From the NCBI GenBank assembly GCA_016212085.1, contig JACRHL010000012.1, positions 18,459-82,458 on the forward strand: a stretch of 64,000 bases of DNA, written 5' to 3'. Position numbers and translations under genes: made by a program. The first letter of the stretch is position 1; every line of letters starts with the position of its first letter. Shown here one piece after another: positions 1 through 64,000 of the stretch. This DNA is from Nitrospirota bacterium (GTDB taxonomy: Bacteria; Nitrospirota; JACRHL01). The notes below the pieces were generated by a model that was given only the letters and a program-made list of their open reading frames with translations, was not told where the DNA came from and made no database searches.

Positions 1-928
1 TAGCAGCGGTTCTCTTCTTTCTATCAAACCGGAAAACACGATCAAGATAGTCTTTCGGCGAGCTTCCAAATAGCTGAAGATTGCAGTCCTGCATCAAGAG
101 GCGCGCCGATTGCTTGCCGTCAAATCCGTTCACTGTGACCCTGAGTGACGGAGCTTGGACTCTTATCAGACCAGACAAGACCTTCGCCAAAGTGCTCTTT
201 CCGACGCCGTTGGCCCCCGAGATTAGTGTCGGGGACCGAAGAGTGACTTTATTTTCAAGTACGTACTCTATCCTCTTCTCATCCGTCTGTCGTGGAAAAT
301 TAACGGCCGGAAACGTAACTGAAAACCGGTCAAAAGCTAGTACCCAATCCAGGTCGCGAAATTCGAAAAAAATAGGTTCTCGGTCGCATTCGGATCCATC
401 CTCACCCTCCAAAACAAACAGACGGGTATTTGTTCCGTGCCTTGCTGCCTCTAGGAGTTGCTCCTGTACCATCCTCCTGTGACTGGAGTCCAGCCAAAAA
501 TATGGACTTACGACGAAAAAATTCGTACTTTCCTTGATTAATAAAGACGCCTTAACCAGACTCACCAGCATGCGCTCTCCGCCGGAGAGCGCTGTGACAG
601 GACGGCTAATGACGTCCTTTGACAGGCCCCATCTCTCTAAAACGGACTCGGTGATTGTGCTAGGAAAATCGGACTCCGCCCGATTCGCTCCGTAAGCGAG
701 CCTCAGTTCATCAACCGGATATGGAAGAGAAAGGTTCAGAGATGGGTCTGGAAGTACGACCACGTTGTGGCCTAGGCCACCTTTCGGAGAGAATAGCCAC
801 GTGTTGTTCAGCCCCTCAAAGAAGGCTGCCGCTCCCGCAGGTACCAATGGCGGACACCATCTTGTCAGCTCGCCAACGCGAGCCATTTCGGCCTCAACCG
901 AGGTGAATTGTTCCCGCTTGATGTCCAC
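1..928 (-). CDS. tandem-NBD ABC-type ATPase (CbiO/Ecf-like), C-terminal part off window; NBD1 degenerate, NBD2 canonical
   Basis: Own minus-strand translation (absent from ORF track because there is no in-window stop). It reads ..VTALSGGERMLVSL..FFVVSPYFWLD.., then ..LISGANGVGKSTLAKVLSGL..LLMQDCNLQLF. Upstream in-frame stop at 1022-1024. GTG at 928 is preceded by AAGGGGGG. GC is about 45-50% over 1-720. Confidence 0.7.
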   Translation of the reverse strand, partial: MDIKREQFTSVEAEMARVGELTRWCPPLVPAGAAAFFEGLNNTWLFSPKGGLGHNVVVLPDPSLNLSLPYPVDELRLAYGANRAESDFPSTITESVLERWGLSKDVISRPVTALSGGERMLVSLVKASLLIKESTNFFVVSPYFWLDSSHRRMVQEQLLEAARHGTNTRLFVLEGEDGSECDREPIFFEFRDLDWVLAFDRFSVTFPAVNFPRQTDEKRIEYVLENKVTLRSPTLISGANGVGKSTLAKVLSGLIRVQAPSLRVTVNGFDGKQSARLLMQDCNLQLFGSSPKDYLDRVFRFDRKKRTAA

Positions 929-1325
929 GAACCTGCCCCCCTTCAGGTGGTTATCGGGCCGTTTCGGAGTTGACGCCGGAAAGACTCGCTTCTGGCTCAG
1001 CAGAAAAACAAGCCGACACAGCTAAACGCGTTGCCCCGGGCGAAAACGGACGGCGTTCCGCTGGCGCTCGTGGCAAAGCGACCCCCTTACACTGGGCAGC
1101 CGATGGCATTACTGGTAGCATTTTCGGGGAGTGTAAAGCAAGCGGTATGCGCGGCGGTCTGCCGAGCCAGGGGTTAGCCGAGAACGGAGTTGAGTTAGGA
1201 TTGGCCGGTGTCGGTAGTCACCGGAGACCCGCCTCCTGGCGGGCGCTGGTCTGGGCTACGGTCACGTCCGCCGCTGGCTCGTAGTCGTTCTTGGCCTGGG
1301 GCGGCAGGCCGTTGACGAACGGCTC

Positions 1326-1634
1326 CTAGGGTGTCCTTCCATTCGTTTCTCGCCCCCGGAAACGCTCCAGCCACAAGAAGAAACCGGCCTCGTCGATGAG
1401 TACCTTCGGCCCGACCCGGTAGATCGCCGGCAGGAGGCCGTTGCCCGGGATGATACCGCGGCTGCTGTACCGTTCGTCGGCGTGGTAGATGAAGTCGCGC
1501 AGGGTGGCCTCCGGGAAGGCCGGGTGCTTCGCGGCAAGTTGGTGGTCGGTGAACAGAGCGGGGGGGATTGCCGGGGCACCTTGGGTCACCGACCTGCGGC
1601 GGTCACGAGCCGGATGCGTCGGTGCTGCCCCCAA
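1326..1634 (-). CDS. excisionase/AlpA-like helix-turn-helix protein (start uncertain: TTG 1634 or GTG 1589)
   Basis: ORF track 1326..1634. The C-terminal ..GLLPAIYRVGPKVLIDEAGFFLWLE resembles excisionase-family HTH proteins. Lies between the island cargo and the tRNA 3' end. Confidence 0.45.
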   Translation of the reverse strand: MGAAPTHPARDRRRSVTQGAPAIPPALFTDHQLAAKHPAFPEATLRDFIYHADERYSSRGIIPGNGLLPAIYRVGPKVLIDEAGFFLWLERFRGRETNGRTP

Positions 1635-1691
1635 ATGGCCGGGCTGACCGGCTCCGGCCAGCCGATGGTCACCGTCGTCACTTGAAATATT

Positions 1692-1780
1692 TGGTGCCGG
1701 AGCCGGGGGTCGAACCCGGATGGGACTCGCGCCCCGAGGGATTTTAAGTCCCTTGCGTCTACCAGTTTCGCCACTCCGGC
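1692..1780 (-). tRNA. tRNA-Leu(UAA), type II with long variable arm, CCA encoded
   Basis: Reverse complement folds by hand: acceptor GCCGGAG/CTCCGGC, anticodon stem AGGGA/TCCCT with loop CTTAAAA, T arm CCGGG-TTCGACC-CCCGG; 89 nt. Confidence 0.9.
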
Positions 1781-1802
1781 GGCAGGGGGCGCGAGGGGGG
1801 GA

Positions 1803-1877
<75 letters not shown>

Positions 1878-2082
1878 TTGCAGATGGTTTCCGGACACAC
1901 GGAAAGACGTCTCGCGGCGAAGTTACGAATTCTAGGGGCCTGCGCGGGAATCGTCAAGGAAATGGTGCGCCGTGGCGTCCGCCCGTTGGCGAGTGGGGGG
2001 CGCTTCATTATAATTGACCGATTCCGTTTTCCTTTCCCCGGCCGCCGTGGGTGTGTGCCGGCGGACAAGCTTTGGAGGGGCC

Positions 2083-3630
2083 ATGGCCAGCATCAGGCGC
2101 GCGTTGATCAGCGTTTCGGACAAGACGGGGGTGACCGAGTTCGCCCGTGCCGTGGCCGCCATGGGGGTGGAGATCCTCTCCACCGGAGGCACCGCCCGCA
2201 TCCTGCGGGACGCGGGGCTGACGGTGCGTGACGTGTCGGATTACACCGGCTTCCCCGAGATCATGGAAGGCCGCGTCAAGACCCTGCACCCCAAGGTGCA
2301 CGGCGGCCTGCTGGGCCGGCGCGACGTTCCCGCGCACCTGGCGGCCATGGACCAGCACGGCATCCAGCCCATCGACCTGGTGGTGGTGAACCTCTACCCC
2401 TTCGAGGCCACCATCGCCAAGCCCGATTGCAGCGAAGAGGACGCCATCGAGAACATCGACATCGGCGGCCCCACCATGCTCCGCTCCGCCGCCAAGAACC
2501 ACGCCGACGTGACGGTGATCGTGGACCCCGCCGACTATCGGACGGTGCTGGACGAGCTTCGGCAGGGCTCCGTGTCGCGGGCCATCAACGCCCGCCTGGC
2601 CCGCAAGGTGTTCGAGCACACCGCCCACTACGACGCGGTGATTTCGGCCTACCTGGCCGCGCGGGAGCCGGACGGCGAGAAGTTTCCCAAGGTGCTTTCG
2701 CTCACCTACGACAAGGTCCAGGCGCTGCGCTACGGTGAGAACCCGCACCAGCAGGGCGCCTTCTACCGCGACCCGATCCAGACCGAGCCGTGCGTGGGCA
2801 GCGCCCGCCAGCTGCACGGCAAGGAGATGTCGTTCAACAATTTCCTGGATGCCAACTCCGCCCTGGAGCTGGTGAAGGAGTTCGACGACACCAGCGCCGT
2901 CATCGTGAAGCACAACAACCCGTGCGGCGTGGCCTCCTCGGACAGCCTGGTGGAGGCCTACCGCAAGGCGCGCGACACCGACCCGGTGTCCGCCTTCGGC
3001 GGCGTGCTGGCCTTCAACCGGACGGTGGACCTGGAGACCGCCAAGGAGATCGCCTCCACCTTCGTCGAGGTGGTGATCGCGCCGGGATACTCCGAGGACG
3101 CCATGCACACCCTCACCGAGAAGAAAAACCTGCGCCTGCTCGAGACCGGCCCCCTCACCCGAACCGGGGGCGGCATGGACCTCAAGCGCGTGGTGGGCGG
3201 CATCATCTACCAGGATCGCGACCTGGGCCGGGTGCCCGACATCCGCGCCCTGGAGGTGGTCAGCAACCGGGCGCCCACCGAGGAGGAGTACGAATCGCTG
3301 GCGTTCGCCTGGAAGGTGTGCAAGCACGTCAAGTCGAACGCCATCGTCTATGCCCGCGGCGCCCATGCGGTGGGCGTGGGCGCCGGCCAGATGAGCCGGG
3401 TCGACTCCGCCAAGATCGCGGTGATCAAGGCCAACTTCCCGCTGGCGGGAACGGCCATGGCATCCGACGCCTTCTTCCCCTTCCGCGACGGCATCGACGC
3501 CGCCGCCGAGGTGGGGGTGAGCGCCGTCATCCAGCCCGGTGGCAGCGTGCGCGACGAGGAGGTGATCCAGGCCGCCAACGAACACGGCATGGCCATGCTG
3601 TTCACCGGCATGCGCCACTTCCGCCACTAG
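2083..3630 (+). CDS. purH: bifunctional AICAR formyltransferase / IMP cyclohydrolase
   Basis: ORF 2014..3630 trimmed to ATG 2083 (GGAGGGG upstream). [32 protein letters not shown].. is typical PurH. Confidence 0.95.
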
Positions 3631-3640
3631 GGAGGCCGCC

Positions 3641-4144
3641 ATGCTCCGTCCCTACAAGGGCATCCTGCCCAAGGTCGACCCCAGCGCGTTCGTGGACGCA
3701 TCCGCCCAGGTCATCGGTGACGTGGTCATCGGCGCCGAGTCGGGCATCTGGATGGGCGTGGTGGTGCGGGGCGACGTGAACACCATCCGCATCGGCGCGC
3801 GCACCAACGTGCAGGACAACAGCGTGCTGCACGTGACGCGCCGCACCCACCCGCTGGTGATCGGCGACGACGTGACCATCGGCCACGGCGTCATCGTGCA
3901 CGGCTGCACCCTTAACAACCACGCCTTCATCGGCATGGGGGCGACGGTGATGGACGGCGCCGTGGTGGGGGAGTTCGCCATGGTGGGCGCCGGCTCCCTG
4001 GTGACCCAGGGCAAGGAGATTCCGCCGCGCACCCTGGCCATCGGCTCACCCGCGCGGGTGGTGCGCGAGCTTACCGACGACGAGGTGGAACGCATCCGCC
4101 GCTCGGCCAGGAACTACGTCCAGGACCGGCTCGAATACATGTAG
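3641..4144 (+). CDS. gamma-class carbonic anhydrase family / hexapeptide-repeat protein
   Basis: ORF track; left-handed beta-helix repeats ..VIGDVVIGAESGIWMGVVVRGDVNTIRIGARTNVQDNSVLHV.. Confidence 0.85.
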   Translation: MLRPYKGILPKVDPSAFVDASAQVIGDVVIGAESGIWMGVVVRGDVNTIRIGARTNVQDNSVLHVTRRTHPLVIGDDVTIGHGVIVHGCTLNNHAFIGMGATVMDGAVVGEFAMVGAGSLVTQGKEIPPRTLAIGSPARVVRELTDDEVERIRRSARNYVQDRLEYM

Positions 4145-4245
4145 GGCGGCGCGCCCGCGCCAACGGGCGTTGCCGTCGCCGGGCACGGGATGCGGTGCCA
4201 CCCATGGCGCATGGTCCGGTCTGGCCCGGGTGCGCCGGGGGGGGG

Positions 4246-4530
4246 CTAAATCTCGGCTTCCTGATACACGGAAGTGGCCTTGCAGCGGCACACCACGCGC
4301 ACGCCGGCCAGCCGGTCGGGCAGGTTGTGGGCGGTCCAGGTGACCGGCAGCTGGTGGAATTGGGGGCCCACCTGGATGGCGGTGCTCTCCGGACCCATCT
4401 GACCGTCATTCCACAGGGCGCGCAGGTAGACCTCGCCGCCATGGTTGCACCGGCCGCTGACGAGGGCGGTCAGGCGCGTAGCCTGTTGCAGGGTGTCGGA
4501 CTCCACCTTGTCGATGACGATCTGGCACAT
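4246..4530 (-). CDS. hypothetical small protein (94 aa)
   Basis: ORF 4246..4584 trimmed to ATG 4530 (MCQIVIDKVES..), GGGAGG upstream. No family recognised. Confidence 0.4.
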   Translation of the reverse strand: MCQIVIDKVESDTLQQATRLTALVSGRCNHGGEVYLRALWNDGQMGPESTAIQVGPQFHQLPVTWTAHNLPDRLAGVRVVCRCKATSVYQEAEI

Positions 4531-4880
4531 CGGTTTTTGACTACGGCCTCCCACCGTTGTAAAGAGGGGACTGGCCGGCGGCAAGCCGGGCGCGGCGCCG
4601 CCGCCGCAGGGAACGTTCTCGCAGGGTGGGTACTATACCAGATTCCCGAAAGGTTGTGTCCCGCCTCGAAACGCGCCGTCAAGCCCGTGGCGCGGCCTCT
4701 CCCGATCCGGTGACAAAGGCTTGACGGCCACCCGCCAGCGGCGCCGCCAAAACCCGCGCTCATGCCCCCCATCCGGGGCCGTTCCGGGCCCGGCGACGCC
4801 GTTTTGGCGATATTCAAATACATTGAAATAACAGCGTTTTATCGTTGTTTTCGGCCGCCCAAGGCAGGGGGGTGGCGGAT

Positions 4881-4897
4881 TGGGTATGCCGATTGCA
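4881..4897 (+). promoter_or_regulatory. sigma-54-type promoter candidate (GG-N10-GC)
   Basis: tGGGTATGccgaTTGCA against TGGCACG-N4-TTGCA with correct GG/GC spacing. About 60 nt upstream of ATG 4957; AT-rich tract 4800-4850 lies upstream. Confidence 0.45.
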
Positions 4898-4956
4898 CAT
4901 ACCCCTTCCAGCGCAGTCCGGCCCACATCGGGTATCGGCAGGAGAGGGAGAAGCGC

Positions 4957-5388
4957 ATGGGTAACTGGCTTTACATGCAGGTGGTTGTCGACCTGGCCCT
5001 GGCGGGAACGGTCGCATGGTTGTTCGTTCGCTTGCGCCACATGCAAGCGCGGCCTGACTGGCGGGCGGAACTGGGGCCCATGGTGGAGACCCTGGGCGAG
5101 CTGCTGGTGGAGATCGAGAACGTTACGGCCCGCGCCGTGGGCCATGGCACGCGGCCGGTGGGTCCCGCCGCGCCCGAGGCGCCACCCAGGGAGCTGCCCG
5201 CCGCCGCGCCCGCGGAGCCCGGCCCGATCCTGGCCCCCAAGGCCGCCGCGTCGTCCCGCGTGGAACCGGTGCTGGCCCTTGCCTCCGAGGGACTGGGCGC
5301 GGACGAGATCGCCCGCCGGCTGGGGCGCCCCATCGGCGAGGTGAAGCTGGTGCTGGGGCTGCGTTCGTCGTTCGCGGCGAGCGCCTGA
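4957..5388 (+). CDS. small membrane-anchored protein with C-terminal HTH-like motif (DUF2802-like, flagellar-cluster associated)
   Basis: ORF 4762..5388 trimmed to ATG 4957 (GGAGAGGGAG upstream). N-terminal TM segment LYMQVVVDLALAGTVAWLFV; C-terminal ..GLGADEIARRLGRPIGEVKLVLGL. Confidence 0.55.
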   Translation: MGNWLYMQVVVDLALAGTVAWLFVRLRHMQARPDWRAELGPMVETLGELLVEIENVTARAVGHGTRPVGPAAPEAPPRELPAAAPAEPGPILAPKAAASSRVEPVLALASEGLGADEIARRLGRPIGEVKLVLGLRSSFAASA

Positions 5389-5415
5389 CCTATTTAAGGC
5401 AAGGGAGCGGGGAAC

Positions 5416-6108
5416 GTGGACCAGAGCCTCTACACCCTGGCCGCCGCCGCCGGTTATGGCGAGGCGCGCCTGGCGGTGCTGGCCAACAACCTGGCCAACG
5501 CCAACACCCCCGGCTACAAGGCCGACCAGCTCCGCTTTACCGAGGTGCTGGACGCCGCCACGCAAACGCCGGGCGTGCGCATGGACCAGTTTTTGACCGA
5601 CGCGACCGGCCCCATGCAACAGACCGGCAACCCCCTGGACGTGGCCATCGTCGGCGACGGCTTCTTTGTGGTGGACACCCCGGAGGGCCCGCGCTTCACC
5701 CGCGACGGCGGCTTCCGCCTGGGGGCCGACGGCATGCTGGTGAACGGCTCCGGCCACCCGGTGATGGGCGAGGGCGCCCCCATCGCCATCGATCCGCAGG
5801 CGGGCCAGATCACCGTGCAGGGCGATGGCACGGTGCTGGCGGATGGCGTCGCCGCCGGCCGCATCGACGTGGTCACCTTCCCCGACGCGCCGCCGCGGAA
5901 GGCGGGCGGCAACCTGTTCACTGGAACGGGCGAGACGCCGCTGGAGCTGCCCAAGGTGTTGCAGGGCAGCCTGGAGGGCTCCAACGTGGAGGCGGTGTTG
6001 GAGATGACCCGCATGATCGAGATATCGCGCGGCTACGAAACCTATCAGAAGTTGATCCAGGCCATGGACCAGGTGGCGGGCCAGACCAACAACCTGGGAA
6101 CGGTGTAA
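5416..6108 (+). CDS. flgF: flagellar basal-body rod protein FlgF
   Basis: ORF track; N-terminal ..LANNLANANTPGYKA.. and rod-family C-terminus ..SNVEAVLEMTRMIEISRGYE.. Confidence 0.9.
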   Translation: MDQSLYTLAAAAGYGEARLAVLANNLANANTPGYKADQLRFTEVLDAATQTPGVRMDQFLTDATGPMQQTGNPLDVAIVGDGFFVVDTPEGPRFTRDGGFRLGADGMLVNGSGHPVMGEGAPIAIDPQAGQITVQGDGTVLADGVAAGRIDVVTFPDAPPRKAGGNLFTGTGETPLELPKVLQGSLEGSNVEAVLEMTRMIEISRGYETYQKLIQAMDQVAGQTNNLGTV

Positions 6109-6121
6109 GGAGGACGGCGAC

Positions 6122-6910
6122 ATGATGCGTGCACTGCACACGGCGACCACCGGTCTGATCGGCCAGCAGCTCAACCTGGACGTGGTGGCCAACAACCTGG
6201 CCAACGTCAACACCACCGGCTTCAAGAAGGGCCGGGCCGATTTTCAGGAGCTGCTCTACCAGACCCTGCAGGTGGCCGGATCGGAAACCCCGCTGGGCAC
6301 CCAGCAGCCCACCGGCATCCAGGTGGGCCTGGGGGTCAAGACCATGTCCACCCAGCGGCTGTTCACCCAGGGCTCGCTCCAGTCGACCGGCAACTCCCTC
6401 GACATGGCCATCGAGGGCGACGGCTTCTTTCAGGTGATCCGCGAGAACGGCGAGGTCTCCTACACCCGCAGCGGCGTGTTCCAGCGCGACGCCCTGGGCA
6501 ACATCGTCACCACCACGGGCCTGCCCCTGGAGCCGGCGGTGACCATTCCCGAGGACACGGTGCAGATCACCATCTCCCGCAACGGCGCCATCAGCGTGAT
6601 GACGGGGGGCGCGTCCATCCCCACCCAGGTGGGGCAGGTGCAACTGGCCCGCTTTGCCAACCCCACCGGCCTCACCAGCCTGGGCGGCAACCTGCTGGCC
6701 CCCACCGCCGCCTCCGGCGATGCGGTGATCGGCACCCCCGGCGAGGGGGCGTTCGGCTCCATCGCCCAGGAGTTCGTGGAGGGCTCCAACGTCAACATCG
6801 CCGAGGAGCTGGTGAACATGATCGTCGGCCAGCGGGCCTACGAGATCAATTCCAAGGCGGTCCAGGCGGCGGACGAGATGCTGCAAGTGGCCGCCAACCT
6901 GAGGCGCTAG
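6122..6910 (+). CDS. flgG: flagellar distal rod protein FlgG
   Basis: ORF track; MMRALHTATTGLIGQQLNLDVVANNLANVNTTGFKK.. ..SNVNIAEELVNMIVGQRAYE.. Confidence 0.95.
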   Translation: MMRALHTATTGLIGQQLNLDVVANNLANVNTTGFKKGRADFQELLYQTLQVAGSETPLGTQQPTGIQVGLGVKTMSTQRLFTQGSLQSTGNSLDMAIEGDGFFQVIRENGEVSYTRSGVFQRDALGNIVTTTGLPLEPAVTIPEDTVQITISRNGAISVMTGGASIPTQVGQVQLARFANPTGLTSLGGNLLAPTAASGDAVIGTPGEGAFGSIAQEFVEGSNVNIAEELVNMIVGQRAYEINSKAVQAADEMLQVAANLRR

Positions 6911-6914
6911 GACC

Positions 6915-7622
6915 GTGCGTAACCTGATTTCAACGTTCGCGATGCTGGTTGCCCTGTGGCTGCCGCTGGCGGCCCAGGCGGGCGATTCGCAGGATTCCAT
7001 CGCCCTGGAGCGGGGCCTGGAGGACGCGCTGCGCGACGCCATCGCCGAGCGCACCCAGTGGCAGCCGGACCAGATCGAGATTTCCGGGCTGACCGTCCCG
7101 GCCGGCCTCGCGGCGGCGGGCAACTTTTTGCAGGTCGAGCTGCCCAACCAGGCGCGGCTGACCGGGCACCTGCCGTTTCAGGTGCTCACCGTCGGCGAAC
7201 GTGGCCGGGTCCGGCAGTGGGCCAGCGCGCGGGTGGAGGTGATGGTCGACGCGGTGGTGGCCGCACGCACCATCGGCCGCCACCAGGTGATCGAGGCCAC
7301 GGACCTGGGCCACGCCCGGCTGCCCCTGTCGCACATCCACGGCGGCGTGCTGGAGGCGGACCGGCTGGTCGGCATGCGCGCCACCCAGCGCGTGGCGCAG
7401 GGTGGCACCCTGTCGTCGCGCATGGTGGAGCAGCCGCCGGTGATCCATCGCGGGGACCCGGTGACGCTGATGGTCCGCCGCCCCGGCCTGCTGGTGAGCA
7501 CCCTGGGGGAGGCCCGCGAGGACGGCGCGCGCGACGGCCTGATCGAGGTGATGAACCTGAGCTCGCGGCGCACGGTCCAGGCCCGCGTCGTGGATGCCAG
7601 CACGGTGGAGGTGCCGTTTTGA
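6915..7622 (+). CDS. flgA: flagellar P-ring assembly chaperone FlgA
   Basis: ORF track; signal peptide plus C-terminal ..VIHRGDPVTLMVRRPGLLVSTLGEAREDGARDGLIEVMN.. typical of FlgA. Confidence 0.85.
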   Translation: MRNLISTFAMLVALWLPLAAQAGDSQDSIALERGLEDALRDAIAERTQWQPDQIEISGLTVPAGLAAAGNFLQVELPNQARLTGHLPFQVLTVGERGRVRQWASARVEVMVDAVVAARTIGRHQVIEATDLGHARLPLSHIHGGVLEADRLVGMRATQRVAQGGTLSSRMVEQPPVIHRGDPVTLMVRRPGLLVSTLGEAREDGARDGLIEVMNLSSRRTVQARVVDASTVEVPF

Positions 7623-8302
7623 ACCCGCTTCGGACATTCGGGCCGGCCCTGGCCGTGACCGCGCTGGCGCTGCTTGCCGGCGCCTGCGCCCACAGCCCGG
7701 CGCAGGTCGTCAAGCACCCGGGCATGGCGCGCACCGCCACCCTGTCGGCGCCGCCGCAACAGCCCCACTACGAGCCGGGCTCCCTGTGGTCCACCCAGAC
7801 CGCCGGCAGCCTGTTCGAGGACACCCGCGCGCGCAACGTGGGCGACCTGGTGATGGTGCGTGTGGTGGAGAGCGCCAGCGGCGCCAAGAATGCATCCACC
7901 AACACCAAGCGCGACTCCACCCTGTCCACCGGGTTGACCACCTTCTTCGCCGCGCCGCTCACCGACCGCAACATCGACGTGGGCGTGACCAACAGCTACG
8001 ACGGCACCGGCAAGACCGCCCGCTCCGGGCAACTGTCGGCGCTGGTGGCGGTGTCGGTGGTCGAGGCGCTGCCCAACGGCAACCTGGTCATCCAGGGCAG
8101 CCGCGAGATCCAGGTGAACGACGAGCTTCAGGTGATCCAGTTGTCGGGCGTGGTGCGCCCGGTGGATATCGGCACCGACAACGTGGTGCTGTCGTCGCGC
8201 ATCGCCGACGCCCAGATCACCTACACCGGACTGGGCGTGATCGACGAGAAGCAGCGCCCCGGCTGGTTCGCCCGCCTGTTCGATTACGTGACGCCGTTTT
8301 AG
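7619..8302 (+). CDS. flgH: flagellar L-ring lipoprotein FlgH
   Basis: Frame of ORF 6956..8302 trimmed to TTG 7619, overlapping the flgA stop. Lipoprotein signal ..ALALLAGAC, then ..LFEDTRARNVGDLVMVRVVE.. ..LVIQGSREIQVNDELQVIQLSGVVRP.. Confidence 0.85.
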   Translation: MNPLRTFGPALAVTALALLAGACAHSPAQVVKHPGMARTATLSAPPQQPHYEPGSLWSTQTAGSLFEDTRARNVGDLVMVRVVESASGAKNASTNTKRDSTLSTGLTTFFAAPLTDRNIDVGVTNSYDGTGKTARSGQLSALVAVSVVEALPNGNLVIQGSREIQVNDELQVIQLSGVVRPVDIGTDNVVLSSRIADAQITYTGLGVIDEKQRPGWFARLFDYVTPF

Positions 8303-8310
8303 GGGACGAC

Positions 8311-9426
8311 ATGCCGCATCCAATCTTTACACGATGGCTCCGGGTGGCGCTGCTGGCCGTTCTGGCGACGGCGCTGGCGGCGCCGGCCCAGGCGGCGCGC
8401 CTGAAGGACCTGGCCAGCGTGTCCGGCGTGCGTGACAACCCGCTGGTGGGCTATGGCATGGTGATCGGCCTGGCGGGCACCGGCGACAAGTCGGGCACCG
8501 GCTTCACCAACCAGAGCCTGGCCAGCATGCTCACCAAGCTGGGCGTGACCTTGGACCCGGATCAGGTGAAGGTGAAGAACGTGGCCTCGGTGATGGTCAC
8601 CGCCACCCTGCCGCCGTTCGCGCGGCCGGGGCAGGAGCTGGACGTGACCGTGTCGTCCCTGGGCGATGCCACCAGCCTCCAGGGCGGCACCCTGCTCGTC
8701 ACCCCCCTGAAGGCGGTGAACGGCGAGGTGTTCGCGGTGGCCCAGGGGCCCATTTCGGTGGGCGGCTTCGTCGGTGGCGGCGGTGGTGACAGCGTCACCA
8801 AGAACCACGTGACCGTGGCGCGCATCTCCAGCGGTGCGGTGGTGGAGCGTTCCGCCCTGTTCGAACTGAACGGCCAGATGCGGCTCAGCTTCCTGCTCAA
8901 GCAGCCGGATTTCACCACCGCCCTGGCGGTGGCGCGCAACATCAACGTCGAGGTGGGGTCCGACGTGGCGCTGGCCAGCGACGGCGGGGTGGTGGACGTG
9001 ATGGTGCCGCCGCGCTACGAAAACCGGGTGGTGAGCCTGCTCGCCCGCCTGGAGGCGCTGGAGATCCCGGTGGACGTGCCCGCCAAGGTGATCGTCAACG
9101 AACGCACGGGCACCGTGGTGGTGGGCGAGGAGGTGCGCATCCGCCAGGTGGCCATCGCCCACGGCAACCTGAACATCCGCATCGCGTCCGAGGCGCAGGT
9201 GTCGCAGCCGGGCATGCTGTCCGGCGGCACCACCCAGGTGGTCGACCAGACCGAGACCACGGTGGAGGAGGAGCAGAAGCGCCTGATCCTGCTGCCCGAG
9301 GGGGTCAGCCTGGGCGAGGTGGTGAACGCCCTGAACGCCATCGGCGTCACCCCGCGCGACCTGGCGGCCATTCTCCAGTCCATGCGTGCCGCCGGTGCAT
9401 TGCTGGCCGAACTGGAGATCATTTGA
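8311..9426 (+). CDS. flgI: flagellar P-ring protein FlgI
   Basis: Frame of ORF 7594..9426 trimmed to ATG 8311. Signal peptide, then ..RLKDLASVSGVRDNPLVGYGMVIGLAGTGDK.. Confidence 0.95.
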   Translation: MPHPIFTRWLRVALLAVLATALAAPAQAARLKDLASVSGVRDNPLVGYGMVIGLAGTGDKSGTGFTNQSLASMLTKLGVTLDPDQVKVKNVASVMVTATLPPFARPGQELDVTVSSLGDATSLQGGTLLVTPLKAVNGEVFAVAQGPISVGGFVGGGGGDSVTKNHVTVARISSGAVVERSALFELNGQMRLSFLLKQPDFTTALAVARNINVEVGSDVALASDGGVVDVMVPPRYENRVVSLLARLEALEIPVDVPAKVIVNERTGTVVVGEEVRIRQVAIAHGNLNIRIASEAQVSQPGMLSGGTTQVVDQTETTVEEEQKRLILLPEGVSLGEVVNALNAIGVTPRDLAAILQSMRAAGALLAELEII

Positions 9427-9761
9427 TGGACGTTTCGGCGCTTCACGCGGCGGCGCCCGCCGTGCCCCGGCCCGGCAAGGGGGTGAGCAACGCCCAGGCC
9501 GCCAAGGAGATGGAGGCCCTGTTCGTGACCCAGCTCATCAAGGCCATGCGCCAGACGGTCCCCGAAAGCGGCCTGATGTCCGGCGGGCGCGGCGAGGAGC
9601 TCGCCCGCACCATGCAGGACGACGCCATGGGCAAGGCCGTCGCCGCCGCCGGCGGAATCGGTCTCTCCCGCCAGCTGCTCCAGGACCTGGACCGGGTGAA
9701 CCCGCAGGCGGCCGCCGCGGACAAACCGGAACAATCGCCGGGACCAAATGGAACACCGTGA
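9426..9761 (+). CDS. flgJ: rod-binding protein (FlgJ N-terminal domain only, no muramidase domain)
   Basis: ORF 9423..9761; ATG 9426 overlaps the flgI stop (TGATG). ..AAKEMEALFVTQLIKAMRQT.. is the rod-binding motif. Only ~111 aa. Confidence 0.75.
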   Translation: MDVSALHAAAPAVPRPGKGVSNAQAAKEMEALFVTQLIKAMRQTVPESGLMSGGRGEELARTMQDDAMGKAVAAAGGIGLSRQLLQDLDRVNPQAAAADKPEQSPGPNGTP

Positions 9762-9811
9762 ACAAAAATGTCATAACACGCTGAAAATATAAGAAAAAAA
9801 CGCACACATCC

Positions 9812-9839
9812 TCAAGGCGCCCCCACCCCGTTCCCGAAA
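9812..9839 (+). promoter_or_regulatory. sigma-28 (FliA)-type promoter candidate upstream of flgM
   Basis: TCAAG-N17-CCGAAA. Same architecture as the sites at 14410 and 18250. Confidence 0.45.
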
Positions 9840-9914
9840 TGGAATTGTGGACGGGCGGGGCGTTCCGGCAGCCGCCGGAGGCAGGATGAACGAATTGGGT
9901 AGAGGAGGAACACG

Positions 9915-10226
9915 ATGGAGATTCAAGGCAGTTCGATCGGCCCCCGGCTGATCACCGAAAACCGCGACACCGCCCCCGGCGCACCCCGCCAGGCGGACAC
10001 GGGCAAGGCCGAGACGGAGCGTGGCACCGGCGGCGGCCGGGTGGTGCTGTCGGACAAGGCGCGCCAGATGGCGGCCATGCGCGCCGAGGTGGACAAGGCG
10101 CCGGACGTGCGCACCGGCCTGGTGGCCGACCTGTCGCAGCGCATCGCCGCCGGCACCTACGACGTGCGTGGCCGGCTGGTGGCCGAGGCCATGGTGCGCC
10201 AGGCGGCGTTCGAGGCCGTCGCCTGA
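9915..10226 (+). CDS. flgM: anti-sigma-28 factor FlgM
   Basis: ORF track; GAGGAGG RBS. C-terminal ..VRTGLVADLSQRIAAGTYDVRGRLVAEAMV.. is typical FlgM. Confidence 0.85.
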   Translation: MEIQGSSIGPRLITENRDTAPGAPRQADTGKAETERGTGGGRVVLSDKARQMAAMRAEVDKAPDVRTGLVADLSQRIAAGTYDVRGRLVAEAMVRQAAFEAVA

Positions 10227-10228
10227 CG

Positions 10229-10711
10229 GTGGCCACCATGGAACCCACACTGCAACGCATGAAGACCGGCGTCGGGCTGTACACGCGGCTGCGCGACCTG
10301 CTGGCCCGGGAGCAGGACGACCTGGTGCGGCACAACCTGTCGGCCATCGAGTCCCACAATGGCGAGCAGGAGCGGTTGCTCCACGAGATCGCCGACTGGG
10401 AGGGCGAGGTGGCGCATCTGCTGGGCCGCGACCTGGACGACTCCGGCGAGGGCCAAACCCTTTCCCAGGTCATCCGCGAACTGCCCCAGGCCACCCGCAT
10501 CGAGGCGGAACGGGTGCTCACCACCCTGGAGGCCACCGCCCGCGCGGCGCGGCGCCTGGCGGCGGTGAACCACGTGCTGGTGGAGCGCGACCTGGCCACC
10601 GTGGAACTGACCCTGGACGCCTTCACCGGCGGCCCCGCGGGCAAGACCTACGACGCCTATGGCGGCGTCAACCGCGCGGCGCGCAGCACCCTCTTGGCAC
10701 GCAAGGGATAG
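10229..10711 (+). CDS. flgN: flagellar export chaperone FlgN family (start GTG 10229 or ATG 10238)
   Basis: ORF track; position between flgM and flgK, helical Leu/Glu/Arg-rich ~160 aa. Confidence 0.7.
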   Translation: MATMEPTLQRMKTGVGLYTRLRDLLAREQDDLVRHNLSAIESHNGEQERLLHEIADWEGEVAHLLGRDLDDSGEGQTLSQVIRELPQATRIEAERVLTTLEATARAARRLAAVNHVLVERDLATVELTLDAFTGGPAGKTYDAYGGVNRAARSTLLARKG

Positions 10712-10718
10712 ACACCCC

Positions 10719-12614
10719 ATGAGCCTCGGTCCATTGATGGATAACGCCCGGGCGGGCCTTACCGCCGCCCGCTTCGGCATGGAGCTGGTCGGGCGCAACA
10801 TCGCCAACGCCAGCACCCCCGGCTATTCGCGCCAGGAGGTGCAGTTCGAGAGCGTCTCCAGCGGCGGCGTGCGCACCTGGAGCGTGCGCTCGATGGTGGA
10901 CAACTTCGTCCAGACCCGCATCGCCCAGGAGAGCCAGAACCAGGGCCGGCTCGACGTGGAGCGCCGGCTGCTGAGCGAGGTGAGCCCCGTGCTGGGCACC
11001 ACCGAGACCGGGCTCGACGCGGCGCTGACCCAGTTCTTTGGCGCCCTGTCGGCGCTGACGGCCGCGCCGGACGGCACCGAGGAGCGCGCCCAGTTCATGT
11101 TCCGGGCCGAGAACCTGGTGACCGAGTTCAACACCGAGGCGTCGAACCTGGACGGGCTGGCGCGCCAGATCGATGGCGAGATGGGCGTCACCGTCACCCA
11201 GGTCAACAAGATCGCGGCGGACATCGCCAACCTGAACGGCGTCATCAGCCGCGCCGCCGGTAACGACGGCGCCAGCAACCAGATCATCGACCAGCGCACC
11301 GACCTGGTGAACCAGCTGGCCACCCTGGTGGACGCCAGGAGCTTTTCCGACGGCCAGGGCAACGTGAACGTGTTCGTGGCCGGCGGCATGCCGCTGGTGG
11401 AGGGCATCAACAGCTACCAGCTGGCCCTGTCCGGCAGTTCCGGCTATAGCAGCCACCCGGGCGTGGCGGTCATCGGGCCCAGCGGCGAGCAGCTGGACAT
11501 CACCCAGCGGGTCGGCAACGGCGCCCTGGCGGGCATGATCCGCATCCGCGACGACGTGATCGGCGGGGCGCTGGCCGACATCGAACGCATCGCCGCCACC
11601 CTGACCCTGAACTTCAACCGCGTGCACGCCCAGGGCTATGGCCTGGACGGCAGTACCGGCAACGCGTTCTTCAGCGCGCTGAGCGCCAGCACGGTGAACG
11701 CCGCCGAGAACATCGGCCAGCCGTCCGTCGGCGCGGTCGTGAGCGACCTCGCGGCGGTGACCCTGGACGATTACGAGGTGGTGTTCACCTCGCCCTCCCA
11801 GTTCGACCTGCTCAACGCGACCCAGGGCACCACGGTCTCCTCCGGCACCGCCTACACCAGCGGCATGACCCTCGCCGTGGACGGCCTGACCCTGACCTTG
11901 AGCAACGGCGCCAGCGCCCCCCAGGCGGGCGACCGGGTACGCGTTGCCACCGTGGCCGGGCATGGGCGCAACCTGGATATGGTGCTCACGAACCAGGACA
12001 AGGTCGCCGCGGCCACCAGCCTGTCCACCGTGACCACGGCGTCCGCGGGGGCGCAGGGGACCATCGCCGCCACCGTCACCGACGGCACGGCGGTCACCTT
12101 CGACAGCTACGACGTGACGTTCAACGGCAGCGGCCAGTATTCCGTGCGCAACGTCACCACCGGCGCGACCCTGCTGTCGAACGTGCCCTACGTCAGCGGC
12201 GCCAGCTTCACCGTGGACGGCATCCAGGTGACCCTGGCCAACGGCGCCGGGAGCCCGGCGGCGGGAGAGGTCTACACCTTCGCCGGCGAGGCCCTGCCAA
12301 GCGCCAACGGCAACGCCCTTGCGCTGTCGGCGCTGGAGACCGAAAAGCTCATGGACGGCGGCACCCTGACCCTGGCCGAAAAGTTTGCCCGCAGCGCGTC
12401 CCAGGTGGGTGTCGAGCAACAGTCGGTGGACCAGGCGGTGGACGCGCAGGCGCTGGTCATGCAGGCATTGGACCTGCGGCGCGCGGCGGTGTCCGGCGTG
12501 TCGCTCGACGAGGAGGCGGCCAACCTGATCAAGTTCCAGAACACCTACCAGGCCACTGCCCGGCTCATCCGCGTGGCGGATGAGATGCTGCAGACCATCA
12601 TCAACATGGTGTAA
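10719..12614 (+). CDS. flgK: flagellar hook-associated protein 1 FlgK
   Basis: ORF 10659..12614 trimmed to ATG 10719. MSLGPLMDNARAGLTAARFGMELVGRNIANASTPGYSRQ.. and C-terminal ..EEAANLIKFQNTYQATARLI.. Confidence 0.95.
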   Translation: MSLGPLMDNARAGLTAARFGMELVGRNIANASTPGYSRQEVQFESVSSGGVRTWSVRSMVDNFVQTRIAQESQNQGRLDVERRLLSEVSPVLGTTETGLDAALTQFFGALSALTAAPDGTEERAQFMFRAENLVTEFNTEASNLDGLARQIDGEMGVTVTQVNKIAADIANLNGVISRAAGNDGASNQIIDQRTDLVNQLATLVDARSFSDGQGNVNVFVAGGMPLVEGINSYQLALSGSSGYSSHPGVAVIGPSGEQLDITQRVGNGALAGMIRIRDDVIGGALADIERIAATLTLNFNRVHAQGYGLDGSTGNAFFSALSASTVNAAENIGQPSVGAVVSDLAAVTLDDYEVVFTSPSQFDLLNATQGTTVSSGTAYTSGMTLAVDGLTLTLSNGASAPQAGDRVRVATVAGHGRNLDMVLTNQDKVAAATSLSTVTTASAGAQGTIAATVTDGTAVTFDSYDVTFNGSGQYSVRNVTTGATLLSNVPYVSGASFTVDGIQVTLANGAGSPAAGEVYTFAGEALPSANGNALALSALETEKLMDGGTLTLAEKFARSASQVGVEQQSVDQAVDAQALVMQALDLRRAAVSGVSLDEEAANLIKFQNTYQATARLIRVADEMLQTIINMV

Positions 12615-12616
12615 CC

Positions 12617-13510
12617 GTGGCTATCCGCATTCCAGAGTTCGCCCTGAGCGAGAGCGTCCTGTTCAACATGGCGAGCGGCCAGCGCCAGGTGGCCACGCTC
12701 AGCACCCAGGTGGCGAGCGGCAAGCGCGTGCAGTCCCCCGCCGACGACGCGGTGGCCTTCGCCAAGGCCAAGAACCTGCGCGGCGTGCTGGCCGCCACCA
12801 ACCAGTACCAGGAGAACATCGGCCACGTGGAGGACCGCCTCGGGGTGGCCGAGACCAGCCTGGGAGGCATGCAGGACATCCTGACGCGCGCCAAGGAGCT
12901 GGGGCTGGCCATGGCCAACGCCACCGTCAGCGAATCGCAACGGACCCTGATGGCCACCGAGGCGCAGCATCTGATCGACGAGCTGGTCAACCTGGGCAAC
13001 ACCCAGTTGAACGGGCGCTATATCTTCAGCGGCGCCCGGAGCGGCACCCCGGCCTTTGGCGCCACGGGCAGCTACCGGGGCGACGCCAGCGTGCAACGGG
13101 TGGAGGTGGGCGAGGGGATCCTGGTGGATGCCAACGTCACCGGCGACCAGGTGCTGGCCGGTGCCGGCGGCGGGGTGGACGCCTTCGCGCTGCTCACCCA
13201 GCTGCGCGACGGCCTCGGCGCCAACGACCAGGCCGCCATCGCCGCCACCCTCGACCCGCTCGACAGCGCCTACGACCAGGTGACCCGGGCGCGCATGACG
13301 GCGGGGCTGCAACTGTCCAAGCTGGACATGCGCCGCGCCAACCTGGAGGAGGTGGCGTTTCAGACCGAGCGCCTGCTGTCCGGGCAGGAGGATGTGGACA
13401 TGGCCAGCGCGGTCTCGCAACTGGTGACGCAACAGAACAACCTGGAGGTGTCGCGCTCGGTGCTGGGCAGGCTGCTCGCCGAGCCAACCCTGTTCAGCTA
13501 CCTGCGTTAG
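12617..13510 (+). CDS. flgL: flagellar hook-associated protein 3 FlgL
   Basis: ORF track (GTG start); flagellin-like N-terminus ..LSTQVASGKRVQSPADDAVAFAKA.. Confidence 0.9.
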   Translation: MAIRIPEFALSESVLFNMASGQRQVATLSTQVASGKRVQSPADDAVAFAKAKNLRGVLAATNQYQENIGHVEDRLGVAETSLGGMQDILTRAKELGLAMANATVSESQRTLMATEAQHLIDELVNLGNTQLNGRYIFSGARSGTPAFGATGSYRGDASVQRVEVGEGILVDANVTGDQVLAGAGGGVDAFALLTQLRDGLGANDQAAIAATLDPLDSAYDQVTRARMTAGLQLSKLDMRRANLEEVAFQTERLLSGQEDVDMASAVSQLVTQQNNLEVSRSVLGRLLAEPTLFSYLR

Positions 13511-13607
13511 GCGATCAAGACGGCCTGGCGCCCCCCGGCGTGGCGTGCGGGCAGCAACGGCGGCTCGGCCGGAAACGGCCCGCCACCCATAAACAGAGAG
13601 GGTCTAC

Positions 13608-13871
13608 GTGCTCATTCTGACACGGAAGTTGGGTGAGGGAATCATCATTGGCGCCGACGTGGTGGTCCGGGTGATCGAGGTCAAGGGGGGGCAGGTCAAG
13701 CTGGGCATCGACGCGCCACAGAAGACGACGGTCCACCGCGAGGAGGTATACCGGAGGATTTGTGAGGAGAACGTGCGCGCCGCGACCCACGTGCCCACCC
13801 GCCTGGATGGCGTGGTGCGCGCGCTGAACGCGCGGCGTGAACGGGATGATGGGGGGGGCGCTCCCGCGTGA
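13608..13871 (+). CDS. csrA: carbon storage regulator CsrA, long-C-terminus (flagellar/FliW-type)
   Basis: ORF track; [48 protein letters not shown].. At 87 aa it extends well past the core fold. Confidence 0.95.
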
Positions 13872-13930
13872 GCGGCGTGCCCATGCCCGACCGGCGGCAT
13901 TTTTCAATTCCCTGCAAGGAGGGGCGACAG

Positions 13931-14395
13931 ATGACACAGAACGGCATGCTTACCGTGGAAACCTCCCGGTTTGGCGCCATCGAGGTGCACGGCGACACGG
14001 TGCTGACCTTCCCCAACGGCCTGGTGGGCATGGAGCAGCTCAAGGGCTTCGTGTTGATCGAGGGGGCGGGGCCGTTCCAGTGGATGCAGTCCCTGGACGA
14101 TCCCGACGCCTGCTTCGTGGTGATCGATTCCGAGGAGGTCATCGGCGATTACGTCGTCACCCCCGCCGCCGAGGACCTGGCGGTGGTGACGGGCGATGCG
14201 CCCGGCGCGGCCCTCATCGCCCTGTTGATCGTGACCGTGCCGCGCGACGAGAGCGCGCCGCTGACCGCAAACCTGCTGGCGCCGTTGCTGGTCAACCTGG
14301 GCAACCGCAGCGGCGTGCAGGCGGTGCTCACCGATCGCCACCCGGTGCGCCACCCGATCATGGTGCGCAACCAGACGCTGGCATCCACGGGCTGA
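13931..14395 (+). CDS. fliW: flagellar assembly factor FliW
   Basis: ORF 13868..14395 trimmed to ATG 13931 (AAGGAGGGG upstream). ..TSRFGAIEVHGDTVLTFPNGLVGMEQLKGFVLIE.. ..LTANLLAPLLVN.. Confidence 0.9.
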   Translation: MTQNGMLTVETSRFGAIEVHGDTVLTFPNGLVGMEQLKGFVLIEGAGPFQWMQSLDDPDACFVVIDSEEVIGDYVVTPAAEDLAVVTGDAPGAALIALLIVTVPRDESAPLTANLLAPLLVNLGNRSGVQAVLTDRHPVRHPIMVRNQTLASTG

Positions 14396-14409
14396 GCGGA
14401 TTTTTTCCT

Positions 14410-14436
14410 TCAAGTCCCCCCCGTGGGGCACCGAAA
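14410..14436 (+). promoter_or_regulatory. sigma-28 (FliA)-type promoter candidate upstream of fliC
   Basis: TCAAG-N16-CCGAAA about 160 nt upstream of the fliC ATG. Confidence 0.45.
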
Positions 14437-14540
14437 GGTAGGGGTAGGCGTGTCGTGCCCTTTTCGGGTGCCGGCACGGGTGGGGTGACGATTCCAGCCG
14501 GCTCGACGGGGTGTCGGGCGGGCACACAAGAACGGGCGGG

Positions 14541-14590
14541 CAAGGAAGCCCTCCCCGGCGGCGTAACGGCCGCCAGCAAACGCCAAGGAG
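14541..14590 (+). promoter_or_regulatory. two candidate CsrA-binding GGA sites in the fliC 5' leader
   Basis: gggcAAGGAAgccc (GGA in the loop of a short GC stem, 14537-14552) and cgccAAGGAGaac (14585-14590) overlapping the Shine-Dalgarno sequence. Confidence 0.4.
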
Positions 14591-14596
14591 AACACA

Positions 14597-16048
14597 ATGG
14601 CACTTACCGTTAACACCAACGTATCGTCGCTGTCCGCCCAGCGGAGCTTGACGAAGTCGTCCCAGACCATGGGCACGACCTTGCAGCGCCTGGCCTCCGG
14701 CCTGCGCATCAACAGCGCGAAGGACGACGCCGCCGGCATGGCGATCTCCAACCGCATGACCACCCAGATCCGGGGCCTGAACCAGGCGGCCCGGAACGCC
14801 AACGACGGCATCTCCATGGCCCAGACCGCCGAGGGCGCGCTGGGCGAGACCACTTCCGCCCTGCAGCGCCTGCGCGAGCTGGCCATCCAGTCCGCCAACG
14901 GCACCAACAGCACGTCCGACCGTGCCGCGTTGAACGCGGAGGCGGACCAGCTGATCGCCGAGATCGACCTGATCGCCAGCACCACCGAGTTCAACGGCCT
15001 GAAGCTGCTCGACGGCACCTTCGGGAGCCAGACCATCCAGGTGGGCGCCAACGCCTCGCAGACCATCTCGGTCTCGATCGCCGGCGCGACCGCCAGCCTG
15101 TTGGGTGCCAACGCCACCACCACGTCCACCGGGACCACGGTGGCCGACGCCAAGACCGCCGGCTCGCTCACCTCGCCGAACGGCGTGCTCAAGATCAACG
15201 GCACGACCATCACCACGGCCACCGACGGCGTGTCCACCACCGATGCCACGGCCTCGGGCAAGGCCGTCGCCGCCGGCATCAACGCCCTGTCGGGCACCAC
15301 CAAGGTGACGGCGACGGTGAACGCCACCACCGCCACCATGGGCACCGTGGCGGCCAGCACCGTCGCCTCCGGCGAGCTGGTCATCAACGGCGTCAACATC
15401 ATCGCCACGTCGGTGAGTGGTGACTCCGACGGCGCGCTGCGCGCCGCCATCAACGCGGTGAGCAACCAGACCGGCGTGAGCGCCAGCCTGGACGGCAGCA
15501 GCAACCTGATCCTGACCGCCACCGACGGCCGCAACATCCGCCTGGGCACCGACGGCACCAACGCCGTCGCCACCCTGAGCGGGTTTGCCCTGAACGGCGC
15601 CGCCGCCAACGACGATGTGGTGGTGGGCACGGTGACCCTGAACGGCGACGCCGCCTTCGTGGTGGACACGGGCATCGCCAAGGCCACCCACGGCATGACC
15701 ATCACCGCGAACACCTACTCGGTGAGCACCACCAACGCGGTGACCAACGTGGACCTGACCACGGCGTCCAATGCCACCACTGCCATCACCAACCTGGACC
15801 GCGCGCTGGACAATGTCAACTCCCTGCGCGGCAACCTGGGCGCGGTGCAGGTCCGTTTCGAGTCGACCATCAACCGCCTGACCACCACGTCCGAGAACCT
15901 CTCGGCCGCCCGGTCGCGCATCGTTGATGCCGACTTCGCCTCGGAGACCGCGGAGCTGACCCGCAACCAGATCCTGCAGCAGGCCGGTACCGCCATTCTG
16001 GCGCAGGCCAACCAGCAGCCGCAGCTGGCGCTGCAACTGTTGCGGTAA
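14597..16048 (+). CDS. fliC: flagellin
   Basis: ORF track; [41 protein letters not shown].. and C-terminal ..[34 protein letters not shown].. Confidence 0.97.
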
Positions 16049-16091
16049 GCGGGGATCGGGGTGTCGGAACCAGACGCCGCATGATGGCCAT

Positions 16092-16122
16092 GGCGCGGGC
16101 GGGGCTTGGCCCCGCCCGCGCC
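16092..16122 (+). terminator. GC-rich hairpin downstream of fliC (no T-tract)
   Basis: GGCGCGGGCGGGGC-TTG-GCCCCGCCCGCGCC inverted repeat read directly. Confidence 0.4.
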
Positions 16123-16343
16123 TGCGCCGTGGCGGGGCCGAACCAATGAGTTGGCGACGAGACGCTGGCGTAAGGAGGAGGGAGAAGGCTTAACGGGAGA
16201 GAGATGTCGTTCCGACGGGAGGGAAACGGGCCGCATGCCGGATTCGGTGGGCGGTCCGCCCAAGGGGAGCGGCCACGGCACACGGGGGAATTAAGCGTTC
16301 AACGCCACGCATCTTCTTGATTTTTTAAGAAGAGGCACAGGCC

Positions 16344-16757
16344 ATGTTGAATATCGAGGCATCGGCTTTCGCCACGCAGAGTGTGGCGATGGCGCGTACG
16401 AATCGGGGGGACGAAACCGCGTCCTCCCAGTTGGCGAAAACCCCGCCGACGCAAACCGCCGTTCCCGAACAGGCGGTGACACCGGTCCAGTCCGGGGAGG
16501 CGGGCCAGATGGTCCACGCCCAGGCGGATCAGGTCAGGGAGGCCGTTGAACGGCTCAACGACACCCTGCGCAAATACCGGCCACTGGCCGATACCGCGGT
16601 GCGGTTTTCGGTGAACGACCAGGCCGACGTGCTGGTTGTCCAGGTGATCGACAGGGAGACCGACGAGATCCTCCGGCAGATTCCGGGGGAGGACGTGCTG
16701 AACCGGCTCTCCTCGCGGGAAAACATGAAGGGGCTCCTGTTCGATACAGAGAGCTGA
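16344..16757 (+). CDS. flaG: flagellar protein FlaG
   Basis: ORF track; ..VREAVERLNDTLRKYRPLADTAVRFSVNDQADVLVVQVIDRETDEILRQIPGEDVL.. is typical FlaG. Confidence 0.85.
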   Translation: MLNIEASAFATQSVAMARTNRGDETASSQLAKTPPTQTAVPEQAVTPVQSGEAGQMVHAQADQVREAVERLNDTLRKYRPLADTAVRFSVNDQADVLVVQVIDRETDEILRQIPGEDVLNRLSSRENMKGLLFDTES

Positions 16758-16775
16758 CGAAAAGGGCGTTCCGAC

Positions 16776-18128
16776 ATGGCCGAAATCACGTTCAGCGGGC
16801 TGGCCAGCGGCCTGCCCGCTGACCTGGTCGACAAGTTGGTGGCCATTCAGAAGCAGCCGCTCAATGCATTGGCGGGCCGCAAGGTCGAGGTGCAGACGCG
16901 CCTGGCCGCCGTGCAGGACCTGAACGCCAAGCTGCTCAGCATGAAGAGCGCCATGGAAGGGCTCGACGCGGCGGCGGACTACCAGCCGCGCAGCGCCACC
17001 TCGTCCAACACGACCTTCGCCACCGTGACGGCGTCGAGCAACGCCTCGGCGGGCAGCTACAGCCTGTCCAACATCGTCCTGGCCGACAACAACCAGTTGC
17101 GCCTGACCACCGGCGTCGTCAGCAAGACCGACCCGCTCGCCAGCGGCACCTTCGCCTTCACCTACGCCGGCGGCACCGAGAAGCAGGTGGTCATCAGCGG
17201 TGGCGAGAGCATGGTGGACCTGGCCGAGGACATCAACGCCCTGGGCACGGGCGTGGCCGCCACCATCATCAACGACGGCAGCCGGGACCACCTGGTGCTG
17301 ACCGGCGCGGACACGGGTGCCGCCAAGACCATCGCGGTGACGGTCAACACCACGCTCACGGGTTTCGAGAGCGCCGATTTCACCACCGTCTCCACCGCCG
17401 CCAACGCCTCCTTCACCCTCGACGGGATGCCGGTGTCGGGATTGTCCAACACATTCACCACGGCCATCGAGGGGGTGACCATCAACCTCGTCAAGGCCAC
17501 CGCCGGCGAAACCGTGGCCCTGTCCGTGCAGGCCGATACCAGCGCGGTGAAGACCAAGATCAAGTCGTTCGTGGACGCCTACAACACGGTGGCCTCGCTG
17601 CTGCATGCCCACTCCCAGTACGACAAGGATACGGGCAGGCACACGGTGTTGTTTGCCGACAGCGCCGTCCGCGGCATCGAGTCGCAGATGCGGCGCATCA
17701 TCACCACGCCCGTCTCGGGTCTGACGGGCACCTATACCACCCTGGCGGAGCTGGGCATCACCACCAGCACGGCCGACGGCACCCTGAGCATCAACGACAG
17801 CAAGCTGTCCACCGCGCTGTCCAGCGATTTCAACGGCGTCGGCAAGCTGTTCTACGCTGCCACCGCCACCCAGGGCTACGCCAAGCAGTTCGTCGACTAC
17901 CTGGGCTCCGTGACCTCCACGGCCGATGGCGTCATGAACGGCAAGGAGGTGTCGATCAACAAGCGGATCGATGCCCTCGACCGCCAGATCGAGCGCACCC
18001 AGCAACGCCTGTCCATCACCGAGGCGCGCATCCGCGCCCAATACGCCAGCCTGGAAACGCTGATCAGCAACATGAACAGCAGCACCAGCGGCGCCCTGCA
18101 ATCGCTCCAGAACCTGGTCAACGCCTAG
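16776..18128 (+). CDS. fliD: flagellar filament cap protein FliD
   Basis: ORF track; MAEITFSGLASGLPADLVDKLVAIQKQPL.. and C-terminal ..RIRAQYASLETLISNMNS.. Confidence 0.93.
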   Translation: MAEITFSGLASGLPADLVDKLVAIQKQPLNALAGRKVEVQTRLAAVQDLNAKLLSMKSAMEGLDAAADYQPRSATSSNTTFATVTASSNASAGSYSLSNIVLADNNQLRLTTGVVSKTDPLASGTFAFTYAGGTEKQVVISGGESMVDLAEDINALGTGVAATIINDGSRDHLVLTGADTGAAKTIAVTVNTTLTGFESADFTTVSTAANASFTLDGMPVSGLSNTFTTAIEGVTINLVKATAGETVALSVQADTSAVKTKIKSFVDAYNTVASLLHAHSQYDKDTGRHTVLFADSAVRGIESQMRRIITTPVSGLTGTYTTLAELGITTSTADGTLSINDSKLSTALSSDFNGVGKLFYAATATQGYAKQFVDYLGSVTSTADGVMNGKEVSINKRIDALDRQIERTQQRLSITEARIRAQYASLETLISNMNSSTSGALQSLQNLVNA

Positions 18129-18249
18129 GCCCACGGCCGGCGCCACCCCCCCCTTCCGACATCGTTTCCAGCGTGGCGCCGCCCGGGTGTCCGCGCCCCC
18201 GTGCGTCCCGGGCGCGCTTCCCGGCCCGGTCGCGCCGGGCCGAATCCCG

Positions 18250-18277
18250 TTAAGGCCGTGTACGTAATTACCGATAT
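18250..18277 (+). promoter_or_regulatory. sigma-28 (FliA)-type promoter candidate upstream of fliS
   Basis: TTAAG-N16-CCGATAT, close to the enteric TAAAG-N15-GCCGATAA pattern; ~37 nt upstream of ATG 18314. Confidence 0.55.
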
Positions 18278-18313
18278 GGATGGCAGGGGAACCACCATGC
18301 GAGTAAGGAAATC

Positions 18314-18763
18314 ATGGCCAATCCGTATACACAGCAATATGCCCAGGTTCAAGCCAGCACCGTCAGTCAGGAACGTCTGCTGGTCCTCCTCTACGAGGGG
18401 GCGATCAAGTTCCTGGGGCAGGCCCGTGAGTCCCTGGGCGAAAACCGGCTGTCCCGGGGCAAGACGGCGCTCAGCAAGGCCATGGCCATCATCGCCGAGC
18501 TTCAGAATTCCCTGGACCTGAAGGCCGGCTGGTCCGGGGCCGAGGACCTGTATCACCTGTACGGATACATGACCCTGGAACTGACCCAGGCCAACCTGAA
18601 GGGCGAGCTGGAGCGCATCGACCAGGTGCGTGACCTGCTGGGCGGCCTTTGCGATGCGTGGCGCCAGGCGATAGAATCCCAGGAGAGGGAGGCGGTCGCC
18701 TCCCGTGTTCCGGGCGCCGCCTCCCTGACCGGAGAACGGACCCGTTTCCGCGCCAGCGTCTAG
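18314..18763 (+). CDS. fliS: flagellin-specific export chaperone FliS
   Basis: ORF track; ..SQERLLVLLYEGAIKFL.. ..AMAIIAELQNSLD.. ..LYGYMTLEL.. Confidence 0.92.
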   Translation: MANPYTQQYAQVQASTVSQERLLVLLYEGAIKFLGQARESLGENRLSRGKTALSKAMAIIAELQNSLDLKAGWSGAEDLYHLYGYMTLELTQANLKGELERIDQVRDLLGGLCDAWRQAIESQEREAVASRVPGAASLTGERTRFRASV

Positions 18764-19162
18764 ATGCCCGATACCCTTTCCCTGCTTGAGCAACAACACG
18801 CCGACTACCAGATCCTGCTGAACGCCACCCTGTCCCTCCTGTCCGGCCCCATGGAGGCGGATGCGGTGCGGGCCTACCTGGCGCAGCGGGAACGCGGCCT
18901 CACGGCCACCGGCCACCGCGAGGCCGCCCTGACCGCCGCCCTGGCGCGGCCCGTGTCCGACAAGGTGGTGGCCGCCGTCCACGCCTACCGGGAGCTTCTC
19001 GAGACCCTGGTCGATGCGGAGCGGCGCCTGTTGGCCGCCGCCGAATCGCTGCACACCACCCTGGGTGACGAGTTGCGCCAGCTTGGCCACGGCTACCGCG
19101 CCCTGGGCGGTTACAAGGGCCCCGAGCGGGGCGCCGCGCGGGCCATCAACCAGCGGGTCTGA
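18764..19162 (+). CDS. hypothetical helical protein in the FliT position (FliT-like chaperone?)
   Basis: ORF track; ATG immediately follows the fliS stop. Helical ~132 aa. Assigned by position only. Confidence 0.45.
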   Translation: MPDTLSLLEQQHADYQILLNATLSLLSGPMEADAVRAYLAQRERGLTATGHREAALTAALARPVSDKVVAAVHAYRELLETLVDAERRLLAAAESLHTTLGDELRQLGHGYRALGGYKGPERGAARAINQRV

Positions 19163-19282
19163 GCCGCCCCGCGCCGCGCGGGCGGGCCCACCGCCCGGCA
19201 CGTTTGGATGTTCCCGCCGTTCGGCTTCGGTTGTGCGGCCGGCGCCGTCCCGCCCCATTGCTTGTGTTTTACGGCAGCCGCT

Positions 19283-19298
19283 GGGCACAATGCCCGCT
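19283..19298 (+). promoter_or_regulatory. weak sigma-54-type promoter candidate
   Basis: gGGCACa-atgc-ccGCt with correct GG/GC spacing, ~75 nt upstream of ATG 19370. The -12 element is poor. Confidence 0.25.
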
Positions 19299-19369
19299 TG
19301 GGCGCCAACACCCGCCGTCCGGGCGGGGGAGGTGCCCGTTCCGATGCGGTTAGGGGAAACACGGGCCCG

Positions 19370-21463
19370 ATGCGCCACAGCGCCACATCCGACATGCCCG
19401 CCGGCAACCCGCCCGGACGCGCCACCCAGCTTGGCTCGCGGGCCATCCTCGACAGCCTTCAGGCGTTCAGCGAGGTGGCGACGGGGCTCGCCGCCGAGTC
19501 CGGCGTGGAGGCCATCTGCAACCAGGTGGTGGCGGTACTGAAGGCGCGCCTGGGCCTCAAGAGCTGCTCGATCATGCTGCTGGCCGACGACGACCGCAGC
19601 ACGCTCGTCAACGTGGCGGGCACGTCGCCGCGCAAGGCGGGCGCGGCGCGCCCCGCGGAGCACCGGCGCTTCCGGGTGGGCGAGGGGGTGGCCGGCGCCG
19701 TGGTGGCCGGGGGCCAGGCGATCCTGGTGCCCGACACCGCGCGCGACCCGCGCTTTCAGGGGGGGGCGGCACCGGTGGTGCGCTCCTTGCTGTGCCTGCC
19801 CATCAACGCCGGTGGCGCCAGCATCGGCGTGCTCAACCTGAGCCACGCGGAGCCCGGCTTCTTCCACGACGATCACCGCACCGTATTCGCCATCCTCGCC
19901 ACCATACTGGGCAAGCTGGTCGCCGAGGCGCGCCTGCGCAACGACCTGGCGCGCTTCAACCAGGAGCTGGAAAGGCAGGTGGCGGCGCGCACCCACGAGA
20001 TTCAGGCCTCCCACGCCTATCTGGAACAGATCCTGGGCCAGGCCAGCGACATCATCCTCACCGTCGACTGGCGCGGGCGCATCACCTTCGCCAACCGGCG
20101 CGTGGCCGACCTGGGGCATGACGCCGCCGCGGTCCAGGGCCTGCCGTTCTCCATGCTGTGCACCGACGGGGCCCTGCCGGCGCCACTCATGGACGCCATG
20201 GCCGGGAGGGTGGCGCGCAACGTGGCGCTGACCCTGCGCGGCCAGGGCGTCCACCGGCTCGATACCCTGTGCAGCTTCTCGCCCATGGAGGACGCCGGGG
20301 GAGGCCAGGGCGCCCTGGTGCTGGTGCGCGACGTGACCGGCATCCGCCAGCTCGAGGCCCAGGTGCGGCGCATGGACAAGCTTACCGCCATCGGCACGCT
20401 GGTGTCGGGCATCGCCCACGAGATCAACAACAAGCTGGTGCCGATCCTGGTCTACTCGGAACTGCTGCAACGCTCCCAGCTTTCCGAGAACGACCTGCGC
20501 CTCATCCAGACCGTGCACAAATCCGCCACCGGGGCCCGCCACATCATGGACTCGCTGCTGCGCTTCTCGCGCCAGGAGCCGCCCAAGAATCGCGTCTGCT
20601 CCCTGAACCAGGTGGTGCGCGACGTGGCCGGCATGGTGCAGTTCCGCGGCAAGCGGCAGGACATCACCCTTTCCTGCGAGCTTGCCGACGCCCTCCCCGA
20701 CGTGTACATGGACGAGCACCAGATCGGCCAGGTGGTGCTGAACCTGCTCAACAATGCCTACGACGCGCTGGAGGGCGCCGGTGGCCGGATCATCGTGCGC
20801 ACCGGGCTTGCCGGCGCGGCGGTGCGGCTGACGGTCGCCGACGACGGCCCGGGTATCCCGCCGGAGCTGACCCAGCGCATTTTCGACCCGTTCTTCACCA
20901 CCAAGGAGGTGGGCAAGGGAACCGGCCTGGGCCTCAGCCTGTGCTACGGCATCGTGCAGGAGCACCAGGGTGATATCCAGGTGTTCAGCGGCCCGAACGG
21001 TACCCGCTTCGAGGTGACGTTGCCGCTGCGCGCCGCCGCCGCCGACGCCGGATCGGCCGCCGCCGGACCCGATCGCCCCGCGCGGCGGGGCCGGCTGCTG
21101 GTGGCGGCGGACGACCCGGTGCTGCTGGAGGTGCTGGAGCACGTGCTGGGCGAGCACCACCGGGTGGCCCGCGCCGTCAGCGGACAGATGGTGATCGATC
21201 ATCTCGCCGCCCACGCCACCGACGCGGTGGTGCTCGACCTGAACCTGCCGGACGTGGATGGCGCCGCCGTGCTGGACTGGCTGGCCGCCAACCGGCCGGA
21301 GCTGGTCGGGCGCGTGCTGTTTTTGAGCGGCGCGCCGGAGGACGCCGGGCGCGTGCTGGCAAACCGGGTGCCGCCGGAACGGGTGATCCCCAAGCCGTTC
21401 CGGGTGGCCGAGGTGCGCGCCGCCGTGGACGCGCTGCTCGCCGCCGGGGCCGCGCGCCCGTGA
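19370..21463 (+). CDS. hybrid sensor histidine kinase: GAF - PAS - HisKA - HATPase_c - receiver
   Basis: ORF 19208..21463 trimmed to ATG 19370. GAF-like ..[20 protein letters not shown]..; H-box ..[11 protein letters not shown]..; N/G boxes ..LLNNAYDAL.. ..DDGPGIP.. ..GTGLGLS..; receiver ..[21 protein letters not shown].. Confidence 0.88.
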
Positions 21464-22164
21464 CCGTGGCCGGCGGCCAGCCCCTGTCCGTCCTGGTGGC
21501 GGACGACAACCCGGACATCCTGGCCCTGTTCACCCGTGTCCTGGGGGCGCGCGGCCACCGCGTGCGGGCGGTGGCGACCATCGAGTCGGCGTTGGCGGCC
21601 CTGGCGGAGGGGGCGTTCGACCTGGCCTTTACCGAACTGTCCCTGGGCGGCGTGGACGGCGATGCCGTGCTGGCCCGGCTGCGGGAGTGCGCCACGCCGC
21701 CGCCAACCGTCATCCTGACCGGCTACGCCGGCCTGGAGCGCGCCCTCGACATGGTGAACGCCGGTGCCCACGACTACATTGCCAAGCCGTTCACACAGCG
21801 GCAGTTGGAGGTGCTGGCGGACAACGTCACCACGTTCCTGCGCCTGCGCCGGGAAAACGCGGTGTTGACGGCGGAACTGGCGGATGCCTACCGGCTCATC
21901 GGCGAGTTTTCGCGGGACAGGGATGCGCCGGCCCCGGGCGCCCCACCGGGCGGCGTCGACGCGCCGCTGCCCGTGGCGGGGGCGGGGGCGGCAACGGTGC
22001 CCGCGCTGCCGTCGCGGGAGGCCATCGCCACCTACCGGGCGGTGGCGTGGAACCCGGAGCGGGCCGCCGACCGCATCCGCGCCATGCGCGACAGCGGCGC
22101 CCTGAGCCAGGATGAGTACGAGCGGCTGTCGCGCCTGATTCCGCGCGACCTGCCCACGGTGTAA
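21460..22164 (+). CDS. single-receiver protein with Glu at the phospho-acceptor position and a SHOCT-like C-terminal motif
   Basis: ORF track (GTGA overlap with the kinase stop). ..VLVADDN.. FDLAFTELSLGGVDG (Glu where Asp57 of CheY aligns) ..ILTGY.. ..YIAKPF..; C-terminus ..IRAMRDSGALSQDEYERLSRLI. Confidence 0.8.
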   Translation: MTVAGGQPLSVLVADDNPDILALFTRVLGARGHRVRAVATIESALAALAEGAFDLAFTELSLGGVDGDAVLARLRECATPPPTVILTGYAGLERALDMVNAGAHDYIAKPFTQRQLEVLADNVTTFLRLRRENAVLTAELADAYRLIGEFSRDRDAPAPGAPPGGVDAPLPVAGAGAATVPALPSREAIATYRAVAWNPERAADRIRAMRDSGALSQDEYERLSRLIPRDLPTV

Positions 22165-22195
22165 GCCGATCAACCGAGCCTAAGGAGGGGGAACC

Positions 22196-22636
22196 ATGGG
22201 AGACAGGCGGAAGCGGGTGCTGGTGCTGGGCGGGGGGGAGGCCATGGACCGGGTGGCCGCCGGCTTGGTGGCGGAGGGTCTGGCCGTGTCGCAGGTGCTT
22301 GCGCCGGAGGATGCCCAGCGGCTGCTGGGCAAGGGCGGCTTCGACCTGGTGCTGGCCGACGGTGCCCGCGCCGAGCCCGGCGCAGCGCTGTTCCGGCCGG
22401 CCGGTCCGTTGCCGTGGCTGGTGCTGGTCCCGGAAGGGCAGGCGCCGCACCCCGCCTACGAGGGCGCGGCGCGGTTGACGCTGCCGGCGGCCGCGGGTCG
22501 GGTGGCTGCCGCCGTGGCCGAGGCCGTCGCGGCGGCCCAGCCGCCGGCGGGGCGTGCCACGCGCGCGGGGGCGTCGGACGTGGCGCCGATTCTGCCGAAG
22601 CGCAAGACCGGGGAGGGGCCGCGCCCGCGCACCTGA
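22196..22636 (+). CDS. degenerate receiver-like (pseudo-receiver) protein
   Basis: ORF track; AAGGAGGGGG RBS. KRVLVLGGG.. lacks the acidic pair; FDLVLADG retains an Asp; no conserved Lys. Confidence 0.55.
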   Translation: MGDRRKRVLVLGGGEAMDRVAAGLVAEGLAVSQVLAPEDAQRLLGKGGFDLVLADGARAEPGAALFRPAGPLPWLVLVPEGQAPHPAYEGAARLTLPAAAGRVAAAVAEAVAAAQPPAGRATRAGASDVAPILPKRKTGEGPRPRT

Positions 22637-22639
22637 CCG

Positions 22640-23062
22640 CTATTTGAGCTCCCAGGCGACCTGGAACGGGAAGGTGACCGTCACCGTCTCGCCACCCTCC
22701 GGGGTGACCGCCACCTCCACCTGCCAGTCGCCCCCCATCGAGAAATCACCCGCCGCCCGGTATTTGCCGCCGCCCTCGCCGTGGGCGTCGGTCCAGGCAG
22801 CGTCGCTGTTCATGGGCATGCCGGACATGAACAGGCGCATGCGCACCGCCGCGCCATCGAGTTTCCGGCCGTCGCGGGTTACCCACAGTTGAAAGGTGTT
22901 GTCGCCCAGCTCCGCCGGATGCGGGTCGGTGCGCACCCCGACGGACAGGCCCCCCGCCACGCGGGTCTGATCCGGGCCGGAACAGGCGCTGAACACCAGC
23001 ACCGTGGCCGCCAGGGCCAGGGCCGCCAAACTACTTGAAAAACGGCTGATTCGGATCGCCAA
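22640..23062 (-). CDS. FixH/YtkA-like lipoprotein with Met-rich motif (putative Cu(I) binding)
   Basis: ORF track; lipobox ..LVFSAC; ..RMRLFMSGMPMNSD..HGEGGGKY..FSMGGDWQVEVAV.. Confidence 0.7.
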   Translation of the reverse strand: MAIRISRFSSSLAALALAATVLVFSACSGPDQTRVAGGLSVGVRTDPHPAELGDNTFQLWVTRDGRKLDGAAVRMRLFMSGMPMNSDAAWTDAHGEGGGKYRAAGDFSMGGDWQVEVAVTPEGGETVTVTFPFQVAWELK

Positions 23063-23810
23063 GGGTGGGAACCTCCGTGGCCTCGGATTGGGTTTCCTGC
23101 GCCGGCGCCGCCGGCGGTTCCGTGTACAGCACCTTAAGCAGCGAGTCGATCTGGGCGTCGTCCAGCGGCCCGCCCTGGGAGCGGTGGAAACCGGGCATCT
23201 CGGTGCCGGGCAGGCCGTTTGTGATCACCTGGCGCAGGTGGTCGGCCATCGCCGGGGGGTACGCGCCCAGCGCCCGGGCGGTATTCCCCCGGCGCTCCTT
23301 GCCGTGGCAGAACCAGCAGGCGGACTCGTACAGCTCGACGCCGCTCAGGCCGATGTTCGGATCGTAGTGGCACTTGCCGCACTTGGGGCCGAACAGGGTC
23401 TCCCCCGCCTCGAAGCCCGCGTGCATGGAGGCGTCCACGGTGGCGGTGACCTCCAGGGTCAGTTCCGGCTCCACCGTGTCGTTGGACAGCACGGTGATGA
23501 CGCGGGTCACCTCGCCGCTGCGCGCCGACGAATCGTAGTCCACCTCGATGTAGCTGGCCTCGCCGGGCATGAGGCGCGACTTGTCGGGCAGCACGGCGGT
23601 GCAGCCGCACGGGGTGGACACGTCGTCGATCACCAGCTCCTGGTCGCCCACGTTGGAGAACGGGAAGCGGTGGGTGACGATCTTGCCTTGGGTCACCCGC
23701 CCGAAGTGGTGTTCGCGGTGATCCAGGGCGATGCGCGGCCCGCCGTCCGCCAGGGCCGGCGCGGCCCACGGCAGGACGGCCAGCAGCGCCAGCGCCAGCA
23801 GGATGCGCAT
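23031..23810 (-). CDS. DUF1573-like beta-sandwich protein fused to a c-type cytochrome domain (two CxxCH)
   Basis: ORF 23031..24266 trimmed to ATG 23810 (ATGA overlap with the upstream stop). Signal peptide; ..STPCGCT..; CGKCH and CWFCH; ..GLPGTEMPGF.. Confidence 0.8.
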   Translation of the reverse strand: MRILLALALLAVLPWAAPALADGGPRIALDHREHHFGRVTQGKIVTHRFPFSNVGDQELVIDDVSTPCGCTAVLPDKSRLMPGEASYIEVDYDSSARSGEVTRVITVLSNDTVEPELTLEVTATVDASMHAGFEAGETLFGPKCGKCHYDPNIGLSGVELYESACWFCHGKERRGNTARALGAYPPAMADHLRQVITNGLPGTEMPGFHRSQGGPLDDAQIDSLLKVLYTEPPAAPAQETQSEATEVPTLGDPNQPFFK

Positions 23811-24475
23811 CAGGCGCCCTTCCCCAGCACCTTGCCGATGACCGCCTCGACGTTGCGCAGGGAGTTGTCGTTGATCTTGATGTGGTTGTCGATGAGCAGG
23901 GTGGGCGTGCCGCGCAGGTTGATGGCCTTGGCGTCGCGCATGCCCTGTTCCATGCGCTCCTGCATGCGGTTCCCGTTGAAGCCGCTCTTGAAGGCCTCCA
24001 GATCCAGGCCGGCCTTGGCGGCCACGCCCAGCAGGATGTCGGGGCGGGTCACGTCCATGCGCAGGTCCCAGATGGTGGAAAACAGCGCCTCGCGCATGGC
24101 CTTGCCCTTGCCCTGCTCGACCGCCAGGTAGTAGGCGAGCACCGGGATGTGGGAGGCCTGCGGGTCCACCAGGGGGACGCCGACGTACTCCACCACCAGC
24201 TTGTTGCCGTATTCCTTTTCCAGGACCGGCAGCACCACCGTGTCGAAATGGTGGCAGTGGCTGCACAAGAAGTCCATGAACACGGTCAGCTTGACCTTGC
24301 CCTTCTCGTGGGTGCTGCGGCGGCCGCTGATCTCCACGTAGGGGGGGCGGTCGGGCTCGGTGGCGCTGGCCGGGGCGGCGGTGTCCGGGGCCTGCTCGGC
24401 CAGGGACGGGGCGGGCCCGCCGAGGGTGGCGGCAAGGGCCAGCACCAGGGCGGTGAGGGAAAATCGCTTGAACAT
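23810..24475 (-). CDS. DsbA-family thiol:disulfide oxidoreductase (CSHC)
   Basis: ORF 23810..25315 trimmed to ATG 24475. Signal peptide; ..VFMDFLCSHCHHF..; ..RGTPTLLID.. Confidence 0.85.
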   Translation of the reverse strand: MFKRFSLTALVLALAATLGGPAPSLAEQAPDTAAPASATEPDRPPYVEISGRRSTHEKGKVKLTVFMDFLCSHCHHFDTVVLPVLEKEYGNKLVVEYVGVPLVDPQASHIPVLAYYLAVEQGKGKAMREALFSTIWDLRMDVTRPDILLGVAAKAGLDLEAFKSGFNGNRMQERMEQGMRDAKAINLRGTPTLLIDNHIKINDNSLRNVEAVIGKVLGKGA

Positions 24476-24513
24476 GGATGGCTCCTCGCTGGGTATCGTG
24501 TGATATCGGATTG

Positions 24514-25380
24514 TCAGGCCTTGGGCAACAGGGACGCCAGCAGGGCCACGGTGGGCGCCGCGTCCCACTCGCGGATGCCGAGGGCGCGCCCCAGGATGAC
24601 CCCGTCCGGACCGATCAGGTAGGTGGTGGGCATCACCCGCACCGCGTAGGCGTCGCCGGTCACCGCGTCCGGGTCGAGCAGGATGGGCAGTTGCCAGCGG
24701 TAGCCGTGGACAAAGGTGGCCACCTCCTCCCGGGACAGGGTGTCGAGGGATACGGCCAGCACGGTCAGCCCGCGCGGGCCGAGATCGCGCGCCACCTGCT
24801 CCAGGGTGGGCATCTCCTTCACGCAGGGGGCGCACCAGGTGGCCCAGAAGTTGAGCAGCACCAGCCGCCCCTTCAGGCCCGAAAGGCGCGTGGCGGGGCC
24901 GTCCAGGCCCGGCAGGGTGAAGTCCGGTGCCCGGTGCGGCCGGTCGGCGGGGATCAGCCCCGCCGCCTGGTACGCCGCCGCGGTGGCGCCGGGTCCGGTG
25001 GCCGCATCCGCCGGCGCCTCCACGCCGGGCGCCCCGGCGCCGGACGGCACCGGGGCGGGCGCGGCGGGTTCGGCGTTTGGCGCCATCGGCTTGGCATTGC
25101 GCTTCAGGTAGGCCAGGATCAGGGCGTGTTCCGCGTCGGACATGGGCGGCACGTTCTGCGCCTTGATGTTGCTCGCCATGCGCGCCACCACGGCCTGCCA
25201 CTTGGGGTATTCCATGCGGCCCGGCTCGGGCAGCGCGTGGCACAGGCTGCAACGGCGCACGAATGCCTTGCCATCGACGGTGTCCGCCTCGGGAACCTCG
25301 AATTCCTGCATGCAACCTGTGAGGAAAAACGCGGCCAGCAGGGTGGTGGCCGCCGTTCCGCGCCGTACGGTACCGATCAT
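24514..25380 (-). CDS. lipoprotein: N-terminal heme-c (CSLCH) domain fused to a TlpA-like thioredoxin (WCAPC)
   Basis: ORF track; lipobox ..FFLTGC; ..FVRRCSLCHALPEP..; Ala/Pro linker; ..LLNFWATWCAPCVKEMP.. Confidence 0.85.
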   Translation of the reverse strand: MIGTVRRGTAATTLLAAFFLTGCMQEFEVPEADTVDGKAFVRRCSLCHALPEPGRMEYPKWQAVVARMASNIKAQNVPPMSDAEHALILAYLKRNAKPMAPNAEPAAPAPVPSGAGAPGVEAPADAATGPGATAAAYQAAGLIPADRPHRAPDFTLPGLDGPATRLSGLKGRLVLLNFWATWCAPCVKEMPTLEQVARDLGPRGLTVLAVSLDTLSREEVATFVHGYRWQLPILLDPDAVTGDAYAVRVMPTTYLIGPDGVILGRALGIREWDAAPTVALLASLLPKA

Positions 25381-25388
25381 GGCGTAGA

Positions 25389-25394
25389 ATTATA
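25389..25394 (-). promoter_or_regulatory. perfect TATAAT -10 box 8 nt upstream of ATG 25380 (leaderless-mRNA candidate)
   Basis: Minus strand reads ggggTATAATtctacgccATG. No Shine-Dalgarno and no good -35. Confidence 0.35.
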
Positions 25395-25487
25395 CCCCAT
25401 CACCCCGCAAAGCGGGCCGGGATTGCCGGTGCCGGCGCCGGACGGCGGCAGGCCGTTGACGACGCCGGGGGTGGGCCTTGGCGGGCG

Positions 25488-25634
25488 GTTGAAAAACGGC
25501 GTTTTTCGGCACGCCCGCGCCCGGTCAGGGATGTGGCGGATTTCATGCGCGCCAACGCCTGGGATCCGGAAAAACCGGAAAACCGCGATTTTCCGGTTTC
25601 GAGTTGAAAAAGGCCACGGATGGACTTCTTCACC
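25488..25634 (+). repeat. intergenic multi-hairpin repeat, copy A (upstream of hisS)
   Basis: Aligns by eye to 26993-27137 in the same orientation. Hairpins: GAAAAAC/GTTTTTC, GGATTTCA/TGGGATCC (2 G-U), AAACCGGAAAA/TTTTCCGGTTT, and a degenerate terminal hairpin. Confidence 0.7.
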
Positions 25635-25680
25635 ATCCTGTTAGTCTGTTACGCTTTTTCGCCCCCGCGAGGAGAGAACC

Positions 25681-26979
25681 TTGTCCGATTCCGCCAGCAG
25701 CCCGTCGCAGACCCAGTTCCCCGTGCAGGCCGTGCGCGGGCTGAAGGACGTTCTGCCCGACGAGAGCGCCAAGTGGCAGCGCCTGGAGGCGGTGTGCCGC
25801 GACGTTTTCGGCCGCTACGGCTTTGGCGAGATCCGCACCCCCATCTTCGAGGTGACCGGGCTGTTCGCGCGCGGCATCGGCGAGGCGACGGACATCGTCG
25901 AGAAGGAGATGTACACCTTCGTCGACCGCAACGGCCAGTCCCTGTCGCTGCGGCCGGAGGGCACCGCCGGGGTGATCCGCGCCTACATCCAGAACCAGCT
26001 CCAGCGCGAGGCGTTGACGCGCCTTTGCTATGCCGGCCCCATGTTCCGCCACGAGCGGCCCCAGGCGGGCCGCCAGCGCCAGTTCCACCAGATCGGCGCC
26101 GAGGTGCTGGGCTCCGCCAGCCCCTCCGTGGATGTGGAGCTGATCACCCTCATGGCCGACCTGTTCCGGGAATTGGAGGTCACCGGCCTGACCCTGGAGC
26201 TCAACTCCATCGGCTGCCCGGATTGCCGCCCCGCCTATGGCGAGGCGCTGGTGGCGTTCCTGGACGGGGTGCTCGATGCCCTGTGCGAGAACTGCCAGCG
26301 CCGCCGCCACGGCAACCCCCTGCGGGTGCTGGATTGCAAGGTGCCCGCCTGCGGCGAGGCCACCCGCCTGGCGCCGGTGATCACCGGCTGCCTGTGCGCG
26401 GCCTGCGCGGACCACTACCGGGCGGTGAAGGACGGCCTGGCCGCCGCCGGCGTGGCCTACCGGGAGAACCCGCGCATGGTGCGCGGCCTGGACTATTACG
26501 GCCGCACCGCCTTCGAGTGGACCACCACGGCGCTGGGCGCCCAGAACACGGTGGCCGCCGGCGGCCGCTACGACCGGCTCACGGAGCAGTTGGGCGGCCA
26601 GCCCCGGCCGGGCATCGGCTTCGCCCTGGGGGTGGAGCGGGTGCTGCTGCTGATGCGGGACGTGGTGGCGCCGGCGCCGGACCTGTTCGTGGTCATGCTG
26701 GGCGATGCGGCCGAGGCGCGCATGCTGCCGATCCTGCGCGCCGCGCGTCAGGCCGGGGTGCGGGTGGACCGGGCGTTCGACGGCGGCGGACTGAAGGCCC
26801 AGTTGAAGCGTGCCAACAAGAGCGGCGCGCGGTGGTGCGCGATCGTCGGGGAGGAGGAGCTGGCGCGCGGGGTGTGCCAGATCAAGGACATGGCCGGCCA
26901 CAGCCAGCGCGAGGTGGCGCTGGAGCACATGGTGGATGCCGTCCGCGCGGCTCTTTCCGCCCCGCGGACGGAAGGGTAG
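25681..26979 (+). CDS. hisS: histidine--tRNA ligase
   Basis: ORF track (TTG start, GAGGAGAG RBS). ..VRGLKDVLPDE.. ..FGEIRTPIFE.. ..LRPEGTAGVIRA.. ..FHQIGAEVLG.. Confidence 0.95.
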   Translation: MSDSASSPSQTQFPVQAVRGLKDVLPDESAKWQRLEAVCRDVFGRYGFGEIRTPIFEVTGLFARGIGEATDIVEKEMYTFVDRNGQSLSLRPEGTAGVIRAYIQNQLQREALTRLCYAGPMFRHERPQAGRQRQFHQIGAEVLGSASPSVDVELITLMADLFRELEVTGLTLELNSIGCPDCRPAYGEALVAFLDGVLDALCENCQRRRHGNPLRVLDCKVPACGEATRLAPVITGCLCAACADHYRAVKDGLAAAGVAYRENPRMVRGLDYYGRTAFEWTTTALGAQNTVAAGGRYDRLTEQLGGQPRPGIGFALGVERVLLLMRDVVAPAPDLFVVMLGDAAEARMLPILRAARQAGVRVDRAFDGGGLKAQLKRANKSGARWCAIVGEEELARGVCQIKDMAGHSQREVALEHMVDAVRAALSAPRTEG

Positions 26980-26992
26980 GCCCTGGCAGGCT

Positions 26993-27137
26993 GTTGAGAA
27001 ACGGCGTGTTTCGGCGCGCCTGCGGCCGGTACGGGGATGTACCGGCGGATTTCATGCACGTCAGTGATTGAAATCCGGATGAACTGGAAAACCGCGCCGT
27101 TCCGGTTTCGGGTTGAAAAAGTCCGGCCGTGGACTTT
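26993..27137 (+). repeat. intergenic multi-hairpin repeat, copy B (downstream of hisS), ending in the hisS/ihfB terminator hairpin
   Basis: See copy A. Hairpins: CCGGTAC/GTACCGG, GGATTTCA/TGAAATCC, AACTGGAA/TTCCGGTT (1 G-U). Confidence 0.7.
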
Positions 27138-27281
27138 GGGTACCTCTAATAACCGTCGCGAGCGGTGCGAGTGCAAGGCGGACTTAAGCGCAGAACCCGA
27201 GACATATCATGGTGATAGGCGAGGGTTCGAGCACCGCCCAACGCAGCAATCGCGGCGCGCAGCAGGTTATTAGAGGTGCCC
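27138..27281 (+). mobile_element. MITE-like non-autonomous element, copy 1 (144 bp, 17-bp TIR, 4-bp TSD CTTT)
   Basis: Ends are GGGTACCTCTAATAACC and GGTTATTAGAGGTGCCC. Flanked by CTTT at 27134-27137 and 27282-27285. About 90% identical by eye to the inverted copy at 37395-37537. Confidence 0.8.
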
Positions 27282-27298
27282 CTTTTTCAACAATCCGG

Positions 27299-27577
27299 CT
27301 AGCGGTCCACCATCTCGCGCAGTTCCTTGCCGGCCTTGAAGAACGGCACGTCCTTGGGCGGCACGCGCACCACCTCGCCGCTCTTGGGGTTGCGCCCCTC
27401 GCGGGCCGCCCGGTGACGCAGGCGGAAGCTGCCGAAGCCACGGATCTCCACCTTGTCGCCCACCGCCAGGGCATCCTTGATGCTGTTGAAAACGGTGCCG
27501 ACCAGAACGTCCACCTGGTTGCGGGTGAGGCCGTCCACCTTCTTGGCGACGTTGTCGATCAATTCCGCCTTGGTCAT
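27299..27577 (-). CDS. ihfB: integration host factor subunit beta
   Basis: ORF 27299..27658 trimmed to ATG 27577. MTKAELIDNVA.. ..VEIRGFGSFRLRHRAAREGRNPKSGEVVRVPPKDVPFFKAGKELRE.. Confidence 0.92.
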   Translation of the reverse strand: MTKAELIDNVAKKVDGLTRNQVDVLVGTVFNSIKDALAVGDKVEIRGFGSFRLRHRAAREGRNPKSGEVVRVPPKDVPFFKAGKELREMVDR

Positions 27578-27594
27578 CTTGCGTCTCCTCGCGG

Positions 27595-28479
27595 CTACGG
27601 TGCCATCAGGTACAAAACGTTCATTCCCAGCGGCCCGGAAGGGCCGGCCGGCAGCCACGGCAGCATGCCCTGGATGCCGCCGGTCAGGCGCTCCCAGGCC
27701 GGCTTGCGCCGCTCGATCACCTTGGGGCGGCCGGGGATTCCGGCCAGGTCTCCGGCGCGGCGGATGGCCGTTTCCAGGTCGCCCAGCTCGTCCACCAGCC
27801 CGGCGTCCAGCGCCTGCTTGCCGGTGAAGATGCGCCCGTCCGCCAGGGACTGGATCTCGTTCACGGGGCGGCCACGGCCGGCGGCCACCGCCTCGATGAA
27901 CTGGGCGTGGATGTCGTCCATCAACCCCTGCATCAGGGTCCGTTCCGCGGCGGTCATCTGCCGGAACGGCGAGCCGATGTCCTTGTTGGCGCCCGCCTTG
28001 ATGGTGACGTTGGAAACGCCTATTTTATCCAGCAGCGCCTCGAAATTGGCAAGCGACATGATGACGCCGATGCTGCCGGTGAGGGTGCCCGGATTGGCCA
28101 CGATCAGGTTCGACGGGGCCGAGATGTAATAGCCGCCGGAGGCGGCCACGGTGCCCATGGACACCACCACCGGCTTGCCGCTGTCGCGGAACGCGGCCAC
28201 CGCGTTGTGGATCTCCTGGGAGGGGACCACGCCGCCGCCGGGGCTGTCCACCCGCAACACCATGGCGCGCACGCGGCCGTCGTGCTGGTGCTGGCGGATG
28301 GTTTCCACCGCATCTCTGGCATCCATGATGGGCCCCTCGACCCGGACCAGGGCCACCCGGTCCGGATCGAAGGGGGATAGGGAGTGGACCCCCAGGTAGC
28401 TGGCAGCGAGCACCGCCAGGGTGAGCGCGGCAAACAGGGAAAAGCCGAGCTTCAGGGCCTTTCCGGTGGGGATCTCCAC
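27595..28479 (-). CDS. sppA: signal peptide peptidase SppA (36K type, S49 family)
   Basis: ORF track; ..VLRVDSPGGGVVPSQEI.. ..ASGGYYISAP.. ..GSIGV.. Confidence 0.9.
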   Translation of the reverse strand: MEIPTGKALKLGFSLFAALTLAVLAASYLGVHSLSPFDPDRVALVRVEGPIMDARDAVETIRQHQHDGRVRAMVLRVDSPGGGVVPSQEIHNAVAAFRDSGKPVVVSMGTVAASGGYYISAPSNLIVANPGTLTGSIGVIMSLANFEALLDKIGVSNVTIKAGANKDIGSPFRQMTAAERTLMQGLMDDIHAQFIEAVAAGRGRPVNEIQSLADGRIFTGKQALDAGLVDELGDLETAIRRAGDLAGIPGRPKVIERRKPAWERLTGGIQGMLPWLPAGPSGPLGMNVLYLMAP

Positions 28480-28491
28480 GGGCGGTCGCCC

Positions 28492-30192
28492 TTAGTCCTT
28501 GTCCTTCTTGAGCTGGTCCTGGATCAGGCTGCCCAGGGTGGTCTGCGACCGCTCGCTCTCCTGGCGCGCGACAAAGTCGGCCATGGCGCCCGCCTCCGAG
28601 TCGCCAGTGAGGGCCTTGATGGACAGGGCGATCTTCTGCTCCGCCACGTCCAGGCGGATCACCTTGGCCTTCACGGTCTGCCCGGGGGAGACCATGTCGC
28701 TCATGCGCTTGCCCTCCTCGACGACCATCTCGCTGGCCGGGATCAGGCCCTCGACGCCCTCCTCCAGCTCCACGAACACGCCGAAGTCGGCGATCTTGAC
28801 CACCTTGCAGTCGATCAAGGTGCCCACCCTGTAGGCGTTGGGGATGCGCGACTCCCAGGGGTCGGCCTCAAGCTGCTTGTAGCCCAGGGAGATGCGCTCC
28901 TTGGCGCGGTCCACCTTGAGGATCACCGCCTCCACCTCCTGGCCCTTCTGGAACAGCTCGGACGGGTGCTTGATGTGCTTGGTGTAGGAGATGTCCGAGA
29001 CGTGGATCAGGCCGTCGATGCCCTCCGGCAGGCCGACGAAGGCGCCGAAGTCGGTGAGGTTGCGGATCACGCCCTTCACGCGCTGGCCCACGGCGTAGTT
29101 CTGCTCGATCACGTCCCAGGGGTTGGGCTGGGTCTGCTTCATGCCCAGGGAGATCTTGCGGGTCTCGGGGTTGATGGACAGCACCACCACCTCGACCTGG
29201 TCGTTCACGCTCACCACCTTGGAGGGGTGCTTCACGTCCGAGGTCCAGGACATCTCGGAGACGTGGCACAGGCCCTCGACGCCCTTCTCCAGCTCGATGA
29301 AGGCGCCGTAGTCGGTGAGGCTCACCACCTTGCCCCGGATGCGGCTGTTGACCGCGTACTTCTCGGCGGCGGTGGTCCAGGGGTCCGGGGTCTTCTGCTT
29401 GAGGCCGAGGGACACGCGCTGGCTGTCGCGGTCGAAGCGCAGCACCACCACCTGGAGCCGGTCGCCCACCCTGAGCACCTCCGAGGGGTGGTTGATGCGG
29501 CCCCAGGAGATGTCGGTGATGTGCAGCAGGCCGTCGATGCCGCCCAGGTCCACGAAGGCGCCGTAGTCGGTGATGTTCTTCACCACGCCGTCGATCAGCA
29601 GGCCCGGCTCCAGGTTGGCCAGGGTGGCATCGCGCAGCTTGCCGCGCTCCTCCTCCAGCAGCACCCGGCGCGACAGCACGATATTGTTGCGCTTGCGGTT
29701 GATCTTGATGACCTGCATGGCCAGGGTCTGGCCGATCAGCGCGTCCAGGTCGCGCACGGGGCGCAGGTCGATCTGCGAGCCGGGCAGGAAGCCCTTGATG
29801 CCCCCCACGTCGACGATCAGGCCGCCCTTGATGCGGGACAGGATGACACCCTCCACCGGGGTCTCGGAGTCGTGGGCGTCCTTGAGGGCCTCCCACACCT
29901 TCATGCGGTCGGCCTTCTCCTTCGACAGGACCAGCTTGCCGTCCTTGTTCTCCGGGTTCTCGATGTACACCTGGAGGCCGGAACCGGTATCGAGGGCGGC
30001 CCACTCCTCCGGGGTGAACTCACCCTTGTTGACGACCGCCTCCATCTTGTAGCCGATGTCGACCATCACGCCGTCGGGCTGCTTGCCGATCACGGTTCCG
30101 TCGACCACCTCACCTTCGTTGAAGTTCTTGAAGGTGGCCTCGCACATCTCGAGCATCTGCTCGGTGGAAATACCCTGGGTTGCCTGGCTCAA
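28492..30192 (-). CDS. rpsA: 30S ribosomal protein S1 (start uncertain: TTG 30192 after AGGAG, or TTG 30213)
   Basis: ORF 28492..30213; six S1 repeats, e.g. ..GEVVDGTVIG.. ..VEGVILSRIKGGLIVDVGGIKGFLPGSQ.. Confidence 0.95.
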   Translation of the reverse strand: MSQATQGISTEQMLEMCEATFKNFNEGEVVDGTVIGKQPDGVMVDIGYKMEAVVNKGEFTPEEWAALDTGSGLQVYIENPENKDGKLVLSKEKADRMKVWEALKDAHDSETPVEGVILSRIKGGLIVDVGGIKGFLPGSQIDLRPVRDLDALIGQTLAMQVIKINRKRNNIVLSRRVLLEEERGKLRDATLANLEPGLLIDGVVKNITDYGAFVDLGGIDGLLHITDISWGRINHPSEVLRVGDRLQVVVLRFDRDSQRVSLGLKQKTPDPWTTAAEKYAVNSRIRGKVVSLTDYGAFIELEKGVEGLCHVSEMSWTSDVKHPSKVVSVNDQVEVVVLSINPETRKISLGMKQTQPNPWDVIEQNYAVGQRVKGVIRNLTDFGAFVGLPEGIDGLIHVSDISYTKHIKHPSELFQKGQEVEAVILKVDRAKERISLGYKQLEADPWESRIPNAYRVGTLIDCKVVKIADFGVFVELEEGVEGLIPASEMVVEEGKRMSDMVSPGQTVKAKVIRLDVAEQKIALSIKALTGDSEAGAMADFVARQESERSQTTLGSLIQDQLKKDKD

Positions 30193-30397
30193 TTGATTCA
30201 AACTCCTAAACAAGCAGCATGTCCGTCAAATTGGGTTGCAATCGCCGCGCGCCCGCGCGGCACCACCGCCCCGTGCGGGGCCACGCCCACCACCGTCCCG
30301 CCAACGGACAAATTCCGGGCCGGAGGGGGCGCTTCGCCGTGGGTTCGCGTGCACTGTTTGGTGCTGCGCGCGACCGCGAGCGAGGGGAAAGTCTAGT

Positions 30398-30427
30398 ACT
30401 ATAAACGCCGTCGCGGGTGCTTGGCAA
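30398..30427 (-). promoter_or_regulatory. sigma-70-type promoter candidate for rpsA
   Basis: Minus strand TTGCCA-N18-TATAGT, ~190 nt upstream of the rpsA start. Confidence 0.4.
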
Positions 30428-30459
30428 GCCCGCCGCGCGGGATCGTGCCCGGGCCTGCG

Positions 30460-31191
30460 TCAGGCGTCGGGGCCGGGCACGTCGCCGTGCAGGGCGCGCA
30501 GGGCGTTCTCGGCGGCCAGCCGCTCCGCGTCGCGCTTGCTGGTGCCGGTGCCGCGCGCCAGCTCCTTGCCCGCCAGGATCGCCGCCACCGTGTAGGTGCG
30601 GCAGTGGTCCGGGCCGCTGGCGTCCAGCAGGCGGTAGCCGGGCAGCCCCATCCCCTGGGCCTGGGTCCATTCTTGCAACGCGGTCTTGTAGTCGCCGCGC
30701 GGCGCGCTGCGCTGGCGCACGGTTTCCAGGTCCGTCTCGAACAGGGTCAGGATGACCCGTTCCACCGGTTCCATGCCGCCATCCAGGTAGATGGCCCCCA
30801 GCACCGCCTCCAGCGCGTCGCTGAGGATGGACGACTTTTCGCGGCCGCGGGTATCCTCCTCGCCGCGCCCCAGCGCCAGGTACGCGCCCAGGCTCAGGGA
30901 GCGCGCCAGGGCCGCCAGGGCAGCCTCGCTCACCAGGGTGGACTTGTAGCGGGTGAGCGCCCCCTCGGCGGCGTCGCCAAAGCGCTCGAACAGGGCGCGG
31001 GCGATGACCAGGTCCAGCACCGCGTCGCCCAGGAACTCCAGCCGTTCGTTGGATTCGGGAAACTCGCTGGGCCGTTCGTTGGGGGCGGAGCGGTGCACCA
31101 GGGCGTGCCGCAGGCGGCCGCCGCTCCTGAAGCGGTAGCCGATGGCCCGCTCCAGCTGCTCCAGGTTGGGGCCGTCAGCCACCGAGCGCAT
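30460..31191 (-). CDS. rnc: ribonuclease III
   Basis: ORF track; ..NERLEFLGDAVLDLVIA.. ..DALEAVLGAIYLD.. plus a C-terminal dsRBD. Confidence 0.93.
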   Translation of the reverse strand: MRSVADGPNLEQLERAIGYRFRSGGRLRHALVHRSAPNERPSEFPESNERLEFLGDAVLDLVIARALFERFGDAAEGALTRYKSTLVSEAALAALARSLSLGAYLALGRGEEDTRGREKSSILSDALEAVLGAIYLDGGMEPVERVILTLFETDLETVRQRSAPRGDYKTALQEWTQAQGMGLPGYRLLDASGPDHCRTYTVAAILAGKELARGTGTSKRDAERLAAENALRALHGDVPGPDA

Positions 31192-32935
31192 CCCGTATCC
31201 GTTGCTTCAGCTCCGCGCAGACCGCTTCCAGAGGTACCTCGCGGGTGTCGCCGCCGGCCCGCTCCTTCACCTCGCAGATGCCCTTTTCCAGGCCCCGCTC
31301 GCCGAGCACCACGATGAGCGGGATGCCCAGCAGTTCCGCGTCGGTGAGCTTCACGCCGCCGCGCTCGTTGCGGTCGTCGAACAGCACCTCGATGCCCGCG
31401 TCGGCCATCTGCCGGTACAGCGTCTCGGCGGCGCCGGCCAGCGCCTCCGACTTCATGTTCATGGCCACCAGCGCCACGTGGTAGGGGGCGATGGGCATGG
31501 GCCAGATGATGCCCCGCGCGTCGTGGTTCTGCTCCACGGCGGCGGCGGCGCTGCGGCCGACGCCGATGCCGTAGCAGCCCATGACGAACGGCTGCTTCCT
31601 GCCGCCCGCGTCCAGGAAGGTGGCGTTCATCTGCTCGCTGTACTTGGTGCCGAGCATGAAGATGTGCCCCACCTCGATGCCGCGCCGGATGGCCAGCGTG
31701 CCGCCCTCGCAGCGCGGACAGCCGTCGCCCGCCCGGGCGGTGTCCAGGTCCGCCACCGCCTCGATGCCGAAATCACGCCCCGGCAGCACGTGGGCCAGGT
31801 GGGTGTCGGCGGCGTTGGCGCCGCACACGGCGTCGGTGAGGCTTGCCACGGAGCGGTCGGCCACCACCCGGGCCCCTTCGGGTAAACCCACGGGGCCGGA
31901 AAAGCCCACCGGGCCGCCGGTGGCGCGGGCGATGTCCGCATCCTCCGCTAGGCGCAGCTCGGCCACGCCCAGGTGGTTGGCCAGCTTGACCTCGTTGACC
32001 TCGCGGTCGCCGCGGATCAGCACCATCACCAACTGGGTGGGCCATCCTTTGCGGCCAAGCTCAAGCGTCCCATGCGGCGGGTCGGTATTGAACACCAGCG
32101 CCTTGATGAAGCGTTCGGGCTTCTCGTTCAGGAATGCCGCCACGTCCGCCACGCTGTGCACGCCCGGCGTTGCCCGCCGTTCCATGGCCGGCGTGTCGCG
32201 CCGCTCCGGGGCCGCCACCTTGCTGGTGGCCTTCTCGCTGTTGGCGGCGTAGTCGCACGCCTCGCAGTAGACCACGTCGTCCTCGCCCGTGTCGGCAAGG
32301 ACCATGAACTCGTGGGAGAAGCTGCCGCCGATCTGCCCGGAGTCCGCCTCCACGGCGCGGAAGGTGAGGCCCATGCGCCGGAAGATGCGGTGGTAGGCGT
32401 CGGCCATGGCCCGGTAGGTCTTTTCCGCCCCGGCCACGTCGGCGTCGAAGCTGTAGCCGTCCTTCATGATGAACTCGCGGCCGCGCATGAGGCCGAAGCG
32501 CGGGCGGATCTCGTCGCGGAACTTGGTCTGCATCTGGAACAGGTTGACGGGCAGCTGCTTGTAGCTGCGCACCTCGCCGCGCACCAGGTCGGTGATGACC
32601 TCCTCGTGGGTGGGGCCGATGCAGAACTGGCGGTCGTGCCGGTCGGTGACCCGCAGCAGCTCCTTGCCATAGACGTTCCAGCGGCCGGTCTCCCGCCACA
32701 GCTCGGCGGGCTGCACGGCGGGCATGCGCAGCTCCTGGGCGCCGGCGCGCTCCATCTCCTCGCGCACGATCTGCTCCACCTTGCGCAGCACGCGCCAGCC
32801 CACCGGCAGGTAGGTGTAGATGCCGGCGGCCACCTTGCGGATCATGCCGGCGCGGGCCATGAGCTTGTGGCTGACCACCTCGGCGTCGGCCGGGTCGTCG
32901 CGCAGGGTGGGGATGAGGGCGGCGGAGAAGCGCAT
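31175..32935 (-). CDS. proS: proline--tRNA ligase
   Basis: ORF track; MRFSAALIPTLRDDPADAEVVSHKLMARAGMIRKVAAGIYTYLPVG.. with an editing-domain insertion. Confidence 0.95.
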   Translation of the reverse strand: MRFSAALIPTLRDDPADAEVVSHKLMARAGMIRKVAAGIYTYLPVGWRVLRKVEQIVREEMERAGAQELRMPAVQPAELWRETGRWNVYGKELLRVTDRHDRQFCIGPTHEEVITDLVRGEVRSYKQLPVNLFQMQTKFRDEIRPRFGLMRGREFIMKDGYSFDADVAGAEKTYRAMADAYHRIFRRMGLTFRAVEADSGQIGGSFSHEFMVLADTGEDDVVYCEACDYAANSEKATSKVAAPERRDTPAMERRATPGVHSVADVAAFLNEKPERFIKALVFNTDPPHGTLELGRKGWPTQLVMVLIRGDREVNEVKLANHLGVAELRLAEDADIARATGGPVGFSGPVGLPEGARVVADRSVASLTDAVCGANAADTHLAHVLPGRDFGIEAVADLDTARAGDGCPRCEGGTLAIRRGIEVGHIFMLGTKYSEQMNATFLDAGGRKQPFVMGCYGIGVGRSAAAAVEQNHDARGIIWPMPIAPYHVALVAMNMKSEALAGAAETLYRQMADAGIEVLFDDRNERGGVKLTDAELLGIPLIVVLGERGLEKGICEVKERAGGDTREVPLEAVCAELKQRIRDALGG

Positions 32936-32974
32936 GGGGATGATTTCGGTTGTTGCTGGGGTTGAAGATTAAAT

Positions 32975-34102
32975 TTAGCCGATGCGTCCGGCGGGCAGCA
33001 CCTTGAGGGGCGAGGTGTCCTGCCCGGCACGCCGGGCCGCCATGGCCTGGGCCTGGTCGACCAGCAGGTCCACCAGTTCCGCCTCGGGCACCTTGCGCAC
33101 CAGCCGCCCGTCCTTGAACAGGATGCCGTGGTCGCGCCCGCCGGCGATGCCCAGGTCCGCCTCCTTGCCCTCGCCGATGCCGTTCACCACGCAGCCCAGG
33201 ATGGCGATGTCGAGGGGTTCCCTGATGTGGGCCAGGCGGCGCTCCACCTCGGCGGCGATATGCACCACGTCGATCTCCAGCCGTCCGCAGGTGGGGCAGG
33301 AGATGACGTTCACGCCCCGGTGGCGCAGGCCCAGGCTCTTGAGCACCTCGAAGCCCACCCGCACCTCCTCCACCGGGTCGGCGGAGAGGGACACGCGCAG
33401 GGTGTCGCCGATGCCCTGGGACAGCAGGAGGCCCATGGCCACCGCGCTCTTGACGCTGCCGGTGAGCAGGGTGCCGGCCTCGGTCACCCCCAGGTGCAGC
33501 GGGTAGTCGGACACCTCGGAGAAGCGCCGGTAGGCATCGATCATGAGCGGTGGCGACGACGCCTTGAGGGACACCTTGATCGCGAGGAAGTCCAGGTCCT
33601 CCAGGATGCGGATGTGGCGCAGGGCCGATTCCACCATGGCCTCCGCCGTGGGGTAGCCGTGGCGGGCCAGCAGGTCCTGCTCCAGGGAGCCGGCGTTGAC
33701 GCCGATGCGGATGGGCACGCCGCGCTCCTTGCAGGCGGCCACCACCTCGCGCACCTTGTGGGTGGCGCCGATGTTGCCCGGGTTCAGGCGCAGGCCGTCC
33801 ACCCCGCTGGCCACGGCTGCCAGCGCCAGCCGGTGGTCGAAGTGGATGTCGGCGATGAGCGGGATGGGGCTTTGGGAGCGGATGGCGCCCAGCGCCCCGG
33901 CGGCGTCCTGGTCCACCACCGCCACCCGCACGATCTCGCAGCCGGCGTCGGCCAGGGCCTGGATCTCGCGCACGGTGCCCGCCACGTCGCGGGTGTCGCA
34001 CACGGTCATGGACTGCACGCTGATGGGGGCGCCGCCACCGATCTTGACGCCGCCCACGTCGATCTGCCGGGTCTGCCTGCGGTTGATTTCCATAGAACGC
34101 AA
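32975..34102 (-). CDS. ispG: 4-hydroxy-3-methylbut-2-en-1-yl diphosphate synthase
   Basis: ORF track; ..VGGVKIGGGAPISVQSMT.. ..LIADIHFDHRLAL.. ..ISCPTCGR.. Confidence 0.95.
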   Translation of the reverse strand: MRSMEINRRQTRQIDVGGVKIGGGAPISVQSMTVCDTRDVAGTVREIQALADAGCEIVRVAVVDQDAAGALGAIRSQSPIPLIADIHFDHRLALAAVASGVDGLRLNPGNIGATHKVREVVAACKERGVPIRIGVNAGSLEQDLLARHGYPTAEAMVESALRHIRILEDLDFLAIKVSLKASSPPLMIDAYRRFSEVSDYPLHLGVTEAGTLLTGSVKSAVAMGLLLSQGIGDTLRVSLSADPVEEVRVGFEVLKSLGLRHRGVNVISCPTCGRLEIDVVHIAAEVERRLAHIREPLDIAILGCVVNGIGEGKEADLGIAGGRDHGILFKDGRLVRKVPEAELVDLLVDQAQAMAARRAGQDTSPLKVLPAGRIG

Positions 34103-34287
34103 ATATTACATGAGCCGCCCCGTCCGTCGATAGGGATCGATGTTCCACGCCCATCCGGGCGTCGCCCCGATCCTCCCGCGCGGATGGGCGTTCCGGAGCG
34201 AAATACAGTATCCTGTAGGACACTGGAAATACCCCGCCGGAGGTACCGGGCGGGTGGACGGGCACTACACGTGAGAAAGGAGTTGCG

Positions 34288-35726
<1,439 letters not shown>

Positions 35727-35730
<4 letters not shown>

Positions 35731-36206
35731 GCACCGCGCGACACCACCCCATCCGCCCCTGGCCGGCGGCGCTCCTGTGCGCCGCCGTGCTGGCGTCCGG
35801 CTGCGCCTCGCTGGAGTGGCGGACACCGTCGTCCCGGGAGCCCGTCCCGGACGATCCGGTTGGTGGCGCGCGGCTGCTGGCGCGGGAGGCGCCGGCGGAC
35901 GCGGCCGCGCTGCTCCGCTCCGCCCTGGCGGAAGGGCGCGCCCCGGCGGACGCGCTGCTGTTCGAGCTGGGCCTGGTGCTGCTGGCGCCGGGCATCGACG
36001 ACCGCCCGGCCGCCCGCGCCGCGTTCGACAAGCTGATCTCCGCCCATCCGGCCAGCCCCCATCGCGCCGCCGCCCTGGGCCTGCGCGCGCTGCTCGATCA
36101 GGCCAAGGCCCTGCAGGCGGACAATGCCGCCCTGCGCGACGACCTGAAGCGCATCATGGACATCGATCTGGAAACCCAGCGCCAGCGGCGCGGCACCGGC
36201 GGGTAG
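35727..36206 (+). CDS. hypothetical lipoprotein
   Basis: ORF track; GTG overlaps the malic-enzyme stop. Lipobox ..VLASGC; helical Ala/Leu-rich. Confidence 0.6.
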
Positions 36207-36214
36207 ACGCGGGG

Positions 36215-36886
36215 TTACGGCCCCGCGTCCCGGTCCGGCGTGGGGTGGTGCTGTTCGTGCAGCTCGCGCTTGAGCGCCGCCACCTCCTCGTAGAGGGCGA
36301 GGATGCGTTCCATGGTGGGGTCGGGCATCTCGGTGTGGTCGAGCGCCTTCTCCGGAAAATCCCCCGGGATCTTGTGGATGATGCGGCCGGGGATGCCCAC
36401 CACCGTGCAGTTGTCGGGTACCGGCTTCAATACCACCGAGTTGGCCCCGATCTTCACGTTGTCGCCGATGACGATGCCGCCCAGCACCTTGGCGCCGCCC
36501 CCCACCACCACATGGTTGCCCAGGGTGGGGTGGCGCTTGCCGCGTTCCTTGCCGGTGCCCCCCAGGGTGACCCCCTGGTAGAGGGTGACGTGGTGGCCGA
36601 TCTCCGTGGTCTCGCCGATCACCACCCCCATGCCGTGGTCGATGAAGAAGGCGTGGCCGATCACCGCGCCCGGGTGGATCTCGATGCCGGTGAAGAAGCG
36701 CGCCAACTGGGAGATGAGGCGCGGCAGCACCGGCACCTGGCGGCGCCACAGGGCGTGGGCGATGCGGTGGGCGAGGATGGCGTGCCAGCCGGAATAGAGC
36801 AGGAACACCTCCACCCGGCTGACCGCCGCCGGGTCGCGCTCGAAGATGGCGGTAAAGTCTTCCTTGAGGGTCTTGAGCAGCTTCAT
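36215..36886 (-). CDS. cysE: serine O-acetyltransferase
   Basis: ORF track; ..[29 protein letters not shown].. ..[24 protein letters not shown].. Confidence 0.92.
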
Positions 36887-36890
36887 GGCC

Positions 36891-37394
36891 TTATCGTGTC
36901 AGGGCGGCGCCGGTGGGCGCGCCATGGGGTTCCAGGAGGCACACCGCCTGCACGGCGATGCCCTCGCCGCGCCCCAGGCAGCCCAGTTTTTCGTGGGTGG
37001 TGGCCTTCACGTTCACCCGTTCGGCCGGGCACCCCAGCGCGCCCGCCAGGTTGGCCCCCATGGCCGCCACGTGCGGGGCCAGGCGCGGCGCCTGGGCGAT
37101 CACCGTGGCGTCCACGTTGCCCACCCGGAAGCCCGCGTCCACCATCAACCGCGCCACGTGGCGGAGCAGGGCCAGGCTGTCGGCCCCCGCGTAGGCCGGG
37201 TCCGTATCCGGGAAGTGGCGGCCGATGTCGCCCAGCCCCAGGGCCCCCAGCACCGCGTCGGCCACCGCGTGCGCCAGGGCGTCCGCGTCGGAGTGGCCGG
37301 CCAGGCCGTGGCTGTGGGGAATGGTCACCCCGCCCAGCACCAGCGGGCGGCCCGTCACCAGGGCGTGCACGTCGTATCCGCAGCCGATTCTCAT
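36891..37394 (-). CDS. ispF: 2-C-methyl-D-erythritol 2,4-cyclodiphosphate synthase
   Basis: ORF 36891..37400 trimmed to ATG 37394. [13 protein letters not shown].. ..[12 protein letters not shown].. Confidence 0.93.
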
Positions 37395-37537
37395 GGGCAC
37401 CTCTATTAACCTGCTACGCGCCCCGATTGCTGCGTTGGGCGGTGCTCGAACCCTCGCCTATCACCATGATATGTCTCGGGTTCTGCGCTCCGTCCGCCTT
37501 GCACTCATGGCGCTCGCGACGGTTAATAGAAGTGCCC
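37395..37537 (-). mobile_element. MITE-like element, copy 2 (143 bp, inverted relative to copy 1, 4-bp TSD TCAT)
   Basis: Ends are GGGCACCTCTATTAACC and GGTTAATAGAAGTGCCC. TCAT at 37391-37394 and 37538-37541. Confidence 0.8.
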
Positions 37538-38248
37538 TCATGATTCCGCGTCCAGCCACGCCCGTGCCGTCAACAGGTCCTGGGGCGTGGTCACCTTGAG
37601 CGCCTCCAGGCGCCCTTCCAGCATGGTCACCGTGGCGCCCGCCGCCTCCGCCAGCGCGGCGTCGTCGGTGCCGGTGGTGCCGCGTTGCCGCGCCAGACCG
37701 TAGGCGTCGCGGATCATCTTAGCGGGAAACACCTGGGGGGTAAACGCCTGCCACAGCCGGGTGCGGTCCGGGGTGCCGGTGACGCGGCCCCGGGCATCCA
37801 CCCGCTTGATGGTGTCGTGGCAGGGGCGGCCCACCACCACCCCCACGCCGTCCTGCCCGGCGCGGCGGATGGCCTCGGCCAGGGTGCGCGGGTCGGGGAA
37901 CGGCCGGGCGGCGTCGTGCACGGCGATCACCGTCGCCTGGGCGGAAACCGCCTGGATGCCGTTGTACACGGATTCCTGGCGCGTCGCCCCGCCGGCCACC
38001 GGCCCCGCACAGCTGATGCCGTGCCGGGCCAGGAGCGCGCGGGTGGCGTCCAGCTCCGTGGGCGGCACCACCGGCACCACCTCGCGCACCAGCGGGCAGG
38101 CCAGCAGCGCGCGCAGGGTGTGGACGATCAGCGGCGCCCCGTGCAGTTCCAGGAACTGCTTGGGCAGCGCCGTGCCCATGCGTGTGCCGCGGCCGCCGGC
38201 GGGCACCACCACGGAGGCGTGCGGTGTTGGGGTTGTGGGATCGATCAC
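37538..38248 (-). CDS. ispD: 2-C-methyl-D-erythritol 4-phosphate cytidylyltransferase
   Basis: ORF track; ..VVVPAGGRGTRMG..PKQFLEL.. ..VHDAARPF.. Confidence 0.92.
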   Translation of the reverse strand: MIDPTTPTPHASVVVPAGGRGTRMGTALPKQFLELHGAPLIVHTLRALLACPLVREVVPVVPPTELDATRALLARHGISCAGPVAGGATRQESVYNGIQAVSAQATVIAVHDAARPFPDPRTLAEAIRRAGQDGVGVVVGRPCHDTIKRVDARGRVTGTPDRTRLWQAFTPQVFPAKMIRDAYGLARQRGTTGTDDAALAEAAGATVTMLEGRLEALKVTTPQDLLTARAWLDAES

Positions 38249-38350
38249 GTGAAATCCGCCCGCGGGGCGGCCCGGGTCGGACCGCCGCGCAAAAAAGGGA
38301 AGGATACGCCGCCGCCGCGTCGGGGTAAACCGCCCGTTTTCATGCGGAAT

Positions 38351-39808
38351 TCAGCGTGGCAGGGTGAGGATGGCATCCAGGCCGCCCCGGGGGCGGTTGC
38401 GCAGGATCAGGTCGCCACCGTGGGCGCGGGCGATGGTGCGGGCGATGGCCAGCCCCAGCCCGGTGCCGCCGGTGGCCCGGTTGCGCGAGGTCTCCAGGCG
38501 CACGAACGGCTCGAACACCTGCTCCAGGCGCTCCTCGGGGATGCCGGGCCCGTCGTCCGCCACGCGGATGGTGAGGGCGTGGCCGTCGTCGGCGATGTGC
38601 ACCCGCGCCGCGCCGCCGTAGCGGATGGCATTCTCCACCAGGTTGTTCAGGCAGCGCTTGAGGGCCACCACCCGCGCCGGGTAGGGGGCCGCCTGGCCAC
38701 TCACGGTGACCGCATGCCCCAGCTCCTCCTGGTCCTCCTGGATGCTTTCCGCCAGGGCGGTGACGTTCACCGCCCGCAGCGGCTCGCCGGCGCCGCCGGC
38801 GCCGCGCATGAAGTCTAGGGTGGCGTTGACCATCGCCTCCATCTCGTCCAGATCCTGGCGCACCTTGTCCTGGAAGGCCGGGTCGCCCGCCAGCTCGGCG
38901 CGCAGGCGCAGGCGGGTGATGGGGGTCTTCAGGTCGTGGGAGACCGCCGCCAGCATCTGCTCCCGGTCGCGCAGGTAGCGGCCGATGCGCTGCTGCATGG
39001 TGTTGAAGGCCGCCGCCGCGCGGCGCACCTCCGCCGGACCGGTTTCCGCCAGGGGCGGGCGGTGGATGTCGCGCCCCAGCTTGTCCGCCGCAGTGGCCAG
39101 CATGGTGAGCGGCCGGGTGACCCGGCGCACGGTGAAGAGGGACACCGCCAGCACCGCCAGGAACAGCACCGCCACCGTCAGCAGCGCCTTGCCGGGCAAC
39201 CCCTCCGCCTGCTCCGGCGGATGGTGCACGAAGGCCACCCAGGTGCCGTCCGCCAGCCGCGTGCGCACCTCGATGCGGGTTTGGCTGGCCACGTCCGGGT
39301 CCCATCCGCCCCACCAGCCCGGCTGACCGCCGCCCGGCCCCCAGCCGGGCTGGACATGGGGCCCGAAGCCGGGCGGAAAGGGGCTCGGCGGCTGCCAGCC
39401 GGGGGGCGGTTCCGGGCGCCGGGAAGCGGGGCGCCGGGTGTCCGCGTCGGGCCGGTCCACCCGTATCCAGAGGGGGTGTTCCCGCCCCAGCCAGCGCGCC
39501 AGCACCACCTTCAGCCGCGCCGCCGCCCGGCCGCCGCTTTCCGGCCGGTCCGGCGGGCCGCCGAACGCCACCAGCAGGTCGGGCCCGTTGACGGCGGCGA
39601 GCAGGGTGCCGCGCTGGTCCGCCGGCACCGCGTCGAGCAGCCGGACGATGCTGGCGATGCGCTGCGCCTTGTGGCGGCCCCCCGCCTCGAACAAGGCCGC
39701 GTCCCGGTCGTGGAGCAGGATGCCGGCGCCGATCAGCTGCGCCAGCAGCAGGCCGCCCAGCAGCACCAGCACCAGACGTCCGAACAGGGTGTCGGGAAGC
39801 AGCCGCAT
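38351..39808 (-). CDS. EnvZ/CpxA-like sensor histidine kinase with Pro/Gly/Trp-rich periplasmic segment
   Basis: Frame of ORF 38351..40549 trimmed to ATG 39808. Two TM segments, HAMP, H-box ..MLAAVSHDLKTPITRLRL.., ..NLVENAIRYG.. ..DDGPGIP.. ..GTGLGLAIA.. Confidence 0.88.
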   Translation of the reverse strand: MRLLPDTLFGRLVLVLLGGLLLAQLIGAGILLHDRDAALFEAGGRHKAQRIASIVRLLDAVPADQRGTLLAAVNGPDLLVAFGGPPDRPESGGRAAARLKVVLARWLGREHPLWIRVDRPDADTRRPASRRPEPPPGWQPPSPFPPGFGPHVQPGWGPGGGQPGWWGGWDPDVASQTRIEVRTRLADGTWVAFVHHPPEQAEGLPGKALLTVAVLFLAVLAVSLFTVRRVTRPLTMLATAADKLGRDIHRPPLAETGPAEVRRAAAAFNTMQQRIGRYLRDREQMLAAVSHDLKTPITRLRLRAELAGDPAFQDKVRQDLDEMEAMVNATLDFMRGAGGAGEPLRAVNVTALAESIQEDQEELGHAVTVSGQAAPYPARVVALKRCLNNLVENAIRYGGAARVHIADDGHALTIRVADDGPGIPEERLEQVFEPFVRLETSRNRATGGTGLGLAIARTIARAHGGDLILRNRPRGGLDAILTLPR

Positions 39809-39819
39809 CCAGGCCGACC

Positions 39820-40542
39820 CTAATCCTCGGTGGCGACCTTGGCCGCCAGCACGTAACCCTCGCCGCGCACGGTCTTGATGAGCGCGGGGGCCTGGCCGTC
39901 GTCGCCCAGGCGCCGGCGCAGGCGGCCGATCTGCACGTCGATGCTGCGGTCGAAGGGGATGGCCTCGCGGCCGCGGGTCATGTCGAGCAACTGATCGCGG
40001 GACAGCACCCGGTTGGGGTGCTCCAGGAGCACCTTGAGCAGCCGGTATTCGCCACCGGAGAGGGGCACCACCACGCCGCCGGGGTCGACCAGCTGGCGCT
40101 GGGCGAGGTCCAGGGCCCAGCCGGCAAAACAGAGGCGCGCCGCGTGGACATGGTCGGGGCTGTCGGGCAGGGCGCGGGTGCGGCGCAGCACCGCCTTGAT
40201 GCGCGCCAGCAGCTCGCGCGGGCTGAACGGCTTGGGCAGGTAGTCGTCGGCGCCCATCTCCAGGCCGACGATGCGGTCGGTCTCCTCGCCGCGGGCGGTG
40301 AGCATGATCACCGGCACCCGCGACCGGGCGCGCAGGTCGCGGCACAGCACCAGGCCGTCCTCCCCGGGCAGCATCAGGTCCAGGATGACCAGGTCGGCCC
40401 GTTCCCGCTCCAGGGTCTCGCGCATGGCGCGGCCGTCGGGCACGGCGCGGGTGGCATAGCCCTCGCGCCGCAGGTACTCGGACAGGAGCTGGCGGATCTC
40501 CGCGTCGTCGTCGACAATCAGGATATGATCGGGCCGGTCCAT
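39820..40542 (-). CDS. OmpR-family response regulator (OmpR/CpxR-like)
   Basis: ORF track; ..ILIVDDD.. ..LVILDLMLPGEDGL.. ..VIMLTARGEETDRIVGLEMGADDYLPKPFSPRELLARIKAVLRR.. ..RSIDVQIGRLRRRL.. Confidence 0.93.
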   Translation of the reverse strand: MDRPDHILIVDDDAEIRQLLSEYLRREGYATRAVPDGRAMRETLERERADLVILDLMLPGEDGLVLCRDLRARSRVPVIMLTARGEETDRIVGLEMGADDYLPKPFSPRELLARIKAVLRRTRALPDSPDHVHAARLCFAGWALDLAQRQLVDPGGVVVPLSGGEYRLLKVLLEHPNRVLSRDQLLDMTRGREAIPFDRSIDVQIGRLRRRLGDDGQAPALIKTVRGEGYVLAAKVATED

Positions 40543-40586
40543 GACTCATTTATACCGTTGCAACGGCAAGGTGGCGCGGCAGAATT

Positions 40587-40601
40587 GTAACCGACCGTAA
40601 C
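40587..40601 (+). promoter_or_regulatory. tandem direct repeat GTAAC-N5-GTAAC (OmpR/CpxR-type box candidate)
   Basis: Read directly in the divergent intergenic region. Additional inverted half-sites GTTAC at 40625 and 40658. Confidence 0.4.
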
Positions 40602-40745
40602 GGCGCCGCCACGTGCAATGGTTCGTTACCAATCCACCGGCCGGCGGACATCCTGGCGTTACCGGGCGGTGGTGTACTCGAAGCCAGCAACCCATTGCGC
40701 CGGCGGCGGCCGCCGGTGCCGAACCGCTTGTAAGGAGACACGGAC

Positions 40746-41264
40746 ATGAACAAGACCACCCTCGCATTGATCGCCGGCACGGCCATGCTGTGCGGCGCCC
40801 TGGCCCAGAACGTCCAGGCGCAGCCGCCGGGCTATCCGTTCGGCCCCTACGGCGGCATGCCGGGTTACGGCTACCAGTACATGCCTCCCGCGTCCGGCTA
40901 TCCGTCGTACTTCGAGGATTACACCGATCTGCTGGAGGACCGCTTCGACTGGATGGAGGAACGGCTCGACATCCGCTCCGACCAGAAGACCGCCTGGAAC
41001 GCCTTCCGCGACGCGGTGCTCAAGGAGATCGACGCCCGCGAGGAGCTGCACAAGTCGTTCCGCCGGGACCGGCCGGACGACGCCCTGGAGATGGACGCGC
41101 GCCGCATCACCGTGATGGAGCAACGGCTGGCGGGCATGAAGGCCATCGCCCAGGCCCGCCGCGACCTGTTCGCGGTGCTCGACAACAAGCAGCGTGACGA
41201 GGCGTCGGACCTGATGACGCGGCACCACCCCCGCGGCGGTTCCGACGGGTACTGGGGATACTGA
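40746..41264 (+). CDS. periplasmic CpxP/Spy-like protein with Gly/Tyr/Pro-rich termini
   Basis: ORF track; signal peptide; helical core ..RSDQKTAWNAFRDAVL.. ..QRLAGMKAIAQARRDLFAVLDNKQRDEA..; N-terminal PPGYPFGPYGGMPGYGYQYMPP. Confidence 0.6.
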   Translation: MNKTTLALIAGTAMLCGALAQNVQAQPPGYPFGPYGGMPGYGYQYMPPASGYPSYFEDYTDLLEDRFDWMEERLDIRSDQKTAWNAFRDAVLKEIDAREELHKSFRRDRPDDALEMDARRITVMEQRLAGMKAIAQARRDLFAVLDNKQRDEASDLMTRHHPRGGSDGYWGY

Positions 41265-41283
41265 GCCGGGCCCCATCGCATCG

Positions 41284-41340
41284 CCCCTTCCGGCCGCTCC
41301 GGGCCCGCGTCCGGGGCGGCCGGAAGGGGGGGCGATTTTC
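41284..41340 (+). terminator. intrinsic terminator candidate after the CpxP-like gene
   Basis: CCCCTTCCGGCCGC ... GCGGCCGGAAGGGG 14-bp stem followed by ..GATTTTCC. Confidence 0.5.
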
Positions 41341-41466
41341 CTTGACAAGGCTCCGTTCCAAGGCCTACCTTTCAAATTCTAATGTGTAAGGGGAGCGCGG
41401 CGCTTCTCCTCTGTCGGGTACCGACTGCCATATTCCCCGTGGTTGGGCGGGGCGGAAGGAGTGACG

Positions 41467-43056
41467 ATGCAACGGGCGAAACAGCTGGCGGTTCTTGGGC
41501 TTCGGGAGTTGGGGGAGGTCCACTGGAACCTCTCGCCCGCGGCCCTTTACGAGGAGGCCATCCGCCGCGGTGAGGGCGAGGTGGCGGACGGTGGGGCGCT
41601 GGTCGTCCGCACCGGCACCTTTACCGGCCGTGCCGCCCAGGACAAGTTCATCGTCGAGGAGCCGGGCAGTGTCGGCAACATCGACTGGGGCGATGTCAAC
41701 AGGCCCATCTCCGCCGCCAGGTTCGACGCCCTGCTCGACCGGGTGATGGACTATTTCCGCGGCCGCGAGATCTTCATCCAGGACATGCTGGCCGGGGCGG
41801 ACGACCGCTACCGGATCCCCATCCGGGTCATCACCGAAAAGGCCTGGCACAGCCTGTTCGCGCGCAATATGTTCGTGCGCATCCAGGACAAGGCGGCGCT
41901 GGGCGGTCACGCGCCCGAGTACACGGTGGTGCACGCCCCCGGTTTCGAGGCCTACCCGGAGCGCGACGGCACCCGCTCCGAGGCGTTCGTGCTCTTGCAC
42001 CCCGGCCGCAAGCTGGTGCTGATCGGCGGCACCCACTATGCCGGCGAGATCAAGAAATCCATCTTCTCCACCCTCAACTATGTGCTGCCGTTGCAGGGCG
42101 TGATGTCGATGCACTGCTCCGCCAACGTGGGCAAGAACGGCGACACCGCCGTGTTCTTCGGCCTGTCGGGCACCGGCAAGACCACCCTCTCCGCCGATCC
42201 GGCGCGCGACCTGATCGGTGACGACGAGCACGGCTGGTCCGACGGGGGCGTGTTCAACTACGAGGGCGGCTGCTACGCCAAGGTGATCAACCTGTCGCCG
42301 GTGGCGGAGCCGGAGATCTACGCCTGCACCGGCCGCTTCGGGACGGTGCTCGAGAACGTGGTCATGGACCCCGCCAACCGCACGCTGGACCTGGACTCCA
42401 ACCACCTGACCGAGAACACCCGCGCCGCCTACCCCATCCACTTCATCCCCAACCACCTGCCCGGTGGCAAGGCGGGGCACCCCAAGAACATCATCATGCT
42501 CACCTGCGACGCCTTCGGGGTGATGCCGCCCATCGCCAAGCTCACCGCGGCGCAGGCCATGTATCACTTCCTGTCCGGTTACACCGCCAAGGTGGCGGGC
42601 ACCGAGGCGGGCGTCAAGGAGCCCAAGGCCACCTTCAGCACCTGCTTCGGCGCGCCGTTCATGCCGCTGCATCCGGGGGTGTACGCCAAGCTGCTGGGCG
42701 AGAAGATCGAGCGCCACGGCGTGGATTGCTGGCTGGTGAACACCGGCTGGACCGGTGGCGAGTACGGCGTGGGCCAGCGCATGTCCATCCGCCACACCCG
42801 CTCCCTGGTGCACGGCGCCCTGGACGGCTCCCTGGTGGACGTGCCCACCCATCGAGACCCCATCTTCGGCCTGGCCATCCCGGAACGCTGCGACGGCGTG
42901 CCGTCCAGCATCCTCCAGCCCCGCACCACCTGGGCGGATGGGGCCGCCTATGACCGCAAGGCCAAGGAGCTGGCGCGCCTGTTCCACCAGAACTTCGCCC
43001 GCTACGTCAGCGGCGTCACCGACGCGATCCGCGACGCGGGCCCGCTGGTCGGCTAG
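41467..43056 (+). CDS. pckA: phosphoenolpyruvate carboxykinase (ATP)
   Basis: ORF 41443..43056 trimmed to ATG 41467 (GGAAGGAG upstream). ..[11 protein letters not shown].. ..[13 protein letters not shown].. ..IGDDEHGW.. Confidence 0.95.
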
Positions 43057-43071
43057 CTTCGGCCCGGTCCG

Positions 43072-43542
43072 ATGGCGCGCCGCTACTGGCTGATGAAGTC
43101 GGAGCCCGGCTGCTTCTCGCTGGACGACCTGGAGGCGAGCCCCGGCCGGATCACCTGCTGGGACGGGGTGCGCAACTACCAGGCGCGCAACATGCTGCGT
43201 GACGACCTGAAGGCGGGTGACGGCGTCCTGTTCTACCACAGCAACACCAAGCCCGTGGGGGTGGTGGGCCTGTGCGAGGTGGTGCGCGCGGGCTACCCGG
43301 ACCCCACCGCCTTCGACCCCCGTGCGGGCCATTTCGATCCCAAAAGCGATCCCGCCCGCCCCACCTGGTACGTGGTGGACGTGCGCTTCGTGCGCGCGCT
43401 GCCGCGCTGCGTCACCCTCGACGAGCTGAAGCGCGCCCCCGGCCTGGAGGACATGAAGGTGGTGCAGCGGGGCCAGCGCCTGTCGGTGCAGCCGGTCACC
43501 CGCCAGGAGTGGGACATCGTCCTTTCCCTTGCCGAAGGCTGA
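43072..43542 (+). CDS. EVE (PUA-like) domain protein
   Basis: ORF track; MARRYWLMKSEPGCFSLDDL.. ..WDGVRNYQARNMLRD.. ..GDGVLFYHSN.. Confidence 0.85.
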   Translation: MARRYWLMKSEPGCFSLDDLEASPGRITCWDGVRNYQARNMLRDDLKAGDGVLFYHSNTKPVGVVGLCEVVRAGYPDPTAFDPRAGHFDPKSDPARPTWYVVDVRFVRALPRCVTLDELKRAPGLEDMKVVQRGQRLSVQPVTRQEWDIVLSLAEG

Positions 43543-44647
43543 CCCGCCCCGCGGCCAGGCCGCCGCACTGCTCGTCCTGAGACTGCGCGCCCTGGCCCGC
43601 GCGGCCCGTGACCACGCGGCCACGCTGCTGGTGCTGTATCCGCTCATGGCCGGTACCGGCCTGCTGCTGTTGAACCGCGTGCTGGCGGACCTGGGGCCGC
43701 CTTCCGCCGGAGCCACCTGGCTGGCCTGGGGCACGCTGGCCGGCTGCGGGGCGTTCCGGGTTCGCCGCCGTGGCCGCGCGCAGGGCATCGCAGCCGACGC
43801 CTGCCTTCCCTTGAGCCGTTCCGCCCGCTGGCTGGACGCCTACCTGGCGGCCTGGGTGCGCCTGTTGCCGGTGACTGTCCTGGCGCTCCTGGTGGCCGCG
43901 CGGTCGGAGGGTGTTCCCGGCTGGCCGGTGGCGCTGGCCGCCTTCGGGTTGCCCCTGGCGGCGCCTGTTGGCGAACGGGGAGGGGTGGCGCGCGGTTCAT
44001 GGAATTGGCGGTGGGCCGCCAATGGGGTGACGGCCGCGACGGCCTTGCTGCCCCCCCCGTGGCGGCCCCTTGTGGCTCGGGACCTGCTGGTTCTGGCCCG
44101 TGGCGGGGTGCCTGGCGCGGGGGTGAACGCCCTGTTGGCCGTGTTCGCCCTGGGTTGGGCCGTGTGGGTGGCGCTGACGGGCGGCACGCGCGAGGGGCTG
44201 CTGGCGGTCGCGCTGGCCGCATGGGCGCTGTCGGCCACCGTGGCGCCCTTGCTGGCCGGGCAGTGGCGTGCCCTCTGGCTGGCGCGCGACGCGGGCGTTT
44301 CCGCCACCGACCTGTGGCGCGCCAAGGTGGCCGTGGCGGTGCTGTTGGGAACGCTGCCCGGGCTGGTGGCGGCCGCCTGCTGGCTGCCCGTCGCGCCGGG
44401 CACCGCGCTGCTTTGCCCGGTCCTGGCGGCGGCGGTGGGGCTGGCGGTCGGGGCCGCGGTGATGGAGGGGGACGGGCGGCCGCTGCTGCACGGCGTGGCC
44501 TCCCTCATGCTGGCGTTGGGGGTGGGGGTGCTGGCCCTGCTGGGTCCGGCATGGCTCCTGCTCGCACCGGTCTTGGCCGCATATTTGCAAAAACTCGGAG
44601 TGCCACGGCTGGCCCGGCGTGTGGAGGCGCTGGCGCAAGTCGCCTAG
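43529..44647 (+). CDS. hypothetical polytopic membrane protein (start uncertain)
   Basis: ORF track (TTG start overlapping the EVE gene by 14 nt). Strong third-position G/C bias in this frame; multiple Ala/Leu/Trp-rich hydrophobic segments. Confidence 0.5.
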   Translation: MPKADPPRGQAAALLVLRLRALARAARDHAATLLVLYPLMAGTGLLLLNRVLADLGPPSAGATWLAWGTLAGCGAFRVRRRGRAQGIAADACLPLSRSARWLDAYLAAWVRLLPVTVLALLVAARSEGVPGWPVALAAFGLPLAAPVGERGGVARGSWNWRWAANGVTAATALLPPPWRPLVARDLLVLARGGVPGAGVNALLAVFALGWAVWVALTGGTREGLLAVALAAWALSATVAPLLAGQWRALWLARDAGVSATDLWRAKVAVAVLLGTLPGLVAAACWLPVAPGTALLCPVLAAAVGLAVGAAVMEGDGRPLLHGVASLMLALGVGVLALLGPAWLLLAPVLAAYLQKLGVPRLARRVEALAQVA

Positions 44648-44653
44648 CAACGC

Positions 44654-44770
44654 TGCAAAACCGCCTTGTTTCGGCGCGTTCGCGTCCGGCACGGGGGGGT
44701 GTGCGGCGGATTCCGGGCGTGGATATCCGGAATCCATCCTGCTGGGACTTGCCGTGGCCGGCCGTTCTGC
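44654..44770 (+). repeat. diverged partial copy C of the multi-hairpin repeat family
   Basis: ..AAAACCGCCTTGTTTCGGCGCG..CCGGCAC..GTGCGG..GGATTCCGG-N10-CCGGAATCC.. aligns by eye to the first ~90 nt of copies A and B. Confidence 0.5.
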
Positions 44771-44914
44771 CGAAATACACCGTATCGGCGGCGGCGGGAG
44801 GAAGGCCGCGCGCCGAACGTAGTAGAATGGCGCCTGGCCGCGCCGTGCCGAAGGGGTGTCATGGCCCCTCTTCCAGGGGTGACGCACGTTGATTTGAATT
44901 TGTGAGGGATTCCG

Positions 44915-47545
44915 TTGCACCAACAGCATATTGAGGTCCGGCCCCGGCTGCCGGAGCCGATCGGCCGCCTTGAGGAACTGGCCCAGAACCTGTGGTTTTC
45001 GTGGAACGCGGATGCCCGTTCGCTGTTCTATCGCCTGGACCGGGACTTGTGGCGCAAGGTGGGGCACAACCCGATCCTGTTCCTGAAGCGGGTCAGCCAG
45101 TTGCGGCTGGACCGTGCCGCCAAGGACCGCACCTACCTGGTGCACTACAACCGCATCATGGCGGCGTTCGACGTGTACGGCTCCGATGCCCACACCTGGT
45201 ACGAGAACGCGCGCACCGACAGCACCGACGGCACCATCGCCTATTTTTCCGCCGAGTTCGGCATCCACGAGAGCCTGCCCATCTTCTCCGGCGGCCTGGG
45301 CGTGCTGGCGGGCGACCACTGCAAGTCCGCGTCCGACATGGGGTTGCCGTTTGTCTGCATGGGCCTTCTGTACCGCAAGGGGTACTTTACCCAGCACATC
45401 GACGCCAAGGGGCGCCAGCACGACATCTACGAGGAGCACAATTTTTCCGAGATGCCGGTGGCCGCGGTGCTGGACGATGCGGGCGAGCCGCTCGTGGTTC
45501 CGGTGGAAATGGAGTCGCGCACCGTGCGGGTGAAAGTGTGGAAGGCCTTGGTCGGCCGCATCCCCCTCTACCTGCTGGACACGGACATCCCCGAAAACGC
45601 CTTCCAGGACCGTCTCATCACGCACCAGCTGTACGGCGGCGACATGGAGATGCGCATCTGCCAGGAAATCGTGCTGGGCATGGGCGGCGTGCGCGCCCTG
45701 TTCGCCATGGGCATCCGCCCCGCGGTGTGGCACATGAACGAGGGGCACTCCGTGTTCCTGGGGCTGGAGCGCATCCGGCAGATGGTCCAGCAGGACGCCA
45801 TGGGTTTCTACGAGGCCCTGGAGCTGGTCCGCGCCAACACCGTGTTCACCACCCACACGCCGGTGGCGGCCGGGCACGACGCCTTTCCGCTGACCCTCAA
45901 GGACAAGTACTTCAAGGCCTACTGGGAAGGGCTGGGGCTGAGCCGCCACGAGTTCCTGGAGCTGGGCCTCGAGGTCGCGCCGGACGGCCACCACGAGGTG
46001 TTCTCGCTCACCGTGCTGGCGCTCAACCTGTCCGGCTGGTGCAACGGCGTGAGCCGCCTGCACGGCCAGGTGTCCAGCAAGATGTGGGAACACTTCTGGC
46101 CCGGCGTGCCGGCGGACGAGAATCCCATCACCTACGTCACCAACGGCGTCCACACCCTGTCGTGGCAGGCGCCGGAGATGATGGACCTGTTCGACCAGCA
46201 TCTGGGTGTGGAGTGGCGTGCCAACATCACCAATCCGGAGTTCTGGGAGCATGTCGACCACATCCCCGACGCCCTGTTCTGGGGGGTGCACCAGAACCTC
46301 AAGCGGCGCATGATCGAACGGATCCGCGAACGCTGCGTGGAGCAGTTCATCCGCAACGGCGAGGGGGCCGCGGATATCCGCGAGATCGAGAACCTGCTCG
46401 ACCCGGAGGCGCTCACCATCGGCTTCGCCCGGCGCTTCGCCACCTATAAGCGCGCCACCCTGCTGTTTCACGATCTGGACCGGTTGGCACGCATGGTCGC
46501 CAACAGGGACCGGCCGGTGCAGTTCGTGTTCGCCGGCAAGGCCCATCCGGCGGACGTGCCGGGCCAGGCCCTGATCCAGAAGGTCTACGAGATCAGCAAG
46601 CGTCCGCCCTTCAAGGGCCACGCGGTGCTGGTGGAGGGGTACGACATTGCCATTGCCCGTTATCTGGTGTCGGGCGTGGATGTGTGGCTCAACACCCCGC
46701 GCCGCCCCTTCGAGGCCAGCGGCACCAGCGGCATGAAGGTGGCCCTGAACGGCGGCATCAACTTCAGCGTGCTCGACGGTTGGTGGTGCGAGGCCGCCAA
46801 GGAAGGGGTGAACGGCTGGTCCATCGGCGACGAGCGCGAGTTCGACGACGAGGATCGGCTGGCCCAGCAGGACTCCCAGAACCTGTACCAGCACCTGGAG
46901 GACAACATCATCCCCGCCTACTACCAGCGCAACTCCCTCGGGTTGCCGGATCAGTGGGTGCGCATCGCCAAGGCCTCCATGAAGACCATCACGCCGGTGT
47001 TCAACACCGACCGCATGGTGGGTGAGTACGCCAAGCGCTTCTACTTCCCGGCCATGGCCAAGGGGCGGCGGCTGGGGGAGAAGCAGGGCAAGCTGGCCCG
47101 CGAACTGGCCAAGTGGAAGGCGTTCATGCGCCAGAACTGGCCCCAGATGGCCATCACCTGGGGTGACGCGCGGCACCTGGCCCCCCGCGAGGCGGAATAT
47201 GGCGATGAGATCGAGATCGCGGCGCGGGTGCGGCTGGGCGAGATCGCCAGCGCCGACGTGCTGGTGGAGGCCTACATCACCGAATCCGGCACCGCGCAAC
47301 CGTGCCGGGTACCGCTGAAACCCGCGGCAAAGGCCGATGCGGACGGCTGGACGCCCTATCGCGGCACCTTCCTGCCGCCGGACACGGGGTGTTTCACCCT
47401 CACCATCCGCGCCACGCCGCACCACCCCGAGATGATCCACATGCACGAGATGGGGCTCATCAGCTGGCTATCCCACGATAAGGCGACGCCGCCCGGAGGC
47501 GCCATCGCGGGGATGCGCATGGAGCCCAGCCATGCCGATGCGTGA
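44915..47545 (+). CDS. glgP: alpha-glucan (glycogen) phosphorylase family protein, GT35
   Basis: ORF track (TTG start, GAGGGA upstream). ..LAQNLWFSWN.. ..YFSAEFG..SGGLGVLAGDH.. ..ASGTSGMKVALNG.. Confidence 0.9.
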   Translation: MHQQHIEVRPRLPEPIGRLEELAQNLWFSWNADARSLFYRLDRDLWRKVGHNPILFLKRVSQLRLDRAAKDRTYLVHYNRIMAAFDVYGSDAHTWYENARTDSTDGTIAYFSAEFGIHESLPIFSGGLGVLAGDHCKSASDMGLPFVCMGLLYRKGYFTQHIDAKGRQHDIYEEHNFSEMPVAAVLDDAGEPLVVPVEMESRTVRVKVWKALVGRIPLYLLDTDIPENAFQDRLITHQLYGGDMEMRICQEIVLGMGGVRALFAMGIRPAVWHMNEGHSVFLGLERIRQMVQQDAMGFYEALELVRANTVFTTHTPVAAGHDAFPLTLKDKYFKAYWEGLGLSRHEFLELGLEVAPDGHHEVFSLTVLALNLSGWCNGVSRLHGQVSSKMWEHFWPGVPADENPITYVTNGVHTLSWQAPEMMDLFDQHLGVEWRANITNPEFWEHVDHIPDALFWGVHQNLKRRMIERIRERCVEQFIRNGEGAADIREIENLLDPEALTIGFARRFATYKRATLLFHDLDRLARMVANRDRPVQFVFAGKAHPADVPGQALIQKVYEISKRPPFKGHAVLVEGYDIAIARYLVSGVDVWLNTPRRPFEASGTSGMKVALNGGINFSVLDGWWCEAAKEGVNGWSIGDEREFDDEDRLAQQDSQNLYQHLEDNIIPAYYQRNSLGLPDQWVRIAKASMKTITPVFNTDRMVGEYAKRFYFPAMAKGRRLGEKQGKLARELAKWKAFMRQNWPQMAITWGDARHLAPREAEYGDEIEIAARVRLGEIASADVLVEAYITESGTAQPCRVPLKPAAKADADGWTPYRGTFLPPDTGCFTLTIRATPHHPEMIHMHEMGLISWLSHDKATPPGGAIAGMRMEPSHADA

Positions 47546-47888
47546 CCGCAGGGACCACAAGCGGGAGAGCCTTGCACCGTTCACCGAGATCTTCCCGGAG
47601 GACGGTGGCGAACCCATCAGCGGCTATCCCACCGACATGAGCCGTGGCGGCCTGGCGCTGGAGGCGGACGCGCCGCTGCCGGTGAACAGCCAGGTCAGCG
47701 TCGCGGTGCACTTCGACGAGGTGTCGGAGGATGTCGCGGAAGGGGAGGGGCCGGTGGAGTTCGTGGCCGCGGAGGTCCGGCGCGTGGAGAAGATGGGCGG
47801 GCGCCACAAGGTGAGCGTGGCGTTCGTGAACCTGAACGAAACCGACCACCCCATCCTGAGCGGGGTGCTGGCGTTCATCGACGAATAG
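47532..47888 (+). CDS. PilZ-domain protein (c-di-GMP-binding motifs intact)
   Basis: ORF track; RRDHKR (RxxxR) and DMSRGG (DxSxxG). Overlaps the glgP 3' end by 14 nt. Confidence 0.75.
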   Translation: MPMRDRRDHKRESLAPFTEIFPEDGGEPISGYPTDMSRGGLALEADAPLPVNSQVSVAVHFDEVSEDVAEGEGPVEFVAAEVRRVEKMGGRHKVSVAFVNLNETDHPILSGVLAFIDE

Positions 47889-47892
47889 CAGA

Positions 47893-47918
47893 CCCCCGCG
47901 CCCGGCAAGGCGCGGGGG
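47893..47918. terminator. GC hairpin between convergent PilZ and SH3 genes
   Basis: CCCCCGCGCC-cggcaa-GGCGCGGGGG; no T-tract. Confidence 0.4.
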
Positions 47919-47927
47919 CCGCCGGGT

Positions 47928-48482
47928 TCAGTAGAACGCCTTCGCCCAGGGCTCGTTGCCGTTGACGATCTCCACCTCGATGCCGGTCTCGCCGGTGGTC
48001 ATGACGGAATAGAGCCGGGCCAACTCCACGGCGCGCTTGATCAGCGCGTCCCTGTCGCGATACTCGCGCCAGTGGTAGCGCACGGTGATGCCGCTGGCGC
48101 GGGGCACCTCCAGCCACTGAATGGTCTTGTCGAGCTCGCGGGCGTGGGCGATGAACGCCTCGCGCATGTCCTCGTATCTCGGCTTGCCGTTGGGCGCGCC
48201 CTCGGGAACGTTGACGCCCTCGCCGAGCACGTAGGCCTTGCCATTCCAGCCCAGCTGCACCCAGCCGTCCTTCACCTTGGTGACGGGCACCAGGTCGCCC
48301 TTGTTGAGCTGGCCGACCTGTGCGGCATCCGGGGCGCCCTTGTCGCGCACGTTGAGCTTGTCGGTCTTGACCTCCGCGTAGGTCGGCAACCCCGCCTCCT
48401 GCGCGTGCACCGCGGACGGTGCCTGGATCGGCGCAAGGGCCAGTACAAACAATCCCCACATAGCCAACAGTTTTCCGCGCAT
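47928..48482 (-). CDS. secreted SH3b-domain protein
   Basis: ORF track; signal peptide; ..KTDKLNVRDKGAPDAAQVGQLNKGDLVPVTKVKDGWVQL.. Confidence 0.7.
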   Translation of the reverse strand: MRGKLLAMWGLFVLALAPIQAPSAVHAQEAGLPTYAEVKTDKLNVRDKGAPDAAQVGQLNKGDLVPVTKVKDGWVQLGWNGKAYVLGEGVNVPEGAPNGKPRYEDMREAFIAHARELDKTIQWLEVPRASGITVRYHWREYRDRDALIKRAVELARLYSVMTTGETGIEVEIVNGNEPWAKAFY

Positions 48483-48597
48483 TCCGCCCTCACTTATCGC
48501 AGAAGGTGAACCGGGCGGGGGGAGGCCACCCTGCCCTGACTAGAAGAATGGCAAATGCTAGTCAAACAGCTACCACAGGTCAAGGGGCGTGCCACGC

Positions 48598-48640
48598 AAA
48601 AGGGCCGCCGCCGCCCTGGTGAAGGGGCGGGCGGCGGCCC
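48598..48640 (-). terminator. intrinsic terminator candidate downstream of clpC
   Basis: Minus strand GGGCCGCCGCCCGCCCC-ttcacca-GGGCGGCGGCGGCCC followed by TTTTG. Confidence 0.55.
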
Positions 48641-48666
48641 TTGGGGTGCCGCGCGCCGTGGTGGCG

Positions 48667-51099
<2,433 letters not shown>

Positions 51100-51216
51100 T
51101 TTACCTCCCGAATGCCAGACCGCGCGGTGAACAGCCCTTCCCCATCGCGTTCACCCGGGTCTGTGCAAGAAAACGCCGACCTGTGACAACCGTCCGGTTC
51201 TTATCGGCACTTTCCA

Positions 51217-51247
51217 AGAATATGGGCAGTTTCCAGAAACTGTCAAG
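51217..51247 (-). promoter_or_regulatory. sigma-32-like / sigma-70-like promoter candidate for clpC
   Basis: Minus strand CTTGACA-N14-CCCATATT (compare CTTGAA-N13-15-CCCCATNT). Also readable as TTGACA-N18-TATTCT. Confidence 0.4.
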
Positions 51248-51372
51248 GCACTTTCGGTCGTTGTTCAGGAAATGAACAAGCCGCCCCGGCCAGCCGGGAT
51301 GGGGCGGAAATCGTTGGCGAAAGCGCCCGGGTGGGGGCGGGCCGCGCTGGACGGTCCGCCGCCGCCGCCCGG

Positions 51373-52662
51373 CTAGGGCCGGATCGGCTGGCCGAGCAGG
51401 GCGGACGGGGGCGCCGTCAGGTCGCCCAGCAAGGTCGCGCAACGCCCGGCCGGATCGAAGGCGAACCGGGCCAGCCGCATCACCTGCGCCGCGTCCACCC
51501 GGTCGATGCCGGCGACCAGCGCGTCGATGGGCTGGGTCGCGCCCCACACGAACTCGTCCTGGGCCAGCCGTGACATGCGGTTGAAGGTGCCCTCCAGGCT
51601 GAGGATCAGCGACCCCTTCAGGTGCCCCTTGATGCGCTCCAGCTCCTCCGCGTCCACCGGTTCGGTGCAGAGCCGGTCGATCTCGGTCACGATCAGCGCC
51701 GCCACCTCGTCGATGGAGTCGGGCCCGGCGCCCGCGTAGACGGTCAGCTCGCCACAATCCCGGTAGGAGGCATGGCTGGAATAGACCGAGTAGGCCAGGC
51801 CCCGCTTCTCGCGGATCTCCTGGAACAGGCGCGAGCTGGAGCCGCCTCCCAGCAGGTCGTTCAGCACGTACATGCCGAAGCGGTCCGGGTGCCCCTGCGA
51901 CAGGCCGTGCCCGCCGACCACCAGGTGCACCTGCTCCAGCTTGCGGTGGTACAGGGCGGGGCGGTCGCGGTCCGCCGGCGCCGCATCGGCGGGGGGCAGG
52001 TCCGGCGCCGCCGGCCCGTGGGCCGGGAACTGGGCCATGTATGGCGCCAGGCGCGCGTACAACCGGTCCGGATCCAGGTTGCCGGCGGCGGCCACCACGA
52101 TGCGGTCGGCGGTGTAGCAGCGCGTCAGGTAGTCGCGGATATGGGCGGGCCCGAAGCCGCGCACCGTCTCCTCGGTGCCCAGGATGGGGCGCCCCAAGGG
52201 GGTGGTGGCGCCCCACATGTGCTCGCCGTGCAGGTCGTGCACCCACTCCTCGGGCTCGTCCTCCACCATGCGGATCTCCTCGACGATCACCTGCGCCTCG
52301 CGGGCCAGTTGTTCCGGCTCGAAGCTGGCGGCGGTGAGCACGTCCAGCAGCAGGTCGGTGGCGTCGTCCAGGCGGTCGCTCAGCACCTTGACGTAGAAGG
52401 TGGTCTGCTCGCGGGTGGTGAAGGCGTTCAGCTCGCCGCCCATGGCGTCCATCTCCTGGGCGATGCGTTCGGCGCTGCGGCTGGCCGTGCCCTTGAAGAA
52501 GGTGTGCTCCAGGTAGTGGGAGATGCCGTGCTCGTGGGGCAGCTCGTCCCGGGAGCCCGTGTTGATCCACACCCCCAGCGACACGGAGCGCAGGTGCGGC
52601 AGGGTTTCGGTGACGAGGACGATGCCGTTGTCGAAACGGCGGCGCTGGATGGGGTCGGTCAT
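51373..52662 (-). CDS. M16-family (pitrilysin-like) zinc peptidase
   Basis: ORF 51373..53016 trimmed to ATG 52662. HxxEH motif ..GISHYLEHTFFKGT.. Confidence 0.88.
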   Translation of the reverse strand: MTDPIQRRRFDNGIVLVTETLPHLRSVSLGVWINTGSRDELPHEHGISHYLEHTFFKGTASRSAERIAQEMDAMGGELNAFTTREQTTFYVKVLSDRLDDATDLLLDVLTAASFEPEQLAREAQVIVEEIRMVEDEPEEWVHDLHGEHMWGATTPLGRPILGTEETVRGFGPAHIRDYLTRCYTADRIVVAAAGNLDPDRLYARLAPYMAQFPAHGPAAPDLPPADAAPADRDRPALYHRKLEQVHLVVGGHGLSQGHPDRFGMYVLNDLLGGGSSSRLFQEIREKRGLAYSVYSSHASYRDCGELTVYAGAGPDSIDEVAALIVTEIDRLCTEPVDAEELERIKGHLKGSLILSLEGTFNRMSRLAQDEFVWGATQPIDALVAGIDRVDAAQVMRLARFAFDPAGRCATLLGDLTAPPSALLGQPIRP

Positions 52663-52689
52663 GCGGGGGCCCCTGGGGGGTGAAAGACC

Positions 52690-52725
52690 GGGCCCCGCCA
52701 CGCCCGGATGGGAATGGCGGGGCCC
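52690..52725 (-). terminator. hairpin between pnp and the M16 peptidase gene
   Basis: GGGCCCCGCC ... GGCGGGGCCC 10-bp stem, followed on the minus strand by GGTCTTTC. Confidence 0.35.
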
Positions 52726-52741
52726 GATTTCAGTGGGGCGG

Positions 52742-54850
52742 TCAGCCGGCCTCGGCTTCCTTGGCCATGTCGGCGTCGGCCTCGCGCTTGGACAGGCGCA
52801 CCTTGCCCTGGCGGTCCACCTCGAGCACCTTGACGAAGATCTTGTCGCCCTCCGCCAGCACGTCCGACACCTGGGCCACCCGGTGGTCGGCCAGCTGCGA
52901 GATGTGCACCAGGCCGTCCTTGCCCGGCAAGAACTCGACGAAGGCGCCGAAGTCCATGATCTTCTTGACCGTGCCCGGGTAGATGGCGCCGATCTCCGGC
53001 TCCGACACGATGGCACGGATCATGCCCACCGCCTTGTCGGCGGCGGCTTGATCGGTGCTGGCGATGTTGATGGTGCCATCGTCCTCGATGTCGATCTTCA
53101 CGCCGCACTCGTCGACGATGGCGCGCACCACCTTGCCGCCGGCGCCGATCACCTCGCGCACCTTGTCGGAAGGCACCTTGATGGTGGTGATGCGCGGCGC
53201 GTAGGGCGACATGGTGTCGCGCGGCGCGGCCAGCGCCTCGTCCATCTTGCCCAGGATGTGCAGGCGGCCCTGGCGCGCCTGCTCGAGGGCCTGGGCCATC
53301 AGCTCGGCGGTGATGCCGGTGATCTTGATGTCCATCTGCAGGGCGGTGACGCCCGCGCGGGTGCCGCACACCTTGAAGTCCATGTCACCCAGGTGATCCT
53401 CCACCCCCAGGATGTCCGACAGGATGGCGCTGCGCTCGCCCTCCTTGATGAGGCCCATGGCGATGCCGGCCACCGGGCGCTTGATGGGCACGCCGGCGTC
53501 CATCAGGCTCAGGGAGCCGCCGCACACGGAGGCCATGGAGGAGGAGCCGTTGGACTCCATGATGTCGGACACCACGCGGATGGTGTAGGGGAACTTGGCG
53601 TGATCGGGGAGCACCGCCTCCAGGGCGCGCTGGGCCAGCGCGCCGTGGCCGATCTCGCGGCGGCCGGGCGGACGGCCGGGACGGGCCTCGCCCACCGAGA
53701 ACGGCGGAAAGTTGTAGTGCAGCATGAAGTTGCGCACCGAGTTGCCCTCCAGGGCGTCGATGCGCTGGTTGTCTTCCTTGGTGCCCAGGGTGGTGGTGAC
53801 CAGCGCCTGGGTTTCGCCGCGGGTGAACAGGGTGGAGCCGTGGGCGCGCGGCAGCAGCGCCACGTCGATGGCGATGGGCCGCACCGTCCGGGTGTCGCGG
53901 CCATCGGCGCGCAGGCCCTTGTCCAGCACCAGGTTGCGCATGACGCTGGCCTCCAGCTCGTGCAGCAGCTCCTTGGCGTGGGGAACCTGCTCGTCCGCCA
54001 GCCCCAGCTTGCCGATGGTGCCGGCGATCACCTGGTCGATGGCGGCGTAACGGGCCATCTTCTCCTGCACCAGCACGGCGTCGGTCATGGCGCCGGTGGC
54101 CAACTCGGCGATGCGCGCCTTGAGGGCGGCGTCCGTGTCGGCCGCGGCCACCGGGCGCTTGGGGACGCCCGCCTGGGCCACCAGCTGGGCCTGGAGCGCC
54201 ACGCCGTGGCGGATCTGGTCGTGGGCGAAGTTGAGGGCGGCCAGCATGTCGGCCTCGGACACCTCCCTGGCGCCCCCCTCGACCATCATGATGGCCTCGG
54301 CGGTGCCGGCCACCAGCATGTCGATGTCGCTCTCCTCCATCTGGGTCATGGTGGGGTTGGCCAGCAGGGTGCCGCCGATGCGGCCCACGCGCACGCAGCT
54401 CACCGGGCCGGCGAACGGAATGTCGGAGATGGACAGGGCGGCGGACGAAGCGATCATCGAGACCACGTCGGCGTGGCCCGAGTCGTCGGCGGACAGCACG
54501 TTGATGGTGACGATGGTCTCGTTCTGGTAGCCCTTGGGGAACAGCGGGCGGATGGGACGGTCGATGAGGCGGCAGGTGAGCGTCTCGCGCTCCGTGGGCC
54601 GGCCCTCGCGCTTGAAGAAGCCGCCCGGGATTTTGCCCGCGGCGTAGAACTTCTCGCGGTAGTCCACCATCAGCGGGAAGAAGTCGGCCCCCGGCTTGGG
54701 GGCGTAGTCGGAAACCACGCTGGCCAGCACCATCACGTCGCCATAGGTGGCGAGCACGGAGCCGTGGGCCTGCTTGGCCATCCGGCCGGTTTCCAGCGTG
54801 AGGGTTTTCGGCCCGTATTGGGCGGAGGCGGTCTTGGGGTTCATTTGCAT
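52742..54850 (-). CDS. pnp: polyribonucleotide nucleotidyltransferase (PNPase)
   Basis: ORF track; ..[18 protein letters not shown].. two RNase PH domains, then KH and S1 (..[33 protein letters not shown]..). Confidence 0.96.
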
Positions 54851-54895
54851 GGTCTGTTTCCTTACAGCCGGTGCGCGACCGGCCTCAAGATGACC

Positions 54896-54933
54896 ACATG
54901 ACAGCCCAGGCGCGGGGCATGGGCTGTCATGTG
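54896..54933 (-). promoter_or_regulatory. long perfect stem-loop in the pnp leader (candidate RNase III processing / autoregulation site)
   Basis: CACATGACAGCCC-N12-GGGCTGTCATGTG, 13-bp stem, between rpsO and pnp. Confidence 0.45.
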
Positions 54934-54973
54934 TCCACCTTATGGCCGGTTGGTGCGCGGTTCATTGTACAGC

Positions 54974-54995
54974 GGCTCCCCCGAAGGGGAGCGCC
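54974..54995 (-). terminator. hairpin just downstream of rpsO
   Basis: GGCTCCCC-cgaa-GGGGAGC(g)C; no T-tract. Confidence 0.35.
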
Positions 54996-55004
54996 GGGTT
55001 CTGT

Positions 55005-55274
55005 CTAGCGGCGAATGCCCAGCTGACCGATGATCTGCTGGTACTTGGCCTCGTCCTTGCCCTTCAGGTAGTCGAGCAGCTTGCGGCGCCGCGCCACCAT
55101 CTTGAGCAGCCCGCGGCGGCCGTGATGGTCCTTCTTGTGGCCGCGGAAGTGCTCGGTCAGGTGGACGATGCGGCCGGTCAGAAGGGCGATCTGCACCTCC
55201 GGCGAGCCGGTGTCCTTGTCGTGGGTGCGATACTCGGTGATGATCGCATCCTTGGTTTTCTCAGCGGTTGCCAT
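55005..55274 (-). CDS. rpsO: 30S ribosomal protein S15
   Basis: ORF track; ..[37 protein letters not shown].. Confidence 0.96.
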
Positions 55275-55295
55275 GGGAGTCCTCCAGGTACAACA

Positions 55296-56282
55296 TTAAA
55301 CACGGTTTTTAATAATACGACGAATCCGGGCCGGGCGAACCGGGTCGGTGCCGATTTCCACCAGGGCGAAAAACCCCCTGGCGGCGCCGTACACGCGGCA
55401 CAGCCCCGGCGCCGGGGAGACACTCCCCACCGCCGGGCCGTCACCCGGATCGTGCGCCCATTCCGATACGGTTGGAGCGATCCCCTGCACCATTCGTTGC
55501 GCAGTGTATTCGCTCACCACCAGGGCGGGCAAGTCGGCGAGCAGGAAGTCCTCGCCGCGCATGACCCGCGCGATGTCCCCCTCCAGGACGGCCTGCTCCA
55601 GCCCGGCCAGGGTGACGGCATCCGCCTCCCCCACCAGGCCGCAAGCGGTGCGGCGCAGCGCCGTGAGGTGGGCGCCCACGCCCAGCGCGTCGCCCAGGTC
55701 CGCCGCCAGCGTGCGGACGTAGGTGCCCTTGCCGCAGGCGACGGTGAAGCGCACCTCCGGCGCGGCAACCACCACGTCGGTGATGGCGTGGATGGTGATC
55801 CGGCGCGGCGCCCGTTCCACCACCTCGCCCCGGCGCGCCTTCTTGTAGAGCGGCTCGCCGCCCATCTTCACCGCCGCGTACATGGGCGGTGTTTGCAGCA
55901 TCCCGCCGACCATGCCCGCCAGCCGTGCCCGCACCAGCCCGTCCCAATCCAGCGCGGGGTCGAGCGGCGTGACGGCGGTGACGGTGCCGGTGCGGTCCTG
56001 GGTGTCGGTGGCCACGCCGAGCTTGACGGTGACCTGATACACCTTGTCCGCCGCCTGCGCCAACCCGGCCACCTTGGTGGCATCGCCCACGCACACCGGC
56101 AGCACGCCGGTGGCCATGGGGTCCAGGGTGCCCGTGTGGCCCGCCTTGCGGGTTTGCAGGATGCGCCGCACGCGCGCCACCACGTCGTGGGATGTCCACC
56201 CCTCGGGCTTGTCGATCACCAGCACGCCGGATGGCTGCACGGCGGCCCCGGCCGGGGCCTGCTGCGAGGCGGCGCGGATCAC
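55296..56282 (-). CDS. truB: tRNA pseudouridine(55) synthase
   Basis: ORF 55296..56387 trimmed to GTG 56282 (GTGA overlap with the rbfA stop). ..GVLVIDKPEGWTSHDVV.. ..KAGHTGTLDPMATGVLPV.. Confidence 0.9.
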   Translation of the reverse strand: MIRAASQQAPAGAAVQPSGVLVIDKPEGWTSHDVVARVRRILQTRKAGHTGTLDPMATGVLPVCVGDATKVAGLAQAADKVYQVTVKLGVATDTQDRTGTVTAVTPLDPALDWDGLVRARLAGMVGGMLQTPPMYAAVKMGGEPLYKKARRGEVVERAPRRITIHAITDVVVAAPEVRFTVACGKGTYVRTLAADLGDALGVGAHLTALRRTACGLVGEADAVTLAGLEQAVLEGDIARVMRGEDFLLADLPALVVSEYTAQRMVQGIAPTVSEWAHDPGDGPAVGSVSPAPGLCRVYGAARGFFALVEIGTDPVRPARIRRIIKNRV

Positions 56283-56653
56283 CCGGCGCCCTCCTCCCCC
56301 GGAGGATCCAGGGTGGCCAGCACCTGCGAGATGTGGTCGGCCTGCGCCGGCGTGGTGTCGCCCACGAAGGTCAGGCGCGGGGTCCATTTAAGCCGCAGGT
56401 GGGTGGCGATCTCGTGCTGGATGGGGCCGGAGGCCTTGGCCAGTGCCTCCAGGGCGGTGCCCAGCGGCCCGCCGAGCACGCTCACGTACACCCGGGCGGT
56501 GCGCAGGTCGGGCGCGGCGTCCACATGGGTGACGGTGATGAGCCCCAGGCTGGGGGCGTCCACCGTGCGCTCGATGGCCTCGGCGATCACCTGTTGCAGC
56601 GAATCGCCCACGCGCACGGAGCGGCGGTAGCCTTTCTGGCGTTGCTGTCTCAT
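56279..56653 (-). CDS. rbfA: ribosome-binding factor A
   Basis: ORF track; ..RSVRVGDSLQQVIAEAIE.. ..ITVTHVDAAPDLRTARVYVS.. Confidence 0.9.
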   Translation of the reverse strand: MRQQRQKGYRRSVRVGDSLQQVIAEAIERTVDAPSLGLITVTHVDAAPDLRTARVYVSVLGGPLGTALEALAKASGPIQHEIATHLRLKWTPRLTFVGDTTPAQADHISQVLATLDPPGEEGAG

Positions 56654-56727
56654 GTGAGGAACGTCTTCAATCCGTGGTGTCCGCGTGCGGCGCGGCGCCC
56701 GGGGCGCCGCGCTTCCGTCGGGTGTGG

Positions 56728-59409
<2,682 letters not shown>

Positions 59410-59454
59410 GTTGATTACGTCCCCGTTTGGTCGTGTTCGGTCGGTTGCGTGCGC

Positions 59455-60750
59455 TTACTCGGACGCCCGCTTCGGTTCGTCGTCGGCGGGCTGCTTGGCC
59501 GCATTGCCCGGGGCCGATGCGCCGGCCTCGGCGGCCTCTGGTGCGCTGTCGGCCTTGGCCTTCCGGGCCGCCTCTTCCGCCGCGCCCTCCGCCGGGGCGT
59601 CGGGGAAGTTCGAGAACAGCGCCTCGGCGTCGGTGAGGCCTTGCGCCTTGGCGCGCGCGTGGTCGAGCAACGCCGCCTCCAGCTCCTCGTCCTTGCCCTC
59701 GAAGGCGTCCTCCCGGTACTCGCTTTCCGACAGGATATCCAGGTTCCAGCCGGTCAGGCGCGATGCCAGGCGCACGTTCTGGCCCTTCTTGCCGATGGCG
59801 AGCGAGAGCTGATCGTCGCGCACGATGACGATGGCCGAGTGCTCGTCCTCGGTGATGCCCACCCGGTCGATCTCCGCCGGGCTCAGGGCCTCGGCGATGA
59901 AGCGTTGCGGGTCGTCGGTCCAGGAGATGATGTCGATCTTCTCGCCGTGCAGCTCCCGCACCACCGCCTGCACGCGCGAGCCCTTCATGCCCACGCAGGC
60001 GCCCACCGGGTCCACCCCGCGTTCGCGGGACCAGACCGCCATCTTGGTGCGGTCACCGGCGTCGCGGGCGATGGCCTGGATGGTGACGATGCCCTCGGCG
60101 ATCTCGGGCACCTCCATCTCGAACAATTTTTGCACGAACAGCGGGCTGTTGCGCGACAGGATGAGCTGCGGGCCGCGCGGCGTCTCGCGCACCTCGAGGA
60201 GCAGGGCGCGGATGCGGTCACCGCGCCGGTACACCTCGCGCGGGATCTGCTCGGAGGCGGGCAGCAGCGCCTCGGTGCGGCCCAGCTCCACGATGTAGTT
60301 GCGGCGTTCCTGGCCCAGGATCATGCCGGTGACCAGCTGCCCTTCGCGGCCGGTGTACTCGCCGTAGATGGCCTCCCACTCGGCCTCGCGCACCTGCTGG
60401 AAGATGACCTGCTTGGCCGCCTGCGCGGCGATGCGGCCGAAACCCGCCATCTCCAGCAGGAAGCCCACCTCGTCGCCGATCTCCGCGTCCGGATCGGCCT
60501 CCAGGGCGCGCTCCAGGCTGATCTCGGTGGTGGGGTCCTCCATGTCATCCTCCTCCACCACCGCCTTGAAGGAGACGATCTCCACCTCGCCGGAACGGGT
60601 GTCGAGGGTGGCCTGGATGTTGCCGTCGTTGGGATAGCGCTTGCGGGCGGCGGTCTCAATGGCCGTTTCCACGGCCGCGACGATCTTGCCCTGATCGATG
60701 CCCTTCTCGCGGCTGATCTGTTCGATCGCGGAAATGAGTTCGCGACTCAT
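59455..60750 (-). CDS. nusA: transcription termination/antitermination factor NusA (431 aa, no AR1/AR2 repeats)
   Basis: ORF 59455..61107 trimmed to ATG 60750. MSRELISAIEQISREKGID.. S1 and KH1/KH2 regions (..GACVGMKGSRVQAVVREL.. ..LAIGKKGQNVRLA..), then an acidic/Ala-rich tail. Confidence 0.93.
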   Translation of the reverse strand: MSRELISAIEQISREKGIDQGKIVAAVETAIETAARKRYPNDGNIQATLDTRSGEVEIVSFKAVVEEDDMEDPTTEISLERALEADPDAEIGDEVGFLLEMAGFGRIAAQAAKQVIFQQVREAEWEAIYGEYTGREGQLVTGMILGQERRNYIVELGRTEALLPASEQIPREVYRRGDRIRALLLEVRETPRGPQLILSRNSPLFVQKLFEMEVPEIAEGIVTIQAIARDAGDRTKMAVWSRERGVDPVGACVGMKGSRVQAVVRELHGEKIDIISWTDDPQRFIAEALSPAEIDRVGITEDEHSAIVIVRDDQLSLAIGKKGQNVRLASRLTGWNLDILSESEYREDAFEGKDEELEAALLDHARAKAQGLTDAEALFSNFPDAPAEGAAEEAARKAKADSAPEAAEAGASAPGNAAKQPADDEPKRASE

Positions 60751-60800
60751 TGGTGTTGCTCTCCCGGTTATGGGTTGTTTCCCGCCCGTGGGCGGGGCCC

Positions 60801-61253
60801 TCAAAATTCTATTTCCAGCCTGGCCGCGGAGACGTTGTCGTAATCCACGTCCCGCTCCGTCCCGTTGGCCATCTGCAGGGTGATCCGCGCGTCCGTGACG
60901 CCCAGGATGCGGCCCACCAGCACGTGGTTGCCGTCGATGGGTGCCAGCACCTTGACGCGGCACAGCTTGCCGGCGAAACGCCGGAACTCGTCGAGCCGTG
61001 TCAGGGGGCGGTCCAGCCCCGGCGACGATACCTCCAGCCGGTAGTCGCCGGGAATGAGATCGTCCACCTCCAGCGCGTGAGTGAGGAAGCGGCTGACCTC
61101 GGTGCAATCGTCGATGCCGATGACGCCGTCTTCCCGGTCCAGCACGATGCGGACCACCTTGCCCTGTCTGGTGATATCGAGTACGTCAACGTTCAGCGAG
61201 GCGAGGACGGGGGAGATCATCTCCCGAAGCCGATCTTTCAACCCCTCGTCCAA
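60801..61253 (-). CDS. rimP: ribosome maturation factor RimP (start uncertain: TTG 61253 or ATG 61220)
   Basis: ORF 60801..61313. ..YRLEVSSPGLDRPL.. The upstream part of the ORF contains a terminator-like hairpin, so the start was trimmed. Confidence 0.85.
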   Translation of the reverse strand: MDEGLKDRLREMISPVLASLNVDVLDITRQGKVVRIVLDREDGVIGIDDCTEVSRFLTHALEVDDLIPGDYRLEVSSPGLDRPLTRLDEFRRFAGKLCRVKVLAPIDGNHVLVGRILGVTDARITLQMANGTERDVDYDNVSAARLEIEF

Positions 61254-61269
61254 ATCGGTACAACCCGCT

Positions 61270-61302
61270 AAAAATGACAACGGCGGGCCCCGTAGCCCGC
61301 CG
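61270..61302 (-). terminator. leader terminator/attenuator upstream of rimP-nusA-infB
   Basis: Minus strand CGGCGGGC-tacggg-GCCCGCCG followed by TTGTCATTTTT. Confidence 0.5.
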
Positions 61303-61333
61303 CCTCGGAACACGTGGACAGCTTAGCTGAAGA

Positions 61334-61362
61334 ATGATAGTGGCAAAAAGTGCCGAAATCAA
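61334..61362 (-). promoter_or_regulatory. sigma-70-type promoter candidate for the rimP operon
   Basis: Minus strand TTGATT-N17-TATCAT. Confidence 0.5.
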
Positions 61363-61393
61363 GGGGGATTGCCACCAAATTGCGCGTCCGCCG

Positions 61394-61423
61394 TTGACAG
61401 GGCGGGGGGCGGGCGGGTAGCAT
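61394..61423 (+). promoter_or_regulatory. sigma-70-type promoter candidate for tRNA-Phe
   Basis: TTGACA-N18-TAGCAT, ending 12 nt before the mature tRNA 5' end. Confidence 0.55.
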
Positions 61424-61435
61424 CACCCCTCCCGA

Positions 61436-61511
61436 GCCGAGATAGCTCAGTCGGTAGAGCAGAGGCCTGAAAAGCCTCGTGTCCACAGTTCGATTCTGTG
61501 TCTCGGCACCA
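61436..61511 (+). tRNA. tRNA-Phe(GAA), CCA encoded
   Basis: GCCGAGA acceptor, TAGCTCAGTCGGTAGAGC D arm, anticodon loop CTGAAAA, T arm CACAG-TTCGATT-CTGTG; 76 nt. Confidence 0.92.
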
Positions 61512-61544
61512 TTTCAATTTCCGGAGATGTCCGGGAACATCCAT

Positions 61545-61579
61545 AAAGCCCGCATCCCACTAAGGGGTGCGGGCTTTTT
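61545..61579 (+). terminator. intrinsic terminator just inside the island, after tRNA-Phe
   Basis: AAAGCCCGCA-N13-TGCGGGCTTT followed by TTG. Confidence 0.55.
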
Positions 61580-61725
61580 GTTGTCCTGGGGTGTCCGGGT
61601 GGGTCCGTTGGAATCCGGGCCATTTGTTGGTATCTGGTCGGCCAGTGTTGGTATCGCGGGGAAAAATACCAACAAGCGGTCGGCAAAAGCACGCTGAATC
61701 CCTTGTGGGAGAATGGGTTGCGCGG

Positions 61726-62481
61726 ATGCCACTCACCGAGCTTTCCATACGCAACGCCCGTGCGGGCGAGAAGGCCGCCCGGATGTCGGACGGGGGAGGC
61801 CTCTATCTCCAGATGGAGCCAAACGGCGGCAAGTACTGGCGCCTGGCCTACCGTTTCGGCGGCAAGCAGAAGACCCTGGCCCTGGGTGTCTACCCCACCA
61901 TCACCCTGAAGGACGCACGCGCCCGGCGCGACGAGGCCCGCCGGCAATTGGCCCATGGTATCGATCCCGGAGCCCATCGCAAGGAGGTCCGGGAGCGGGA
62001 GGAGGCGCAGGTCACCACCAGCTTCGAGTCCGTGGCGCGGGAGTGGCTGCCGAAGATGGCCTCCCGGAAGGGATGGGCCGAATCCTATGGCAACAAAGTC
62101 GCCCGCCGCCTGGAGGTGGACCTGTTCCCGTGGCTGGGCGGCCGGCCGGTGAGGGAGATCACCCCGCCGGAATTGCTGCGAGTGTTGCAGCGCATCGAGG
62201 AGCGGGGCGCCGTCAACACCGCCCACCAGGCCAAACAGACCTGCGGCCAGATATTCCGCTACGCCATCGCCACCGGCCGGGCCACGCGCGACCCCTCCGC
62301 CGACCTGAAGGATGCCCTGCCGCCGGCGAGGAGCCGCCACTTGGCGTCCATTACCGACCCGAAGGGGGTGGGCGAGCTGCTGCGCGCCATCGACGGTTTC
62401 AAGGGCACCTTTGTGGTCCAGTGTGCCCTGCGGCTGGCGCCCCTGTTCTTCGTCCGCCCCGGCGAGCTGCGCCAGGCGGAG
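61726..62481 (+). pseudogene. 3'-truncated P4-type tyrosine integrase (N-terminal arm-binding and core-binding regions only)
   Basis: ORF 61567..62772. From ATG 61726: MPLTELSIRNARAGEKAARMSDGGGLYLQMEPNGGKYWRLAYRFGGKQKTLALGVYP.. Integrase-like sequence stops after ..FVRPGELRQAE. The remaining catalytic residues are absent, and the remaining ORF is read-through antisense to the next gene. Confidence 0.8.
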
Positions 62482-62498
62482 TGTCTCGCACTATATCT
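62481..62498 (+). repeat. degenerate direct repeat of the tRNA-Phe 3' end (attR-like)
   Basis: GTGTCTCG-CACTA against tRNA GTGTCTCGGCACCA (61498-61511). Lies exactly at the integrase truncation point. Confidence 0.45.
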
Positions 62499-62499
62499 G

Positions 62500-62533
62500 G
62501 GCGCGCCCCCCGTCGGGGGCGCGCCTTTTTTTT
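62500..62533 (+). terminator. strong intrinsic terminator (11-bp GC stem plus T8)
   Basis: GGCGCGCCCCC-cgtc-GGGGGCGCGCC-TTTTTTTT. Confidence 0.8.
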
Positions 62534-62552
62534 GCAAGGATCGCGATGCCGG

Positions 62553-64000
62553 TCAGGAAGGGGTGGCGTGGGGCGCCGCGGTTCCGGTGTCCGGCCGCCG
62601 CGCGCCGCGCCGGGTGAGGAGTTCCTCCAGGGCGATGAGCACCCGCCGCCCGGAGTCCTCGCCGCCGTCCTCCCAGGCCGTCAGGCAGGCCTTGGAAATG
62701 GGGCCGTTGAGCGGCTTGGGGTTGTACAGCAGCTTCTTGATGGAGATGGGGTTGAGCGACATGGGGTTGTAGCCGGCCCGCAGGTAGCCGCTGTCCAGCA
62801 GGTGCTCCTCCATGGGGGTGTGCGGCTGCACGCCGATGAAGAAGATCATCGGGTACACCTGCTGCTCGCCCATGATGGCCACGAAGCGGCGGTACGAATC
62901 CACGGTTTCCAGCAGCGACTCTTCCGTCTCGCCGGGCATGTTCGGCGAGTAGTTGAGGATCAGCTTGTGCCGGTACCCGGCCGCCTTCAGGTTGCGCGCC
63001 CCCGTGTACAGGTTCTCGAGCTTGAAGCCGAGCTGCATGGCGTTGACCATGCGCTGCGAGCCGGACGCCAGCCCCACCTCCAGGTCGCCCACCCCGGAGC
63101 GCACCATGAGATCCGCCAGGCGCGGGGTGATGGAACTGGTGCGCACGTAGCCGCTCCAGCGGACGTCGAGCCCCCGGTCGATGATGCCCGCCAGGATCGC
63201 CTCGGCGTTGGACAGGGCCTTGCGCCCGGTGAGGAACTGGGCGTCGGCGAACCAGAAGTCGCGCGCGCCCAGCTCGTCGTGCAGGTACTGCATCTCGCTC
63301 AGCACCCGCTCCGGCGGCCGCAGGGAGACCTGGGTGCCCTCGATGTAGGGGTACAGGCAGTAGGCGCAGCGGTAGGGGCAGCCGCGCTTGGTCTGGATGC
63401 TCACCTGGAAGCCCCGGTACGCCTCCCACTGCGGGAAGATGGTGCGGATGTAGGGGTAGTCGATACCCGTGACGGACAGGTCCAGCGGCGGCGGTGCCGG
63501 GCCCTCGACGCGCCGCCCGTCGCGCACGAGGCTGACCCGGTAACCGGCCGCGTCGCGCCCCTCGATGAGGGCGCTCATCACCTGCTCCCCCTCGCCGATG
63601 ACGCCGATCACCCCCGCCGGCAGCTTGGCGGCGAGCTGTTTGTGGAACACGCTGAAGGCGCCGCCGCCAAGAACGATGGTCTTGTCCGGGTGGCGCCGCG
63701 CCAGGGTGCGCACGTGGCCCAGGTTCTCGCGCAGGTTGGCATGGTAGGCCGCCACCATCTTGAGGCCCGAGAACGACGCCAGCGCCTTCTTGATGACGCT
63801 GTTGGAATAGAAGAAATTGAACGAGTTCTCCAGCGACGCGTCCGCCTCGTGGGGGGCGAACACCTGGATGTCGCGCCAGGAGATGCTGATGATGTCCGGG
63901 TCGAACCCGGCGATCTCGTCCCGCAGGTAGCGGTCGCGCGTGTCCGGGGCCACCACCGCCAGGTCGATGATGCGCTGGCGCACGTGGGGGTGGTGCTGGC
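62553..64000 (-). CDS. B12-binding-domain radical SAM protein (N-terminus probably off window)
   Basis: ORF 62553..63983, and the frame stays open to the window edge. ..FDPDIISISWRD.. (B12-domain-like), ..IQTKRGCPYRCAYCLYP.. (CxxxCxxC). Confidence 0.8.
   Translation of the reverse strand, partial: QHHPHVRQRIIDLAVVAPDTRDRYLRDEIAGFDPDIISISWRDIQVFAPHEADASLENSFNFFYSNSVIKKALASFSGLKMVAAYHANLRENLGHVRTLARRHPDKTIVLGGGAFSVFHKQLAAKLPAGVIGVIGEGEQVMSALIEGRDAAGYRVSLVRDGRRVEGPAPPPLDLSVTGIDYPYIRTIFPQWEAYRGFQVSIQTKRGCPYRCAYCLYPYIEGTQVSLRPPERVLSEMQYLHDELGARDFWFADAQFLTGRKALSNAEAILAGIIDRGLDVRWSGYVRTSSITPRLADLMVRSGVGDLEVGLASGSQRMVNAMQLGFKLENLYTGARNLKAAGYRHKLILNYSPNMPGETEESLLETVDSYRRFVAIMGEQQVYPMIFFIGVQPHTPMEEHLLDSGYLRAGYNPMSLNPISIKKLLYNPKPLNGPISKACLTAWEDGGEDSGRRVLIALEELLTRRGARRPDTGTAAPHATPS

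Follow-up and report, generated by a model that had tools for sequence, protein, structure and literature searches.

The ispD-ispF junction and the element within it

The window analysed here is the whole 64,000-nt stretch of DNA, and all positions refer to it. On the minus strand ispD is followed by ispF, and a MITE (copy 2) lies between the two genes. The features at this junction are as follows.

37538-38248, minus strand: ispD (2-C-methyl-D-erythritol 4-phosphate cytidylyltransferase), 236 aa if read from the first possible start, assigned by Pfam and orthologues
36891-37394, minus strand: ispF (MEcPP synthase, YgbB family), 167 aa, N-terminus MRIGCGYD, assigned by Pfam and orthologues
37395-37537, no strand assigned: MITE copy 2, 143 bp, recognised by its TIRs, its 4-nt flanks and comparison with copy 1
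37395-37411, plus strand: TIR, left on the plus strand and 3' arm in the ispD-ispF mRNA, GGGCACCTCTATTAACC
37521-37537, minus strand: TIR, right on the plus strand and 5' arm in the mRNA, GGGCACTTCTATTAACC on the minus strand, with one mismatch
37391-37394, minus strand: TSD on the ispF side, TCAT (ATGA on the coding strand), which gives the ispF ATG at 37392-37394
37538-37541, minus strand: TSD on the ispD side, the last base of an ispD Ser codon plus the TGA at 37538-37540

Both reading frames are intact, as had been claimed in a sequence-only reading of this DNA. The ispD product matches Pfam IspD (E = 3e-65) and has the C-terminus ..ARAWLDAES, which extends as far as in orthologues, and its TGA lies at 37538-37540. 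Residues 1-154 of IspF match positions 1-154 of the 155 positions of Pfam YgbB (E = 2e-67), and the orthologous IspF N-termini (MRIG, VRIG or VKIG) are found at the equivalent place, which supports the ispF start that had been proposed. A start at a GTG internal to the TIR (37398-37400, MPMRIG) was considered after MPVKIG was seen in L121, and was rejected because the GTG lacks SD spacing, the Pfam model begins at MRIG, and L129, L127 and L119 begin at the homologous M/V-R/K-I-G.

On the plus strand copy 2 begins with GGGCACCTCTATTAACC and finishes with GGTTAATAGAAGTGCCC, and its 17-nt TIRs are complementary at 16 of 17 positions. The TIR search gave four matches in the window, compared with 0.07 expected from shuffles. 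The GC content of the element is 61% vs. 69% for the window, and there is no coding capacity for a transposase, the sole ORF being an sORF of 26 codons. Folded as RNA over its whole length, copy 2 is predicted to form a hairpin of -76 kcal/mol (z = -7.6 vs. shuffles) with a near-perfect 17-bp basal stem and ~30 more pairs. Three sequencing runs, assembled independently (L115-L118), gave both junctions of the element with identical bases; their contigs end within the element, which a multi-copy repeat would be expected to cause. At E ≤ 1 Rfam gave no match to the element region, and its only hits over the window as a whole were three tRNAs. A tRNA-like origin of the element core (the GGTTCGAGC motif) was considered and rejected, as ARAGORN found no tRNA at the core. 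No sigma-70-like promoter or intrinsic terminator was found in or near the element (36800-38400 for the terminator); the hairpin is followed by AUGAGAAUCGG with no U-tract, unlike a terminator or attenuator built on a GC-rich hairpin.

Copy 2 is bordered by TCAT at 37391-37394 and 37538-37541, which is ATGA on the coding (minus) strand; the chance of two random 4-mers of the window being equal is 0.007. The assignment of the right TCAT to the ispD TGA and of the left TCAT to the ispF ATG agrees with the coordinates of both genes, and the ispD-side TSD also retains an ATG at 37539-37541. When the element and one TCAT were removed in silico, the remaining sequence was GGAATCATGAGAATCGGC, in longer context ..GACGCGGAATCATGAGAATCGGC... 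The reconstructed empty ispD-ispF junction reads GACGCGGAATCATGAGAATCGGCTG.

The ispD-ispF junctions of related lineages were compared with this reconstruction. L129 has ATGAGAATCGGC at its junction, with the same layout as the reconstructed one; in L127 and L119/L120 the two genes overlap by GTGA and in L121 by 10 nt, L124 has a spacer of 3 nt, and none of the five related lineages has a spacer of more than 3 nt. Four-nt ATGA/GTGA overlaps are thus present in three lineages, and these junctions together with the in-silico excision bear out the former ATGA stop/start overlap that the sequence-only reading had deduced. The empty site is inferred here from relatives, since the closest orthologues are ~67% identical in IspD and include no sister strain.

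Further copies and the link to IS5-type elements

A related element is found elsewhere in the window, with the following features.

27138-27281, no strand assigned: MITE copy 1, 144 bp, in opposite orientation to copy 2 and identical to it at 131/144 nt (91%)
27134-27137, no strand assigned: left TSD of copy 1, CTTT, from flank reading
27282-27285, no strand assigned: right TSD of copy 1, CTTT, from flank reading

Copy 1 has the 3' end of hisS on one side and that of an HU/IHF-type gene on the other. Removal of copy 1 and one CTTT gave GTTGAAAAAGTCCggccgtGGACTTTTTCAAC, a perfect hairpin with a 13-bp stem; no element interrupts the paralogous repeat at 25600-25632. Two more copies with the same core were found in metagenome contigs L122 and L123. 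The TIRs and the 91% identical copy thus confirmed that 37395-37537 is a MITE inverted relative to copy 1, and the 4-bp TSD is real, with TCAT at both ends of copy 2 and CTTT at copy 1. A 5-bp duplication (CTCAT) was also considered; it fails for copy 1, and identical 5-nt flanks were present in 0/49 related elements.

A TIR superfamily was defined from at least 114 loci of other taxa by a degenerate-TIR search of genome contigs. Among the matches listed, elements of 48-427 bp from many phyla also have the 17-nt TIR at their ends; the 4-nt flanks were identical for 24 of 49 related elements, compared with 0/49 in a shifted control. In another genome (L079) the left TIR GGGCACCTCTATTAACC belongs to an IS of 1370 bp with TTGA duplicated at both ends; its right end, GAATAAATAGACGTGCCC, is weaker, with five mismatches to the TIR consensus. 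The L079 transposase carries Pfam DUF772 and DDE_Tnp_1 and scored 241 bits (cut-off 140) against NCBIfam NF033581, 'IS5 family transposase', and the L094 transposase scored 269 bits. The IS5 group is known for a 4-bp target duplication (ISfinder descriptions). Copy 2 and the L079 IS have in common the 17-nt TIR and the 4-bp duplication, whereas copy 2 is without a transposase gene and its internal 109 nt are unrelated and form one long hairpin. No single simple consensus covers the targets of the family, which are TCAT and CTTT here and numerous A/T-rich 4-mers elsewhere. A tblastn search of the 64-kb window found no autonomous IS5-type element or transposase, and a literature search gave no match to the TIR string. 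We concluded, from the sequence comparisons, that copy 2 is a MITE, a non-autonomous derivative of the IS5 family. The 17-nt IS5-type TIR, being common to MITEs of many phyla, could be used as a query for annotating such elements in metagenomes.

Insertion at the stop/start overlap and its precedents

In the explanation that we prefer, an IS5-family MITE (143 bp, 17-nt TIRs, 4-bp duplication) transposed into the ispD-ispF operon of a high-GC bacterium, probably one of Nitrospirota/Leptospirillia-like affinity, by a staggered cut exactly at the ATGA where the ispD TGA and the ispF ATG overlapped, and gap repair doubled the ATGA. Both essential MEP-pathway genes still encode exactly the residues they did before, because the upstream ATGA closes ispD and the downstream ATGA opens ispF. 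The location may reflect a preference of the element family for A/T-containing tetranucleotides, which in a 69% GC genome would gather at gene boundaries, together with selection that would purge insertions within essential coding sequence. Insertion of the MITE onto the ispD/ispF ATGA overlap, combined with the structural model of coupling described below, is very probably the best joint explanation of this locus.

An alternative in which the operon had this 143-nt spacer ancestrally, as a regulatory hairpin, with TCAT repeated by coincidence, has in its favour only that an empty site in a sister strain was not found, and we regard it as extremely improbable: it is for practical purposes refuted by copy 1, which is 91% identical, lies 10 kb off in an unrelated context and has its own 4-bp duplication, by the orthologous junctions (0/5 lineages with a spacer of more than 3 nt) and by the TIR being that of an IS5-family IS, and the additional copies in other contigs, the chance of 0.007 for equal 4-mers and the absence of both a U-tract terminator and an Rfam family also argue against it.

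Events of this type are already known, with precedents in MIRUs and in the Chunjie MITE. As summarised in PMC3184786, the mycobacterial MIRUs (Supply et al., 1997) are small repeats in polycistronic operons with tetranucleotide direct repeats on both sides; empty sites exist in a related species, the MIRU ends overlap the termini of adjacent genes, and the MIRUs are transcribed as part of the operon. Going by that summary, MIRUs come closest as a precedent for a 4-nt duplication that falls on a gene junction and leaves both genes intact, and the tetranucleotide repeat at an operon stop/start junction is found here too, with ATGA doubled and both codons kept. The same summary describes MIRUs as units of 40-100 bp, often in tandem, with imperfect TIRs, no known transposase and an ORF that bridges two genes. 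In contrast, copy 2 is a single unit with clear IS5-linked TIRs, and its sORF ends mid-element with no bridging ORF. Chunjie, a MITE from Geobacter uraniireducens (Chen et al., 2008), is summarised as a recently active element found in an operon whose structure was left undisturbed, with very stable predicted RNA hairpins (PMC10969869, PMC3184786). Compared at the level of these summaries, it differs in having 21-bp TIRs, 9-bp direct repeats, a length of 178-235 bp and an A+T rich composition (PMC3184786). The Correia elements of Neisseria are described as MITEs of ~100-150 bp that are co-transcribed and whose TIR RNA duplexes alter expression (PMC2649163, PMC10969869). Correia elements have a TA duplication and other TIRs, can give rise to promoters, contain IHF sites and serve as substrates of RNase III, whereas the copy 2 family has varied 4-bp duplications and a different TIR, and a sigma-70-like promoter was not found in copy 2.

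The ispD-MITE-ispF arrangement is a clean natural case of how a TSD can keep an insertion neutral where an operon is most fragile, here the 4-nt overlap of stop and start codon between two essential isoprenoid-precursor genes. It also offers a simple test system for asking whether translational coupling survives a structured insert of 143 nt.

Expression across the inserted hairpin

Two further features bear on the expression of ispF.

37398-37403, minus strand: putative Shine-Dalgarno (SD) GAGGTG in the TIR, 3 nt 5' of the ispF ATG, proposed from anti-SD pairing
37461-37541, minus strand: predicted 26-codon sORF encoding MRALLLTVASAMSARRTERRTRDISW followed by a stop

The two genes are probably still co-transcribed, and ispF may now be translated from the GAGGTG carried by the TIR. 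The predicted SD pairing of GAGGTG is -9.5 kcal/mol vs. -4.4 kcal/mol for the reconstructed ancestral upstream sequence, calculated with the canonical anti-SD GAUCACCUCCUUA; the 16S rRNA of the host lies outside the window. In free mRNA the pairing of the two TIRs into a 17-bp basal stem would keep the GAGGTG locked: the TIR duplex has a predicted energy of -28 kcal/mol, and in the folding model the probability of GAGGTG being unpaired is 0.001. This probability rose to 0.37-0.62 when a ribosome was modelled at the ispD stop. A ribosome terminating at the ispD TGA would sit at the foot of the hairpin, cover the 5' TIR and free the SD. The sORF starts at the ATG retained in the upstream TSD, in an ATGA overlap with the ispD stop, and exists by virtue of that ATG in the flank; it runs across the hairpin's 5' arm and ends near the apex, at nt 77 of the 143 nt of the element. 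A ribosome re-initiating at the retained ATG and reading the sORF would likewise cover the 5' TIR and free the SD; with a ribosome at sORF codons 1 and 5 the folding model gave unpaired probabilities of 0.71 and 0.43, respectively. The stem re-forms in the model after the ribosome has passed sORF codon 10, which makes the predicted unmasking window short.

Translational coupling in which a structured ribosome-binding site becomes unmasked is known from phage MS2 coat-replicase and from the rpmI-rplT type. As in those systems, the downstream SD and start here are paired, according to the models, with a sequence that the upstream ribosome covers. Unlike them, the masking partner would be the other TIR of a transposon, gained in one step. 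Since the SD is masked in free RNA and exposed by a modelled upstream ribosome, ispF translation could stay dependent on ispD, and coupling may persist via RNA structure instead of the stop/start overlap. The bolder proposal, that the insertion rewired coupling in a single step, with the TIR stem hiding the SD and a ribosome on the other TIR opening it, is put forward tentatively from these models. If it were correct, a MITE could serve as a ready-made ribosome-binding site gated by translation, and this would explain its tolerance between essential and tightly coupled genes.

The sequence-only reading had described ispD and ispF as uncoupled. The description holds for the spacing, as 143 nt now lie between the genes, whereas functional uncoupling is unsupported and the SD and hairpin models suggest otherwise. 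In a true uncoupling, ispF would be translated independently of ispD, or poorly, by de novo ribosome loading on the TIR SD when the stem breathes, and the ispD:ispF stoichiometry would no longer be enforced. The distance of 143 nt from the ispD stop to the ispF start is consistent with this, as are the high stability of the hairpin (-76 kcal/mol overall, -28 kcal/mol for the TIR duplex) and the equilibrium models, in which the stem re-forms behind a departed ribosome. However, the SD is practically never free (0.001) unless a ribosome is on the 5' arm, which would make independent loading very inefficient for an essential gene; the insertion is nevertheless unchanged in three samples, and the foot of the stem coincides exactly with the position of the ispD stop and of the retained ATG. 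We consider true uncoupling possible, although doubtful.

By analogy with the Correia elements, RNase III might cut the TIR duplex, split the ispD from the ispF mRNA and leave each with a stability of its own. The near-perfect 17-bp basal stem with ~30 further pairs would suit such an enzyme, and Correia elements are reported to be bound by it and then cleaved or protected (PMC2649163, PMC10969869). Cleavage in the basal stem would, however, remove or damage the SD beside the ispF ATG, and we judge this outcome improbable.

Returning to the structural model of coupling, a broader version in which the TIR acts as a 'portable RBS' was rejected as a general rule and kept only as a local hypothesis, because start codons are not enriched beside TIR ends: among the matches listed, long-ORF starts showed no enrichment at 0-12 nt from 111 superfamily ends. 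In the metagenome contig L123, the ATG of obg adjoins the same end of the element as the ispF ATG does here.

A MITE inserted in the ispD-ispF overlap

Copy 2, a 143-bp MITE, lies between ispD and ispF and is bounded by a 17-nt terminal inverted repeat (TIR) with one mismatch (GGGCACCTCTATTAACC at its start, GGTTAATAGAAGTGCCC at its close). The element and its flanks were read directly from the sequence.

36891-37394, - strand, ispF, 167 aa (Pfam PF02542, E 2e-67)
37391-37394, left flank of copy 2, TCAT (+ strand reading)
37395-37537, MITE copy 2
37538-37540, - strand, ispD stop TGA
37538-37541, right flank of copy 2, TCAT (+ strand reading)
37538-38248, - strand, ispD, 236 aa, ending ..ARAWLDAES (Pfam PF01128, E 3e-65)

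The gene coordinates place the ispD stop in the right-hand TCAT and the ispF start in the left-hand one, which bears out the sequence-only reading that the target duplication regenerates both codons. IspF residues 1-154 align to positions 1-154 of the 155-position PF02542 profile, so the start stays at ATG 37392-37394 (MRIG..) and not elsewhere. An in-frame GTG inside the TIR (37398-37400, - strand; MPMRIG..) was rejected on the profile and the orthologue starts; MPMRIG.. resembles the MPVKIG.. start of the orthologue in the related locus L121 (3202-3219) by coincidence. A serine-acetyltransferase-like hexapeptide gene is located downstream of ispF.

Copy 1 is found between the 3' ends of hisS and an HU/IHF-type gene.

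27134-27137 and 27282-27285, CTTT on both flanks of copy 1
27138-27281, MITE copy 1, both TIR ends matched by the 17-mer search

With up to three mismatches, the TIR 17-mer occurs at exactly four sites in the 64-kb window, which are both ends of the two copies (0.07 sites expected in shuffled sequence). The copies are oppositely oriented and identical at 131/144 positions; no transposase was found in the window. TIR position 12 (27149/27270 vs 37406/37526) has A/T arms in copy 1 and T/A arms in copy 2, so that the copies differ by a compensatory base pair within one genome. In elements of other genomes, both TIRs of one element also carry the same base at W position 12. As RNA, copy 2 with its flanks is predicted to form a single long hairpin (-76 kcal/mol; z-score of -7.6 relative to dinucleotide-shuffled sequence). 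Excision of copy 1 plus one CTTT gives GTTGAAAAAGTCCggccgtGGACTTTTTCAAC, a perfect hairpin with a 13-bp stem, and the paralogous repeat at 25600-25632 carries the corresponding sequence without interruption.

Excision of copy 2 plus one TCAT gives ..GACGCGGAATCATGAGAATCGGCTGCGGATACGAC... The junction was compared with the nearest relatives obtainable (IspD identity 64-68%), those with names being Nitrospirota or Leptospirillia MAGs; L119 shares the synteny of the window (response regulator / histidine kinase / ispD / ispF / hexapeptide / malic-enzyme).

ispD-ispF junctions in related loci
L129: ..GCCATGAGAATCGGCATCGGATACGAT, ATGA overlap, ATGAGAATCGGC as in the reconstructed junction
L127: GTGA overlap
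L119 and L120: GTGA overlap
L121: 10-nt overlap
L124: TAA, then 3 nt, then GTG

None of these junctions has a spacer longer than 3 nt, and the ATGA overlap of L129 is in line with what had been anticipated for related genomes. The more distant homologues P0055 and P0060 are fused IspD-IspF proteins of 391-401 aa with both Pfam domains; such fusion is the other known way of holding the two activities coupled.

Both the ispD/MITE and MITE/ispF junctions were reproduced in assemblies of three sequencing runs (contigs L115-L118), with 0-1 mismatch to the window over 968-2718 nt. All four contigs end inside copy 2, at window 37434 or 37510, as short-read assemblers do at a repeat.

The TIR superfamily and its IS5 family link

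A scan with the TIR pattern GGGYACYTCTAWTAACC, using one genome per species, gave at least 114 loci (L001-L114), and ∼560 chance matches would be expected over the whole database (an estimate based on the pattern and on 596 Gb of sequence). The matches are clearly not chance, judging from the many recurrences per genome and the inverted second TIR nearby. Among the matches listed, repeated TIRs per genome were seen in Saprospiraceae, Campylobacterota, Holosporales, Ruminococcus, Nitrospira, Spirochaetota, and others, and most loci have an inverted second TIR 48-427 bp away. Identical 4-nt flanks were present in 24/49 two-ended elements and identical 5-nt flanks in 0/49 (shifted control also 0), again among the matches listed. 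Within the same matches, the 17-nt TIR GGGCACCTCTAWTAACC is common to 48-427-bp MITEs in many phyla (including Bacteroidota, Campylobacterota, Nitrospirota, Bacillota, Holosporales, and Spirochaetota), with recurrent size classes of 182, 266, and 142-146 bp. Examples are L024 (2013-2060), L049 (3682-3947), L007 (2007-2152), L088, L090, and L113. The string GGGCACCTCTAWTAACC was not found in the literature searched.

Two longer elements carry this TIR and an ORF.

L079, 3808-5177, 1370 bp, full-length IS in an Arenicellales chromosome, TTGA on both sides, 342-aa ORF
L094, 1242 bp, 331-aa ORF

Both proteins contain Pfam DUF772+DDE_Tnp_1 and score 241 (L079) and 269 bits (L094) against NCBIfam NF033581 'IS5 family transposase' (cut-off 140); the nearest related genes on annotated plasmids are labelled 'IS5 family transposase'. 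A 4-bp target duplication is the signature of the IS5 family. Because the TIR is shared with these transposase-bearing elements, copy 2 is a MITE that either descends from an IS5-family IS or was mobilised by one. Insertion with a 4-bp duplication, as had been proposed, is backed by four concordant lines of evidence: the CTTT flanks and excision product of copy 1, the spacer-poor orthologue junctions, the 24/49 flanks of the TIR superfamily, and the full-length IS.

Expression across the element

No sigma-70-like promoter or hairpin-plus-U terminator was found in window 36800-38400, so the simplest reading would be a single ispD-MITE-ispF transcript. The mRNA order is ..GAA UCA UGA, GGGCACUUCUAUUAACC, 109 nt, GGUUAAUAGAGGUGCCC, AUG AGA AUC... 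The 3' TIR contains GAGGUG 3 nt upstream of the ispF AUG, and this putative Shine-Dalgarno (SD) is predicted to pair with the canonical anti-SD at -9.5 kcal/mol, vs -4.4 for the reconstructed ancestral upstream; the weaker ancestral pairing suggests that translation of ispF probably depended on the ATGA overlap. The SD lies inside the 17-bp TIR duplex (-28 kcal/mol), and the ispD stop sits immediately at the base of this stem. An ATG survives in the upstream duplication in the ancestral ATGA context, overlapping the ispD stop, where a small ORF (sORF) may open.

37461-37541, - strand, predicted 26-codon sORF MRALLLTVASAMSARRTERRTRDISW, then stop; opens at the retained ATG, runs through the hairpin's 5' arm and terminates close to the apex

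Ribosome positions were modelled by holding the mRNA single-stranded, with equilibrium folds and the canonical anti-SD.

Modelled unpaired probability of the ispF SD
No ribosome (free RNA): 0.001
Ribosome on ispD stop: 0.37-0.62
Ribosome on sORF codon 1: 0.71
Ribosome on sORF codon 5: 0.43
Ribosome on sORF codon 15 or later: 0.00

The 3' TIR would thus supply the ispF SD, the stem of the two TIRs would mask it in free mRNA, and a ribosome at the ispD stop or on early sORF codons would unmask it. The modelled accessibility points to coupling through unmasking and not to uncoupling. The observation, the insertion and the regenerated codons of the sequence-only reading stand; its functional uncoupling of the two genes is unproven and possibly wrong, the TIR SD being freed by a modelled ribosome at the ispD stop. 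True uncoupling would instead leave weak independent initiation at ispF. Alternatively, RNase III might cleave the TIR duplex in the mRNA, as reported for Correia elements (PMC2649163, PMC10969869). A general role of the TIR as a 'portable RBS' is unsupported, as TIR ends among the superfamily matches listed show no enrichment of long-ORF starts beside them.

Further copies, precedents and site preference

A search with a 20-mer from the element core detected two more copies, in metagenome contigs L122 and L123.

L122, 1166-1307, 3 nt past one gene's TGA and immediately ahead of a histidine-phosphatase-like gene; imperfect flanks AGCA/GGCA (region 1160-1325)
L123, 3691-3833 (region 3691-3836), decayed, downstream of rplU-rpmA, with the obg ATG directly adjoining its end ..GCGAGGTACCC

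Both belong to the copy-2 subfamily and are likewise at gene starts. The whole-length hairpin is kept in five aligned copies, with double changes at 10/48 predicted pairs.

GC content is 68.8% in the window, 61% in the element, and 53% in the TIR, and duplicated targets among the superfamily matches listed are mostly A/T-rich tetranucleotides, which in a high-GC genome cluster at stop/start codons and terminators. Of the four known subfamily copies, three occupy very tight junctions between cistrons; the remaining one is inside a terminator-like hairpin that separates convergent genes. Target preference and purifying selection are enough to explain the position of copy 2; special ATGA targeting is unnecessary.

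This type of event has precedents in the MIRUs of mycobacteria, which lie within polycistronic operons, are missing from homologous M. leprae sites, carry tetranucleotide direct repeats on their flanks and overlap adjacent gene termini (PMC3184786). Copy 2 is no MIRU, as shown by its clear IS5-linked TIRs, its single unit and an sORF that does not bridge the genes. With its 4-bp TCAT duplication it is neither Chunjie, which has 9-bp repeats, nor Correia, which duplicates TA. Copy 2 is an IS5-type MITE whose insertion into a stop/start overlap was neutral. It makes a neat and well-supported example, with a mechanistic twist that can be tested, and is no surprise for a specialist.

Other repeats were noted in the window. 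A family of ∼150 nt (25480-25627 and 26985-27136, flanking hisS; partial third copy at 44640-44700) has several internal hairpins, no Rfam match, and a terminal stem GTTGAAAAAG..CTTTTTCAAC within which MITE copy 1 is nested. The 261-nt direct repeats at 28492-30213 (- strand; repeat-finder families D1, D2, D4, and D7) are ordinary, being the internal repetition of S1 domains in ribosomal protein S1.
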